A DNA stretch of 64,000 nt, taken from positions 103,974,001 through 104,038,000 of the forward strand of contig OZ024744.1 in NCBI GenBank assembly GCA_964016885.1, given 5' to 3'. This document shows positions 1 to 64,000 of this stretch, in pieces (within the stretch, counting starts at the first letter, position 1; every line of letters starts with the position of its first letter). The stretch comes from Eledone cirrhosa (taxonomy: Eukaryota). Both the position numbers and the translations under genes were made by a program. Under the pieces are notes generated by a model. The model ran no database searches. It worked only from the letters and a program-made list of their open reading frames with translations, and was not told the origin of the DNA.

Positions 1-87
1 TTGCTGTTATTATTATTATTATTGTTATTAATGTATGTGTGTGTGGATATGTGTGTGTGAGTGTGTGTGTATATATATGTATGTATG

Positions 88-151
<64 letters not shown>

Positions 152-169
152 ATTTTTTTATTTTATTTT

Positions 170-202
<33 letters not shown>

Positions 203-252
203 TTTTTTTTCTTTCTCCTCGTCCAATGGCCATACTCGATAACGAAGGGGCA

Positions 253-303
<51 letters not shown>

Positions 304-560
304 TACACACACACACATACATATACACACATATATATCTATACACACATATACAAATATACACACATACATAAATATACACATATATTTATACAAACAT
401 ATATAAATATACACACATATATATTTATACACACATACATATATATATATACACATACACACACATACATATATATATATACACACACATACACACAAAT
501 ACACACATATATATCTATACACACACATATATAAATACACATACACATACATACACACAT
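1..560. repeat. Compound microsatellites (TTA)n, (TG)n, (TA)n, (CA/TA)n
   Basis: Direct inspection. Confidence 0.95.
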
Positions 561-1239
561 GGTGGCTGCCAACTCGTTTTCGAGTACGGCCACTACTTTA
601 TATCCATGTAGGAGAACCCCTAGCGATGCGCTGAACGAGTGTGACTTTTTAGTCCAGCCAGCGACTTGAACACTCTGGTACAAACACTACACTTGTGACA
701 ATTATTGACACATAGTGCTGGGCCCTTGGTACCATGTGATGACAAGTGCAAAGAGATCTCCAGATATAAAGCAATGCTTGTGCCGTGAAGCTTTTATAGT
801 GAGCAAAGACACTGCACAAAGCCAGCCGCACTCTCTTAACCAAGATGATATTTACCAAAAAGAAGAACAAGTCAACATCATTGGATACCATCAGGGTTGC
901 AGGTGTTATATCAGAGTTTTCCTTCTCCTAGAATTCTGCCTTGACAAAGGCTAAGGGGTCATCTCTCCCGGTGATTTTGGATGGCCATTGACTCTTAAGA
1001 GCTCCTTTGCCCTTTGACAGGTTTTGTTTTTAGTCCTGCAGGATGTCCAAAGTCACCCTCCTCACCAAGAAACCTTGGTGGGGTTGCCAGTTTAGTCGCC
1101 AACGACCCGACCATGAGACAGGTTGTACTGGGATACATGTTACCAGTAGCACCAACTGGTGACCTGACATACATACATATATATATATAAATATATATAT
1201 ACATATAAATGAAAGGTATAGAAAATATATATATATATA

Positions 1240-1341
1240 CAATTGCTTCCCCGGTGAACAGCTCGAGGAGCGATCTGTGTGTGGATCGACCTGACTCTTG
1301 AATCGCAGGTTCCTCAGACACGTCTATTGATTTCGGAGCAG

Positions 1342-1400
<59 letters not shown>

Positions 1401-1715
1401 CGAAGGAAATGTGGTAAGGAACCAGATGGACCATAACGCACCAAAGTACTCAATACTTAGGGTAGTAGAGTGGGTAATAGGTACAAGTAGGACCCCGACG
1501 GCTGAGGACAAGCCGTTTCGACGGCTAATTCTGGAATTAGCCGTCGAAACGACTTGAGATGTTAAATGGTTAAGAATAAATCTTAACCATTTAACATCTC
1601 AGGGTATGTCATGTATCATTATATTTTGTCTGATGAGGACGTACTGTTGTACATCCGAAATATGTATAATAAAATGTAATTGATCAAAAGAATATCTATT
1701 TTATTAATACTTATA

Positions 1716-1785
<70 letters not shown>

Positions 1786-1890
1786 CTGCTCCGAAATCAA
1801 TAGACGTGTCTGAGGAACCTGCGATTCCAGAGTCAGGTCGATCCACACACACAGATCGCTCCTCAAGCTGTCGCCGCCGGGGAAATAATT
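1240..1890. mobile_element. Inverted-repeat module: ~105-bp arms facing inward onto (TA)n tracts, enclosing palindromes and a hammerhead
   Basis: 1240-1345 (…gaggagcgatctgtgtgtggatcgacctgactc…gatttcggagcagattat) is the reverse complement of 1781-1890 with few mismatches. Confidence 0.7.
1618..1680 (+). ncRNA. Type I hammerhead ribozyme motif
   Basis: Stem I attatattttgt/ataaaatgtaat; CTGATGA at 1630-1636; stem II ggacgtac/gtacatcc; GAAA at 1657-1660; self-complementary stem III atatgtat; AUA cleavage triplet. Confidence 0.8.
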
Positions 1891-2060
1891 GTAATACGCA
1901 ATAAATTGAGTTCTGATGCATCATTGATTTTTCGTTTTCCATTCTATATATATTGATAAATATGGTGGGTCCATCAACTCCTTATATATATATATATAGC
2001 TTCCAACAGAAATGGTCGCATTCTTTAAGGGTATGTCACTATTTATTTATAAAACTGATC

Positions 2061-2138
2061 TATATTATATTTTATCTGATGAAAGCGCACCATAATTTGA
2101 CTTGGTGTCCTTGAAATATGTATAATGAAATAAATATG
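2061..2138 (+). ncRNA. Type I hammerhead ribozyme motif (second copy)
   Basis: Stem I tattttat/atgaaata; CTGATGA at 2076-2082; stem II aagcgcacca/tggtgtcctt; GAAA at 2113-2116; stem III atatgtat; AUA. Shares the upstream motif agggtatgtca with the first copy. Confidence 0.75.
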
Positions 2139-2283
2139 GTTTTATAAATATAGTTTCCATTTGTTAATATATCGTATATTTACTCCAATAAATTGTTGAG
2201 TGCTTTATATCAGTTATAAAAATATTTGCTTTTTGTATCCCAACAATTTAAATATAACTTCCACATATATATATATATATATA

Positions 2284-2968
2284 TATAAATGAAAAGTATA
2301 GAAATTGTTGTAGCGAGAAGCTAACAGTATTCCATAACAGTATTCTATAACAGTATTCCATTATTGGCAGTATCGGTAGAGGGTCGGACGCCATGCTTTC
2401 CAGCATAGTTACGTCCTTATGGGGTCGATAAAATAAAGTACCAGTAATGCACTGAGTATGTTGCTGGCCTTGTGTTTAAAGTAGAAACAATTATTCCATA
2501 ACAGTATTCCATAACATTATTCCATAACATTCCTACCTACCTATATATATATATATATAAACTAGCCAGTTTTAGAATTCCCTTTTTCGGATTATAATAC
2601 TGTGAGAGCCCTGGTTTTCGGCTGAGCTCTGCTGATGAATGAAATCCAACCGTGACCATCTCCACTGAAAGTTTTCATGAAATAGTCTTTTAAGACTATA
2701 CAGAGCATTTGATGTTATTTCAAATTGAAGGATAAGTGTTTTGAACTTTATTTTATCATGAGTTAAAGGTCTATTGATTTTTCCCTGGATTGCACTAAAT
2801 TCTGTGGATGAATTTGTATCCTGATTCTCTTTTGAGATGAGTTTAAATTATTTTTCCTAAATCTTACGTTAACTACTTTTCCCATCTTGACGCTATAGTC
2901 GTATATATGTTATAGAATGCTGTTAGCTTCTCGCTAAAACAATCTCTATACCTCTCATTTATATATAA
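2284..2968. mobile_element. MITE-like element with ~60-bp terminal inverted repeats, in (TA)n
   Basis: tataaatgaaaagtatagaaattgttgtagcgagaagctaacag (2284) is inverted relative to ctgttagcttctcgctaaaacaatctctatacctctcatttata (~2920-2968). A third partial copy lies at ~1205. Confidence 0.55.
2364..2492 (+). mobile_element. tRNA-derived SINE family A, internally deleted copy
   Basis: ttggcagtatcggtagagggtcggacgccatgc...ggggtcgataaaataaagtaccag...aaagtagaaacaatt matches the other family A copies. Confidence 0.8.
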
Positions 2969-3498
2969 TATATATATAGGTAGGTAGGATGCTTGAAAAC
3001 GGAGAGAAGCGACTTACGTAGGCTCACACTTGAATGATATTATATAGATACACTATGCGTGTTTGTGTGTGTGCGTGCACACGTGTGTGTATATGTGTGC
3101 GTACGTGTGCATATGTGCGTGTGTATATATGTGTGTGTATGTGTACATGTGCGTGTGTGTTTGTAAGAAAGACTAGTAACTGGCTGAATTATTGCTGATG
3201 TAGGATAGGGGATGAAATAGTGAGTGTGTGAGAGGAAGAGAGAAATATAGTAAGTGAGGGTGAACGAAAGAGAGAGAAATAGAAGGTGAATAAGGGAGAA
3301 GGAGAGTGTGAGTGAGAGAGTGAGAGAAGAAGAAGAAGGAGGAGGAGGAAGAGAACGTTAATATGAGTCAGTGTGTGTCTGATAATTTTCGTTACATGTG
3401 TTTATTGGTAAACCTGTGACTGTTTGAACAAGTATAAATAATATAGCTTTTAAATGTTAGTCTTAAACACACTCACATATATATACGTTTTAAATTGT

Positions 3499-6400
3499 AA
3501 ATATAAACTACATCTCAACTCTTAAGCATGTTTCTCCACATCCCACACACAAAAATACCCAACGTTCTAAGATTGTTCACTTTTACAATAAATTCAAGCT
3601 TGAAATATAAACTACATCTCAACTCTTAAGCATGTTTCTCCACATCCCACACACAAAAATACTCAACGTTCTAAGATTGTTCACTTTTACAATAAATTCA
3701 AGCTTGAAATATAAACTACATCTCAACTCTTAAGCATGTTTCTCCACATCCCACACACAAAAATACTCAACGTTCTAAGATTGTTCACTTTTACAATAAA
3801 TTCAAGCTTGAAATATAAACTACATCTCAACTCTTAAGCATGTTTCTCCACATCCCACACACAAAAATACTCAACGTTCTAAGATTGTTCACTTTTACAA
3901 TAAATTCAAGCTTGAAATATAAACTACATCTCAACTCTTAAGCATGTTTCTCCACATCCCACACACAAAAATACTCAACGTTCTAAGATTGTTCACTTTT
4001 ACAATAAATTCAAGCTTGAAATATAAACTACATCTCAACTCTTAAGCATGTTTCTCCACATCCCACACACAAAAATACTCAACGTTCTAAGATTGTTCAC
4101 TTTTACAATAAATTCAAGCTTGAAATATAAACTACATCTCAACTCTTAAGCATGTTTCTCCACATCCCACACACAAAAATACTCAACGTTCTAAGACTGT
4201 TCACTTTTACAATAAATTCAAGCTTGAAATATAAACTACATCTCAACTCTTAAGCATGTTTCTCCACATCCCACACACAAAAATACCCAACGTTCTAAGA
4301 TTGTTCACTTTTACAATAAATTCAAGCTTGAAATATAAACTACATCTCAACTCTTAAGCATGTTTCTCCACATCCCACACACAAAAATACTCAACGTTCT
4401 AAGATTGTTCACTTTTACAATAAATTCAAGCTTGAAATATAAACTACATCTCAACTCTTAAGCATGTTTCTCCACATCCCACACACAAAAATACTCAACG
4501 TTCTAAGATTGTTCACTTTTACAATAAATTCAAGCTTGAAATATAAACTACATCTCAACTCTTAAGCATGTTTCTCCACATCCCACACACAAAAATACCC
4601 AACGTTCTAAGATTGTTCACTTTTACAATAAATTCAAGCTTGAAATATAAACTACATCTCAACTCTTAAGCATGTTTCTCCACATCCCACACACAAAAAT
4701 ACCCAACGTTCTAAGATTGTTCACTTTTACAATAAATTCAAGCTTGAAATATAAACTACATCTCAACTCTTAAGCATGTTTCTCCACATCCCACACACAA
4801 AAATACCCAACGTTCTAAGATTGTTCACTTTTACAATAAAGTCAAGCTTGAAATATAAACTACATCTCAACTCTTAAGCATGTTTCTCCACATCCCACAC
4901 ACAAAAATACCCAACGTTCTAAGATTGTTCACTTTTACAATAAATTCAAGCTTGAAATATAAACTACATCTCAACTCTTAAGCATGTTTCTCCACATCCC
5001 ACACACAAAAATACTCAACGTTCTAAGATTGTTCACTTTTACAATAAATTCAAGCTTGAAATATAAACTACATCTCAACTCTTAAGCATGTTTCTCCACA
5101 TCCCACACACAAAAATACCCAACGTTCTAAGATTGTTCACTTTTACAATAAATTCAAGCTTGAAATATAAACTACATCTCAACTCTTAAGCATGTTTCTC
5201 CACATCCCACACACAAAAATACCCAACGTTCTAAGATTGTTCACTTTTACAATAAATTCAAGCTTGAAATATAAACTACATCTCAACTCTTAAGCATGTT
5301 TCTCCACATCCCACACACAAAAATACTCAACGTTCTAAGATTGTTCACTTTTACAATAAATTCAAGCTTGAAATATAAACTACATCTCAACTCTTAAGCA
5401 TGTTTCTCCACATCCCACACACAAAAATACTCAACGTTCTAAGATTGTTCACTTTTACAATAAATTCAAGCTTGAAATATAAACTACATCTCAACTCTTA
5501 AGCATGTTTCTCCACATCCCACACACAAAAATACCCAACGTTCTAAGATTGTTCACTTTTACAATAAATTCAAGCTTGAAATATAAACTACATCTCAACT
5601 CTTAAGCATGTTTCTCCACATCCCACACACAAAAATACCCAACGTTCTAAGATTGTTCACTTTTACAATAAATTCAAGCTTGAAATATAAACTACATCTC
5701 AACTCTTAAGCATGTTTCTCCACATCCCACACACAAAAATACCCAACGTTCTAAGATTGTTCACTTTTACAATAAATTCAAGCTTGAAATATAAACTACA
5801 TCTCAACTCTTAAGCATGTTTCTCCACATCCCACACACAAAAATACTCAACGTTCTAAGATTGTTCACTTTTACAATAAATTCAAGCTTGAAATATAAAC
5901 TACATCTCAACTCTTAAGCATGTTTCTCCACATCCCACACACAAAAATACCCAACGTTCTAAGATTGTTCACTTTTACAATAAATTCAAGCTTGAAATAT
6001 AAACTACATCTCAACTCTTAAGCATGTTTCTCCACATCCCACACACAAAAATACCCAACGTTCTAAGATTGTTCACTTTTACAATAAATTCAAGCTTGAA
6101 ATATAAACTACATCTCAACTCTTAAGCATGTTTCTCCACATCCCACACACAAAAATACCCAACGTTCTAAGATTGTTCACTTTTACAATAAATTCAAGCT
6201 TGAAATATAAACTACATCTCAACTCTTAAGCATGTTTCTCCACATCCCACACACAAAAATACTCAACGTTCTAAGATTGTTCACTTTTACAATAAATTCA
6301 AGCTTGAAATATAAACTACATCTCAACTCTTAAGCATGTTTCTCCACATCCCACACACAAAAATACCCAACGTTCTAAGATTGTTCACTTTTACAATAAA

Positions 6401-6828
6401 TTCAAGCTTGAAATATAAACTACATCTCAACTCTTAAGCATGTTTCTCCACATCCCACACACAAAAATACCCAACGTTCTAAGATTGTTCACTTTTACAA
6501 TAAATTCAAGCTTGAAATATAAACTACATCTCAACTCTTAAGCATGTTTCTCCACATCCCACACACAAAAATACCCAACGTTCTAAGATTGTTCACTTTT
6601 ACAATAAATTCAAGCTTGAAATATAAACTACATCTCAACTCTTAAGCATGTTTCTCCACATCCCACACACAAAAATACTCAACGTTCTAAGATTGTTCAC
6701 TTTTACAATAAATTCAAGCTTGAAATATAAACTACATCTCAACTCTTAAGCATGTTTCTCCACATCCCACACACAAAAATACTCAACGTTCTAAGATTGT
6801 TCACTTTTACAATAAATACAAGCTTGAA
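3499..6828. repeat. 104-bp satellite, ~32 nearly identical copies
   Basis: tgaaatataa recurs at 3601, 3705 ... 4121. One HindIII site per unit. The main variant is aatacCc versus aatacTc. Confidence 0.98.
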
Positions 6829-6876
6829 CTTTTCCTGAATGGCTGGTTGTGGGAAGACACGGCTACTTTCTCAATA

Positions 6877-7055
6877 TAATTGTTTCTACTTTAGGCACAA
6901 GGCCAGCAATTACCCAGTGCATTACTGGTACTTTATTTTATAGACCCCGTAAGGATGAAAGGCAATGTCAACCTCAACGAGATTTGAACTCAGACCGTAA
7001 AGGGACGTAACTATGCTGGAAAGCATGGCGTCCGACCCTCTACCGATACTGCCAA
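6877..7055 (-). mobile_element. SINE family A
   Basis: Reverse complement of the 7165-7348 and 27870-28062 copies. Confidence 0.85.
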
Positions 7056-7164
7056 TAATGACAGTAGTAAGATTTGAACTGAAGGGGAAAATTCGGTTTG
7101 ATATTTCAAACAAATTTTAAAGAAAACAGATTTCAGTGGGTATATTAACGACAGTACGGTATTT

Positions 7165-7348
7165 GGATTGTCAGTATCCGGTAGAGAGTAAGACGCCATG
7201 CTTTGCGACAGAGTTACGGCCCTTTACGTTCTGAGTTCAAATCCCGCCGAGGTTAGCTTTGCCTTTCATCCTTTCGGGGTCGATAAAATAAAGTACCGGT
7301 AATGTACTGGGGTTATTGCTCGCCTTGTGCCTAAAGTAGAAACAATTA
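7165..7348 (+). mobile_element. SINE family A
   Basis: B-box-like gagttcaaatccc. The central gcctttcatcctttcggggtcgataaaataaagtacc resembles a conserved SINE central domain (Meta-domain-like, from recall). Confidence 0.85.
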
Positions 7349-7532
7349 TTATAGAAGTACATCCCACTCAATTTCAGTGGGAAAACATTTTTTTCATCGA
7401 TTTTTTAAAATTTTATTATTATTTTTTTTTTCTGTGTTATCGGCGCCATACCAAGCCTTTTTCGGTCGCAGCATTTAACAGCTGAAGAAACAGGATTGAC
7501 ATGCACAGTCGAGTTAGAAGTGGTATCATGAC

Positions 7533-7670
7533 CAGGGCCGTCTTAACAGCATTATAGGCCCCCCGGGCAAAGCAGAGCACTGGGGCCCCTACCTACACAA
7601 CCACTCACAGAAATAAAAATACAAATGGGCCTTCGGGCAACTGCCCAGCGTGCCCATGCGTTAAGACTGG
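7533..7670. mobile_element. Short MITE inserted in the RTE LINE
   Basis: Ends cagggccgtcttaac ... gttaagac (partial TIR), with atgac on both flanks; GC-rich relative to its surroundings. Confidence 0.6.
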
Positions 7671-7955
7671 TGATGACTGGTGAGTGTAAAATCAGTTGAC
7701 TGGAATTTGCAGATGACATGGTATTACTTAACTCAAAAGAAGTTGATCTCTGACTTGCAGTCGATAGGTTTGATGCCGAGTGTTGCATGGCTCGAATGAA
7801 AATCAGTGCTGCAAATACTCAGACACTTGTCCTCTCAAGAAAGCTAGTGCAGTGCACACTACATGTGAATGGAGTTCCACTGAAGCAGGTAGAGAAGTCC
7901 AAGTATCTCAGGGCTGTGTTCACGAGTGATGGAAGGCAGGGGGCTGAATTAAGTG

Positions 7956-9513
7956 TTTAGCAGTTAATATATATTATTGTTAGTAGCGCCACGAGTAACC
8001 AGTTCGGTAGAAAGATGTGGTAAGAACATCGACGACTTTGGTTTGTTTTACATTATTTATTATCAAGGTTGAGCTGAGTAGAGCAGGCATGCCAAGAGTA
8101 ATAAAACAAACGAATTAAGAATATCAGAAGACACGGTCCACTGGCTGAAGTGTTGCCAGGCCGTGGTTAAGCTGTGTTACATATTGGCAAGTGATTTCAC
8201 GACGAAAGAAAGTTAGTTGTTTACCTTTTTACAGTCAGGATGCAAGAGAGAGATTTCTCGAATCGACGCGGGAATTTTTCCCTCAGGGCGCGTAGAGATA
8301 CATTCTCCTTCGCTGGCGGTCATTGGCTGGGCTGAGCCAAATAACGCACGGAGAATGTATGTGAGCCCGCAGAATGTAGGTCACTAGAATACCCCCCTCC
8401 TAGACGTAAGACGATAAATATTTTTGAATCAGCAGGAAAAGATGCCGAAAGAGCACATCAATGAAAAAAATTGAACAAAAGAATGCATGCAAGAAGAAAA
8501 ATGAGGCGCTAAGGGCCGTGTTGAGCCGCTGTGTCAAATAACTAGCTGCTTTGCTATATATACGTGACCACCAAGGGTCTAACAGAAAACAGATAAAGTC
8601 TGACATGGGCGAAGTTGCTGTTCTTGCATTAAATGTTAATGGTAAGTGCTGTACCAGTAGTTGTGGGTGAAGCTGTTATGGTAGTTTACCAGTGCTGGCA
8701 AAAAGATGATGGGTAGGCGAGAAAATGTCGGCCTCCCAGATGTATTGCCGAAAGTGCTAGGCAGCCAGGAAAAAATGGCTGGTTGCTTTGAAAAGAAAAA
8801 AGCAAGTTGAATCTGTAGGTGGGTAGTAGTTGAAATCTAAATTCCATAATTCTGGCGAATCCATAGAAATGGTGGAAATGTTGACAGGTCCAGTTCCATT
8901 TGTTGTTTTCCCAGTGAGTCGGGTAAAGTAACAAGATGGCGGATGTTATGGACGATGGGTGTGCAACGAGATGCGAAACTGTTTGAATCCAGCTGCAATT
9001 AGCATTCTCGTGTTGCGGTGCTGGTGAATTAAGCTGCAAAGAGTCGATAGCATGTTTTGGTACCTCCACAAGGTGAGAAGGGATCTCGCAGAATATTACG
9101 ACGTTTGAATATCATATACCAAGGACAACAACATGTTGGTGTGTGTCAAAGAAATGTGTGTGCATATGCAGGTATGTAAACAGCAAAGAAAATGTGTGTG
9201 TGCAGTCATATATACAATGATAAAAAAAAAATGAATTAAGAATATTAGAATTGGCAGGTCCACTGGCTGAAGTGTTGCCAGGCCGTGGTTAAGTTGTTGT
9301 GTTACATATTGGCTAGTGATTTCACGACGAAAGAAAGTTAGTTGTTTACCTTTTTACAGTCAGGATGCAAGAGAGAGATTTCTCGAATCGACGCGGGAAT
9401 TTTTCCCCCAGGGAGCGTAGAGATACATTCTCCTTCGCTGGCGGTCATTGGCTGGGCTGAGACAAATAACGCACGGAGAATGCATGTGATCCCGCGGAAT
9501 GTAGATCACTACA
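7956..9513 (-). mobile_element. Non-autonomous or deleted LTR-retrotransposon-like insertion
   Basis: ~275-bp direct repeats at 8112-8388 and 9232-9513 (the right one ends cactaCA). A polypurine tract on the - strand (acccccctcc, 8391-8400) abuts the left repeat. TSD agtg at 7952-7955 and 9514-9517; removing the insertion restores the RTE frame. Confidence 0.7.
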
Positions 9514-9990
9514 AGTGCAACAATTGCAGGAACTGGTGCAATAATGAACCAGCTTCAGTATTCAGTAATCAGAAGAAGGGAGGTAGGTGTAAAAGCCAAA
9601 CTCGCTATCTTCAATTTAGTCACAAATCGTGGGTAATGACCGAAAGAATATGATCGCGAATACAAGCGGCCAAATTGGTATTCCGCCGAAGGGTCTTTGG
9701 AGTAACATTACTCAATAGAATATGTAGCTCGGAGATCAGAGAGTTACTCCAGGTAGAGCCGCTACTTCTCTGCATTGAGAGATCACAGCTTCGATACAAT
9801 GGGCATGTGGTTAGAATGTCTCAGAAAAGAATCGCTGGACAGATTTTATGGGTAAAAACCAACAGGTAGAAGACCCAGGGGTTAGACCCCTAGCAAGATG
9901 GTTGGATAATATCCATGAGTTTGGCTGGTCACGCTTGAGGATCCAGCCATATCAGTTGGAGACGGTTGCTTCTGACAGGACCCGCTGGAA

Positions 9991-10480
9991 GGAGTTTTCC
10001 CTACGAGATTTTGGTCTTTTTCTCCTGTTATCAAGAATATGACTTCCAAACCAGCCGGAACCAACTAGATTTGTAGAAAAGGTAGGGTGAAAGGAGCTGA
10101 AAAGACCATCGGAGTTTCACGGATCTACATACTTCTCGCGTTTGGTCGGAAATAATTATCTTTCCTCGATTTTTTTCTGGGCCTCTTAGATGCTTGCAAT
10201 CCACTTTTTTTTACCCGGATTAGGCTTAGGGTTTCCGTTTTCCAAGGAAGAAAGCCGATTGCAAGTATCTAAGAGGTCCAGAAAAAACAAGGAAAGATAA
10301 TTATTTCCCACCAAACCCGAGAGATGTGTAGATCTGTGAAACTCCGATGGTCTTTTCGCACCCTTCACCTTACTTTTTCTACAAATCTAGTCGGTTCCAA
10401 CTGGTTTGAATGTCCTACTCGTTGATAACACGCGATCGCCCCCCCCCCCCCCCCCAAAAAAAAGTCGTAGGGAAAACTCC
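9991..10480. repeat. Long imperfect hairpin
   Basis: 10041-10200 pairs with 10257-10415; an outer arm ggagttttccctacga (9991) pairs with tcgtagggaaaactcc (10465). Confidence 0.85.
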
Positions 10481-11085
10481 GAGGAGGAGAGGACCCTACC
10501 CCTTCCATTTTCCGGGGGGAAAAGTCGATTGCTAGAATCTTGAGGGTTAGATTAGTTGGTAGCACTGTTTCACACTGAAATCGAGTGGGGTGCTCTATAA
10601 ATTTATCGACAGTATAACTCATGTGTAGACCGCCGGCAGAATGGAGAAAACGTTGTCCTAGAGGATGGTGAGGGAGACACGTTGGAACACCCACTCCAGC
10701 TCGAGGGGCTCACCCATTCGGGTAGCCAACCATAAACCTTTAACGAAGGGTTAAAAGTGAAAAGTTAGATGGTTATATGTAGTTATTAGAAATGATATGT
10801 TAATAACAAAGTTGTTAGAGGAAATAACATGAATAATAAGAATAGGTGTAAATGTAATAACGAGAATATAAAGAATAAATGATTTTAGTTTATAGTTGGT
10901 TTACTTCACGTGAATCAATTAAAAAGTACATATAAAACAGTTACCAAGAGTTGTTAATGTTGTTATTGTTGCTGATGTGAGGCTGTTGTAGTCTGTTGTT
11001 GTTGTTGGTGTGAAAACAGCGAGCGACAGATAATTGTTGTTGTTGGAATTTGGAGTCCGTTGTAGTAGTTGTGAGACCGTAGTTA

Positions 11086-11132
<47 letters not shown>

Positions 11133-11544
11133 TTTGTATATCTCTGAATGGTCTGTAATTGGTTGTAGACCACTCTGGCTTGTACGTGGTCTGTAGTAGT
11201 AGGGCTCCTATCTCTGTGTGTGTATCTGTAGACTTCATGGGGTCTGTTGATAGTGGTGAATCCTTATATAGTTAGTTGCTAGCGTAATGCTCCGATGTCT
11301 CTGGCTTTTCTGTAGACCTCTGGGGTCTGAAGTTAGCGGTTAATCTTTACATAGTTAGTTGTGTATCCTATCGCTCCGATGTCTCTGTGTGTAAAGTGGG
11401 AAAATATAGGCTTTATATATATCGCTTCCTGTCTCCCCACCATGAGGGGATAGCCAACGCATCAACCTGTCTACACCAAAAGGGTGTTGATCTAGAATTT
11501 AACCTTTAGGTATCACCCAAAGTTCAAGGCGCGGACAGATTTCG

Positions 11545-11790
11545 CTACAAACCTATCAGAGAGCGACTGATACTTCGATAGTTCGCCCTCTTCGGCCTGG
11601 CGAGTAGCGAAGCTTGGGTTAGTCGCCGAATGCACCAGGTTGCCGCCGAAGAAGCATCCCAGATGTGGGTCCTGCAACTGCAGAACGGGAAGATATACCA
11701 TCTGGCCTTTTACTGTCTCCTCAGTCCAGCGCCGAATGGAAGCCCACAGCATCCAAACCATGCTTTGTGATCTCGTTGAAATCAAACATG
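11545..11790 (-). pseudogene. Fragment of a restriction-like endonuclease domain from a CRE-like non-LTR retrotransposon
   Basis: Across frameshifts reads RPDGI..FPF....IWDA...NPSFATRQAEEGELSKYQSLSDRF, matching the RPDG...WD...AE..K..KY RLE signature. Confidence 0.65.
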
Positions 11791-11858
11791 GCGTGGGAAG
11801 CTGATAACAAACGTATTATGCTAGAATAAAATAAACAAATGAAGCAGTTGGTCTATAC

Positions 11859-12797
11859 CAGAATCGGCAACCTCCGGTCCGCGGGCCACATCCGGCCCTC
11901 GAGTGATTTTTTTCCGGCCCGCCATTTTACACTGGACACTAATTATCTAATTAGTATCGAATACAGATACAGTAGTTCACTTCAAGGTTGTGCCGACCTG
12001 ATGTCCATCACAAATCGCTGCTCATACCGCCTTTAAATCTTATTATATTTTCCATTTATTATTATTTCCTCTTATCCATCTTTTTCTGGGCTTTCCACCA
12101 AGCATTATATCACCTGTATTATTATTTCCTGTGATTTCATGTATGTGTTTTTGTTCCAGTCAACAAATACAAATGTTGGCTGGAAGTATGCATTTTCGTC
12201 AGCGACTGGAAGGTATACTACCTTACGGTTCGCATGACTCGCTTTTATACCCATATTGTCATTCAATAAAATCACTTGTGAATTATTGACGTCTACGTTT
12301 GCCTGACCTTACCTTTGCCCCCCCCCCCCCTCCCCCATACAAGGTAAAGCTGTCCTTGGAAAAATTACTTCGTTCCCTCCTCCCCAGAGTATTTTCATTT
12401 GAGTTTGTTGTGGTATAACAACTATACAGTAAGTATTTTTATTCGATAATAACGTTTATTTAATTGTTTGTGATAATTGTGTGAATTATTATTATTAGAA
12501 TTAGGCCAAAAGTGGTTTAAAAAAACAAATGGCGACCCTGATCTAACAACGTCGTTAGAAACCTGGTTTTATATAATTTATTCACAATTATCATATTTTA
12601 TCGCATTACTGTATTTGCATTTACATTTGTTTTCATTGTTTCTTATTTCTTCATTCTGATTAGTATACTTTTTGTTCTTTTTCCTTTCCATAAATCTTTT
12701 TTGTTTGAACATAAACAAGCCCATGGAAGCTAAGAAAAGAAAAGTGGATTTGGAGTGCCGAACTTTTAACGATGGCTGGACACTTAGCTATTTATAG
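11859..12797 (+). mobile_element. 5' end of a hAT (Charlie/SPIN/GTF2IRD2-like) transposon, truncated
   Basis: Terminus cagaatcggcaacctccggtccgcgggccacatccggccc. The ATG at 12723 encodes MEAKKRKVDLECRTFNDGWTLSY, the typical transposase N-terminus. Cut off where the CRE-like element begins. Confidence 0.75.
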
Positions 12798-12799
12798 AC

Positions 12800-15700
12800 T
12801 CTATACGATACGATGTCAACTAGTCTTCTACCAGCATCTAGAAAATACATTTTATTTCTTCCATTGCATAAACTGAAACTATGAAATGAGTTTATAGATC
12901 TGATAAGTAAACTAATCAATGTAACAAACGATATTGAATCTGTAAAAGTCGCTATTTGAAAACTCTCAAATGTCACTTGTGTAGCCGAAGCTATCAGAGG
13001 AGTTGACATTGCTAAGATTCAAGCTGAAAGTTTTTCAAACTGGGCTTGTAACCAATGACACTTCAGCGCCAACATACTTCACGGCGCAGAACCTTGCTCC
13101 AATGACCAGCTTCCTGTTGAGGATTTTGCCGCTGCCCTTCAGGGCTTATCCATGTTGAGCCTCATCAACCAAATCCCAAAGGGGACCCGGAATTGTTACG
13201 TCCATGCTTTCTCCAAACTGTTGAAGAACGTCTGTCTATCCAACAACACATTAGATTGGCAGACACTTTTCTTATTCCCTCTTGTTTCTCTCCATATGAA
13301 AACCGGATCCTTCACATTTTCCCTAAAACGACAGCTTGATCTGTTTGAGCCAACCCCAACCACTGTTCATCTTGGGTTGGTAACCAGAACAATTCCTAAC
13401 GTTGGAAAATCACCAAACTTAAAGAAAGCTGTCAATGTCAAATTCAACAAATATGACATTAAACTGACTAATCGCCTCCCTTATTCTCTGACCTCCTTCG
13501 CCCAATGTAGTACAGACTCTCTCGAACAATTGAGAGATAAATATTCTGTGACTCCTCCAGAAAACTGTTTACACTGACCCGACCCATCAGGTTATTTACA
13601 ACCAGTTTACACCTCGGATAACATCAGGAAGTCTATTGCATATTTTCCTGTGAGTTCTGGTGCGGGGATTGGTGGTCTACGACCTCAACATCTTAAGGAT
13701 GGTATCTCCTTGGCAGTCGGTGATACCGGATTCGCGCTTTTGAAGAGTCTGACCAGTTTGTCAACATGTTTTCGTCCAAGATTGTCCTATATTTGCCCCT
13801 TGTTTTTTTTTGGGGGGGGGGGGGATAAACTATTTAGTCTTATAAAGCCCAATGCACTTCGCGACGACTCACGACGAACTCACAGCGAAAGTGTGTCTGT
13901 CATCGGTTTCAAATTGTCTATCAGCATGTCTTCTGAGACCCCAAAGGTTATCCTCAAATTGGATTTGAATGTATGGTATCTTGATGATGCTTGTTAGGGT
14001 GGGGGAGTTCTCCAGATAAGGTCCTTGCAACTGAAAGGACGATGATTGGCGAAGTTGGTCGTAGTGGCCTTCACGCCAACAGTTCCAAATGCGAGCTCTG
14101 ACTCCTCAACAAACCAGCTTCACATCAATAGACTGTAGACAGAATCCTTTCCATCTATCGTCGTACCTCCCTTTTCGATATGGTGCTCCATAGGATCTCC
14201 AATTACTGACCGAGCTTTCGAGTCCATCGTTCAATCCAAGTTGGCTAACATCGAGCAACTACTAAAATAGCTTGAGGTAATTGAGCACCACCAAGGTTTT
14301 TTTTTATACCTAGGAATTACTTGTTGATTCATAAATTATTGTATTTCCTCAGAGTTAGTCACTCTTACAGATTCTCGTTGTCTCTGAAACGCTTTGATGA
14401 CCTAATCTTCAGTGATCTTGAAGGCTTGCTCAACGTCCGACTCTCTCAAGCCTCGTGACCTCGCTGCTTTTCCTCAACGATTTTGTAGGTTTAGCTTTGC
14501 GTAAATGCTTATCTCCGTTTCTTTCCTCCACCCACGTTTGTTCTTCTTTGGTAGGTAACATCCTCTCTTCTCCAACATGGATAGTTACAACAGGAAGCTG
14601 GATGCAGCTCTACTACAATGGAGGGAGCTAAATTTGTAAGGTCCCGGTACAGAGGATGGACTGATACAAAGAGTTTGGGACAATCTATGTTCGAGACACT
14701 TTCACCTGATCAATACCCAAGGTGTCGCCTACTTTCCGCAAGCGCAAAATTCTCGGGGGACTGGGTTGAAGCCCTTCCCGTAGCCAACACTGGTGGTCTA
14801 CTCAGTCAGGATGGGCTCTGCATCTCTGTTACCCTCAGAGTGGGAACTGATGTCTGTGGGGACTGAAATGTTGCTGTAGTAGGTCCCTTGACTCCACGGT
14901 TTGTCTCACCGTCTGAATGCTGGTCGCTTCGCTCGCTACACACAGTTAAACCTGGTCATTAAGAGGGCCCCAGCTCGGGTAAACATCCCCTCAGTTCTGG
15001 GATACCACAGTCAGCGACTCTTTTGCTCACGCCCACATCCTGGATACTGCAGTAAATGAGAAGATCACTGCTTCCGTTACTGAACGGAATAAAACCCGAA
15101 AATACTGGGAACTATCAAACAATTATTTTTTCCAGACTGTGGTGGTCGAGACGTTTGGTAGAATTGAGCAGCTAACAGGAAAGTTCTTGTCATCGTTGGT
15201 GGCTCGCTTTACCGAGGTATCAGTTGATTCCCGTGAGGGTGTCTGGTTGTTTCAGCACCTTAACCCTGCCATCACCTTACCGAGGTATCAGTTGATTCCC
15301 GTGAGGGTGTCTGGTTGTTTCAGCACCTTAACCCTGCCATCACCTTACCGAGGTATCAGTTGATTCCCGTGAAGGTGTCTGGTTGTTTCAGTGTCTTAGC
15401 CTCGCCATCACCTTACCGAGGTATCAGGTAATTCCCGTGAGGGTGCTTGGTTGTTTCAGCACCTTAACCCTGCCATCACCATACCGAGGTATCAGTTGAT
15501 TCCCGTGAGGGTGTCTGGTTGTATCAGCACCTTAACCCTGCCATCACCTTACCGAGGTATCAGGTAATTCCCGTGAGGGTGTCTGGTTGTTTCAGCACCT
15601 TAACCCTGCCATCACCTTACCGAGGTATCAGTTGATTCCCGTGAAGGTGTCTGGTTGTTTCAGCACCTTAACCCTGCCATCACCTTACCGAGGTATCAGT

Positions 15701-17690
15701 TGATTCCCGTGAAGGTGTCTGGTTGTTTCAGCACCTTAACCCTGCCATCACCTTACCGAGGTATCAGTTGATTCCCGTGAGGGTGTCTGGTTGTTTCAGC
15801 ACCTTAACCCTGCCATCACCTTACCGAGGTATCAGTTGATTCCCGTGAGGGTGTCTGGTTGTATCAGCACCTTAACCCTGCCATAACCTTACCGAGGTAT
15901 CAGTTGATTCCCGTGAGGGTGCTTGGTTGTTTCTGCACCTTAACCCTGCCATCACCTTACCGAGGTATCAGTTGATTCCCGTGAGGGTGTCTGGTTGTTT
16001 CAGCACCTTAACCCTGCCATCACCTTACCGAGGTATCAGTTGATTCCCGTGAGGGTGTCTGGTTGTATCAGCACCTTAACCCTGCCATCACCTTACCGAG
16101 GTATCAGTTGATTCCCGTGAGGGTGCTTGGTTGTTTCAGCACCTTAACCCTGCCATCACCTTACCGAGGTATCAGTTGATTCCCGTGAGGGTGTCTGGTT
16201 GTTTCAGCACCTTAACCCTGCCATCACCTTACCGAGGTATCAGTTGATTCCCGTGAGGGTGTCTGGTTGTTTCAGCACCTTAACCCTGCCATCACCTTAC
16301 CGAGGTATCAGTTGATTCCCGTGAGGGTGCTTGGTTGTTTCAGCACCTTAACCCTGCCATCACCTTACCGAGGTATCAGTTGATTCCCGTGAGGGTGTCT
16401 GGTTGTTTCAGCACCTTAACCCTGCCATCACCTTACCGAGGTATCAGTTGATTCCCGTGAGGGTGTCTGGTTGTATCAGCACCTTAACCCTGCCATCACC
16501 TTACCGAGGTATCAGTTGATTCCCGTGAGGGTGTCTGGTTGTATCAGCACCTTAACCCTGCCATCACCTTACCGAGGTATCAGTTCATTCCCGTGAGGGT
16601 GTCTGGTTGTTTCAGCACCTTAACCCTGCCATCACCTTACCGAGGTATCAGTTGATTCCCGTGAGGGTGCTTGGTTGTTTCAGCACCTTAACCCTGCCAT
16701 CACCTTACCGAGGTATCAGTTGATTCCCGTGAAGGTGTCTGGTTGTTTCAGCACCTTAACCCTGCCATCACCATACCGAGGTATCAGTTGATTCCCGTGA
16801 GGGTGCTTGGTTGTTTCAGCACCTTAACCCTGCCATCACCTTACCGAGGTATCAGTTGATTCCCGTGAGGGTGTCTGGTTGTTTCAGCACCTTAACCCTG
16901 CCATCACCTTACCGAGGTATCAGTTGATTCCCGTGAGGGTGTCTGGTTGTTTCAGCACCTTAACCCTGCCATCACCTTACCGAGGTATCAGTTGATTCCC
17001 GTGAGGGTGTCTGGTTGTTTCAGCACCTTAACCCTGCCATCACCTTACCGAGGTATCAGTTGATTCCCGTGAGGGTGTCTGGTTGTTTCAGCACCTTAAC
17101 CCTGCCATCACCTTACCGAGGTATCAGTTGATTCCCGTGAGGGTGTCTGGTTGTTTCAGCACCTTAACCCTGCCATCACCTTACCGAGGTATCAGTTGAT
17201 TCCCGTGAGGGTGTCTGGTTGTTTCAGCACCTTAACCCTGCCATCACCTTACCGAGGTATCAGTTGATTCCCGTGAGGGTGTCTGGTTGTTTCAGCACCT
17301 TAACCCTGCCATCACCTTACCGAGGTATCAGTTGATTCCCGTGAGGGTGTCTGGTTGTTTCAGCACCTTAACCCTGCCATCACCTTACCGAGGTATCAAT
17401 TGATTCCCGTGAGGGTGTCTGGTTGTTTCAGCACCTTAACCCTGCCATCACCTTACCGAGGTATCAGTTGATTCCCGTGAGGGTGCTTGGTTGTTTCAGT
17501 GTCTTAGCGTCGCCATCAACTGGCCTTACCGAGGTATCAGGGGATGCCTGGTTGTTTCGGTGCCTTAGCCACGTTATCACACGCAGTAATGCTGCCAGTG
17601 TGTTGGCTTGCCTCAAAACATTCCGTTGACTCTTGTGGTGTGCGGTCGATTGTCCGTGCTTGATGGTAGTTTTTGTTTTTTCGCTTTGAT
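12800..17690 (+). mobile_element. Decayed CRE-like non-LTR retrotransposon (RT + RLE), split by a 68-bp array
   Basis: IPKGTR; SSGAGIGGLRPQHLKD; LNVWYLDDA (RT); SGDWVEALP; degenerate CCHC region; ERNKTRKY; VVETFG; ends HVITRSNAASVLACL* at 17629. Multiple stops and deletions. Confidence 0.85.
15209..17520 (+). repeat. 68-bp minisatellite, ~34 copies, derived from the retrotransposon ORF
   Basis: Unit ttaccgaggtatcagttgattcccgtgagggtgtctggttgtttcagcaccttaaccctgccatcacc. Confidence 0.97.
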
Positions 17691-17904
17691 TATATATTTA
17701 TAAGGTTCCTAGCAATAATTAATTGGTTATATGTATGTATTTCTATTTGATATAAATGTAATAGAAAGTTCTTTTTATAAAAACGAATAATATAACACAC
17801 GAAAAATAAAAATAAAATGGTAAAGAAAACTCCGAATGAGTGGGACAGTAATACAAAAAGAAGATTGAACAAAGTTGTATATGAAACTGTGTATAAATGG
17901 CGAG

Positions 17905-18602
17905 ATCTCCCTCTCAATGTCTCGGCGCATGTTCACTTCTTGTCCCAGGTAGACGTATTCCTCCACCATTCGACCTGTTGGTACGTTGTCGGTTCATCTT
18001 GAGGCCTACTGCAGAGCCTTTGATGTCGAACTCCGTCAGCTTGGTCTGAAGCTGATCTGTGGTTTCAGCGATGAGTATGATGTCATCAGCAAAACGGAGG
18101 TGGGTAAGTATCTCGCCGTTGATGTTGACACCACCTTGCCAGTCAATGCCTCTGATGATCTGCTCGAGACATGTGATGAAAAGTTTTGGAGAGATCGTAT
18201 CTCCTTGCTTCACTCTCTTCTCGACCGGCACTCGTACGGGTGATGACAGCAGAGCTATGTCGGTGGTGCATCCGGAACTCGCCTCCCTGAGCAGTTGAAC
18301 GTATTGCGCTCCGACTCCTTGCCTCTGCAGCGAGTTCAGCACTGCGTTGATTTCGACGCTGTCGAAGGCCTTCTCGTAGTCTACGAACGCGACGCAAAGA
18401 GGCATCTTGTACTCTTTTGATCGTTCAAGCAGTTGTGTCAGAGTAAATATGTGGTCCATTGTGCTGTAGTTTTTCCGGAAGCCGGCTTGCTCTCTCGGTT
18501 GCTGCTTGTCCAGATGACGTGATAACCTGTTCAGGATTATCTTCGTGAACAGCTTGTACACGTGAGACAACAGGCATATGGGTCGGTAGTTCTTCAACAT
18601 CG
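17905..18602 (-). pseudogene. RTE-clade LINE reverse transcriptase fragment
   Basis: [42 protein letters not shown], then a frameshift into VEEYVYLGQ. The N-terminal part of the listed ORF is microsatellite read-through. Confidence 0.93.
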
Positions 18603-18651
18603 GAGGTGTTAGTCGTCGAAAAAACGTTTTCCTTTGTGTTGTATTTTTTGT

Positions 18652-18705
<54 letters not shown>

Positions 18706-18773
18706 AAGAAATACCAATGACGGCTGGAAGATCACTGGTGACGGACGCCTTGTCTTCTCGGTCTAATTTTATT

Positions 18774-18863
<90 letters not shown>

Positions 18864-18984
18864 GGAGGTGAGATTTATTGTAGTACAATAAAGCAATGCA
18901 GATATCGGATAAGAAGCACTCTACAGTTTGTGGGACTGGAGTATGCATAATATAAGATCAAAAGATGGTTAAAGGAGTTCAATA

Positions 18985-19055
18985 TATTTTATTATGCGCA
19001 TTTCAAAAACAAACATCATCAAACAATAATATTTGTGTTTTCATCAGATAAAACA
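18985..19055 (-). ncRNA. Type I hammerhead ribozyme motif (left arm of palindrome)
   Basis: Reverse complement of the 19198-19268 motif (tcatcag at 19041-19047, tttc at 19001-19004). Confidence 0.8.
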
Positions 19056-19197
19056 GGAGAACATGATATGAAGGCTAAAAAAACACTTGTTGATAGTGCA
19101 GTTTTAAATCAACATATCATGTTTTAAATCAACATATATGTTGATTTAAAACTGCACTATCAACAAGTGTTTTTTTAGCCTTCATATCATGTTCTCC

Positions 19198-19268
19198 TGT
19201 TTTATCTGATGAAAACACAAATATTATTGTTTGATGATGTTTGTTTTTGAAATGCGCATAATAAAATA
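19198..19268 (+). ncRNA. Type I hammerhead ribozyme motif (right arm of palindrome)
   Basis: Stem I tgttttat/ataaaata; CTGATGA at 19206-19212; 16-bp stem II with a gttt loop; GAAA at 19249-19252; perfect palindromic stem III atgcgcat; AUA. Confidence 0.8.
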
Positions 19269-19322
19269 TATTGAACTCCTTTAACCATCTTTTGATCTTA
19301 TATTATATATATATATATATAT

Positions 19323-19359
<37 letters not shown>

Positions 19360-20503
19360 CTATAGGACTAGAAACCATCAGGAATGCCAGATATACATCG
19401 GGAGACTTTCAGATATATGAAACAATCATACAAACTGGGAAATTTGTGTTTAGATAAATTTAAGGTTTCCATGTGAGATACCCTATAGTTTATGTTGGTT
19501 ATTGATACGTAGAAATGATTAAAGATAAGAATGATATTTTAATTTATGTTCAGCATGTATGTACACAGGATAAATATATTAGTAACTTTGAAGTAATAAT
19601 TATTTACAGGGACAGGTGTAAGGTTAGAACCCAGGACCTTGTCATTGGAAAGTGAACTTCGTATTGTAAGAAGATGGCTGAGATAGGAAATGTGTTGTGC
19701 GTAAGTTTATGAGTGTATATTTTAGAGTTACAGACGAATATATTATAAACAAACACACGTGGCGTATTATTTTAGTTGATTAAGTAGCATGTGCGTCTGT
19801 TCGAATTTTTCTACCAGCGTTGTTTTTAAATGTTTGCAGGATGACGTGACAAACAATCTGGTTAAAGTCAATGTCCTGAGTGTTAAAAATATATCGATTC
19901 AGTGTCTGTTGCGAGTCTATTCAGATTTTATAACTGAGAAGTTCCATGACACAGGAAACCATTTTATATAGCAGGCTGTCTCTCAGAAACTGCAATATAG
20001 ATGCTCATAAAAAAAAGTGATTTAACGGATAGCTTGTCTTTGTCGTCACCATCTCACACAAGATCTAGGAAAGCATTGGAAAGCATTGCGACAGGCAGGA
20101 TTCATTTTAAACTCCAGAGATTAAAGAGAGACGAAGGGAAGAAGGAAAAATCCTGTCGCTAGAACGGGTCTATCTGTGTCCAATTTTCTCAAGAGTGTGT
20201 AGGTCTAAGATGGGACTTTGATGTCATCACAGCTCACCTGGATTCGAAAAAATAAAAAATAAAAAATAAAAATAAAATGTCATACATTATGAAAACATCG
20301 CTACTCAGAAAATGTTTAAGTTTCTTTGTTGGTGATTCGTAAAATAAACCTTGACAATTCCGAAATACATACAATACTTTACTAATAATGTAACACGATG
20401 CATAAGAATGTAAGAAATTGTGTCAAAATCTAGAAGCTATTCAACAACATGTATTATCATATATAACATTCTCGATAAACACCTAACGACACTTCTAAAT
20501 AAC

Positions 20504-20516
20504 GTTGCTAAGACGC
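20504..20516 (+). promoter_or_regulatory. Candidate RFX X-box-like site upstream of the gene
   Basis: gttgctaagacgc contains a strong GTTGCTA half-site about 450 bp upstream of the ATG. GTAAGT donors at 20602 and 20740 could end a 5' UTR exon splicing to the acceptor at 20933. Confidence 0.3.
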
Positions 20517-20950
20517 TTTAGAGAAATCAACACTGAAATGGAATTAATTTAGTTTTGTCAATATAAAAAAAAAGGCGTGTAAAAACAGGTTTCTGTCTTA
20601 TGTAAGTGTTATTGTAAATTTAAGCTGTATAGCATCTACACAAGTTATAAAGTTGGGATATGTTTCATGTGTTGGAAGACAGAATCAGGGTCAACTTAGG
20701 TTAACCTTTAAACTAAATTGAACGGTGGAGGTGGTGGTGGTAAGTCATTACTGACAATGAACAAGTTTTAAAATTTTATATGATTGCCGTTAATTGGTTG
20801 TTGTTATTGTTGTCATACTTTCTTGTTGTTATTGTTGTTGTTGTTGTTGCTGTTCTTTGTTGTTGTTGATTGTTATTGGTCATTGTTAAACTGTTGTTGT
20901 TTAGACATTTGATTTCAATATTTCTCATTGTAGAAGAAGAAAGAAAAAAC

Positions 20951-21262
20951 ATGTTACCTTTATTGAATTTGGAAAAGGTTCGAGTCAGATCTGCAAGTGG
21001 AAAATGTCAGTCGGGAACAGAGATTGTTGGTACTTCAAGGGTGATACCAAATGAAGAGTTCGATGTTTTTGCAGAGTTTAATAAATCAAAAATACCATCA
21101 AGGCCACGCACTACATCATTTGACGAGGAATGGAATATAGTTAAACAAGCTAAATCAGATATTCAACTTGCTGATGTCGCTTGGCGGCGTGTAACAGTTA
21201 AATCCCTCAATGATATGCTACTAGGCACCACCCTATTCCCGGGAAAATCTGCAAAGGAAAAG
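20951..21262 (+). CDS. Coding exon 1 of an EF-hand + WD40 protein (WDR49/EFCAB8/WDY-like): MLPLLNLEK...PGKSAKEK
   Basis: Acceptor tttctcattgtag ends at 20933, ATG at 20951, 104 open codons, donor AAG|gtaaaa at 21263 (phase 0). Joins exon 2 in frame (KEK|IESK). The N-terminal sequence itself is not recognisable. Confidence 0.7.
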
Positions 21263-21949
21263 GTAAAACTTTTAAATACTATTTTTATTGATTGATCAAA
21301 TTAACACGGCCATGTCTTAAATTTCATTTTAAAGTCTTGTATGTGCTGACACTATTACTGCTTCTTGTTGCTGTTATTGGTGGTGGTGCTGCTGTTGCTA
21401 CTGTTGTAAAGTTATATTCTGGCAGACGTATCAAACACCGTGACAATATTGTTTTTTTTTTTCATTTATAGTGTATTTAAAATGACATTATCTATTGTAT
21501 CATTCCATTTCTTAAGGTAGTGGAGTATAATTCCAGGTGGACTTGACTGCTATTGCTGGCAGATTGAGTGACTGCGTGGTTGGTGCCCCTGTAGAGTAGC
21601 TGAGGGGTGGAGGGAATCCGCCCCGTCAAACAGTGGCGTCATCTTCTGGTATGTTGTATAAATCAGTATAGCCATATACAGTACAATATGTATTTAAATA
21701 GGGATCGCCAACTGAAGGGTTGCTCCATGCGGCTCATACGTTTCTGTGGTTTCCTCATTGATTTATATCATCATCTAATCACTATCCAAGAAAGAAGTGC
21801 TATCTCATTTATATTCAGCCAATGAAACAATACTCTGTGTTTTTGTATGTTTTGCAGACCCTCCCAAAGTAAAACAAAACTCTCTTTTTCTTTTGGGGAA
21901 AGCAGAGAATGTTGATCAATTTTATCCATAAATCGTTGATCTATGCAAA

Positions 21950-22305
21950 GAGGGTAAAGGGTACAGACCCCCTTGGGTCACGAATGGTTATGGGATTTGT
22001 ACCTAGAAAGTTTCCCTTAAAGACACAAGTCAGGGCAAGATAGTTTGTGGAAAACCAGCAGTCGCCCAGTCTTCTCTCTCCATGCAACCGATGTTGTCTA
22101 AGGGAAAGGGAAAGCTTGGAAGATAAAGACCAAATCAGCTAGGCCAGTGACATCACAGCTTATTTCTACAGCTGAGTAAACTGGAACAACATGAAATAAA
22201 GTGTCTTGTTCAAGGACAAAACACAGAACCCGGACGGGGAATCGAACTCACAACCTTCCACTTGCAAGCTCAACGCTCTAACCTCTAAGCCATGCGCCTT
22301 CACGT
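21950..22305 (-). mobile_element. tRNA-derived SINE family B
   Basis: The reverse strand gives ggcgcatggcttagaggttagagcg...gagttcgattcccc...gtgttttgtccttgaacaagacactttatttca, homologous to the head of the 27300 copy. Confidence 0.8.
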
Positions 22306-23337
22306 GATCTATGTAACAAACCAATATTTAGTTGAGTGTTTCAGTGAGTTAGGCTTGTAATAACAATTTAAAAGTAAGATATATTGTATTCCACTTGCCA
22401 TTTATTTTATTAACAAAGTAAATTTTTTGAGATGTTGTCATGTATATATCGACAATTAACAAAGTAAATGGAAATGGTTGACTAAGAAAAAAAAAGAAAA
22501 AACAGACTTACACACTAAAGCAGGCAACGTTGGCGTTTCTCTCTGGGAAACATACACCTATAACTTCATACTTATTGTCCCACTCCCCAGAGTTGAGAGG
22601 GCTCTATAGTTGGGTCTATGACCAACAACCTCTCTAGTGATGATGCCACAAAAATACACGGTACACTCCGTAAGGTTGGTTGGAAACAGGAAGGGCACCC
22701 CGCTATAGAAACTTTGCCTAAAAATGTTCAGAGGACCCTTCAGTTGTGTCAAAGACTCAGCAACCTCTCTAGTGTTGGTGATCAATACAATGAATGCACT
22801 CAATACATGCTATATAGAGGTTGGTGGTAGAAAAAGAATCCAGCTTGCTAAACATAGGTTGGGAGAACCATTTAGTTGTGTCAAGGACATGACAGCCTGC
22901 CTAGTGTTGGTGATCACAATAAACGCACCCAGTACACACTGGTTGGTGTAAGAAAAGGGCATCCAGCCGTATCTATTGATGGTGGTAGTGAGATATGAAG
23001 GGATATTCATGATGGTGGTGAAATATATAGATATTGATGATGGTGGTGAGATATATAGAGATAATACTGATAGTAGTGGTGTGGTAGTGAGAAAGAGGAA
23101 ATATATAGGGATTGATGGTGGTGGTGATTATATATATATATATACACCATTTTGTCCCACCCTTGCAATCAAGGAAATGCGGACGTAATATTATGATGAT
23201 GATGATGATGATGATATATGTACTTCGTTTTTTAATTTGTTTTGCAATATTTATCTGAAAACGTGTGTTGAAACAGATATTGTCATACTTTGGGAGCGTC
23301 ATGTTGCCAATAAAAACACACTTCAATCTATTATAAA

Positions 23338-23970
23338 CTAGCCGAATTACCCGCGCCTTGCTGCGTTTCACACATTTTTTTTTTAATAAGAAAATGGTGA
23401 TTGATTTTAAATCAGTGATATAATTTATGGAGAAAAACTCTGCATTTCAACATTACTCAATGTAAAATGTAATGCATGAAAAATTGGAAAACATTATTTT
23501 TTGTAATATATCAAATCAAAATTACATTATTAAATCTTATTCTTATTTTATTTCTTGTAAATGATTTTTTTCAAAATATCAATTCAAAACTTTTGTGAAT
23601 AGGCTGCATATCTTGTCATATAAATCGAAGGGAAAAAATTTTCAGCACGGTTTTGTGCCTCTGGGGAACCCTAATAGGGGGTTTAATCCCCATTAGGGTG
23701 TCTTAATATTATTGAAATTTGCTGAAATTCTGTGAATAGGCATCATATCTTGTCATTTACCGATGGTTTAAATTTCATATAAATCGAAGGGAAAACATTT
23801 TCACCGGGGGTATGAACTCTCGGGGAACCCTTTGATTAAAATGAAATGTATGTAAGAAATAAAATGGGCATGAGCCCCCACACACGTGTCAAGTTTCATC
23901 TAGATCGGTTTGGTAGTTTTTTGAGTTGTAGGTTCACAAACAGACATAAATTGCCATTTATGTATATAGA
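23338..23970 (-). mobile_element. Non-autonomous Helitron-like element (Lep1-type)
   Basis: On the - strand it begins A|TCTATATAC and ends ...cgcgggtaattcggCTAG|T, with a GC-rich subterminal segment. Internal aagtttcat..gatcgg motif and a duplicated internal block. Confidence 0.65.
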
Positions 23971-24195
23971 TTTCCAGTTGGTTAGTTGGTTCGATAACCG
24001 GAAGGTTGTTTACATATTGTCAAAACTCTTTCGTCACACATTCTGTGACCTCCTCAGTGACTGGGTTTTTATTTTATGTATCCTTTGTTTTGTCCCACAC
24101 CATCTTGTCTTTGTGTATTGTGTGCTCAGTATATAAGGATATTGATGGTGGTGGTGATGTTGAGATATATAGAGATATTGATGGTGGTGGTGGCA

Positions 24196-24255
<60 letters not shown>

Positions 24256-24433
24256 GATAGATAGATAGGTAGATAAAGATAGATAGTGATTGCATAGAAA
24301 GGGTGAAATATGTGAAGCTATACAGCAAGTTCATAGTAAATGGTGGTGATGGTATCGACATATGGTGGTAGTAAATGGTTGGTGATAGTAGTATGGGCAT
24401 GGGTGTATAAACCTATAATGATAAGCTACAATG

Positions 24434-26430
24434 TAACTATTAGCTAGAGTCACAATAGTAGCTACAATTAAACTATTAGCTAGTCATAATAATAGCTACA
24501 ATTAAACTATTAGCTAGAGTCACAATAGTAGTTACAATTAAACTATTAGCTAGAGTCACAATAGTAGCTACAATTAAACTATTAGCTAGAGTCACAATAG
24601 TAGCTACAATTAAACTATTAGCTAGAGTCATAATAATAGCTACAATTAAACTATTAGCTAGAGTCACAATAATAGCTACAATTAAACTATTAGCTAGAGT
24701 CACAATAGTAGCTACAATTAAACTATTAGCTAGAGTCACAATAGTAGCTACAATTAAACTATTAGCTAGAGTCACAATAGTAGTTACAATTAAACTATTA
24801 GCTAGAGTCACAATAGTAGCTACAATTAAACTATTAGCTAGAGTCACAATAGTAGCTACAATTAAACTATTAGCTAGAGTCACAATAGTAGCTACAATTA
24901 AACTATTAGCTAGAGTCATAATAGTAGCTACAATTAAACTATTAGCTAGAGTCACAATAGTAGTTACAATTAAACTATTAGCTAGAGTCACAATAGTAGC
25001 TACAATTAAACTATTAGCTAGAGTCACAATAGTAGCTACAATTAAACTATTAGCTAGAGTCACAATAGTAGCTACAATTAAACTATTAGCTAGAGTCATA
25101 ATAGTAGCTACAATTAAACTATTAGCTAGAGTCACAATAGTAGTTACAATTAAACTATTAGCTAGAGTCACAATAGTAGCTACAATTAAACTATTAGCTA
25201 GAGTCACAATAGTAGCTACAATTAAACTATTAGCTAGAGTCATAATAATAGCTACAATTAAACTATTAGCTAGAGTCATAATAATAGCTACAATTAAACT
25301 ATTAGCTAGAGTCACAATAGTAGTTACAATTAAACTATTAGCTAGAGTCATAATAATAGCTACAATTAAACTATTAGCTAGAGTCACAATAGTAGCTACA
25401 ATTAAACTATTAGCTAGAGTCACAATAGTAGCTACAATTAAACTATTAGCTAGAGTCATAATAATAGCTACAATTAAACTATTAGCTAGAGTCACAATAG
25501 TAGCTACAATTAAACTATTAGCTAGAGTCATAATAATAGCTACAATTAAACTATTAGCTAGAGTCATAATAATAGCTACAATTAAACTATTAGCTAGAGT
25601 CACAATAGTAGCTACAATTAAACTATTAGCTAGAGTCACAATAGTAGTTACAATTAAACTATTAGCTAGAGTCACAATAGTAGCTACAATTAAACTATTA
25701 GCTAGAGTCACAATAGTAGCTACAATTAAACTATTAGCTAGAGTCATAATAATAGCTACAATTAAACTATTAGCTAGAGTCACAATAGTAGCTACAATTA
25801 AACTATTAGCTAGAGTCATAATAATAGCTACAATTAAACTATTAGCTAGAGTCACAATAGTAGCTACAATTAAACTATTAGCTAGAGTCATAATAATAGC
25901 TACAATTAAACTATTAGCTAGAGTCACAATAGTAGTTACAATTAAACTATTAGCTAGAGTCATAATAATAGCTACAATTAAACTATTAGCTAGAGTCACA
26001 ATAGTAGCTACAATTAAACTATTAGCTAGAGTCACAATAGTAGCTACAATTAAACTATTAGCTAGAGTCACAATAGTAGCTACAATTAAACTATTAGCTA
26101 GAGTCACAATAGTAGCTACAATTAAACTATTAGCTAGAGTCACAATAGTAGCTACAATTAAACTATTAGCTAGAGTCACAATAGTAGCTACAATTAAACT
26201 ATTAGCTAGAGTCACAATAGTAGCTACAATTAAACTATTAGCTAGAATCACAATAGTAGTTACAATTAAACTATTAGCTAGAGTCATAATAATAGCTACA
26301 ATTAAACTATTAGCTAGAGTCACAATAGTAGCTACAATTAAACTATTAGCTAGAATCACAATAGTTGCTACAATTAAACTATTAGCTAGAGTCACAATAG
26401 TAGCTACAATCTATTATCTAGAGTCACAAT
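24434..26430. repeat. 36-bp minisatellite, ~55 copies (intron 1)
   Basis: Unit attagctagagtcacaatagtagctacaattaaact. Confidence 0.97.
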
Positions 26431-26626
26431 GTGTAAGGTTACAAAAAAATATTGTTTTCCATTATAAATATTGTTCATTTGAAAGGAATTTGATCCGTAA
26501 ATGATTCTATGAAAAGCTAAAAGTTTAGATTTCTCTTGAGGTATATTTCTGTGTTAATTTAAATTACAATCCAAATCACATAATTTCTTCTTATGCAATT
26601 AATGCTGTAAACATGTCAATTTTCAG

Positions 26627-26764
26627 ATTGAAAGTAAATTATCTATTGAAGTCTTAAAAGAACTTGGGAAAAGTTTTCGACTGTCTAAGAAAAAATCTTA
26701 TTTGGAAATAAATTTAGAAGATTTTAAAAGTGTACTGAAAAGACTTCTTGGAAATGAAGTAACG
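26627..26764 (+). CDS. Coding exon 2 (EF-hand-like 1): IESKLSIEVLKELGKSFRLSKKKSYLEINLEDFKSVLKRLLGNEVT
   Basis: ttttcag| acceptor, |gtatgt donor, 138 nt, phase 0-0. Helix-loop-helix pattern (LKEL..SF...INLEDFK.VL) as recalled for the N-terminus of this family. Not present in the ORF track. Confidence 0.85.
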
Positions 26765-27299
26765 GTATGTCTCCATTTATTATTTAAAAAAACAACATAC
26801 ATTTATACATAAAATTCTTATAATTTGTATTCTTTTATTATGCCAATCTCTAAATTCCTGGGGTGGTGTTGGCCACCCGCAAAAGTGAGCCCCATGAGTT
26901 GGAATGGCTGATTCAAAGTGCCTCTCTTACCATTCTCTGCGACAACATTTTCTTTATTCTGTCCACTGGGACCATGAGGCAGCATACAGATAAGGCTACC
27001 ACCCCCCAGAGAACATTCCCCCACTCTGTCTGAGCTTGCCATCACTGAGGCAGCAATGATGAGCCTCTCTTCCACCTTACTTATTTCCTTGCTTTAGAAG
27101 AAGGGAATTTAAGTCCCGAAACATTAGGACAACAGCAACAAAAAAATGAAACAAAGATTACCAGGTAACTAACTTTCTCGTTACTTTTATCTTACAGTCC
27201 ATTACACATTATATACAATGCTTCAAGCAAACTACATTTTATTATTTTGATTAGTATATATATATATATAGCAGGGAATTTAGATCTATTTAATCCCAT

Positions 27300-27648
27300 G
27301 GAGGCACATGGCTTAGTGGTTAGGGTATTGGCCTTGCAATCGAAAGGTTGCGAGTTCAATTCTCAGACCGGGTGATGTGTTGTTTCCTTGAGCAAGGCAC
27401 TTTATTTCACATTGCTCCAGTTTACTCATCTGTAGAAATGAGATGATAGAGACTCGGGTCCCTATCATTCCACTGCAAAGTGGTCGTGGAGGTGCCACGG
27501 CAAAAAAGCACCCAGCACTCACTGTAAATGAGGTTGGTGTTAGGAAGGGCAACCAGCTGTAGAAATCAAGCCAGCATCAGTTCCCGTCCCACTCTTGCAA
27601 GCAGGGAAAAGTGGGCATAAAATGAAATAATGAAAATGATGATGATGA
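27300..27648 (+). mobile_element. tRNA-derived SINE family B, near full length, with (GAT)n tail
   Basis: A-box tggcttagtgg, B-box gagttcaattc, CORE-like ccttgagcaaggcacttta, 3' ttaggaagggcaaccagctgtagaaa, tail aatgatgatgatg. Confidence 0.85.
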
Positions 27649-27869
27649 ATGCCAGATGCACAAAAACTAATGCAATTTTCTGATCTTGCTTCCTACATTA
27701 CTGCTCAACAGAAACTATGCCATGTGGGTGGATAATTTGCTTTCGATCACATCATAGTGATTTGTTCATAGGAAAGCAGCATCTTTATAGAACAAAGAAG
27801 TGGATAACAATCAAAGAAATTTAAGAATTCCAACAGTTAAATTAAGAAAGTGTTGGGAATATTTATAAA

Positions 27870-28062
27870 GGCGGTGGATTGGCAGTATCGGTAGAGGGTT
27901 GGACACCATGCTTTGCAGCAAAGAGTTATATGGCCCTTGCCATTCTGAGTTCAAATCCCGCCGAGGTTAACTTTGCCTTTCATCCTTACGGGGTCGATAA
28001 AATAAAGTACCAGTAATGTACTGGGGTACATTGCTGGCCTTGTGCCAAAAGTAGAAACAATT
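27870..28062 (+). mobile_element. SINE family A
   Basis: Full-length match to the family consensus seen in this window. Confidence 0.9.
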
Positions 28063-28606
28063 ATATAGTTATAAATTACCTTCTCCCTCTTCCACTGTCT
28101 TATCTCTAAACAATATTTTGTCCTTAATCCTTTACCATTTACATTACTCTATATTTACTATCATATTTTTGCAGTAAAGGCTTTATCTTACATAGTATTG
28201 AATCTATGAGATTTTGATATTATTGATAGTATGTATTTTGAGGACAATAGCTTAACATCAGTATGGGTGGCCAGTTACAGCAAGTTTGAACAGAAAGAGG
28301 TGTGAGAATTGTAGCCGGATACGTCCAGTTTAAATGCTAAAAGGTTAATAGCTGTTCCACAACCAATGCAATTTTTTTACTAGGATTGGGAGGACTCTTC
28401 AGTTGTGTCAAAGACACAATAACCTCCTTAGTGTTGGTGCTATTATAAAATATACTCAGTTCACCTTGTTGAATGTGTGAACAAACAATCAAGATGTGGC
28501 CACAGGCCTGTTTGTGAGGTCAGTAGCTTTGATTAAGTACTGACTCCAATATTAGCAGGGAAAAACGTACATTAAATGATGATGTTGAAGACAATGATTT
28601 TGATAA

Positions 28607-28800
28607 CTGTTTCTACTTTTGGCACAAGGCCAGCAACTACCCAGTGAATTACTGGTACTTTATTTTATCGACCCCCATAAGGATGAAAGGCAAACAAAGT
28701 TAACCTCGGCGGGATTTGAACTCAGAATGGCAAGGGCCGTAACTCTATGCTTGCTGGAAAGCATGGCGTCCGACCCTCTACCGATACTGCCAATCCACCA
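28607..28800 (-). mobile_element. SINE family A (inverted relative to 27870)
   Basis: Reverse complement of 27870-28062. Confidence 0.9.
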
Positions 28801-29274
28801 ATGATTATGATAATGGTGGACCTTGTGCCTAGGCTAGAAATTATTACTCTCCCCCTCATTTCTTCTCTTTCTTTTCCACTTTTCTCCCCTCTACTCACTG
28901 CCCTGGACTCCTATCTAATGAGGCCAGGGGTCCTTGAGAAGTTCTGACATGGACAGTCAGCTGAAAGTGTTTTACTCTGTACAATGTCTACTTAGCCACA
29001 CTACTTCTTCACCACACTGTCATCCTAGGTGTACGTGTACATTTATATTGCTGATCTGATCTGATCTAAAAACTAAAATATTCAATAAAGCTGCTTTTAT
29101 GATTCTATTTAAAAATCTAATACAAAACAAGTAAGTAAACTAAAACAATAGAATGACAAATAAAATACTTTTCTGAGATGTTTTTTCATATCATCCCCTA
29201 GTTTCCTCCATTGTTGCATTCAACAGTAAAACAGTGAATTAATAGTTTAATATTTTTTTTCTCCTTTGATGAAG

Positions 29275-29493
29275 GAAGTTGAGATTGATTCTCTATTCAT
29301 GAAGATAGACTTCAATGCTGTGGGCGCCATCACACTGAATCAGTTTTGTACATATGTGCATCTCATCTACCAAGATTTTTTCCCAAAAACTATTACCTTT
29401 TTGTTGCCAGCCAGAGCGGAAACTTTACCCCACCGAGAACCAGTTTGTCGTTTATGTGAAAATCATAATGGCACTCTTATTACATGCAGTGAG
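29275..29493 (+). CDS. Coding exon 3 (EF-hand-like 2 and start of WD40): EVEIDSLFMKIDFNAVGAITLNQFCTYVHL...LPHREPVCRL...LITCSE
   Basis: Polypyrimidine tract then aag| acceptor, |gtctgt donor, 219 nt, phase 0-0. The LFMKID...I..FCTY and PHREP motifs are typical of WDR49/EFCAB8/WDY-like proteins. Confidence 0.9.
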
Positions 29494-29535
29494 GTCTGTA
29501 TAAAACATCTTGTATTCATATTAACCTTGTTGTCA

Positions 29536-29910
29536 TACATGTTTTTACATGATTTTACATGATTTTTACATGATTTTACATGATTTTTACATGATTTTTA
29601 CATGATTTTTACATGATTTTTACATGATTTTTACATGATTTTTACATGATTTTTACATGATTTTTACATGATTTTTACATGATTTTTACATGATTTTTAC
29701 ATGATTTTTACATGATTTTTACATGATTTTTACATGATTTTTACATGGTTTTTACATGGTTTTTACATGGTTTTTACATGGTTTTTACATGATTTTTACA
29801 TGATTTTTACATGATTTTTACATGATTTTTACATGATTTTTACATGATTTTTACATGATTTTTACATGATTTTTACATGATTTTTACATGGTTTTTACAT
29901 GATTTTACAT
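29536..29910. repeat. 11-bp repeat (catgattttta)n, ~33 copies
   Basis: Starts ~40 bp after the exon 3 donor. Confidence 0.97.
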
Positions 29911-29999
29911 GCAAAGGTTTATTGAAGAGGCATCAGTCCGACATTTGTTTTCGTATAACTTCAGTCTACGGAAAAAAAAATGGTCCATCGCCGGCGGTC

Positions 30000-30432
30000 G
30001 TCCCCGTCATTGTCGTCATTGCTGTTGTTGTCGTCGTCGTCGTCATAGTCGTCACCGTCATCATCGTCGTCATTGCCGTCATTGCCGTCATCGCCATCAT
30101 CATCGTCACCGTCATTGCCGTCGTCGTCGTCGTCATCATCGTCGCCAGCGTCATCATCGCACTCATCGTCGTCGCCGTCATTGCCGTCATTACCGTCATT
30201 ACCGTCGTCGTCATCATTGCCGTCGCCGTCGTCATCATCATCATCATCATCGTTGTTGTCATCTCCGTCGTTGCCATCTCCGTCGTTGCCGTCACCTCCT
30301 ATCGTCCATCTTCCACGCTGGCATGGGTCTGGATGGGAATTTTCCCACTTGAGGCAAGAGTGGTTGTCTTACTCGCATAGGACTGTCTGGCGGGTTTTCT
30401 ACGGCTGGATGCCCTTCCTAACACCAACTACG
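30000..30432 (-). mobile_element. 3' end of a family B SINE with an expanded (RTC/GCC)n trinucleotide tail
   Basis: tttctacggctggatgcccttcctaacaccaac is the reverse complement of the SINE B 3' region. The trinucleotide tract lies where the (GAT)n tail is expected. Confidence 0.7.
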
Positions 30433-33370
30433 TTGACAGTGTGGACTGGGAGGGTCTTTACCTTGTCACCTACACAGCCACATTGACAGTGTGGACTGGG
30501 AGGGTCTTTACCGTGTCACCTACACAGCCACATTGACAGTGTGGACTGGGAGGGTCTTTACCTTGTCACCTACACAGCCACATTGACAGTGTGGACTGGG
30601 AGGGTCTTTACCTTGTCACCTACACGGCCACATTGACAGTGTGGACTGGGAGGGTCTTTACCTTGTCACCTACACAGCCACATTGACAGTGTGGACTGGG
30701 AGGGTCTTTACCGTGTCACCTACACGGCCACGTTGACAGTGTGGACTGGGAGGGTCTTTACCGTGTCACCTACACAGCCACATTGACAGTGTGGACTGGG
30801 AGGGTCTTTACCGTGTCACCTAGATGGCCACATTGACAGTGTGGACTGGGAGGGTCTTTACCGTGTCACCTACACAGCCACATTGACAGTGTGGACTGGG
30901 AGGGTCTTTACCGTGTCACCTACACAGCCACATTGACAGTGTGGACTGGGAGGGTCTTTACCGTGTCACCTACACGGCCACGTTGACAGTGTGGACTGGG
31001 AGGGTCTTTACCGTGTCACCTAGATGGCCACATTGACAGTGTGGACTGGGAGGGTCTTTACCGTGTCACCTACACAGCCACATTGACAGGTGTGGACTGG
31101 GAGGGTCTTTACCGTGTCACCTACACGGCCACGTTGACAGTGTGGACTGGGAGGGTCTTTACCGTGTCACCTAGATGGCCACATTGACAGTGTGGACTGG
31201 GAGGGTCTTTACCGTGTCACCTACACAGCCACGTTGACAGTGTGGACTGGGAGGGTCTTTACCGTGTCACCTACACAGCCACGTTGACAGTGTGGACTGG
31301 GAGGGTCTTTACCGTGTCACCTACACAGCCACATTGACAGTGTGGACTGGGAGGGTCTTTACCGTGTCACCTACACAGCCACATTGACAGTGTGGACTGG
31401 GAGGGTCTTTACCGTGTCACCTACACAGCCACGTTGACAGTGTGGACTGGGAGGGTCTTTACCGTGTCACCTACACAGCCACGTTGACAGTGTGGACTGG
31501 GAGGGTCTTTACCGTGTCACCTACACAGCCACGTTGACAGTGTGGACTGGGAGGGTCTTTACCGTGTCACCTACACAGCCACATTGACAGTGTGGACTGG
31601 GAGGTCTTTACCATGTCACCTACACAGCCACATTGACAGTGTGGACTGGGAGGGTCTTTACCATGTCACCTACACGGCCACATTGACAGTGTGGACTGGG
31701 AGGGTCTTTACCGTGTCACCTACACAGCCACATTGACAGTGTGGACTGGGAGGTCTTTACCGTGTCACCTACACAGCCACATTGACAGTGTGGACTGGGA
31801 GGGTCTTTGCAGTGTCACCTACACGGCCACATTGACAGTGTGGACTGGGAGGGTCTTTACCTTGTCACCTACACAGCCACATTGACAGTGTGGACTGGGA
31901 GGGTCTTTACCGTGTCACCTACACAGCCACATTGACAGTGTGGACTGGGAGGGTCTTTGCAGTGTCACCTACACGGCCACATTGACAGTGTGGACTGGGA
32001 GGGTCTTTACCGTGTCACCTACACAGCCACATTTACAGTGTGGACTGGGAGGTCTTTACCGTGTCACCTACACAGCCACATTGACAGTGTGGACTGGGAG
32101 GGTCTTTACCGTGTCACCTACACAGCCACGTTGACAGTGTGGACTGGGAGGTCTTTACCATGTCACCTACACAGCCACATTGACAGTGTGGACTGGGAGG
32201 TCTTTACCGTGTCACCTACACAGCCACATTGACAGTGTGGACTGGGAGGTCTTTACCGTGTCACCTACACAGCCACATTGACAGTGTGGACTGGGAGGGT
32301 CTTTGCAGTGTCACCTACACGGCCACATTGACAGTGTGGACTGGGAGGGTCTTTACCTTGTCACCTACACAGCCACATTGACAGTGTGGACTGGGAGGGT
32401 CTTTACCGTGTCACCTACACAGCCACATTGACAGTGTGGACTGGGAGGGTCTTTGCAGTGTCACCTACACGGCCACATTGACAGTGTGGACTGGGAGGGT
32501 CTTTACCGTGTCACCTACACAGCCACATTTACAGTGTGGACTGGGAGGTCTTTACCGTGTCACCTACACAGCCACATTGACAGTGTGGACTGGGAGGGTC
32601 TTTACCGTGTCACCTACACAGCCACGTTGACAGTGTGGACTGGGAGGTCTTTACCATGTCACCTACACAGCCACATTGACAGTGTGGACTGGGAGGTCTT
32701 TACCGTGTCACCTACACAGCCACATTGACAGTGTGGACTGGGAGGTCTTTACTGTGTCACCTACACAGCCACATTGACAGTGTGGACTGGGAGGTCTTTA
32801 CTGTGTCACCTACACAGCCACATTGACAGTGTGGACTGGGAGGTCTTTACCATGTCACCTACACAGCCACATTGACAGTGTGGACTGGGAGGTCTTTACC
32901 GTGTCACCTACATGGCCACATTGACAGTGTGGACTGGGAGGTCTTTACCGTGTCACCTACACAGCCACATTGACAGTGTGGACTGGGAGGTCTTTACCGT
33001 GTCACCTACATGGGCCACATTGACAGTGTGGACTGGGAGGGTCTTTACCTTGTCTCCTACACGGCCACATTGACAGTGTGGACTGGGAGGGTCCTTACCG
33101 TGTCACCTACACAACCACATTGACAGTGTGGACTGGGAGGGTCTTTACCGTGTCACCTACACGGCCACATTGACAGTGTGGACTGGGAGGGTCTTTACCG
33201 TGTCACCTACACAGCCACATTGACAGTGTGGACTGGGAGGATTTTACCATGTCACCTACACGACCACATTGACAGTGTGGACTGGGAGGATTTTACCATG
33301 TCACCTACACAGCCACTTTGACAGTGTGGTCTTTACCGTGTCCCATACACGGCCACATTACAGTGAGGAC
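30430..33370. repeat. 49-50-bp minisatellite, ~58 copies, SINE-derived
   Basis: Unit cattgacagtgtggactgggagggtctttaccgtgtcacctacacagcca. Confidence 0.97.
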
Positions 33371-33735
33371 TGGGTGTTTTTTGTTGTTGTCGTGACCCCT
33401 ACACAACCTCATTTATTGAGGACTAGATGTTGTGGTACCAACATAACTTTACATTGAAGGGTGGGGTGTTGGTGAGAGTGGGAGAATGGTGTAGGGGGTA
33501 GTGGGCTGGGGTGTATGTTTGGTTTGGCGGGGGGGGGGGTCTACTGGCTGTAGGTTAACTTTGTATGTAGGGAAGGCGGGTCTCCTGTAGTACTGCGTGG
33601 CACCAAAGGTCTCAACAATCCAGATAAGAATAATAGTTTTTCTCACCCTCAGTAAGTTCCGTGACAATGCTTCAGGCCAGGGGTCCCCACAGCCTCTTTT
33701 TTTGTCATCACTTACTTTCACATGGAACTATTTTC

Positions 33736-35460
33736 TACTGCCCACCTCTATAGTCCACTGCCCACCTGTATAGTCCACTGCCCACCTGTGTAGTCCACTG
33801 CCCACCTGTATAGTCCACTGCCCACCTGTATAGTCCACTGCCCAACTGTGTGGTCCACTGCCCACCTGTGTAGCCCACTATCCACCTGTATAGCTCACTG
33901 CCCACCTGTGTAGCCCACTGCCCACCTGTATAGTCCACTGCCCACCTGTATAGCCCACTTCCCACCTGTGTAGTCCACTGCCCACCTGTGTAGTCCACTG
34001 CCCACATGTGTAGCCCACTATCCATCTGTATAGCCCACTGCCCACCTGTATAGTCCACTGCCCACCTGAATAGTCCACTGCCCACCTGTGTAGTCCACTG
34101 CCCACCTATATAGTCCACTGCCCACCTGTGTAGTCCACTGCCCACCTGTGTAGCCCACTGCCCACCAGTGTAGTCCACTACCCACCTGTGTAGCCCACTG
34201 CCCACCTGTGTAGTCCACTGCCCACCTATATAGTCCACTGCCCACCTGTGTAGTCCACTGCCCACCTGTATAGTCCACTGCCCACCTGTATAGTCCACTG
34301 CCCACCTGTATAGTCCACTACCCACCTGTGTAGTCCACTGCCCACCTGTGTAGCCCACTATCCACCTGTGTAGTCCACTCCCCACCTGTATAGTCCACTG
34401 CCCACCTGTGTAGCCCACTGCCGACTTGTATAGTTCACTGCCCACCTGTGTAGTCCACTGCCCACCAGTGTAGTCCACTACCCACCTGTATAGTCCACTG
34501 CCCACCTGTATAGTCCACTGCCCACCTGTATAGTCCACTGCCCACCTGTGTAGTCCACTGCCCACCTGTATAGTCCACTGCCCACCTGTGTAGTCCACTG
34601 CCCACCTGTGTAGCCCACTGCCCACCAGTGTAGTCCACTACCCACCTGTGTAGCCCACTGCCCACCAGTGTAGTCCACTACCCACCTGTGTAGCCCACTG
34701 CCCACCTGTATAGTCCACTGCCCACCTGTGTAGTCCACTGCCCACCTGTATAGTCCACTGCCCACCTGTGTAGTCCACTGCCCACCTGTGTAGCCCACTG
34801 CCCACCAGTGTAGTCCACTACCCACCTGTGTAGCCCACTGCCCACCAGTGTAGTCCACTACCCACCTGTGTAGCCCACTGCCCACCTGTATAGTTCACTG
34901 CCCACCTGTGTAGCCCACTGCCCACCAGTGTAGTCCACTACCCACCTGTGTAGTCCACAATGCCCACCTGTATAGTCCACTGCCCACCAGTGTAGTCCAC
35001 CATCCACCTGTGTAGTCTACTGCCCACCTATGTAGCCCACTGCCCACCAGTGTAGTCCACCACCCACCTGTGTAGTCCACTGCCCACCTATGTAGCCCAC
35101 TGCCCACCAGTGTAGTCCATTACCCACCTGTGTAGTCTACTGCCCACCTATGTAGCCCACTGCCCACCTGTATAGTCCACTGCCCACCTGTGTAGTCCAC
35201 AATGCCCACCTGTGTAGTCCACAATGCCCACCTGTATAGTCCACTGCCCACCAGTGTAGTCCACTACCCACCTGTGTAGTCCACTGCCCACCAGTGTAGT
35301 CCACTGCCCACCTGTGTAGTCCACTGCCCACCTATGTAGCCCACTGCCCACCAGTGTAGTCCACTACCCACCTGTGTAGCCCACTGCCCACCTATATAGT
35401 CCACTGCCCACCTGTGTAGTCCACTGCCCTCCAGTGTAGTCCACTACCCACCTGTGTAGT
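33736..35460. repeat. 20-bp GC-rich minisatellite, ~86 copies
   Basis: Unit ctgcccacctgtgtagtcca. Confidence 0.97.
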
Positions 35461-35583
35461 AAATATTCAAAGTATACCAAAAATATTTGGTAAGAGTTTG
35501 TTACTGGTTCGTTACACCTACTTAGCCTCTTGTTTTGTTTTGTTTCCTATATCAACATTGTCTTTTTCTCTCCCAGTTAAGGA

Positions 35584-35770
35584 AGGGGAGGTGGTAGGAG
35601 TAGGAGGAAGTGCAGTAATAGGGGAGGTGGTAGGTGTAGGAGGTACATATAGGGGAGGTGGTAGGAGTAGGAGGTACAGTAATAGCGGAAGTGGTAGGAA
35701 TAGTTACGATAATAGGGGAGATGGTAGGAGTAGGTACTGTAATAGGGAGGTGGTAGGAGTAGATGGGATA
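35584..35770. repeat. Degenerate purine-rich ~30-34-bp repeat
   Basis: ggggaggtggtaggagtaggaggtacagtaata-like units, about 6 copies. Confidence 0.7.
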
Positions 35771-36027
35771 TAACTATGGCTACTCGTCAAAAGTAGAAAT
35801 ATGATGAAATCATTTACCTAATTTGTTTAATTGGATCGCTTTTCAAAACACTAAACTATTCTACATCAAATTAATTAGTTAATAACTTTAATTGCTTAAG
35901 ATTTATCGTGATTTTTAGTTTTTACTTAAATTTTATGAAATGGACTATAAAAATTGAACTTTTGATTTGATAAAAATAGAGTGACACTTGAAACTTGATA
36001 TTTAGTTAAAATGACATGAAAAATTAT

Positions 36028-38660
36028 TAGTCAGTACTGCATATTAACAATCAGTGTATTACTGTCAGTACTACATATTAACAATCAGTGTATTACAGTC
36101 AGTACTGTATATTAACAATCAGTATATTATAGTCAGTACTACATATTAACAATCAGTGTATTACTGTCAGTCCTACATATTAACAATCAGTGTATTACTG
36201 TCAGTACTACATATTAACAATCAGTGTATTACTGTCAGTACTACATATTAACAATCAGTGTATTACTGTCAGTACTAATATTAACAATCAGTGTATTACT
36301 GTCAGTACTACATATTAACAATCAGTGTATTATAGTCAGTACTACATATTAACAATCAGTGTATTATAGTCAGTACTACATATTAACAATCAGTGTATTA
36401 CTGTCAGTACTACATATTAACAATCAGTGTATTACTGTCAGTACTACATATTAACAATCAGTGTATTATAGTCAGTACTACATATTAACAATCAGTGTAT
36501 TATAGTCAGTACTACATATTAACAATCAGTGTATTACTGTCAGTACTACATATTAACAATCAGTGTATTACTGTCGGTACTACATATTAACAATCAGTAT
36601 ATTATAATCAGTACTGCATATTAACAATCAGTGTATTACAGTCAGTACAGTATATTAACAATCAGTATATTATAGTCAGTACTGCATATTAACAATCAGT
36701 GTAATACAGTCAGTACTACATATTAACAATCAGTGTATTATAGTCAGAGCCTCATATTAACAATCAGTGTATTAAAGTCAGTACCGCATATTACCAAACA
36801 ATCAGGTAATTATAGTCAGTACTACATATTTACAAACAATCAGTGGATTGCAGTCCGTACTGAACATTAACAATCAGTGTATTACAGCCAGTACTGCATA
36901 TTAACAATCAGTGTATTACAGTCTGTGCTGCATATTAAAAATCAGTATATTACTACATATTAACAATCAATGTATTGCAGTGAGTACTGCATATTAATCA
37001 GTCTATTGTAGTCAGTAATATATATTAACAAACAATCAGTGTATTACAGTCAGTACTATATATTAACAATAAGTGTATTGTAGTCAGTACTACATATTAA
37101 CAATCAATGTATTATAGTCTGTAATGCATATTAACAATCAGTGTATTACAACCAGTACTACATATTAACAATCAATGTATTACAGTCAGTACTGCATATT
37201 AACAATCACTGTATTGCAGTCAGTACTGCATATTAACAATCAGTGTATTACAGCCAGTACTGCATATTAACAATCAGTGTATTACAGTCTGTGCTGCATA
37301 TTAAAAATCAGTGTATTACTACATATTAACAATCAGTGTATTGCAGTGAGTACTGTATATTAACAATCAGTGTATTACAGTCAGTACTACATATTAACAA
37401 TCAGTGTATTACAGTCAGTACTACATATTAACAATCAGTGCATTATAGTCAGTACTGCATATTAACAATCAGTGTATTACAGTCTGTACTGCATATTAAC
37501 AATCAGTGTATTACAGTCAGTACTATATATTAACAATCAGTGTATTACAGTCTGTACTGCATATTAACAATCAGTGTATTACAATCAGTAATGCCTATTA
37601 ACAATCAGTGTATTGTAGTCAGTCAGTACTACATATTAACAATCAGTGTATTATAGTCAGTACTACATATTAACAATCAGTATATTATAATCAGTACTGC
37701 ATATTAACAATCAGTGTATTACAGTCAGTACTGCATATTAACAATCAATATATTATAGTCAGTACTGCATATTAACAATCAGTGTATTACAGTCAGTACT
37801 ACATATTAACAATCAGTGTATTATAGTCAGAGCCTCATATTAACAATCAGTGTATTAAAGTCAGTACCGCATATTACCAAACAATCAGGTTATTATAGTC
37901 AGTACTACATATTTACAAACAATCAGTGGATTGCAGTCCGTACTGAACATTAACAATCAGTGTATTACAGCCAGTACTGCATATTAACAATCAGTGTATT
38001 ACAGTCTGTGCTGCATATTAAAAATCAGTGTATTACTACATATTAACAATCAATGTATTGCAGCGAGTACTGCATATTAACAATCAGTCTATTGTAGTCA
38101 GTAATATATATTAACAAACAATCAGTGTATTATAGTCAGTATTGCATATTAACAATCAGTGTATTACAGTCAGTACTGCATATTAACAATCAGTGTATTA
38201 CAGTCAGTACTACATATTAACAATCAGTATATTATAATCAGTACTACATATTAACAATCAGTGTATTATAGTCAGTACTGCATATTAACAATCAGTGTAT
38301 TACAGTCTGTACTGCATATTAACAATCAGTGTATTACAGTCAGTACTATATATTAACAATCAGTGTATTACAGTCTGTACTGCATATTAACAATCAGTGT
38401 ATTACAGTCAGTAATGCCTATTAACAATCAGTGTATTGTAGTCAGTCAGTACTACATATTAACAATCACTGTATTGCAGTCAGTACTACATATTAATAAT
38501 CAATGCAGTACGACATATTAACAATCTGTGTATTACAGTCAGTACTGCATATTAACAATCAGTGTATTGCTGTCATTACTGAATATTAACAATCAGTGTA
38601 TTGCAGTCAGTACTGCATATTAACAATCAGTGTATTGCAGTCAGTACTACATATTTACAG
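36028..38660. repeat. 34-bp minisatellite, ~77 copies
   Basis: Unit actgtcagtactacatattaacaatcagtgtatt. Homogeneous on the left, more diverged on the right. Confidence 0.97.
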
Positions 38661-38854
38661 TATTAACACCTTCATTACCATATTTTTAATGAAAAACACA
38701 GCCATTTTGAAAATAATGAAGAATCTAGAAGGATCAGTAATAAGTTAGTATTTGGGTGATTATTTAATAAGGGCTCTCATATAAAATTAGGATGGAATTA
38801 AGGTTTTTAGATAAATATAAACACACTTTGAAACAAGCAGTTTCGTATCATAGA

Positions 38855-39250
38855 ACCAGGGTTACTTTTAGCAGTTTTGTATTAAAAGAGCTGGGGTTAT
38901 TTTTGGCAGTTTTGTATTAAAAGATTGGGGTTATTTTTGGTTATTTTTGGCAGTTTTGTATTAAAAGACCTGGTGTTATTTTTGACAGTTGGGTATCAAA
39001 AGACCAGGGGTAGGTTTTGAAAGTTGTGTATTATACAACCAGAGGTGGTTTTGACAGTTAGGTATTAAAAGACCAGGGGTAGGTTTTGGAAGTTGGGTAT
39101 TAAAAGACCATGGGTAGGTTTTAGCAGTTGGGTATTAAAAGACCAGTGGTAGGTTTTGGCAGTTGGGTATTAAAAGACCAGAGGTAGGTTTTTGACAGTT
39201 GGGTATCAAAAGACCAGGAGTAGGTTTTGGCAGTTGGGTATTAAAAGACC
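38855..39250. repeat. Degenerate ~35-bp repeat, ~10 copies
   Basis: ggtaggttttggcagttgggtattaaaagaccagg-like units. Confidence 0.8.
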
Positions 39251-39371
39251 ATACATGTTCAGATTTGAATGTAATTTTCTTATTTTTAATTGTGTAATAA
39301 ATCTTGATTGTAAATAAGATTTGTATAGAGGTAAATGGCTGCTGTTTGTTGTTCTCATTATTTACTAGATT

Positions 39372-39965
39372 TAGGGCAGTGGAGTGGCTGAGTTGGTAGT
39401 GCGCCGGGCAATATGGTTTATGACATATAGTTATGGTTCTTTATGTTCTGAGTTCAAATCCTGCCAAAAGCTAGCTGTGTCTTTCATCCTTACAAGGTCG
39501 ATAAAATATGGTACCAGTAACGCTCTGAGGTCGATTGGCTTTGTGCCAAAAGTAGAACACTTATTTACTAGATTTAGAACAATTGTTTGGCAGAATCAGT
39601 AGAGCATCAGACAAAAGGCTTCGCAGTATTTAGTTATGACTTTCTACATTCTGAGTTCAATTCCTAAGGTCAACTTTATCTTTCATCTTTCTGGGCTCAA
39701 TAAAATATAATTGTTTCTACTTTTGGCACAGGGCCAGCAATTATCCCAGTGTATTACTGGTACTTTATTTTATCGACCTCGTAAAGATGAAAGACAAAGT
39801 TAACCTTGGCAGGATTTAAACTCACCATAAAGGAACGTAACTCTTTGCTGCAAAGCATGGCGTATGACCCTCTACCGATACTGCCAATCCACTACCAGTT
39901 GAATAATGGGGTTACTTTCCCCTTCCCCCAAATTGTTGGCCTTGTGCCAATGTTAGAAAGAATTG
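39372..39965. mobile_element. Cluster of SINE family A copies (+ 39372-39560, + 39585-39705, - 39709-39895, plus a 3' remnant)
   Basis: ttctgagttcaaatcc and ctttcatcctt..ggtcgataaaat motifs in both orientations. Confidence 0.8.
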
Positions 39966-39969
39966 TAAT

Positions 39970-42900
39970 TATTCTAGCTTGTTATTGACCCTATAACTGT
40001 TTCTCTTAATTGACATGACCCCAGTTATTGTTCTAGTCTGTTATGGACCCTATAACTGTTTCTCTTAACTGACATGACCCCAGTTATTGTTCTAGTCTGT
40101 TATTGACCCTATAACTGTTTCTCTTAACTGACATGACCCCCAGTTATTGTTCTAGTCTGTTATTGACCCTATAACTGTTTCTCTTAACTGACATGACCTC
40201 CAGTTATTGTTCTAGTCTGTTATTGACCCTATAACTGTTTCTCTTAATTGACATGACCCCAGTTATAGTTATAGTCTGTTATTGACCCTATAACTGTTTC
40301 TCTTAACTGACATGACCCCCAGTTATTGTTCTAGTCTGTTATTGACCCTATAACTGTTTCTCTTAATTGACATTACCCCAGTTATTGTTCTAGTCTGTTA
40401 TTGACCTATAACTGCTTCTCTTAACTGACATGACCCCAGTTATTGTTCTAGTCTGTTATTGACCCTATAACTGTTTCTCTTAACTGACATGACCCCCAGT
40501 TATTGTTCTAGTCTGTTATTGACCCTATAACTGTTTCTCTTAATTGACATTACCCCAGTTATTGTTCTAGTCTGTTATTGACCTATAACTGCTTCTCTTA
40601 ACTGACATGACCCCAGTTATTGTTCTAGTCTGTTATTGACCCTATAACTGTTTCTCTTAACTGACATGACCCCCAGTTATTGTTCTAGTCTGTTATTGAC
40701 CCTATAACTGTTTCTCTTAATTGACATGACCCCCAGTTATTGTTCTAGTCTGTTATTGACCCTATAACTGTTTCTCTTAATTGACATTACCTCAGTTATT
40801 GTTCTAGTCTGTTATTGACCCTATAACTGTTTCTCTTAACTGACATGACCCCCAGTTATTGTTCTAGTCTGTTATTGACCCTATAACTGTTTCTCTTAAT
40901 TGACATTACCCCAGTTATTGTTCTAGTCTGTTATTGACCCTATAACTGTTGCTCTTAACTGACATGACCCCAGTTATTGTTCTAGTCTGTTATTGACCCT
41001 ATAACTGTTTCTCTTAACTGACATGACCTTAGTTATTGTTCTAGTCTGTTATTGACCCTATAACTGTTTCTCTTAACTGACATGACCCCCAGTTATTGTT
41101 CTAGTCTGTTATTGACCCTATAACTGTTTCTCTTAACTGACATTACCCCAGTTATTGTTCTAGTCTGTTATTGACCCTATAACTGTTTCTCTTAACTGAC
41201 ATGACCCCCAGTTATTGTTCTAGTCTGTTATTGACCCTATAACTATTTCTCTTAATTGACATGACCCCAGTTATTGTTCTAGTCTGTTATTGACCCTATA
41301 ACTGTTTCTCTTAACTGACATGCCCCCCAGTTATTGTTCTAGTCTGTTATTGACCCTATAACTGTTTCTCTTAATTGACATGACCCCAGTTATAGTTATA
41401 GTCTGTTATTGACCCTATAACTGTTTCTCTTAACTGACATGACCCCCAGTTATTGTTCTAGTCTGTTATTGACCCTATAACTATTTCTCTTAATTGACAT
41501 GACCCCAGTTATTGTTCTAGTCTGTTATTGGCCCTATAACTGTTTCTCTTAACTGACATGACCCCCAGTTATTGTTCTAGTCTGTTATTGACCCTATAAC
41601 TGTTTCTCTTAATTGACATGACCCCAGTTATAGTTATAGTCTGTTATTGACCCTATAACTGTTTCTCTTAACTGACATGACCCCCAGTTATTGTTCTAGT
41701 CTGTTATTGACCCTATAACTGCTTCTCTTAACTGACATGACCCCAGTTATTGTTCTAGTCTGTTATTGACCCTATAACTGTTTCTCTTAACTGACATGAC
41801 CCCCAGTTATTGTTCTAGTCTGTTATTGACCCTATAACTGTTTCTCTTAACTGACATTACCCCAGTTATTGTTCTAGTCTGTTATTGACCCTATAACTGT
41901 TTCTCTTAATTGACATTACCCCAGTTATTGTTCTAGTCTGTTATTGACCCTATAACTGTTTCTCTTAATTGACATAACCCCCAGTTATTGTTCTAGTCTG
42001 TTATTGACCCTATAACTGTTTCTCTTAATTGACATTACCTCAGTTATTGTTCTAGTCTGTTATTGACCCTATAACTGTTTCTCTTAACTGACATGACCCC
42101 CAGTTATTGTTCTAGTCTGTTATTGACCCTATAACTGTTTCTCTTAATTGACATTACCCCAGTTATTGTTCTAGTCTGTTATTGACCCTATAACTGTTGC
42201 TCTTAACTGACATGACCCCAGTTATTGTTCTAGTCTGTTATTGACCCTATAACTGTTTCTCTTAACTGACATGACCTCAGTTATTGTTCTAGTCTGTTAT
42301 TGACCCTATAACTGTTTCTCTTAACTGACATGACCCCCAGTTATTGTTCTAGTCTGTTATTGACCCTATAACTGTTTCTCTTAACTGACATTACCCCAGT
42401 TATTGTTCTAGTCTGTTATTGACCCTATAACTGTTTCTCTTAACTGACATGACCCCCAGTTATTGTTCTAGTCTGTTATTGACCCTATAACTGTTTCTCT
42501 TAATTGACATGACCCCAGTTATAGTTATAGTCTGTTATTGACCCTATAACTGTTTCTCTTAACTGACATGACCCCCAGTTATTGTTCTAGTCTGTTATTG
42601 ACCCTATAACTGTTTCTCTTAATTGACATTACCCCAGTTATTGTTCTAGTCTGTTATTGACCCTATAACTGCTTCTCTTAACTGACATGACCCCAGTTAT
42701 TGTTCTAGTCTGTTATTGACCCTATAACTGTTTCTCTTAACTGACATGACCTCAGTTATTGTTCTAGTCTGTTATTGACCCTATAACTGTTTCTCTTAAC
42801 TGACATGACCACCAGTTATTGTTCTAGTCTGTTATTGACCCTATAACTGTTTCTCTTAACTGACATTACCCCAGTTATTGTTCTAGTCTGTTATTGACCC

Positions 42901-45900
42901 TATAACTGTTTCTCTTAACTGACATGACCCCCAGTTATTGTTCTAGTCTGTTATTGACCCTATAACTGTTTCTCTTAATTGACATGACCCCAGTTATTGT
43001 TCTAGTCTGTTATTGACCCTATAACTGTTTCTCTTAACTGACATGACCTCAGTTATTGTTCTAGTCTGTTATTGACCCTATAACTGTTTCTCTTAACTGA
43101 CATTACCCCAGTTATTGTTCTAGTCTGTTATTGACCCTATAACTGTTTCTCTTAACTGACATGACCACCAGTTATTGTTCTAGTCTGTTATTGACCCTAT
43201 AACTGTTTCTCTTAATTGACATGACCCCAGTTATAGTTATAGTCTGTTATTGACCCTATAACTGTTTCTCTTAACTGACATGACCCCCAGTTATTGTTCT
43301 AGTCTGTTATTGACCCTATAACTGTTTCTCTTAATTGACATTACCTCAGTTATTGTTCTAGTCTGTTATTGACCCTATAACTGTTTCTCTTAATTGACAT
43401 TACCCCAGTTATTGTTCTAGTCTGTTATTGACCCTATAACTGCTTCTCTTAACTGACATGACCTCAGTTATTGTTCTAGTCTGTTATTGACCCTATAACT
43501 GTTTCTCTTAATTGACATTACCCCAGTTATTGTTCTAGTCTGTTATTGACCCTATAACTGCTTCTCTTAACTGACATGACCCCAGTTATTGTTCTAGTCT
43601 GTTATTGACCCTATAACTGTTTCTCTTAACTGACATGACCTCAGTTATTGTTCTAGTCTGTTATTGACCCTATAACTGTTTCTCTTAACTGACATGACCC
43701 CCAGTTATTGTTCTAGTCTGTTATTGACCCTATAACTGTTTCTCTTAACTGACATGACCCCCAGTTATTGTTCTAGTCTGTTATTGACCCTATAACTGTT
43801 TCTCTTAATTGACATTACCCCAGTTATTGTTCTAGTCTGTTATTGACCCTATAACTGTTGCTCTTAACTGACATGACCCCAGTTATTGTTCTAGTCTGTT
43901 ATTGACCCTATAACTGTTTCTCTTAACTGACATGACCTCAGTTATTGTTCTAGTCTGTTATTGACCCTATAACTGTTTCTCTTAACTGACATGACCCCCA
44001 GTTATTGTTCTAGTCTGTTATTGACCCTATAACTGTTTCTCTTAACTGACATGACCCCCAGTTATTGTTCTAGTCTGTTATTGACCCTATAACTGTTTCT
44101 CTTAATTGACATGACCCCAGTTATAGTTATAGTCTGTTATTGACCCTATAACTGTTTCTCTTAACTGACATGACCCCCAGTTATTGTTCTAGTCTGTTAT
44201 TGACCCTATAACTGTTTCTCTTAATTGACATTACCCCAGTTATTGTTCTAGTCTGTTATTGACCCTATAACTGCTTCTCTTAACTGACATGACCCCAGTT
44301 ATTGTTCTAGTCTGTTATTGACCCTATAACTGTTTCTCTTAACTGACATGACCTCAGTTATTGTTCTAGTCTGTTATTGACCCTATAACTGTTTCTCTTA
44401 ACTGACATGACCCCCAGTTATTGTTCTAGTCTGTTATTGACCCTATAACTGTTTCTCTTAACTGACATGACCCCAGTTATTGTTCTAGTCTGTTATTGAC
44501 CCTATAACTGTTTCTCTTAACTGACATGACCTCAGTTATTGTTCTAGTCTGTTATTGACCCTATAACTGTTTCTCTTAACTGACATGACCCCCAGTTATT
44601 GTTCTAGTCTGTTATTGACCCTATAACTGTTTCTCTTAACTGACATGACCCCCAGTTATTGTTCTAGTCTGTTATTGACCCTATAACTGTTTCTCTTAAT
44701 TGACATGACCCCAGTTATAGTTGTAGTCTGTTATTTACCCTATAACTGTTTCTCTTAACTGACATGACCCCCAGTTATTGTTCTAGTCTGTTATTGACCC
44801 TATAACTGTTTCTCTTAATTGACATTACCCCAGTTATTGTTCTAGTCTGTTATTGACCCTATAACTGCTTCTCTTAACTGACATGACCCCAGTTATTGTT
44901 CTAGTCTGTTATTGACCCTATAACTGTTTCTCTTAACTGACATGACCTCAGTTATTGTTCTAGTCTGTTATTGACCCTATAACTGTTTCTCTTAACTGAC
45001 ATGACCACCAGTTATTGTTCTAGTCTGTTATTGACCCTATAACTGTTTCTCTTAACTGACATTACCCCAGTTATTGTTCTAGTCTGTTATTGACCCTATA
45101 ACTGTTTCTCTTAACTGACATGACCCCCAGTTATTGTTCTAGTCTGTTATTGACCCTATAACTGTTTCTCTTAACTGACATGACCCCCAGTTATTGTTCT
45201 AGTCTGTTATTGACCCTATAACTGTTTCTCTTAACTGACATTACCCCAGTTATTGTTCTAGTCTGTTATTGACCCTATAACTGTTTCTCTTAATTGACAT
45301 TACCCCAGTTATTGTTCTAGTCTGTTATTGACCCTATAACTGTTTCTCTTAATTGACATGACCCCCAGTTATTGTTCTAGTCTGTTATTGACCCTATAAC
45401 TGTTTCTCTTAACTGACATGACCCCCAGTTATTGTTCTAGTCTGTTATTGACCCTATAACTGTTTCTCTTAACTGACATGACCCCCAGTTATTGTTCTAG
45501 TCTGTTATTGACCCTATAACTGTTTCTCTTAACTGACATTACCCCAGTTATTGTTCTAGTCTGTTATTGACCCTATAACTGTTTCTCTTAATTGACATTA
45601 CCTCAGTTATTGTTCTAGTCTGTTATTGACCCTATAACTGTTTCTCATAACTGACATGACCCCCAGTTATTGTTCTAGTCTGTTATTGACCCTATAACTG
45701 TTTCTCTTAATTGACATTACCCCAGTTATTGTTCTAGTCTGTTATTGACCCTATAACTGTTTCTCTTAATTGACATGACCCCCAGTTATTGTTCTAGTCT
45801 GTTATTGACCCTATAACTATTTCTCTTAATTGACATTACCTCAGTTATTGTTCTAGTCTGTTATTGACCCTATAACTGTTGCTCTTAACTGACATGACCC

Positions 45901-46190
45901 CAGTTATTGTTCTAGTCTGTTATTGACCCTATAACTGTTGCTCTTAACTGACATGACCCCAGTTATTGTTCTAGTCTGTTATTGACCCTATAACTGTTTC
46001 TCTTAACTGACATGACCCCCAGTTATTGTTCTAGTCTGTTATTGACCCTATAACTGTTTCTCTTAATTGACATTACCCCAGTTATTGTTCTAGTATGTTA
46101 TTGACCCTATAACTGTTTCTCTTAATTGACATTACCCCAGTTATTGTTCTAGTATGTTATTGAACACATTAACTGACATGACCCCAGTTG
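39970..46190. repeat. 59-60-bp minisatellite, ~104 copies (intron 3)
   Basis: Unit ccccagttattgttctagtctgttattgaccctataactgtttctcttaactgacatgac; length varies at the C-run. Confidence 0.98.
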
Positions 46191-46734
46191 TTATCAATAA
46201 GTAATTAAAACAGTCTGAAAGTGATTACCTAGAGATATGACTCTGGGTATGTTCAGGTAACTGGAGAATATCAAAGGAGGTTGATAAAACTCATTGTCAG
46301 GTCAATAGATAACAATAAAACAAATAGCTTGTACTGGGTAGAATATAAATGAATTATCTATATAGAAAATGTACTGTAAGTAAATATAAGAAAATGTTTT
46401 ATTTTATAATCTACTCATGTGCAACATAGCTACAATACATTGCAACTGACAATATGTTCAAATATAATTTATTGATTTGTAGTCAAATTCGGTTAATTGT
46501 ATATTCTAGTTAATTATCCTGGGGAATTTTAATCTCAGTCTATGCAATTGAAGGGAATTAACTGTAATAAACTAAAATTTACTCTGTAGTTGAAGATTGA
46601 GATAAATTATTAGGTTGTTTTGTTGAAGCTGTGCCATAGCTGTTTAGAATTTATCTGAAGAAAATGTGTTGTACATATTTAAGTATGTATGTGTAAATTT
46701 CAATACTAAAACGTTTGAATTGTGTATTTTACAG

Positions 46735-46794
46735 CATGGAATAGTTTCATTTTGGAGCTCTATGTCAACCCTCAGAAAGAAAAAACGTATCGTG
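46735..46794 (+). CDS. Coding exon 4 (WD40): HGIVSFWSSMSTLRKKKRIV
   Basis: ttttacag| acceptor, |gtaagc donor, 60 nt, phase 0-0. Completes the WD repeat TCSE|HGIVSFW. Confidence 0.85.
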
Positions 46795-47490
46795 GTAAGC
46801 AATTCTTTTTCAAATCATCATGTAAATCACAGGTTCTCAACCCATTTAGGCCAAACGCCCCCTTTTGTCCCTTGAAATCACGAAACGCCCCCTACCCTAT
46901 TTTTCCATTTTTCATTATACTATTGATTTTGATATCAGTAGATTACTAAAAACTTGATTAACAATATTCCAAAGATACCATTGCAGGCAGCTGAGAGTAT
47001 AAATACATTCCTTGAAAGGAAATATATAAATTTCAAAAAAAGGAACATAAATGTTCTTTTTTATGAATAAGGACCAGTTGAATTTGTTATATTCCCACCA
47101 GGCGATACCAGCTATTTTGAACATTTATACAAGAGCAACTCTGCCTATCCAAAGAGTGGTCTTATCTGGAAGAAAGTGGCAATTATATCATTTCAAACCT
47201 TTCCAATTTTCCCTTTAATGAAACAGACAGAATAAATGTTGATATCTAACTTGATGTCCCCTCTGCTTTGTGAGCTTAGAGACCACGGAAGAGGGTTTTC
47301 ATGACCACGCGGGAGGGTATATTTATTAATAAATGGTAAAATATATACAACAAATGAGTAATTGAATTGTAGTAGATGGTCTCCAGTCCAGTCAGACTGC
47401 AACTACAAATAAAAAAATTGTTAGTTTGCTTTGTAGCAATAGCATATCCAAGTTTTCGGATAAATCAACTTACTTTAACTTTGACTCATT

Positions 47491-48560
47491 TCAATGGGAC
47501 CCTTGAGCTTCATGGAATCTAGCTAACTCTTTGACGTGAGGCTCAATTTTCCTAAGATGTAGCCAGAGATCTTCATGTGTAATTACATTGTAGTGGTTGC
47601 GAGCCTTACTGTGTATTCTGGAAACGGGACCAAACCTCCTCTCGACTAAGTATGAGCTTGGAAAAGGCAGAGCAAATCTTTTAGCCTCTGCATGTAGGTG
47701 TGGAAATCAATGCTGAATTTCCTTTTGCATTCCAAAAAGGGGTTCACCTATTTTGGGAAATCTAATTTTGATCATGTCATCTGCTTGAAGTTCAATGAGT
47801 TCTTCCTGAAATTTAACGTCCAAATTGTTGACATTAGTTATGAAAGGATCTGCTATCCACATTGGGATGTCCATTGGTAAAAGGTCGACAAACCGTTCTC
47901 TCATGTTGTCGTGTAGCGCACGGAGGTGAGTGGTATAAATTTGGAGTTGGTCATCGCTTACAATGTTTTGAACATTGGCGACACTAGGAAAATTATAGAA
48001 TTCCCATCAACAAAGATTCCTTTCAATGACATTCAATTTGGCCAGGAATGTTTTCACAGCATTCCTTGCTTTAAGCAAGGTGATCTTCTTCCCCTGTAAA
48101 GCCAAAATGACGCTATTGCATTTGTCGAATATGTTGGTGAGGTAGGCGCAGTCTTGCCTCACATCGAGGGTTTTCTTGTACAGTTCTGTGTTGCGTCCTC
48201 GCAGAAACTCAATGATAGAGTCGAAGAGTTGAAAGAAGTGAGTAAAGCACTTGCCCTTTAAAAGCCACCTCACTTCAGTACGAAGGAGCAGCTTGACGAA
48301 TTCTTCGTCATTATCTTGGCACAGTTGCCGGAAAATTCGTTCATTGAGGGAATGCCGCTTGATAAAATTGATGACATCAATGGCCACCTGCAAGGACTTG
48401 CTCAGCGGCTTGCTGAGTTTCTTCACAGCCAAGTGTTGTTGATGAATGACACAATGAACAGCAAATACAGATAGATTTTCTCTCTTCAGAAGAGTGACGA
48501 AGCCCTTATGTTGGCTGACCATTGCTCTTGCGTCGTCTGTAGCACATGATACAATGTGTT
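47491..48560 (-). pseudogene. hAT transposase remnant (ZBED8/Buster-like)
   Basis: ATDDARAM (degenerate TDGA.AM), HCVIH (CxxH), TEVRWL, WIADPF, and the dimerisation domain LPFPSSYLVERRF...EAQGSH*. In-frame stop and frameshift; N-terminus missing. Confidence 0.9.
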
Positions 48561-48750
48561 GTATTTGGTCCTAGATGTATGTATTACCTGCCTGTGTGTT
48601 GTATGTAGTCCTAGATGTATGTATTACCTGTTTATGTATTGCATGTGGTCCTAGATGTGTGTGCTACCTCCTTATGTGTTGCATGTGGTCCTAGATGTGT
48701 GTATTACCTGCTTATGTGTTGTATGTGGTCCTAGATGTGTGTGCCACCCG
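48560..48750. repeat. 40-bp repeat, ~5 copies, at the transposase breakpoint
   Basis: tggtcctagatgtgtgtattacctgcttatgtgttgcatg-like units. Confidence 0.85.
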
Positions 48751-49379
48751 CTTCTGTTTTTTCTTTTCTTTTTTTTTTATTTGTAATATTATTTATACAA
48801 TAGGGAATAAAATAGATCTACATAGTGTTAACTCGTTGCGGTTGAGTCAATAATTTCAGACATGAAATACATTGTTATTGGTGAAGGAAAGATAAGATTC
48901 TAACTGGCTGTGCTCAAAGTGTCCTTGACCCAGTTGACTGTGGGTTTTTCTATTTTTATGATCTCAATTACTGGTTAACGTCTCAATTACCAGACATGCC
49001 TGCACACCTGCTCACAGCTGTGGTCAGACCATAGTTATGCTGTCTGCAAGCTCATTCAAATGCATTCACACTGGCTGTCTCAAAGACATACAAATATGGC
49101 TTATAAAACTTACCAAAGTAAAGAGCCTTCCAGCTCCCCCTTATCCCCCCTCCCTCTAGCTCTAAACATCCCCCTGGAGTTCCAAAACGCCACCCAGGGG
49201 TGCATATGCCCCCCCCCCCCCGTTGAGAACCTTTGATGTAAATCATCCCCATCCTGCTTTTCTGCAGACTAGAAGATGTTAATAGAGACAAATATAGTAT
49301 TTTAACTCACATCAACAGCAAATACGGGTCCTTAATATCACGACTGGTAAAGATATTCTAGAAACTACCCCTACCATTA

Positions 49380-49595
49380 CATATCTACACTCTGGCGGGG
49401 TTGTTGGAGCAGAGTCTTGAAGCATGCCTTCCAGTAGGTTCTGTCAGAAGCAAACTGTCTCCAATTGATCCAGCTGGATCACCAAGTAAGACCAGCCAAG
49501 TTCACGAATGTTATCTAACCATCTTCCTCCAGGCCTCCTACCAGTTGGTTTTCCCATAAAATCTGTCAGCAATTCTTTCCTGAGACATTCTGACC
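49380..49595 (-). mobile_element. 3' fragment of an RTE LINE (same family as 9620-9990)
   Basis: GKPTGRRPGGRWLDNIRELGWSYLVIQLDQLETV is similar to RWLDNIHEFGWSRLRIQPYQLETV. Confidence 0.8.
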
Positions 49596-50551
49596 AAAAG
49601 GTACTACACAAAATTGTCAAGGAAAACTTCATAATCCACCCAATATATACTTTTAATTGTGTTATACCCCACAGAAGAAACATAATAAATATTGTAAATT
49701 GAGGAATTAATTGCACATTATGTAATAAGGATACATGCAGATTTATTTTTAATAGATTTGTATTTTAGATTGTCTTATGTAAAAATTGTATTGACTTAAG
49801 TATCTGGCTGTGTAACACCAAGCGTTTGGTATGGACCATTGGTCACCCATTGTCCACCTGGACCACATTGTGAACCACTGGTCTGTAACCTACCTGTGAT
49901 CTAATGAATATCACATTGCAACTATCATGATCTACCTTTATATGGTTGTTTGATATGCTAGAAACTGCAGCCCCAGCTCCCTTAAACAACACCCTACCAA
50001 CATAAAAATAAGATTATGTACATAATCAGGTACACTGTGCCAGAAGAAAGGTATATGTTCATGTTGAGAATGATTTTTATCCTGGGTTTGCTCAACCAGA
50101 GAGAACTTCAAGCTAAGTTACAACCATCTATACACTGGCTAATATCTGTTACTGCCCCCTTATATAAGGATACCTGGGGTTATTATTTCAAAATAATCAG
50201 CTTTGTAGTCAGATAGATGCTGTAGAAACATAGATTATGTCAAGACAATGAAGGAGCTTCTATGCAGTTGCTCACCATCATAGAAATAGTAGTCAAATTG
50301 TCCTCATATCACACCCATTCAGCTTCAAAAGAAACAGACACATGGGATAATGTAGTCCTCAAAAGACAGAACAGTCATGATTGGAATGTCTTAGATCATA
50401 GGTGTAGTTAATCGGTGATGACCTAACACTAACCAACAACAACATAGATTATGTCAACCCTGGTAACAATAGAATAGGAGACAAGCGTGTATATGAAATG
50501 GATTGTTCTGTGATAAATTGCACCAAGTGAGTGTTTTAATGTATTTTTCAG

Positions 50552-50637
50552 AATCCTAATCCTGAAAGACGAACACCAAAATGGATTACAGACTTCCTAA
50601 TTATGTCCAAGTATAACAAATTAATGGTTGGAACTGG
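50552..50637 (+). CDS. Coding exon 5 (WD40): NPNPERRTPKWITDFLIMSKYNKLMVGTG; gene continues beyond the window
   Basis: tttttcag| acceptor, |gtaatt donor (phase 2). The PKWITDF...YNK..VGTG motif is characteristic of this family. Confidence 0.88.
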
Positions 50638-50669
50638 GTAATTTTCAATTCAGTCTTGCTTATATTTTA

Positions 50670-53600
50670 CATGTCCACCTATACTAGTGTCATGTCCACC
50701 TATACTAGTGTCCATGTCCAGCTAAACTAGTGTCATGTCCACCTATACTAGTGTCATGTCCAGCTATACTAGTGTCATGTCCAGCTATACTAGTGTCATG
50801 TCCAGCTGTACTAGTGTCATGTCCACCTATACTAGTGTCATGTCCAGCTATAACTAGTGTCATGTCCAGCTATACTAGTGTCATGTCCAGCTATACTAGT
50901 GTCATCTCCACCTATACTTGTGTCATGTCCACCTATACTAGTGTTCATGTCCAGCTAAACTAGTGTCATGTCCACCTATACTAGTGTCATGTCCACCTAT
51001 ACTAGTGTCATGTCCAGCTATACTAGTGTCATGTCCAGCTGTACTAGTGTCATGTCCACCTATACTAGTGTCATGTCCACCTATAATAGTGTCATGTCCA
51101 GCTATACTAGTGTCATGTACAGCTATACTAGTGTCATGTCCACCTATACTAGTGTCATGTCCACTTATACTAGTGTCATGTCCACCTATACTAGTGTCAT
51201 GTCCAGCTATACTACTGTCATGTCCACCTATACTAGTGTCATGTCCAGCTATACTAGTGTCATGTCCACCTATAGTAGTGTCATGTCCAGCTATACTAGT
51301 GTCATGTCCAGCTATACTAGTGTCATGTCCACCTATACTAGTGTCATGTCCACCTATACTAGTGTCATGTCCAGTTATACTAGTGTCATGTCCACCTATA
51401 CTAGTGTCATGTCCAGCTATACTAGTGTCATGTCCACCTATACTAGTGTCATGTCCACCTATACTAGTGTCATGTCCAACTATACTAGTGTCATGTCCAC
51501 CTATACTAGTGTCAAGTCCACTTATACTAGTGTCATGTCCAGCTATACTAGTGTCATGTCCAGCTGTACTAGTGTCATGTCCACCTATAGTAGTGTCATG
51601 TCCAGCTATACTAGTGTCATGTCCAGCTATACTAGTGTCATGTCCAGCTATACTAGTGTCATGTCCACCTATACTAGTGTCATGTACAGCTATACTAGTG
51701 TCATGTCCACCTATACTATTGTCATGTCCACCTATACTAGTGTCATGTCCAGCTATAGTAGTGTCATGTCCAGCTGTACTAGTGTCATGTCCACCTGTAC
51801 TAGTGTCATGTCCAGCTATACTAGTGTCATGTCCAGCTATACTAGTGTCATGTCCACCTATACTAGTGTGATGTCCACCTATACTAGTGTCATGTCCAGC
51901 TATACTAGTGTCATGTCCACTTATACTAGTGTCATGTCCACCTATACTAGTGTCATGTCCACCTATACTAGTGTCATGTCCAGCTATAACTAGTGTCATG
52001 TCCACCTATACTAGTGTCATGTCCACCTATACAAGTGTCATGTCCACCTATACTAGTGTCATGTCCACCTATACTAGTGTCATGTCCACCTATACAAGTG
52101 TCATGTGCACCTATACTAGTGTCATGTCCACCTATACTAGTGTCATGTCCAGCTATAACTAGTGTCATGTCCACCTATACTAGTGTCATGTCCACCTATA
52201 CAAGTGTCATGTCCACCTATACAAGTGTCATGTCCACCTATACTAGTGTCATGTCCAGCTATACTAGTGTCATGTCCACCTATACTAGTGTCATGTCCAG
52301 CTATACTAGTGTCATGTCCAGCTATAGTAGTGTCATGTCCAGCTATAGTAGTGTCATGTCCAGCTATACTAGTGTCATGTCCAGCTATAGTAGTGTCATG
52401 TCCAGCTATACTAGTGTCATGTCCACTTATACTAGTATCATGTCCACCTATACTAGTGTCATGTCCAGCTATACTAGTGTCATGTCCAGCTATACTAGTG
52501 TCATGTCCACCTATACTAGTGTCATGTCCAGCTATACTAGTGTCATGTCCACCTATACTAGTGTCATGTCCACCTATAGTAGTGTCATGTCCAGCTATAC
52601 TAGTGTCATGTCCACCTATACTAGTGTCATGTCCAGCTATACTAGTGTCATGTCCACCTATACTAGTGTCATGTCCAGCTATACTAGTGTCATGTCCAGC
52701 TATACTAGTGTCATGTCCAGCTATACCAGTGTCATGTCCACCTATACTAGTGTCATGTCCAGCTATACTAGTGTCATGTCCACCTATACTAGTGTCATGT
52801 CCAGCTATACTATTGTCATGTCCAGCTATACTAGTGTCATGTCCACCTATACTAGTGTCAAGTCCACTTATACTAGTGTCATGTCCAGCTATACTAGTGT
52901 CATGTCCAGCTGTACTAGTGTCATGTCCACCTATAGTAGTGTCATGTCCAGCTATACTAGTGTCATGTCCACCTATACTAGTGTCATGTCCAGCTATACT
53001 AGTGTCATGTCCACCTATACTAGTGTCATGTCCAGCTATACTAGTGTCATGTCCAGCTATACCAGTGTCATGTCCACCTATACTAGTGTCATGTCCAGCT
53101 ATACTAGTGTCATGTCCAGCTATACTAGTGTCATGTCCACCTATACTAGTGTCATGTCCAGCTATACTAGTGTCATGTCCACCTATACTAGTGTCATGTC
53201 CACCTATAGTAGTGTCATGTCCAGCTATACAGTGTCATGTCCAGCTATACTAGTGTCATGTCCAGCTATACCAGTGTCATGTCCACCTATACTAGTGTCA
53301 TGTCCAGCTATACTAGTGTCATGTCCACCTATACTAGTGTCATGTCCAGCTATACTAGTGTCATGTCCACCTATAGTAGTGTCATGTCCACCTATACTAG
53401 TGTCATGTCCAGCTATAGTAGTGTCATGTCCAGCTATACTAGTGTCATGTCCACCTATACTAGTGTCATGTCCAGCTATACTAGTGTCATGTCCAGCTAT
53501 ACTAGTGTCATGTCCACCTATACTAGTGTCATGTCCAGCTATACCAGTGTCATGTCCAGCTATACTAGTGTCATGTCCACCTATACTAGTGTCATGTCCA

Positions 53601-56600
53601 GCTATACTAGTGTCATGTCCACCTATACCAGTGTCATGTCCACCTATACTAGTGTCATGTCCAGCTATACTAGTGTCATGTCCACCTATACTATTGTCAT
53701 GTCCACCTATACTAGTGTCATGTCCACCTATACTAGTGTCATGTCCAGCTATAGTAGTGTCATGTCCAGCTATACTAGTGTCATGTCCACCTATACTAGT
53801 GTCATGTCCAGCTATACTAGTGTCATGTCCACCTATACTAGTGTCATGTCCACCTATAGTAGTGTCATGTCCAGCTATGCAGTGTCATGTCCAGCTATAC
53901 TAGTGTCATGTCCAGCTATACCAGTGTCATGTCCACCTATACTAGTGTCATGTCCAGCTATACTAGTGTCATGTCCACCTATACTAGTGTCATGTCCACC
54001 TATAGTAGTGTCATGTCCAGCTATACTAGTGTCATGTCCAGCTATACTAGTGTCATGTCCAGCTATACTACTGTTATGTCCACCTATACTAGTGTCATGT
54101 CCAGCTATACTAGTGTCATGTCCACCTATACTATTGTCATGTCCACCTATACTATTGTCATGTCCAGCTATACTATTGTCATGTCCAGCTATACTAGTGT
54201 CATGTCCACCTATACTACTGTCATGTCCAGCTATACTATTGTCATGTCCAGCTATACTAGTGTCATGTCCACCTATACTAGTGTCATGTCCAGCTATACT
54301 AGTGTCATGTCCACCTATACTATTGTCATGTCCACCTATACTATTGTCATGTCCAGCTATACTATTGTCATGTCCAGCTATACTAGTGTCATGTCCACCT
54401 ATACTAGTGTCAAGTCCACTTATACTAGTGTCATGTCCAGCTATACTAGTGTCATGTCCAGCTGTACTAGTGTCATGTCCACCTATAGTAGTGTCATGTC
54501 CAGCTATACTAGTGTCATGTCCAGCTATACTAGTGTCATGTCCAGCTATACTAGTGTCATGTCCACCTATACTAGTGTCATGTACAGCTATACTAGTGTC
54601 ATGTCCACCTATACTATTGTCATGTCCAGCTATACTAGTGTCATGTCCAGCTATACTAGTGTCATGTCCACCTGTACTAGTGTCATGTCCAGCTATACTA
54701 GTGTCATGTCCAGCTATACTAGTGTCATGTCCACCTATACTAGTGTGATGTCCACCTATACTAGTGTCATGTCCAGCTATACTAGTGTCATGTCCACTTA
54801 TACTAGTGTCATGTCCACCTATACTAGTGTCATGTCCACCTATACTAGTGTCATGTCCAGCTATAACTAGTGTCATGTCCACCTATACTAGTGTCATGTC
54901 CACCTATACAAGTGTCATGTCCACCTATACTAGTGTCATGTCCACCTATAATAGTGTCATGTCCACCTATACAAGTGTCATGTCCACCTATACTAGTGTC
55001 ATGTCCAGCTATACTAGTGTCATGTCCACCTATACTAGTGTCATGTCCAGCTATACTAGTGTCATGTCCAGCTATAGTAGTGTCATGTCCAGCTATAGTA
55101 GTGTCATGTCCAGCTATACTAGTGTCATGTCCAGCTATAGTAGTGTCATGTCCAGCTATACTAGTGTCATGTCCACTTATACTAGTATCATGTCCACCTA
55201 TACTAGTGTCATGTCCAGCTATACTAGTGTCATGTCCAGCTATACTAGTGTCATGTCCACCTATACTAGTGTCATGTCCAGCTATACTAGTGTCATGTCC
55301 ACCTATACTAGTGTCATGTCCACCTATAGTAGTGTCATGTCCAGCTATACTAGTGTCATGTCCACCTATACTAGTGTCATGTCCAGCTATACTAGTGTCA
55401 TGTCCAGCTATACTAGTGTCATGTCCAGCTATAGTAGTGTCATGTCCAGCTATACTAGTGTCATGTCCAGCTATAGTAGTCTCATGTCCAGCTATACTAG
55501 TGTCATGTCCACCTATACTAGTGTCATGTCCAGCTATACTAGTGTCATGTCCACCTATACTAGTGTCATGTCCAGCTATACTAGTGTCATGTCCAGCTAT
55601 AGTAGTGTCATGTCCACCTATAGTAGTGTCATGTCCAGCTATACTAGTGTCATGTCCAGCTATACTAGTGTCATGTCCACCTATACTAGGGTCATGTCCA
55701 GCTATAGTAGTGTCATGTCCAGCTATACTAGTGTCATGTCCACCTATAGTAGTGTCATGTCCAGCTATACTAGTGTCATGTCCAGCTGTACTAGTGTCGT
55801 GTCCAGCTATACTAGTGTCATGTCCAGCTATAGTAGTGTCATGTCCAGCTATACTAGTGTCATGTCCAGCTGTACTAGTGTCATGTCCAGCTATAGTAGT
55901 GTCATGTCCACCTATACTAGTGTCATGTCCAGCTATACTAGTGTCATCTCCAGCTATACTAGTGTCATGTCCACCTATAGTAGTGTCATGTCCAGCTATA
56001 ACTAGTGTCATGTCCACCTATACTAGTGTCATGTCCAGCTATACCAGTGTCATGTCCACCTATACTAGTGTCATGTCCACCTATACTAGTGTCATGTCCA
56101 GCTGTACTAGTGTCATGTCCAGCTATACTAGTGTCATGTCCACCTATACTAGTGTCATGTCCAGCTATACTAGTGTCATGTCCAGCTATACTAGTGTCAT
56201 GTCCAGCTGTACTAGTGTCATGTCCAGCTATAGTAGTGTCATGTCCACCTATACTAGTGTCATGTCCAGCTATACTAGTGTCATGTCCAGCTATACTAGT
56301 GTAATGTCCACCTATACTAGTGTCATGTCCAGCTATACTAGTGTCATGTCCACCTATACTAGTGTCATGTCCACCTATACTAGTGTCATGTCCAGCTATA
56401 CTAGTGTCATGTCCAGCTATACTAGTGTCATGTCCACCTATACTAGTGTCATGTCCAGCTATACCAGTGTCATGTCCACCTATACTAGTGTCATGTCCAC
56501 CTATACCAGTGTCATGTCCAGCTATACTAGTGTCATGTCCACCTATACTAGTGTCATGTCCAGCTATACTAGTGTCATGTCCACCTATACTAGTGTCATG

Positions 56601-59600
56601 TCCACCTATACTAGTGTCATGTCCAGCTATACTAGTGTCATGTCCACCTGTACTAGTGTCATGTCCAGCTATAACTAGTGTCATGTCCAGCTATACTAGT
56701 GTCATGTTCAGCTATACCAGTGTCATGTCCACCTATACTAGTGTCATGTCCAGCTATACTATTGTCATGTCCACCTATACTAGAGCCATGTCCACCTATA
56801 CTAGTGTCATGTCCAGCTATACTAGTGTCATGTCCACCTATACTAGTGTCATGTCCAGCTATACTAGTGTCATGTCCACCTATACTAGTGTCATGTCCAG
56901 CTATACTAGTGTCATGTCCAGCTATACTATTGTCATGTCCACCTATACTAGAGCCATGTCCACCTATACTAGTGTCATGTCCAGCTATACTAGTGTCATG
57001 TCCAGCTATACTAGTGTCATGTCCAGCTATACTAGTGTCATGTCCACCTATACTAGTGTCATGTCCAGCTATACTAGTGTCATGTCCACCTATACTAGTG
57101 TCATGTCCACCTATACTAGTGTCATGTCCACCTATACTAGTGTCATGTCCACCTATAGTAGTGTCATGTCCACCTATACTAGTGTCATGTCCACCTATAC
57201 TAGTGTCATATCCAGCTATACTAGTGTCATGTCCACCTATAGTAGTGTCATGTCCACCTATACTAGTGTCATGTCCAGCTATAGTAGTGTCATGTCCAGC
57301 TGTACTAGTGTCATGTCCAGCTATACTACTGTCATGTCCACCTATACTAGTGTCATGTCCACCTATACTAGTGTCATGTCCAGCTATACTAGTGTCATGT
57401 CCAGTTGTATTAGTGTCATCTCTACCTATACTAGTGTCATGTCCACCTATACTAGTGTCATGTCCACCTATACTAGTGTCATGTCCACCTATACTAGTGT
57501 CATGTCCAGCTATACTAGTGTCATGTCCACCTATACTAGTGTCATGTCCACCTATACTAGTGTCATGTCCAGCTATACTAGTGTCATGTCCAGTTATACT
57601 AGTGTCATGTCCAGCTATACTAGTGTCATGTCCACCTATACTAGTGTCATGTCCAGCTATACTAGTGTCATGTCCAGCTATACTAGTGTCATGTCCAGCT
57701 ATACTAGTGTCATGTCCACCTATACTAGTGTCATGTCCAGCTATACTAGTGTCATGTCCACCTATACTATTGTCATGTCCACCTATACTAGTGTCATGTC
57801 CAGCTATACTAGTGTTATGTCCAGCTATAGTAGTGTCATGTCCAGCCATACTAGTGTCATGTCCACCTATACTAGTGTCATGTCCAGCTATACTAGTGTC
57901 ATGTCCACCTATACTAGTGTCATGTCCACCTATAGTAGAGTCATGTCCAGCTATACTAGTGTCATGTCCAGCTATACTAGTGTCATGTCCAGCTATACCA
58001 GTGTCATGTCCACCTATACTAGTGTCATGTCCAGCTATACTAGTGTCATGTCCACCTATACTATTGTCATGTCCACCTATACTAGTGTCATGTCCACCTA
58101 TACTAGTGTCATGTCCAGCTATAGTAGTGTCATGTCCAGCTATACTAGTGTCATGTCCACCTATACTAGTGTCATGTCCAGCTATACTAGTGTCATGTCC
58201 ACCTATACTAGTGTCATGTCCACCTATAGTAGTGTCATGTCCAGCTATACTAGTGTCATGTCCAGCTATAGTAGTGTCATGTCCAGCTATACCAGTGTCA
58301 TGTCCACCTATACTAGTGTCATGTCCAGCTATACTAGTGTCATGTCCACCTATACTAGTGTCATGTCCACCTACAGTAGTGTCATGTCCAGCTATACTAG
58401 TGTCATGTCCAGCTATACTAGTGTCATGTCCAGCTATACTACTGTCATGTCCACCTATACTAGTGTCATGTCCAGCTATACTAGTGTCATGTCCACCTAT
58501 ACTATTGTCATGTCCACCTATACTATTGTCATGTCCAGCTATACTATTGTCATGTCCAGCTATACTAGTGTCATGTCCACCTATACTACTGTCATGTCCA
58601 GCTATACTATTGTCATGTCCAGCTATACTAGTGTCATGTCCACCTATACTAGTGTCATGTCCAGCTATACTAGTGTCATGTCCACCTATACTATTGTCAT
58701 GTCCACCTATACTATTGTCATGTCCAGCTATACTATTGTCATGTCCAGCTATACTAGTGTCATGTCCACCTATACTACTGTCATGTCCACCTATACTATT
58801 GTCATGTCCAGCTATACTAGTGTCATGTCCATCTATACTAGTGTCATGTCCAGCTATAATAGTGTCATGTCCACCTATACTATTGTCATGTCCACCTATA
58901 CTATTGTCATGTCCAGCTATACTATTGTCATGTCCAGCTATACTAGTGTCATGTCCACCTATACTACTGTCATGTCCACCTATACTATTGTCATGTCCAG
59001 CTATACTAGTGTCATGTCCACCAATACTACTGTCATGTCCAGCTATACTAGTGTCATGTCCACCTATACTATTGTCATGTCCAGCTATAACTAGTGTCAT
59101 GTCCACCTATACTAGTGTCATGTCCACCTATACTAGTGTCATGACCAGCTATACTAGTGTCATGTCCAGCTATACTACTGTCATGTCCAGCTATAACTAG
59201 TGTCATGTCCACCTATACTAGTGTCATGTCCATCTATACTATTGTCATGTCCAGCTATACTAGTGTCATGTCCAGCTATACTAGTGTCATGTCCAGCTAT
59301 ACTATGGTCATGTCCACCTATACTAGTGTCATGTCCACCTATACCAGTGTCATGTCCAGCTATACTAGTGTCATGTCCACCTATACTAGTGTCATGTCCA
59401 GCTATACTAGTGTCATGTCCACCTATACTAGTGTCATGTCCACCTATACTAGTGTCATGTCCAGCTATACTAGTGTCATGTCCAGCTGTACTAGTGTCAT
59501 GTCCAGCTATACTACTGTCATGTCCACCTATACTACTGTCATGTCCAGCTGTACTAGTGTCATGTCCACCTGTACTAGTGTCATGTCCAGCTATAACTAG

Positions 59601-62600
59601 TGTCATGTCCACCTATACTAGTGTCATGTCCAGCTGTACTAGTGTCATGTCCACCTATAGTAGTGTCATGTCCACCTATACTATTGTCATGTCCAGCTAT
59701 ACTAGTGTCATGTCCAGCTATACTAGTGTCATGTCCAGCTATACTAGTGTCATGTCCACCTATACTAGTGTCATGTCCAGCTATACTAGTGTCATGTCCA
59801 GCTATACTATTGTCATGTCCACCTATACTAGAGCCATGTCCACCTATACTAGTGTCATGTCCAGCTATACTAGTGTCATGTCCAGCTATACTAGTGTCAT
59901 GTCCAGCTATACTAGTGTCATGTCCACCTATACTAGTGTCATGTCCAGCTATACTAGTGTCATGTCCACCTATACTAGTGTCATGTCCACCTATACTAGT
60001 GTCATGTCCACCTATACTAGTGTCATGTCCACCTATAGTAGTGTCATGTCCACCTATACTAGTGTCATGTCCACCTATACTAGTGTCATGTCCAGCTATA
60101 CTAGTGTCATGTCCACCTATAGTAGTGTCATGTCCACCTATACTAGTGTCATGTCCAGCTATACTAGTGTCATGTCCAGCTGTACTAGTGTCATGTCCAG
60201 CTATACTACTGTCATGTCCACCTATACTAGTGTCATGTCCAGCTATAACTAGTGTCATGTCCACCTATAGTAGTGTCATGTCCAGCTGCATTAGTGCCAT
60301 GTCCACCTATACTAGTGTCATGTCCAGCTATACTAGTGTCATGTCCAGTTATACTAGTGTCATGTCCAGCTATACTAGTGTCATGTCCACCTATACTAGT
60401 GTCATGTCCAGCTATACTAGTGTCATGTCCAGCTATACTAGTGTCATGTCCACCTATAGTGTCATGTCCACCTATACTATTGTCATGTCCAGCTATACTA
60501 TTGTCATGTCCAGCTATACTAGTATCATGTCCACCTATACTATTGTCATGTCCACCTATACTATTGTCATGTCCAGCTATACTAGTGTCATGTCCAGCTA
60601 TAGTAGTGTCATGTCCAGCTATACTAGTGTCATGTCCACCTATACTAGTGTCATGTCCAGCTATACTAGTGTCATGTCCACCTATACTAGTGTCATGTCC
60701 ACCTATAGTAGTGTCATGTCCAGCTATACTAGTGTCATGTCCAGCTATAGTAGTGTCATGTCCAGCTATACCAGTGTCATGTCCACCTATACTAGTGTCA
60801 TGTCCAGCTATACTAGTGTCATGTCCACCTATACTAGTGTCATGTCCACCTATAGTAGTGTCATGTCCAGCTATACTAGTGTCATGTCCAGCTATACTAG
60901 TGTCATGTCCAGCTATACTACTGTCATGTCCACCTATACTAGTGTCATGTCCAGCTATACTAGTGTCATGTCCACCTATACTATTGTCATGTCCACCTAT
61001 ACTATTGTCATGTCCAGCTATACTATTGTCATGTCCAGCTATACTAGTGTCATGTCCACCTATACTACTGTCATGTCCAGCTATACTATTGTCATGTCCA
61101 GCTATACTAGTGTCATGTCCACCTATACTAGTGTCATGTCCAGCTATACTAGTGTCATGTCCACCTATACTATTGTCATGTCCACCTATACTATTGTCAT
61201 GTCCAGCTATACTATTGTCATGTCCAGCTATACTAGTGTCATGTCCACCTATACTACTGTCATGTCCACCTATACTATTGTCATGTCCAGCTATACTAGT
61301 GTCATGTCCACCTATACTAGTGTCATGTCCAGCTATACTAGTGTCATGTCCACCTATACTATTGTCATGTCCACCTATACTATTGTCATGTCCAGCTATA
61401 CTATTGTCATGTCCAGCTATACTAGTGTCATGTCCACCTATACTACTGTCATGTCCACCTATACTATTGTCATGTCCAGCTATACTAGTGTCATGTCCAC
61501 CAATACTAGTGTCATGTCCAGCTATACTAGTGTCATGTCCACCTATACTATTGTCATGTCCAGCTATAACTAGTGTCATGTCCACCTATACTAGTGTCAT
61601 GTCCACCTATACTAGTGTCATGACCAGCTATACTAGTGTCATGTCCAGCTATACTACTGTCATGTCCAGCTATAACTAGTGTCATGTCCACCTATACTAG
61701 TGTCATGTCCATCTATACTATTGTCATGTCCAGCTATACTAGTGTCATGTCCAGCTATACTAGTGTCATGTCCAGCTATACTATGGTCATGTCCACCTAT
61801 ACTAGTGTCATGTCCACCTATACCAGTGTCATGTCCAGCTATACTAGTGTCATGTCCACCTATACTAGTGTCATGTCCAGCTATACTAGTGTCATGTCCA
61901 CCTATACTAGTGTCATGTCCACCTATACTAGTGTCATGTCCAGCTATACTAGTGTCATGTCCAGCTGTACTAGTGTCATGTCCAGCTATACTACTGTCAT
62001 GTCCAGCTATACTAGTGTCATGTCCACCTATACTACTGTCATGTCCAGCTGTACTAGTGTCATGTCCACCTGTACTAGTGTCATGTCCAGCTATAACTAG
62101 TGTCATGTCCAGCTATACTAGTGTCATGTTCAGCTATACCAGTGTCATGTCCACCTATACTAGTGTCATGTCCAGCTATACTATTGTCATGTCCACCTAT
62201 ACTAGAGCCATGTCCACCTATACTAGTGTCATGTCCAGCTATACTAGTGTCATGTCCAGCTATACTAGTGTCATGTCCAGCTATACTAGTGTCATGTCCA
62301 CCTATACTAGTGTCATGTCCAGCTATACTAGTGTCATGTCCAGCTATACTATTGTCATGTCCACCTATACTAGAGCCATGTCCACCTATACTAGTGTCAT
62401 GTCCAGCTATACTAGTGTCATGTCCAGCTATACTAGTGTCATGTCCAGCTATACTAGTGTCATGTCCACCTATACTAGTGTCATGTCCAGCTATACTAGT
62501 GTCATGTCCACCTATACTAGTGTCATGTCCACCTATACTAGTGTCATGTCCACCTATACTAGTGTCATGTCCACCTATAGTAGTGTCATGTCCACCTATA

Positions 62601-64000
62601 CTAGTGTCATGTCCACCTATACTAGTGTCATGTCCAGCTATACTAGTGTCATGTCCACCTATAGTAGTGTCATGTCCACCTATACTAGTGTCATGTCCAG
62701 CTATACTAGTGTCATGTCCAGCTGTACTAGTGTCATGTCTACCTATACTAGTGTCATGTCCACCTGTACTAGTGTCATGTCCAGCTATAGTAGTGTCATG
62801 TCCAGCTGTACTAGTGTCATGTCGAGCTATACTAGTGTCATGTCCACCTATACTAGTGTCATGTCCAGCTATAACTAGTGTCATGTCCACCTATAGTAGT
62901 GTCATGTCCAGCTGTATTAGTGCCATGTCCACCTATACTAGTGTCATGTCCAGCTATAACTAGTGTCATGTCCACCTATAGTAGTGTCATGTCCAGCTGT
63001 ATTAGTGCCATGTCCACCTATACTAGTGTCATGTCCAGCTATACTAGTGTCATGTCCAGTTGTATTAGTGTCATCTCTACCTATACTAGTGTCATGTCCA
63101 CCTATACTAGTGTCATGTCCAGCTATACTAGTGTCATGTCCAGTTATACTAGTGTCATGTCCAGCTATACTAGTGTCATGTCCACCTATACTAGTGTCAT
63201 GTCCAGCTATACTAGTGTCATGTCCACCTATACTAGTGTCATGTCCAGCTATACTAGTGTCATGTCCACCTATACTAGTGTCATGTCCAGCTATACTAGT
63301 GTCATGTCCACCTATACTATTGTCATGTCCACCTATACTAGTGTCATGTCCAGCTATACTAGTGTCATGTCCAGCTATAGTAGTGTCATGTCCAGCTATA
63401 CTAGTGTCATGTCCACCTATACTAGTGTCATGTCCAGCTATACTAGTGTCATGTCCACCTATACTAGTGTCATGTCCACCTATAGTAGTGTCATGTCCAG
63501 CTATACTAGTGTCATGTCCAGCTATACTAGTGTCATGTCCAGCTATACCAGTGTCATGTCCACCTATACTAGTGTCAAGGTCCAGCTATACTAGTGTCAT
63601 GTCCACCTATACTATTGTCATGTCCACCTATACTAGTGTCATGTCCACCTATACTAGTGTCATGTCCAGCTATAGTAGTGTCATGTCCAGCTATACTAGT
63701 GTCATGTCCACCTATACTAGTGTCATGTCCAGCTATACTAGTGTCATGTCCACCTATACTAGTGTCATGTCCACCTATAGTAGTGTCATGTCCAGCTATA
63801 CTAGTGTCATGTCCAGCTATACTAGTGTCATGTCCAGCTATACCAGTGTCATGTCCACCTATACTAGTGTCATGTCCAGCTATACTAGTGTCATGTCCAC
63901 CTATACTAGTGTCATGTCCACCTATAGTAGTGTCATGTCCAGCTATACTAGTGTCATGTCCAGCTATACTAGTGTCATGTCCAGCTATACTACTGTCATG
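50670..64000. repeat. 21-bp minisatellite, >630 copies, running off the window (intron 5)
   Basis: Unit catgtcca(c/g)ctatactagtgt; starts 32 bp after the exon 5 donor. Confidence 0.99.

What the first reader, a model, noticed from the sequence alone, without database searches (positions are those of the whole stretch)
1601..2138. Tandem pair of related hammerhead ribozymes with covarying stem II
Seen: two same-strand motifs ~445 bp apart share agggtatgtca upstream, stem I (tattttRt/atRaaat), CTGATGA and GAAATATGTATA. Their stem II sequences are entirely different yet each base-pairs (ggacgtac/gtacatcc; aagcgcacca/tggtgtcctt), and the 19198 motif has a third stem II. Structure conserved without sequence argues for selection on the ribozyme fold. 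Inference: the two could form the dimeric active fold in one transcript and release a ~450-nt RNA, as non-LTR retrozymes do.
Basis: partly seen in the sequence, partly recalled or inferred. Interest (0 to 1): 0.75.

Follow-up and report, generated by a model that had tools for sequence, protein, structure and literature searches.

The report
Penelope retrotransposon ends with hammerhead ribozymes
The two predicted self-cutting RNA motifs are real, but each is the broken-off end of a different, related jumping gene (Penelope-like, one of about 26,000 such motifs in this genome), and they likely sit side by side only because both landed in the same TA-repeat hot spot, so this is ordinary and probably not a dedicated small-RNA cassette.

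Summary
Both type-I hammerhead motifs are real (C3 at 1630 and 2076; predicted cuts after 1668 and 2124; 0 of 100 strict shuffles). They are not one unit. Each is the 3' pseudo-LTR end of its own dispersed family. Walking upstream in other copies reaches RT plus GIY-YIG ORFs with the motifs of Hydra-clade Penelope-like elements, 55-64% identical between the two families in the RT region. In full elements the partner hammerhead is a same-family copy 3.8-4.2 kb away. The shared core pattern occurs 25,786 times in the genome (control 0). The 456-nt spacer is a mosaic of (TA)31, a third repeat family carrying another candidate hammerhead, and (TA)n; only the window covered it whole among 40 scored candidates, and 0 of 120 copies show the circle junction. 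Stem II covariation is real: four compensatory pairs and a conserved unpaired C. A cross-family dimer is possible in sequence but untested; there is no RNA evidence. The scan has reported similar Penelope-type hammerhead repeats elsewhere in this genome, not these sequences. New members of a known kind.

The parts
1574..1724 (+). 5'-truncated 3' pLTR end of Hydra-clade PLE family 1 (short end, +52 nt from the cut site, into (TA)n)
   Evidence: (19 of 19 other loci match at 97-99%)
1618..1680 (+). HH1, type-I hammerhead: stem I 1618-1629/1669-1680, core 1630-1636, stem II 1637-1656, GAA 1657-1659, palindromic stem III 1660-1667, predicted cut after 1668
1555..1601 (.). fold-back hairpin at the truncated 5' end of the family-1 copy
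   Evidence: self-BLAST (94% inverted)
1721..1783 (.). (TA)31 target tract inside the spacer
1785..1963 (+). third repeat family (C); candidate type-I hammerhead with long branched stem II (C3 1810, GAA 1882, predicted cut after 1893); a second, inverted copy at 1240-1343
1984..1997 (.). short (TA)n tract separating family C from family 2
1998..2264 (+). 5'-truncated 3' pLTR end of Hydra-clade PLE family 2 (long end, +140 nt from the cut site, into (TA)n)
2068..2132 (+). HH2, type-I hammerhead: stem I 2068-2075/2125-2132, core 2076-2082, stem II 2083-2112, GAA 2113-2115, palindromic stem III 2116-2123, predicted cut after 2124
1400..1558 (-). fourth repeat family (D), joined head-to-head to the family-1 copy with no (TA)n between; its 3' end runs into (TA)28 at 1344-1399
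2545..2965 (+). part of a 629-bp tandem-forming family with a monomer-type hammerhead (C3 2632, predicted cut after 2700); not part of the finding
18993..19260 (.). inverted pair of HH3 motifs (C3 19047 minus, C3 19206 plus), another dispersed (TA)n-ended family

Best explanation
The two motifs are the hammerhead-bearing 3' ends of two sister families of Penelope-like retroelements (Hydra clade by motif match), 5'-truncated and likely inserted in separate events into one (TA)n-rich hot spot. Shown: each motif is the terminal 150-270 nt of a family whose full copies read hammerhead, about 200 nt, ATG, RT, CxCx5C linker, GIY-YIG, long 3' UTR, hammerhead, (TA)n. Inferred mechanism: the element's GIY-YIG endonuclease nicks (TA)n; the RT primes at one of two internal sites about 50 or 140-150 nt downstream of the hammerhead, which gives short and long ends and two-armed insertions; most copies stop early, so only the hammerhead end is left. 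In a full element the hammerhead would cut as a dimer with a same-family copy through the palindromic stem III and free a 3.8-4.2-kb unit RNA. Each insertion leaves fresh (TA)n beside it, so ends of different families pile up; this pair is one such pile-up and is predicted to have no function as a pair.
For: Separate families. Upstream walk: 20 of 20 loci found with the family-1 upstream sequence carry HH1; ORFs. Same-family hammerhead pairs flank the ORF at 3,794 and 4,107 nt (L098, L097) and 4,166 nt (L126); ATG at +213 and +190. Hydra motifs RWR, DKT, CxCx5C, no CxxC between GIY and YIG, CxxC..E..N..CxH match the definition in PMC8557442 section 11 and, by eye, the Hydra-1_Obim protein in its supplement. 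51 homologues at E<=1e-10, the named ones from Argonauta, Holothuria, Actinostola, Octopus. 25,786 exact pattern matches against 0; (TA)5 within 400 nt downstream in 29 of 30; 4 same-strand pairs within 1 kb among the first 100 matches against 0.18 expected, all 4 with microsatellite between and none with this spacer. 17 of 22 head-to-head pairs have one short and one long arm.
Against: No cleavage or expression data. The ORF pieces hit no Pfam RT or GIY-YIG model; the RT call rests on motifs, a weak match to another PLE-type RT piece (23%, E 8e-6) and homologue labels. Clade assignment is by motifs, with no tree. RWK reads RWR, elements are about 4.2 kb against 'generally <3 kb', and the tail is 90-100 nt against 30-40. 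No intact ORF among the copies fetched (longest open piece 635 aa). HH2:HH2 and HH1:HH2 did not cofold into a complete double hammerhead. The DNA search scored only 40 of 3,884 candidates, so a second copy of the whole spacer could have been missed. The order of insertion is inferred.
Confidence: 0.9

Rival explanations
1. Accidental cassette: the locus is a pile-up, but read-through transcription lets HH1 and HH2 form a cross-family double hammerhead that releases a 456-nt RNA, which could be circularised (a nascent chimeric retrozyme).
For: Identical 8-nt palindromes; swapped stems I pair with 8 and 12 bp; the forced heterodimer (-118.6) is no worse than two forced monomers (-117.8 kcal/mol). 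Same-strand pairs are common, so such transcripts may arise somewhere in the genome.
Against: 7.8 kcal/mol above the MFE, stem III pairing probability 0.000; (AU)31 and a candidate third hammerhead lie inside; no hybrid junction in 120 copies; PLE hammerheads cleave slowly and may need protein (PMC4209133, PMC11167929).
Confidence: 0.07
2. A bona fide non-LTR retrozyme: a selected tandem unit bounded by two hammerheads that spreads through a circular RNA.
For: Spacing lies in the 150-450 bp range given for metazoan retrozymes (PMC7229834); retrozyme-like tandem families exist in this genome (629-bp family).
Against: No tandem repeat at 1600-2140; the two hammerheads and their flanks belong to different ORF-bearing families; the spacer is not repeated.
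Confidence: 0.02
3. The motifs keep the fold for a reason other than cleavage (an RNA handle or dimerisation signal for the PLE protein).
For: In the anole Poseidon element, ribozyme mutants did not affect insertion in vitro and no RNA-seq ends were found at the cut site (PMC11167929); the invariant unpaired C10.4 and the upstream GGGTATGTCA (27 of 30) are not needed for the minimal core.
Against: All catalytic core bases, A15.1-U16.1 and a non-G at 17 are kept across families (the pattern search selects for this). Compatible with the best explanation rather than exclusive of it.
Confidence: 0.2

Closest known systems
Hydra-clade Penelope-like elements, e.g. Hydra-1_Obim (Craig et al. 2021, PMC8557442; passages, section 11 whole, and rows of supplementary Files S1/S2 and alignments seen)
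   Same: Single ORF with C-terminal GIY-YIG, RW(K/R), DKT, CxCx5C linker, no CCHH, CxxC and CxH round the E and N, type-I hammerhead near the 3' end, (TA)n targets, tandem and inverted arrangements.
   Different: Two families not listed there (the one octopus entry has a different hammerhead and is 2.5 kb); about 4.2 kb with a 1.3-1.5 kb 3' UTR; clear pLTRs; 8-nt even palindrome in stem III; stem II of 8-10 bp with a fixed unpaired C; tail 90-100 nt. Repbase and Dfam were not checked.
PLE minimal and palindromic-helix-III hammerheads (Cervera and de la Pena 2014, PMC4209133; parts 1-2 of 4 read; dimer cleavage also per review PMC6765202, passages; Lunse et al. 2017 not held, known only through that review)
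   Same: Type-I topology, long helix II, small palindromic helix III, thousands of dispersed copies from truncated PLEs, dual motifs on opposite strands 100-700 bp apart.
   Different: [quoted passage not shown]
Poseidon PAc of Anolis (Frangieh et al. 2024, PMC11167929; parts 1-2 of 4 read)
   Same: Two RT start sites downstream of the hammerhead give short and long ends; AT-rich targets.
   Different: Other clade; here both ends fall before the ATG (cut site 190-213 nt upstream of it) and lie 90-100 nt apart.
Metazoan non-LTR retrozymes (Cervera and de la Pena 2020, PMC7229834, passages; Li, Clavereau and Pollet 2026, 10.64898/2026.07.22.740005, part 1 of 5)
   Same: Type-I hammerheads a few hundred bases apart on one strand, low GC, PLE-related.
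   Different: Retrozymes are tandem repeats of one non-coding unit with the same hammerhead; here two different hammerheads from ORF-bearing families bound a single-copy mosaic.

Membership tests
Type-I hammerhead ribozyme | Core CUGANGA...GAAA...UH with stems I, II, III in type-I order | tested here: met
   stem III only as an 8-nt palindrome (dimer form)
Type-I hammerhead ribozyme | Covariation in helices | tested here: met
   90.6% paired at 7 positions in 29 of 30 loci (one 18-nt stem dropped) against 79.1 +/- 1.7% partner-shuffled, 0 of 2000; slid partners 29-50%; A-U/G-C swaps at 10.2, 10.3, 10.5, 10.6. Copies are related, so this is not a probability.
Type-I hammerhead ribozyme | Site-specific self-cleavage | not testable with these tools
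   needs an in vitro assay or raw RNA reads
EN+ Penelope-like element | Single ORF, RT followed by GIY-YIG | tested here: met
   (motifs, in broken copies); no Pfam hit; homologues
EN+ Penelope-like element | pLTRs with a hammerhead, direct and inverted | tested here: met
   L097, L098, L126 direct; 22 inverted pairs
EN+ Penelope-like element | Optional tail at one end, 5' truncation | tested here: met
   two end classes; 17 of 22 short+long; tail longer than published
Hydra clade | RWK, DKT, CxCx5C, no CCHH, CxxC/CxH | tested here: met
   RWR variant, the rest exact
Hydra clade | (TA)n target preference | tested here: met
   29 of 30
Hydra clade | RT groups with Hydra elements in a tree | not tested
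   reference sequences were only viewed in the supplement
Non-LTR retrozyme | [quoted passage not shown] | tested here: not met
Non-LTR retrozyme | Non-coding, not part of an autonomous element | tested here: not met
   both ends trace to ORF-bearing PLEs
Non-LTR retrozyme | Unit-length linear and circular RNA | not testable with these tools
   only contigs were available

The most novel reading that the evidence does not exclude
The stem III palindrome is a dimerisation code shared across sister PLE families: kept identical at about 26,000 sites while stems I and II covary, it lets RNAs of different families pair and cut each other, so that chance pile-ups like this one release hybrid RNAs (a route to new retrozymes) and two different RNAs can template the two arms of one insertion (arms of different subfamily in L202; head-to-head joins of different families in L010 and at window 1558/1574). 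The fixed unpaired C10.4 would be a tertiary or protein contact particular to these ribozymes.
Probability: 0.12. Interest if true: 0.65.

Novelty: new member of a known kind. Interest (0 to 1): 0.27.

Why it matters
As it stands the finding is ordinary: hammerheads in PLE pseudo-LTRs, their palindromic stem III, their dimer mode and an octopus Hydra element are published. What it adds is two abundant, recently active Hydra-type families with full anatomy (clear pLTRs, two priming sites about 95 nt apart) and a large natural covariation set. It is also a caution: two same-strand hammerheads a few hundred bases apart in this genome are common pile-ups (4 per 100 motifs) and should not be called retrozymes without a repeated unit. 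If cross-family dimers work, they would give a testable origin for chimeric retrozymes and hybrid insertions.

Tried and rejected
Rfam scan: no hammerhead hit, only microRNA-like false matches on hairpins and microsatellites. GIY-YIG family search of the genome: the 30 loci fetched of 150 matches were mostly another PLE type with CxxC between GIY and YIG; one held an HH1 match (L058) and none HH2, so this route did not link the motifs to an ORF; walking upstream by DNA did. Pfam found nothing on 10 ORF pieces. The protein atlas gave no answer. RNA: no RNA holder listed; four runs laid were all contigs, and the two guessed-RNA runs did not cover HH1 or HH2; this is no evidence on expression. 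Circle or hybrid junction: 0 of 120 copies in 203 loci, window copies included. Chance motif rejected. Tandem or segmental duplication of one element rejected: different stems II, tails and upstream sequence. Earlier notes by sequence: none. Lunse et al. 2017 not held. I did not search the literature for the unpaired C10.4, so no claim is made that it is unreported. Supplements of the bioRxiv paper could not be seen.

Full report
Observation. HH1 has C3 at 1630, a 12-bp stem I, a 7-of-8 stem II and a predicted cut after 1668; HH2 has C3 at 2076, an 8-bp stem I, a 9-of-10 stem II and a cut after 2124. In both, the 8 nt from A15.1 to U16.1 are the same self-complementary segment. The descriptor found 5 motifs in the window (1630, 2076, 2632, 19206 and 19047 on the minus strand) against 0.01 per shuffle, and 0 in 100 shuffles when the palindrome was required. 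Rfam has no model that catches them.

Two families, not one unit. HH1 with about 55 nt of flank each side is found at 96-100% identity on many contigs (44 matches, 40 of 109 candidates scored), HH2 likewise (52 matches, 40 of 1,293 scored). In the fetched loci the HH1 match spans window 1574-1724 and the HH2 match 1998-2182 or 1998-2290, each running into (TA)n, often with an inverted second copy. The exact pattern shared by the two cores occurs 13,013 + 12,773 times in the 3.0-Gb genome and the reversed control 0 times.

What the families are. Longer copies extend upstream. All 20 loci found with the family-1 upstream sequence carry HH1, and several reach an endonuclease ORF ending about 1.3 kb before it. 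Larger stretches show the whole design in both families: hammerhead, ATG 213 nt (family 1) or 190 nt (family 2) after the cut site, RT, linker, GIY-YIG, long 3' UTR, second same-family hammerhead; cut-to-cut 3,794 and 4,107 nt (L098, L097) and 4,166 nt (L126). The proteins are 55-64% identical in the RT region. They carry RWR, DKT, YRDD, CxCx5C, no cysteine pair between GIY and YIG, and CxxC and CxH round the conserved E and N. These are the marks by which Craig et al. define the Hydra clade of Penelope-like elements, nearly all of which insert into (TA)n (PMC8557442 section 11); their table lists Hydra-1_Obim from an octopus, whose protein matches block by block by eye and whose hammerhead differs. 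Pfam hit none of 10 ORF pieces. A database search gave 51 homologues at E<=1e-10, best 40-42% over most of the length, the named ones from aquatic invertebrates including two cephalopods; the host is likely a cephalopod (inference). All fetched copies are broken; no tree was built.

The spacer. Between the cut sites lie the family-1 tail, (TA)31, a third family (1785-1963), 20 unassigned bases, (TA)n and the family-2 5' part. Searched as a whole, only the window covered it; other hits covered the third family or family 2 alone (40 of 3,884 candidates scored). The third family holds a further candidate hammerhead (C3 1810, GAA 1882, own palindrome, 5-bp stem I, long branched stem II with one extra base each side), kept in 4 of the 4 other near-full copies checked; an extra base on both sides is common in published Hydra hammerheads. 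A circle of the 456-nt piece would join the HH2 core to the HH1 tail; 0 of 71 HH2 and 0 of 49 HH1 copies in 203 loci were hybrid. Pairs like this are common: 4 same-strand pairs within 1 kb among the first 100 pattern matches, against 0.18 under uniform spacing; all 4 have microsatellite between them and none shares this spacer. The region 1200-2970 holds pieces of at least six repeat families divided by (TA)n.

Covariation. Anchored on the core, HH1 and HH2 stems II align: G-C/A-U, G-C/A-U, A-U/G-C, C.A/C.C, G-C/G-U, U-A/C-G, A-U, C-G. In 29 of the first 30 genome matches (one 18-nt stem dropped), 90.6% of cells at seven positions pair against 79.1 +/- 1.7% with shuffled partners (0 of 2,000) and 29-50% with slid partners; position 4 pairs in 0 of 29 and its 5' base is C in 29 of 29. 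Copies are related, so this counts a few lineage events, but it confirms selection on the fold in the master elements.

How it works. Shown: element design, (TA)n ends (29 of 30), two end classes at about +50 and +140-150 nt (HH1 18 and 14 of 43; HH2 36 and 16 of 58), and one short plus one long arm in 17 of 22 head-to-head pairs. Inferred from the Poseidon work (PMC11167929): nicking of AT-rich DNA and priming at two internal sites. Inferred from PMC4209133 and PMC6765202: slow, dimer-dependent cleavage. Two HH1 strands cofold into the full double hammerhead (-31.6 against 2 x -14.4 kcal/mol); HH2:HH2 and HH1:HH2 did not. In the 546-nt read-through RNA the forced heterodimer lies 7.8 kcal/mol above the MFE, forced monomers 8.6 above, and the cross pairs have probability 0.00-0.02; the model gives no credit for the catalytic core, so the heterodimer is not favoured and not excluded.

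RNA. No RNA holder was listed and only contigs could be laid; nothing follows about expression.

Verdict. Real ribozyme motifs with real covariation, but an accidental neighbourhood of two truncated Hydra-type PLE ends; fails the retrozyme test (PMC7229834; bioRxiv 2026). Earlier notes of this scan describe two-armed Penelope-type hammerhead repeats in the same genome (unchecked AI notes, read after my reading was formed); none matched these sequences. New members of a known kind; interest 0.27. The boldest reading left open is a palindrome code shared across families that allows cross-family dimers and mixed-template insertions (L202, L010, window 1558/1574), probability about 0.12.

Noticed in passing
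window 2545-2965 (+), with an inverted end piece at 2283-2340: A better retrozyme candidate than the finding: part of a young family (40 scored matches at 96-100%) with a 629-bp unit, head-to-tail copies in 9 of 19 other loci (three cores in L149), longest stop-free frame 91 aa, 34% GC, and a hammerhead with a 7-bp stem III that folds as a monomer (C3 2632).
   Followed up: partly
window 1785-1963 (+) and 1240-1343 (-): Family C: candidate type-I hammerhead with a roughly 65-nt branched stem II and its own palindrome. The two copies point outwards and enclose the D and HH1 pieces. The minus copy ends in (TA)n at the predicted cut site.
   Followed up: partly
window 1400-1601: Family D (minus, long end) and family 1 (plus, short end) are joined head-to-head through two fold-back hairpins with no (TA)n, like the two arms of one insertion made from two different RNAs. 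D has GAAA and hairpins but no canonical type-I core in the copies seen.
   Followed up: partly
L202 250-680; L010 1390-1980; L141 near 1400: Mixed insertions: arms with stem II loops of two subfamilies (L202), a family-2-type arm joined to a family-1 arm (L010), and an HH1-type core joined to an HH3-type core (L141); possible template switching.
   Followed up: partly
window 18920-19305: Perfect two-armed insertion of the HH3 family; its central 122-nt hairpin gives false microRNA hits in Rfam. HH3 keeps the unpaired C10.4 but has a different palindrome.
   Followed up: partly
window 2322-2531: Internally deleted copy of a very abundant short repeat (2363-2495) between two arrays of one 13-mer; this repeat is what the guessed-RNA contigs matched.
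   Followed up: no
window 17914-18762 (-): 282-aa RT fragment (Pfam RVT_1, E 8e-30), apparently a LINE remnant unrelated to the hammerheads.
   Followed up: no
window 3499-64000: Most of the window is minisatellite arrays (periods 104, 68, 36, 11, 50, 20, 34, 59, 21).
   Followed up: no
window 560-1168: Another dispersed repeat (95-97% to copies in L093, L128, L013), unidentified.
   Followed up: no
G000, L041-L070: Many GIY-YIG PLEs of another type (CxxC inside the nuclease core) with no canonical hammerhead within 1.5 kb downstream in most of 30 loci.
   Followed up: no
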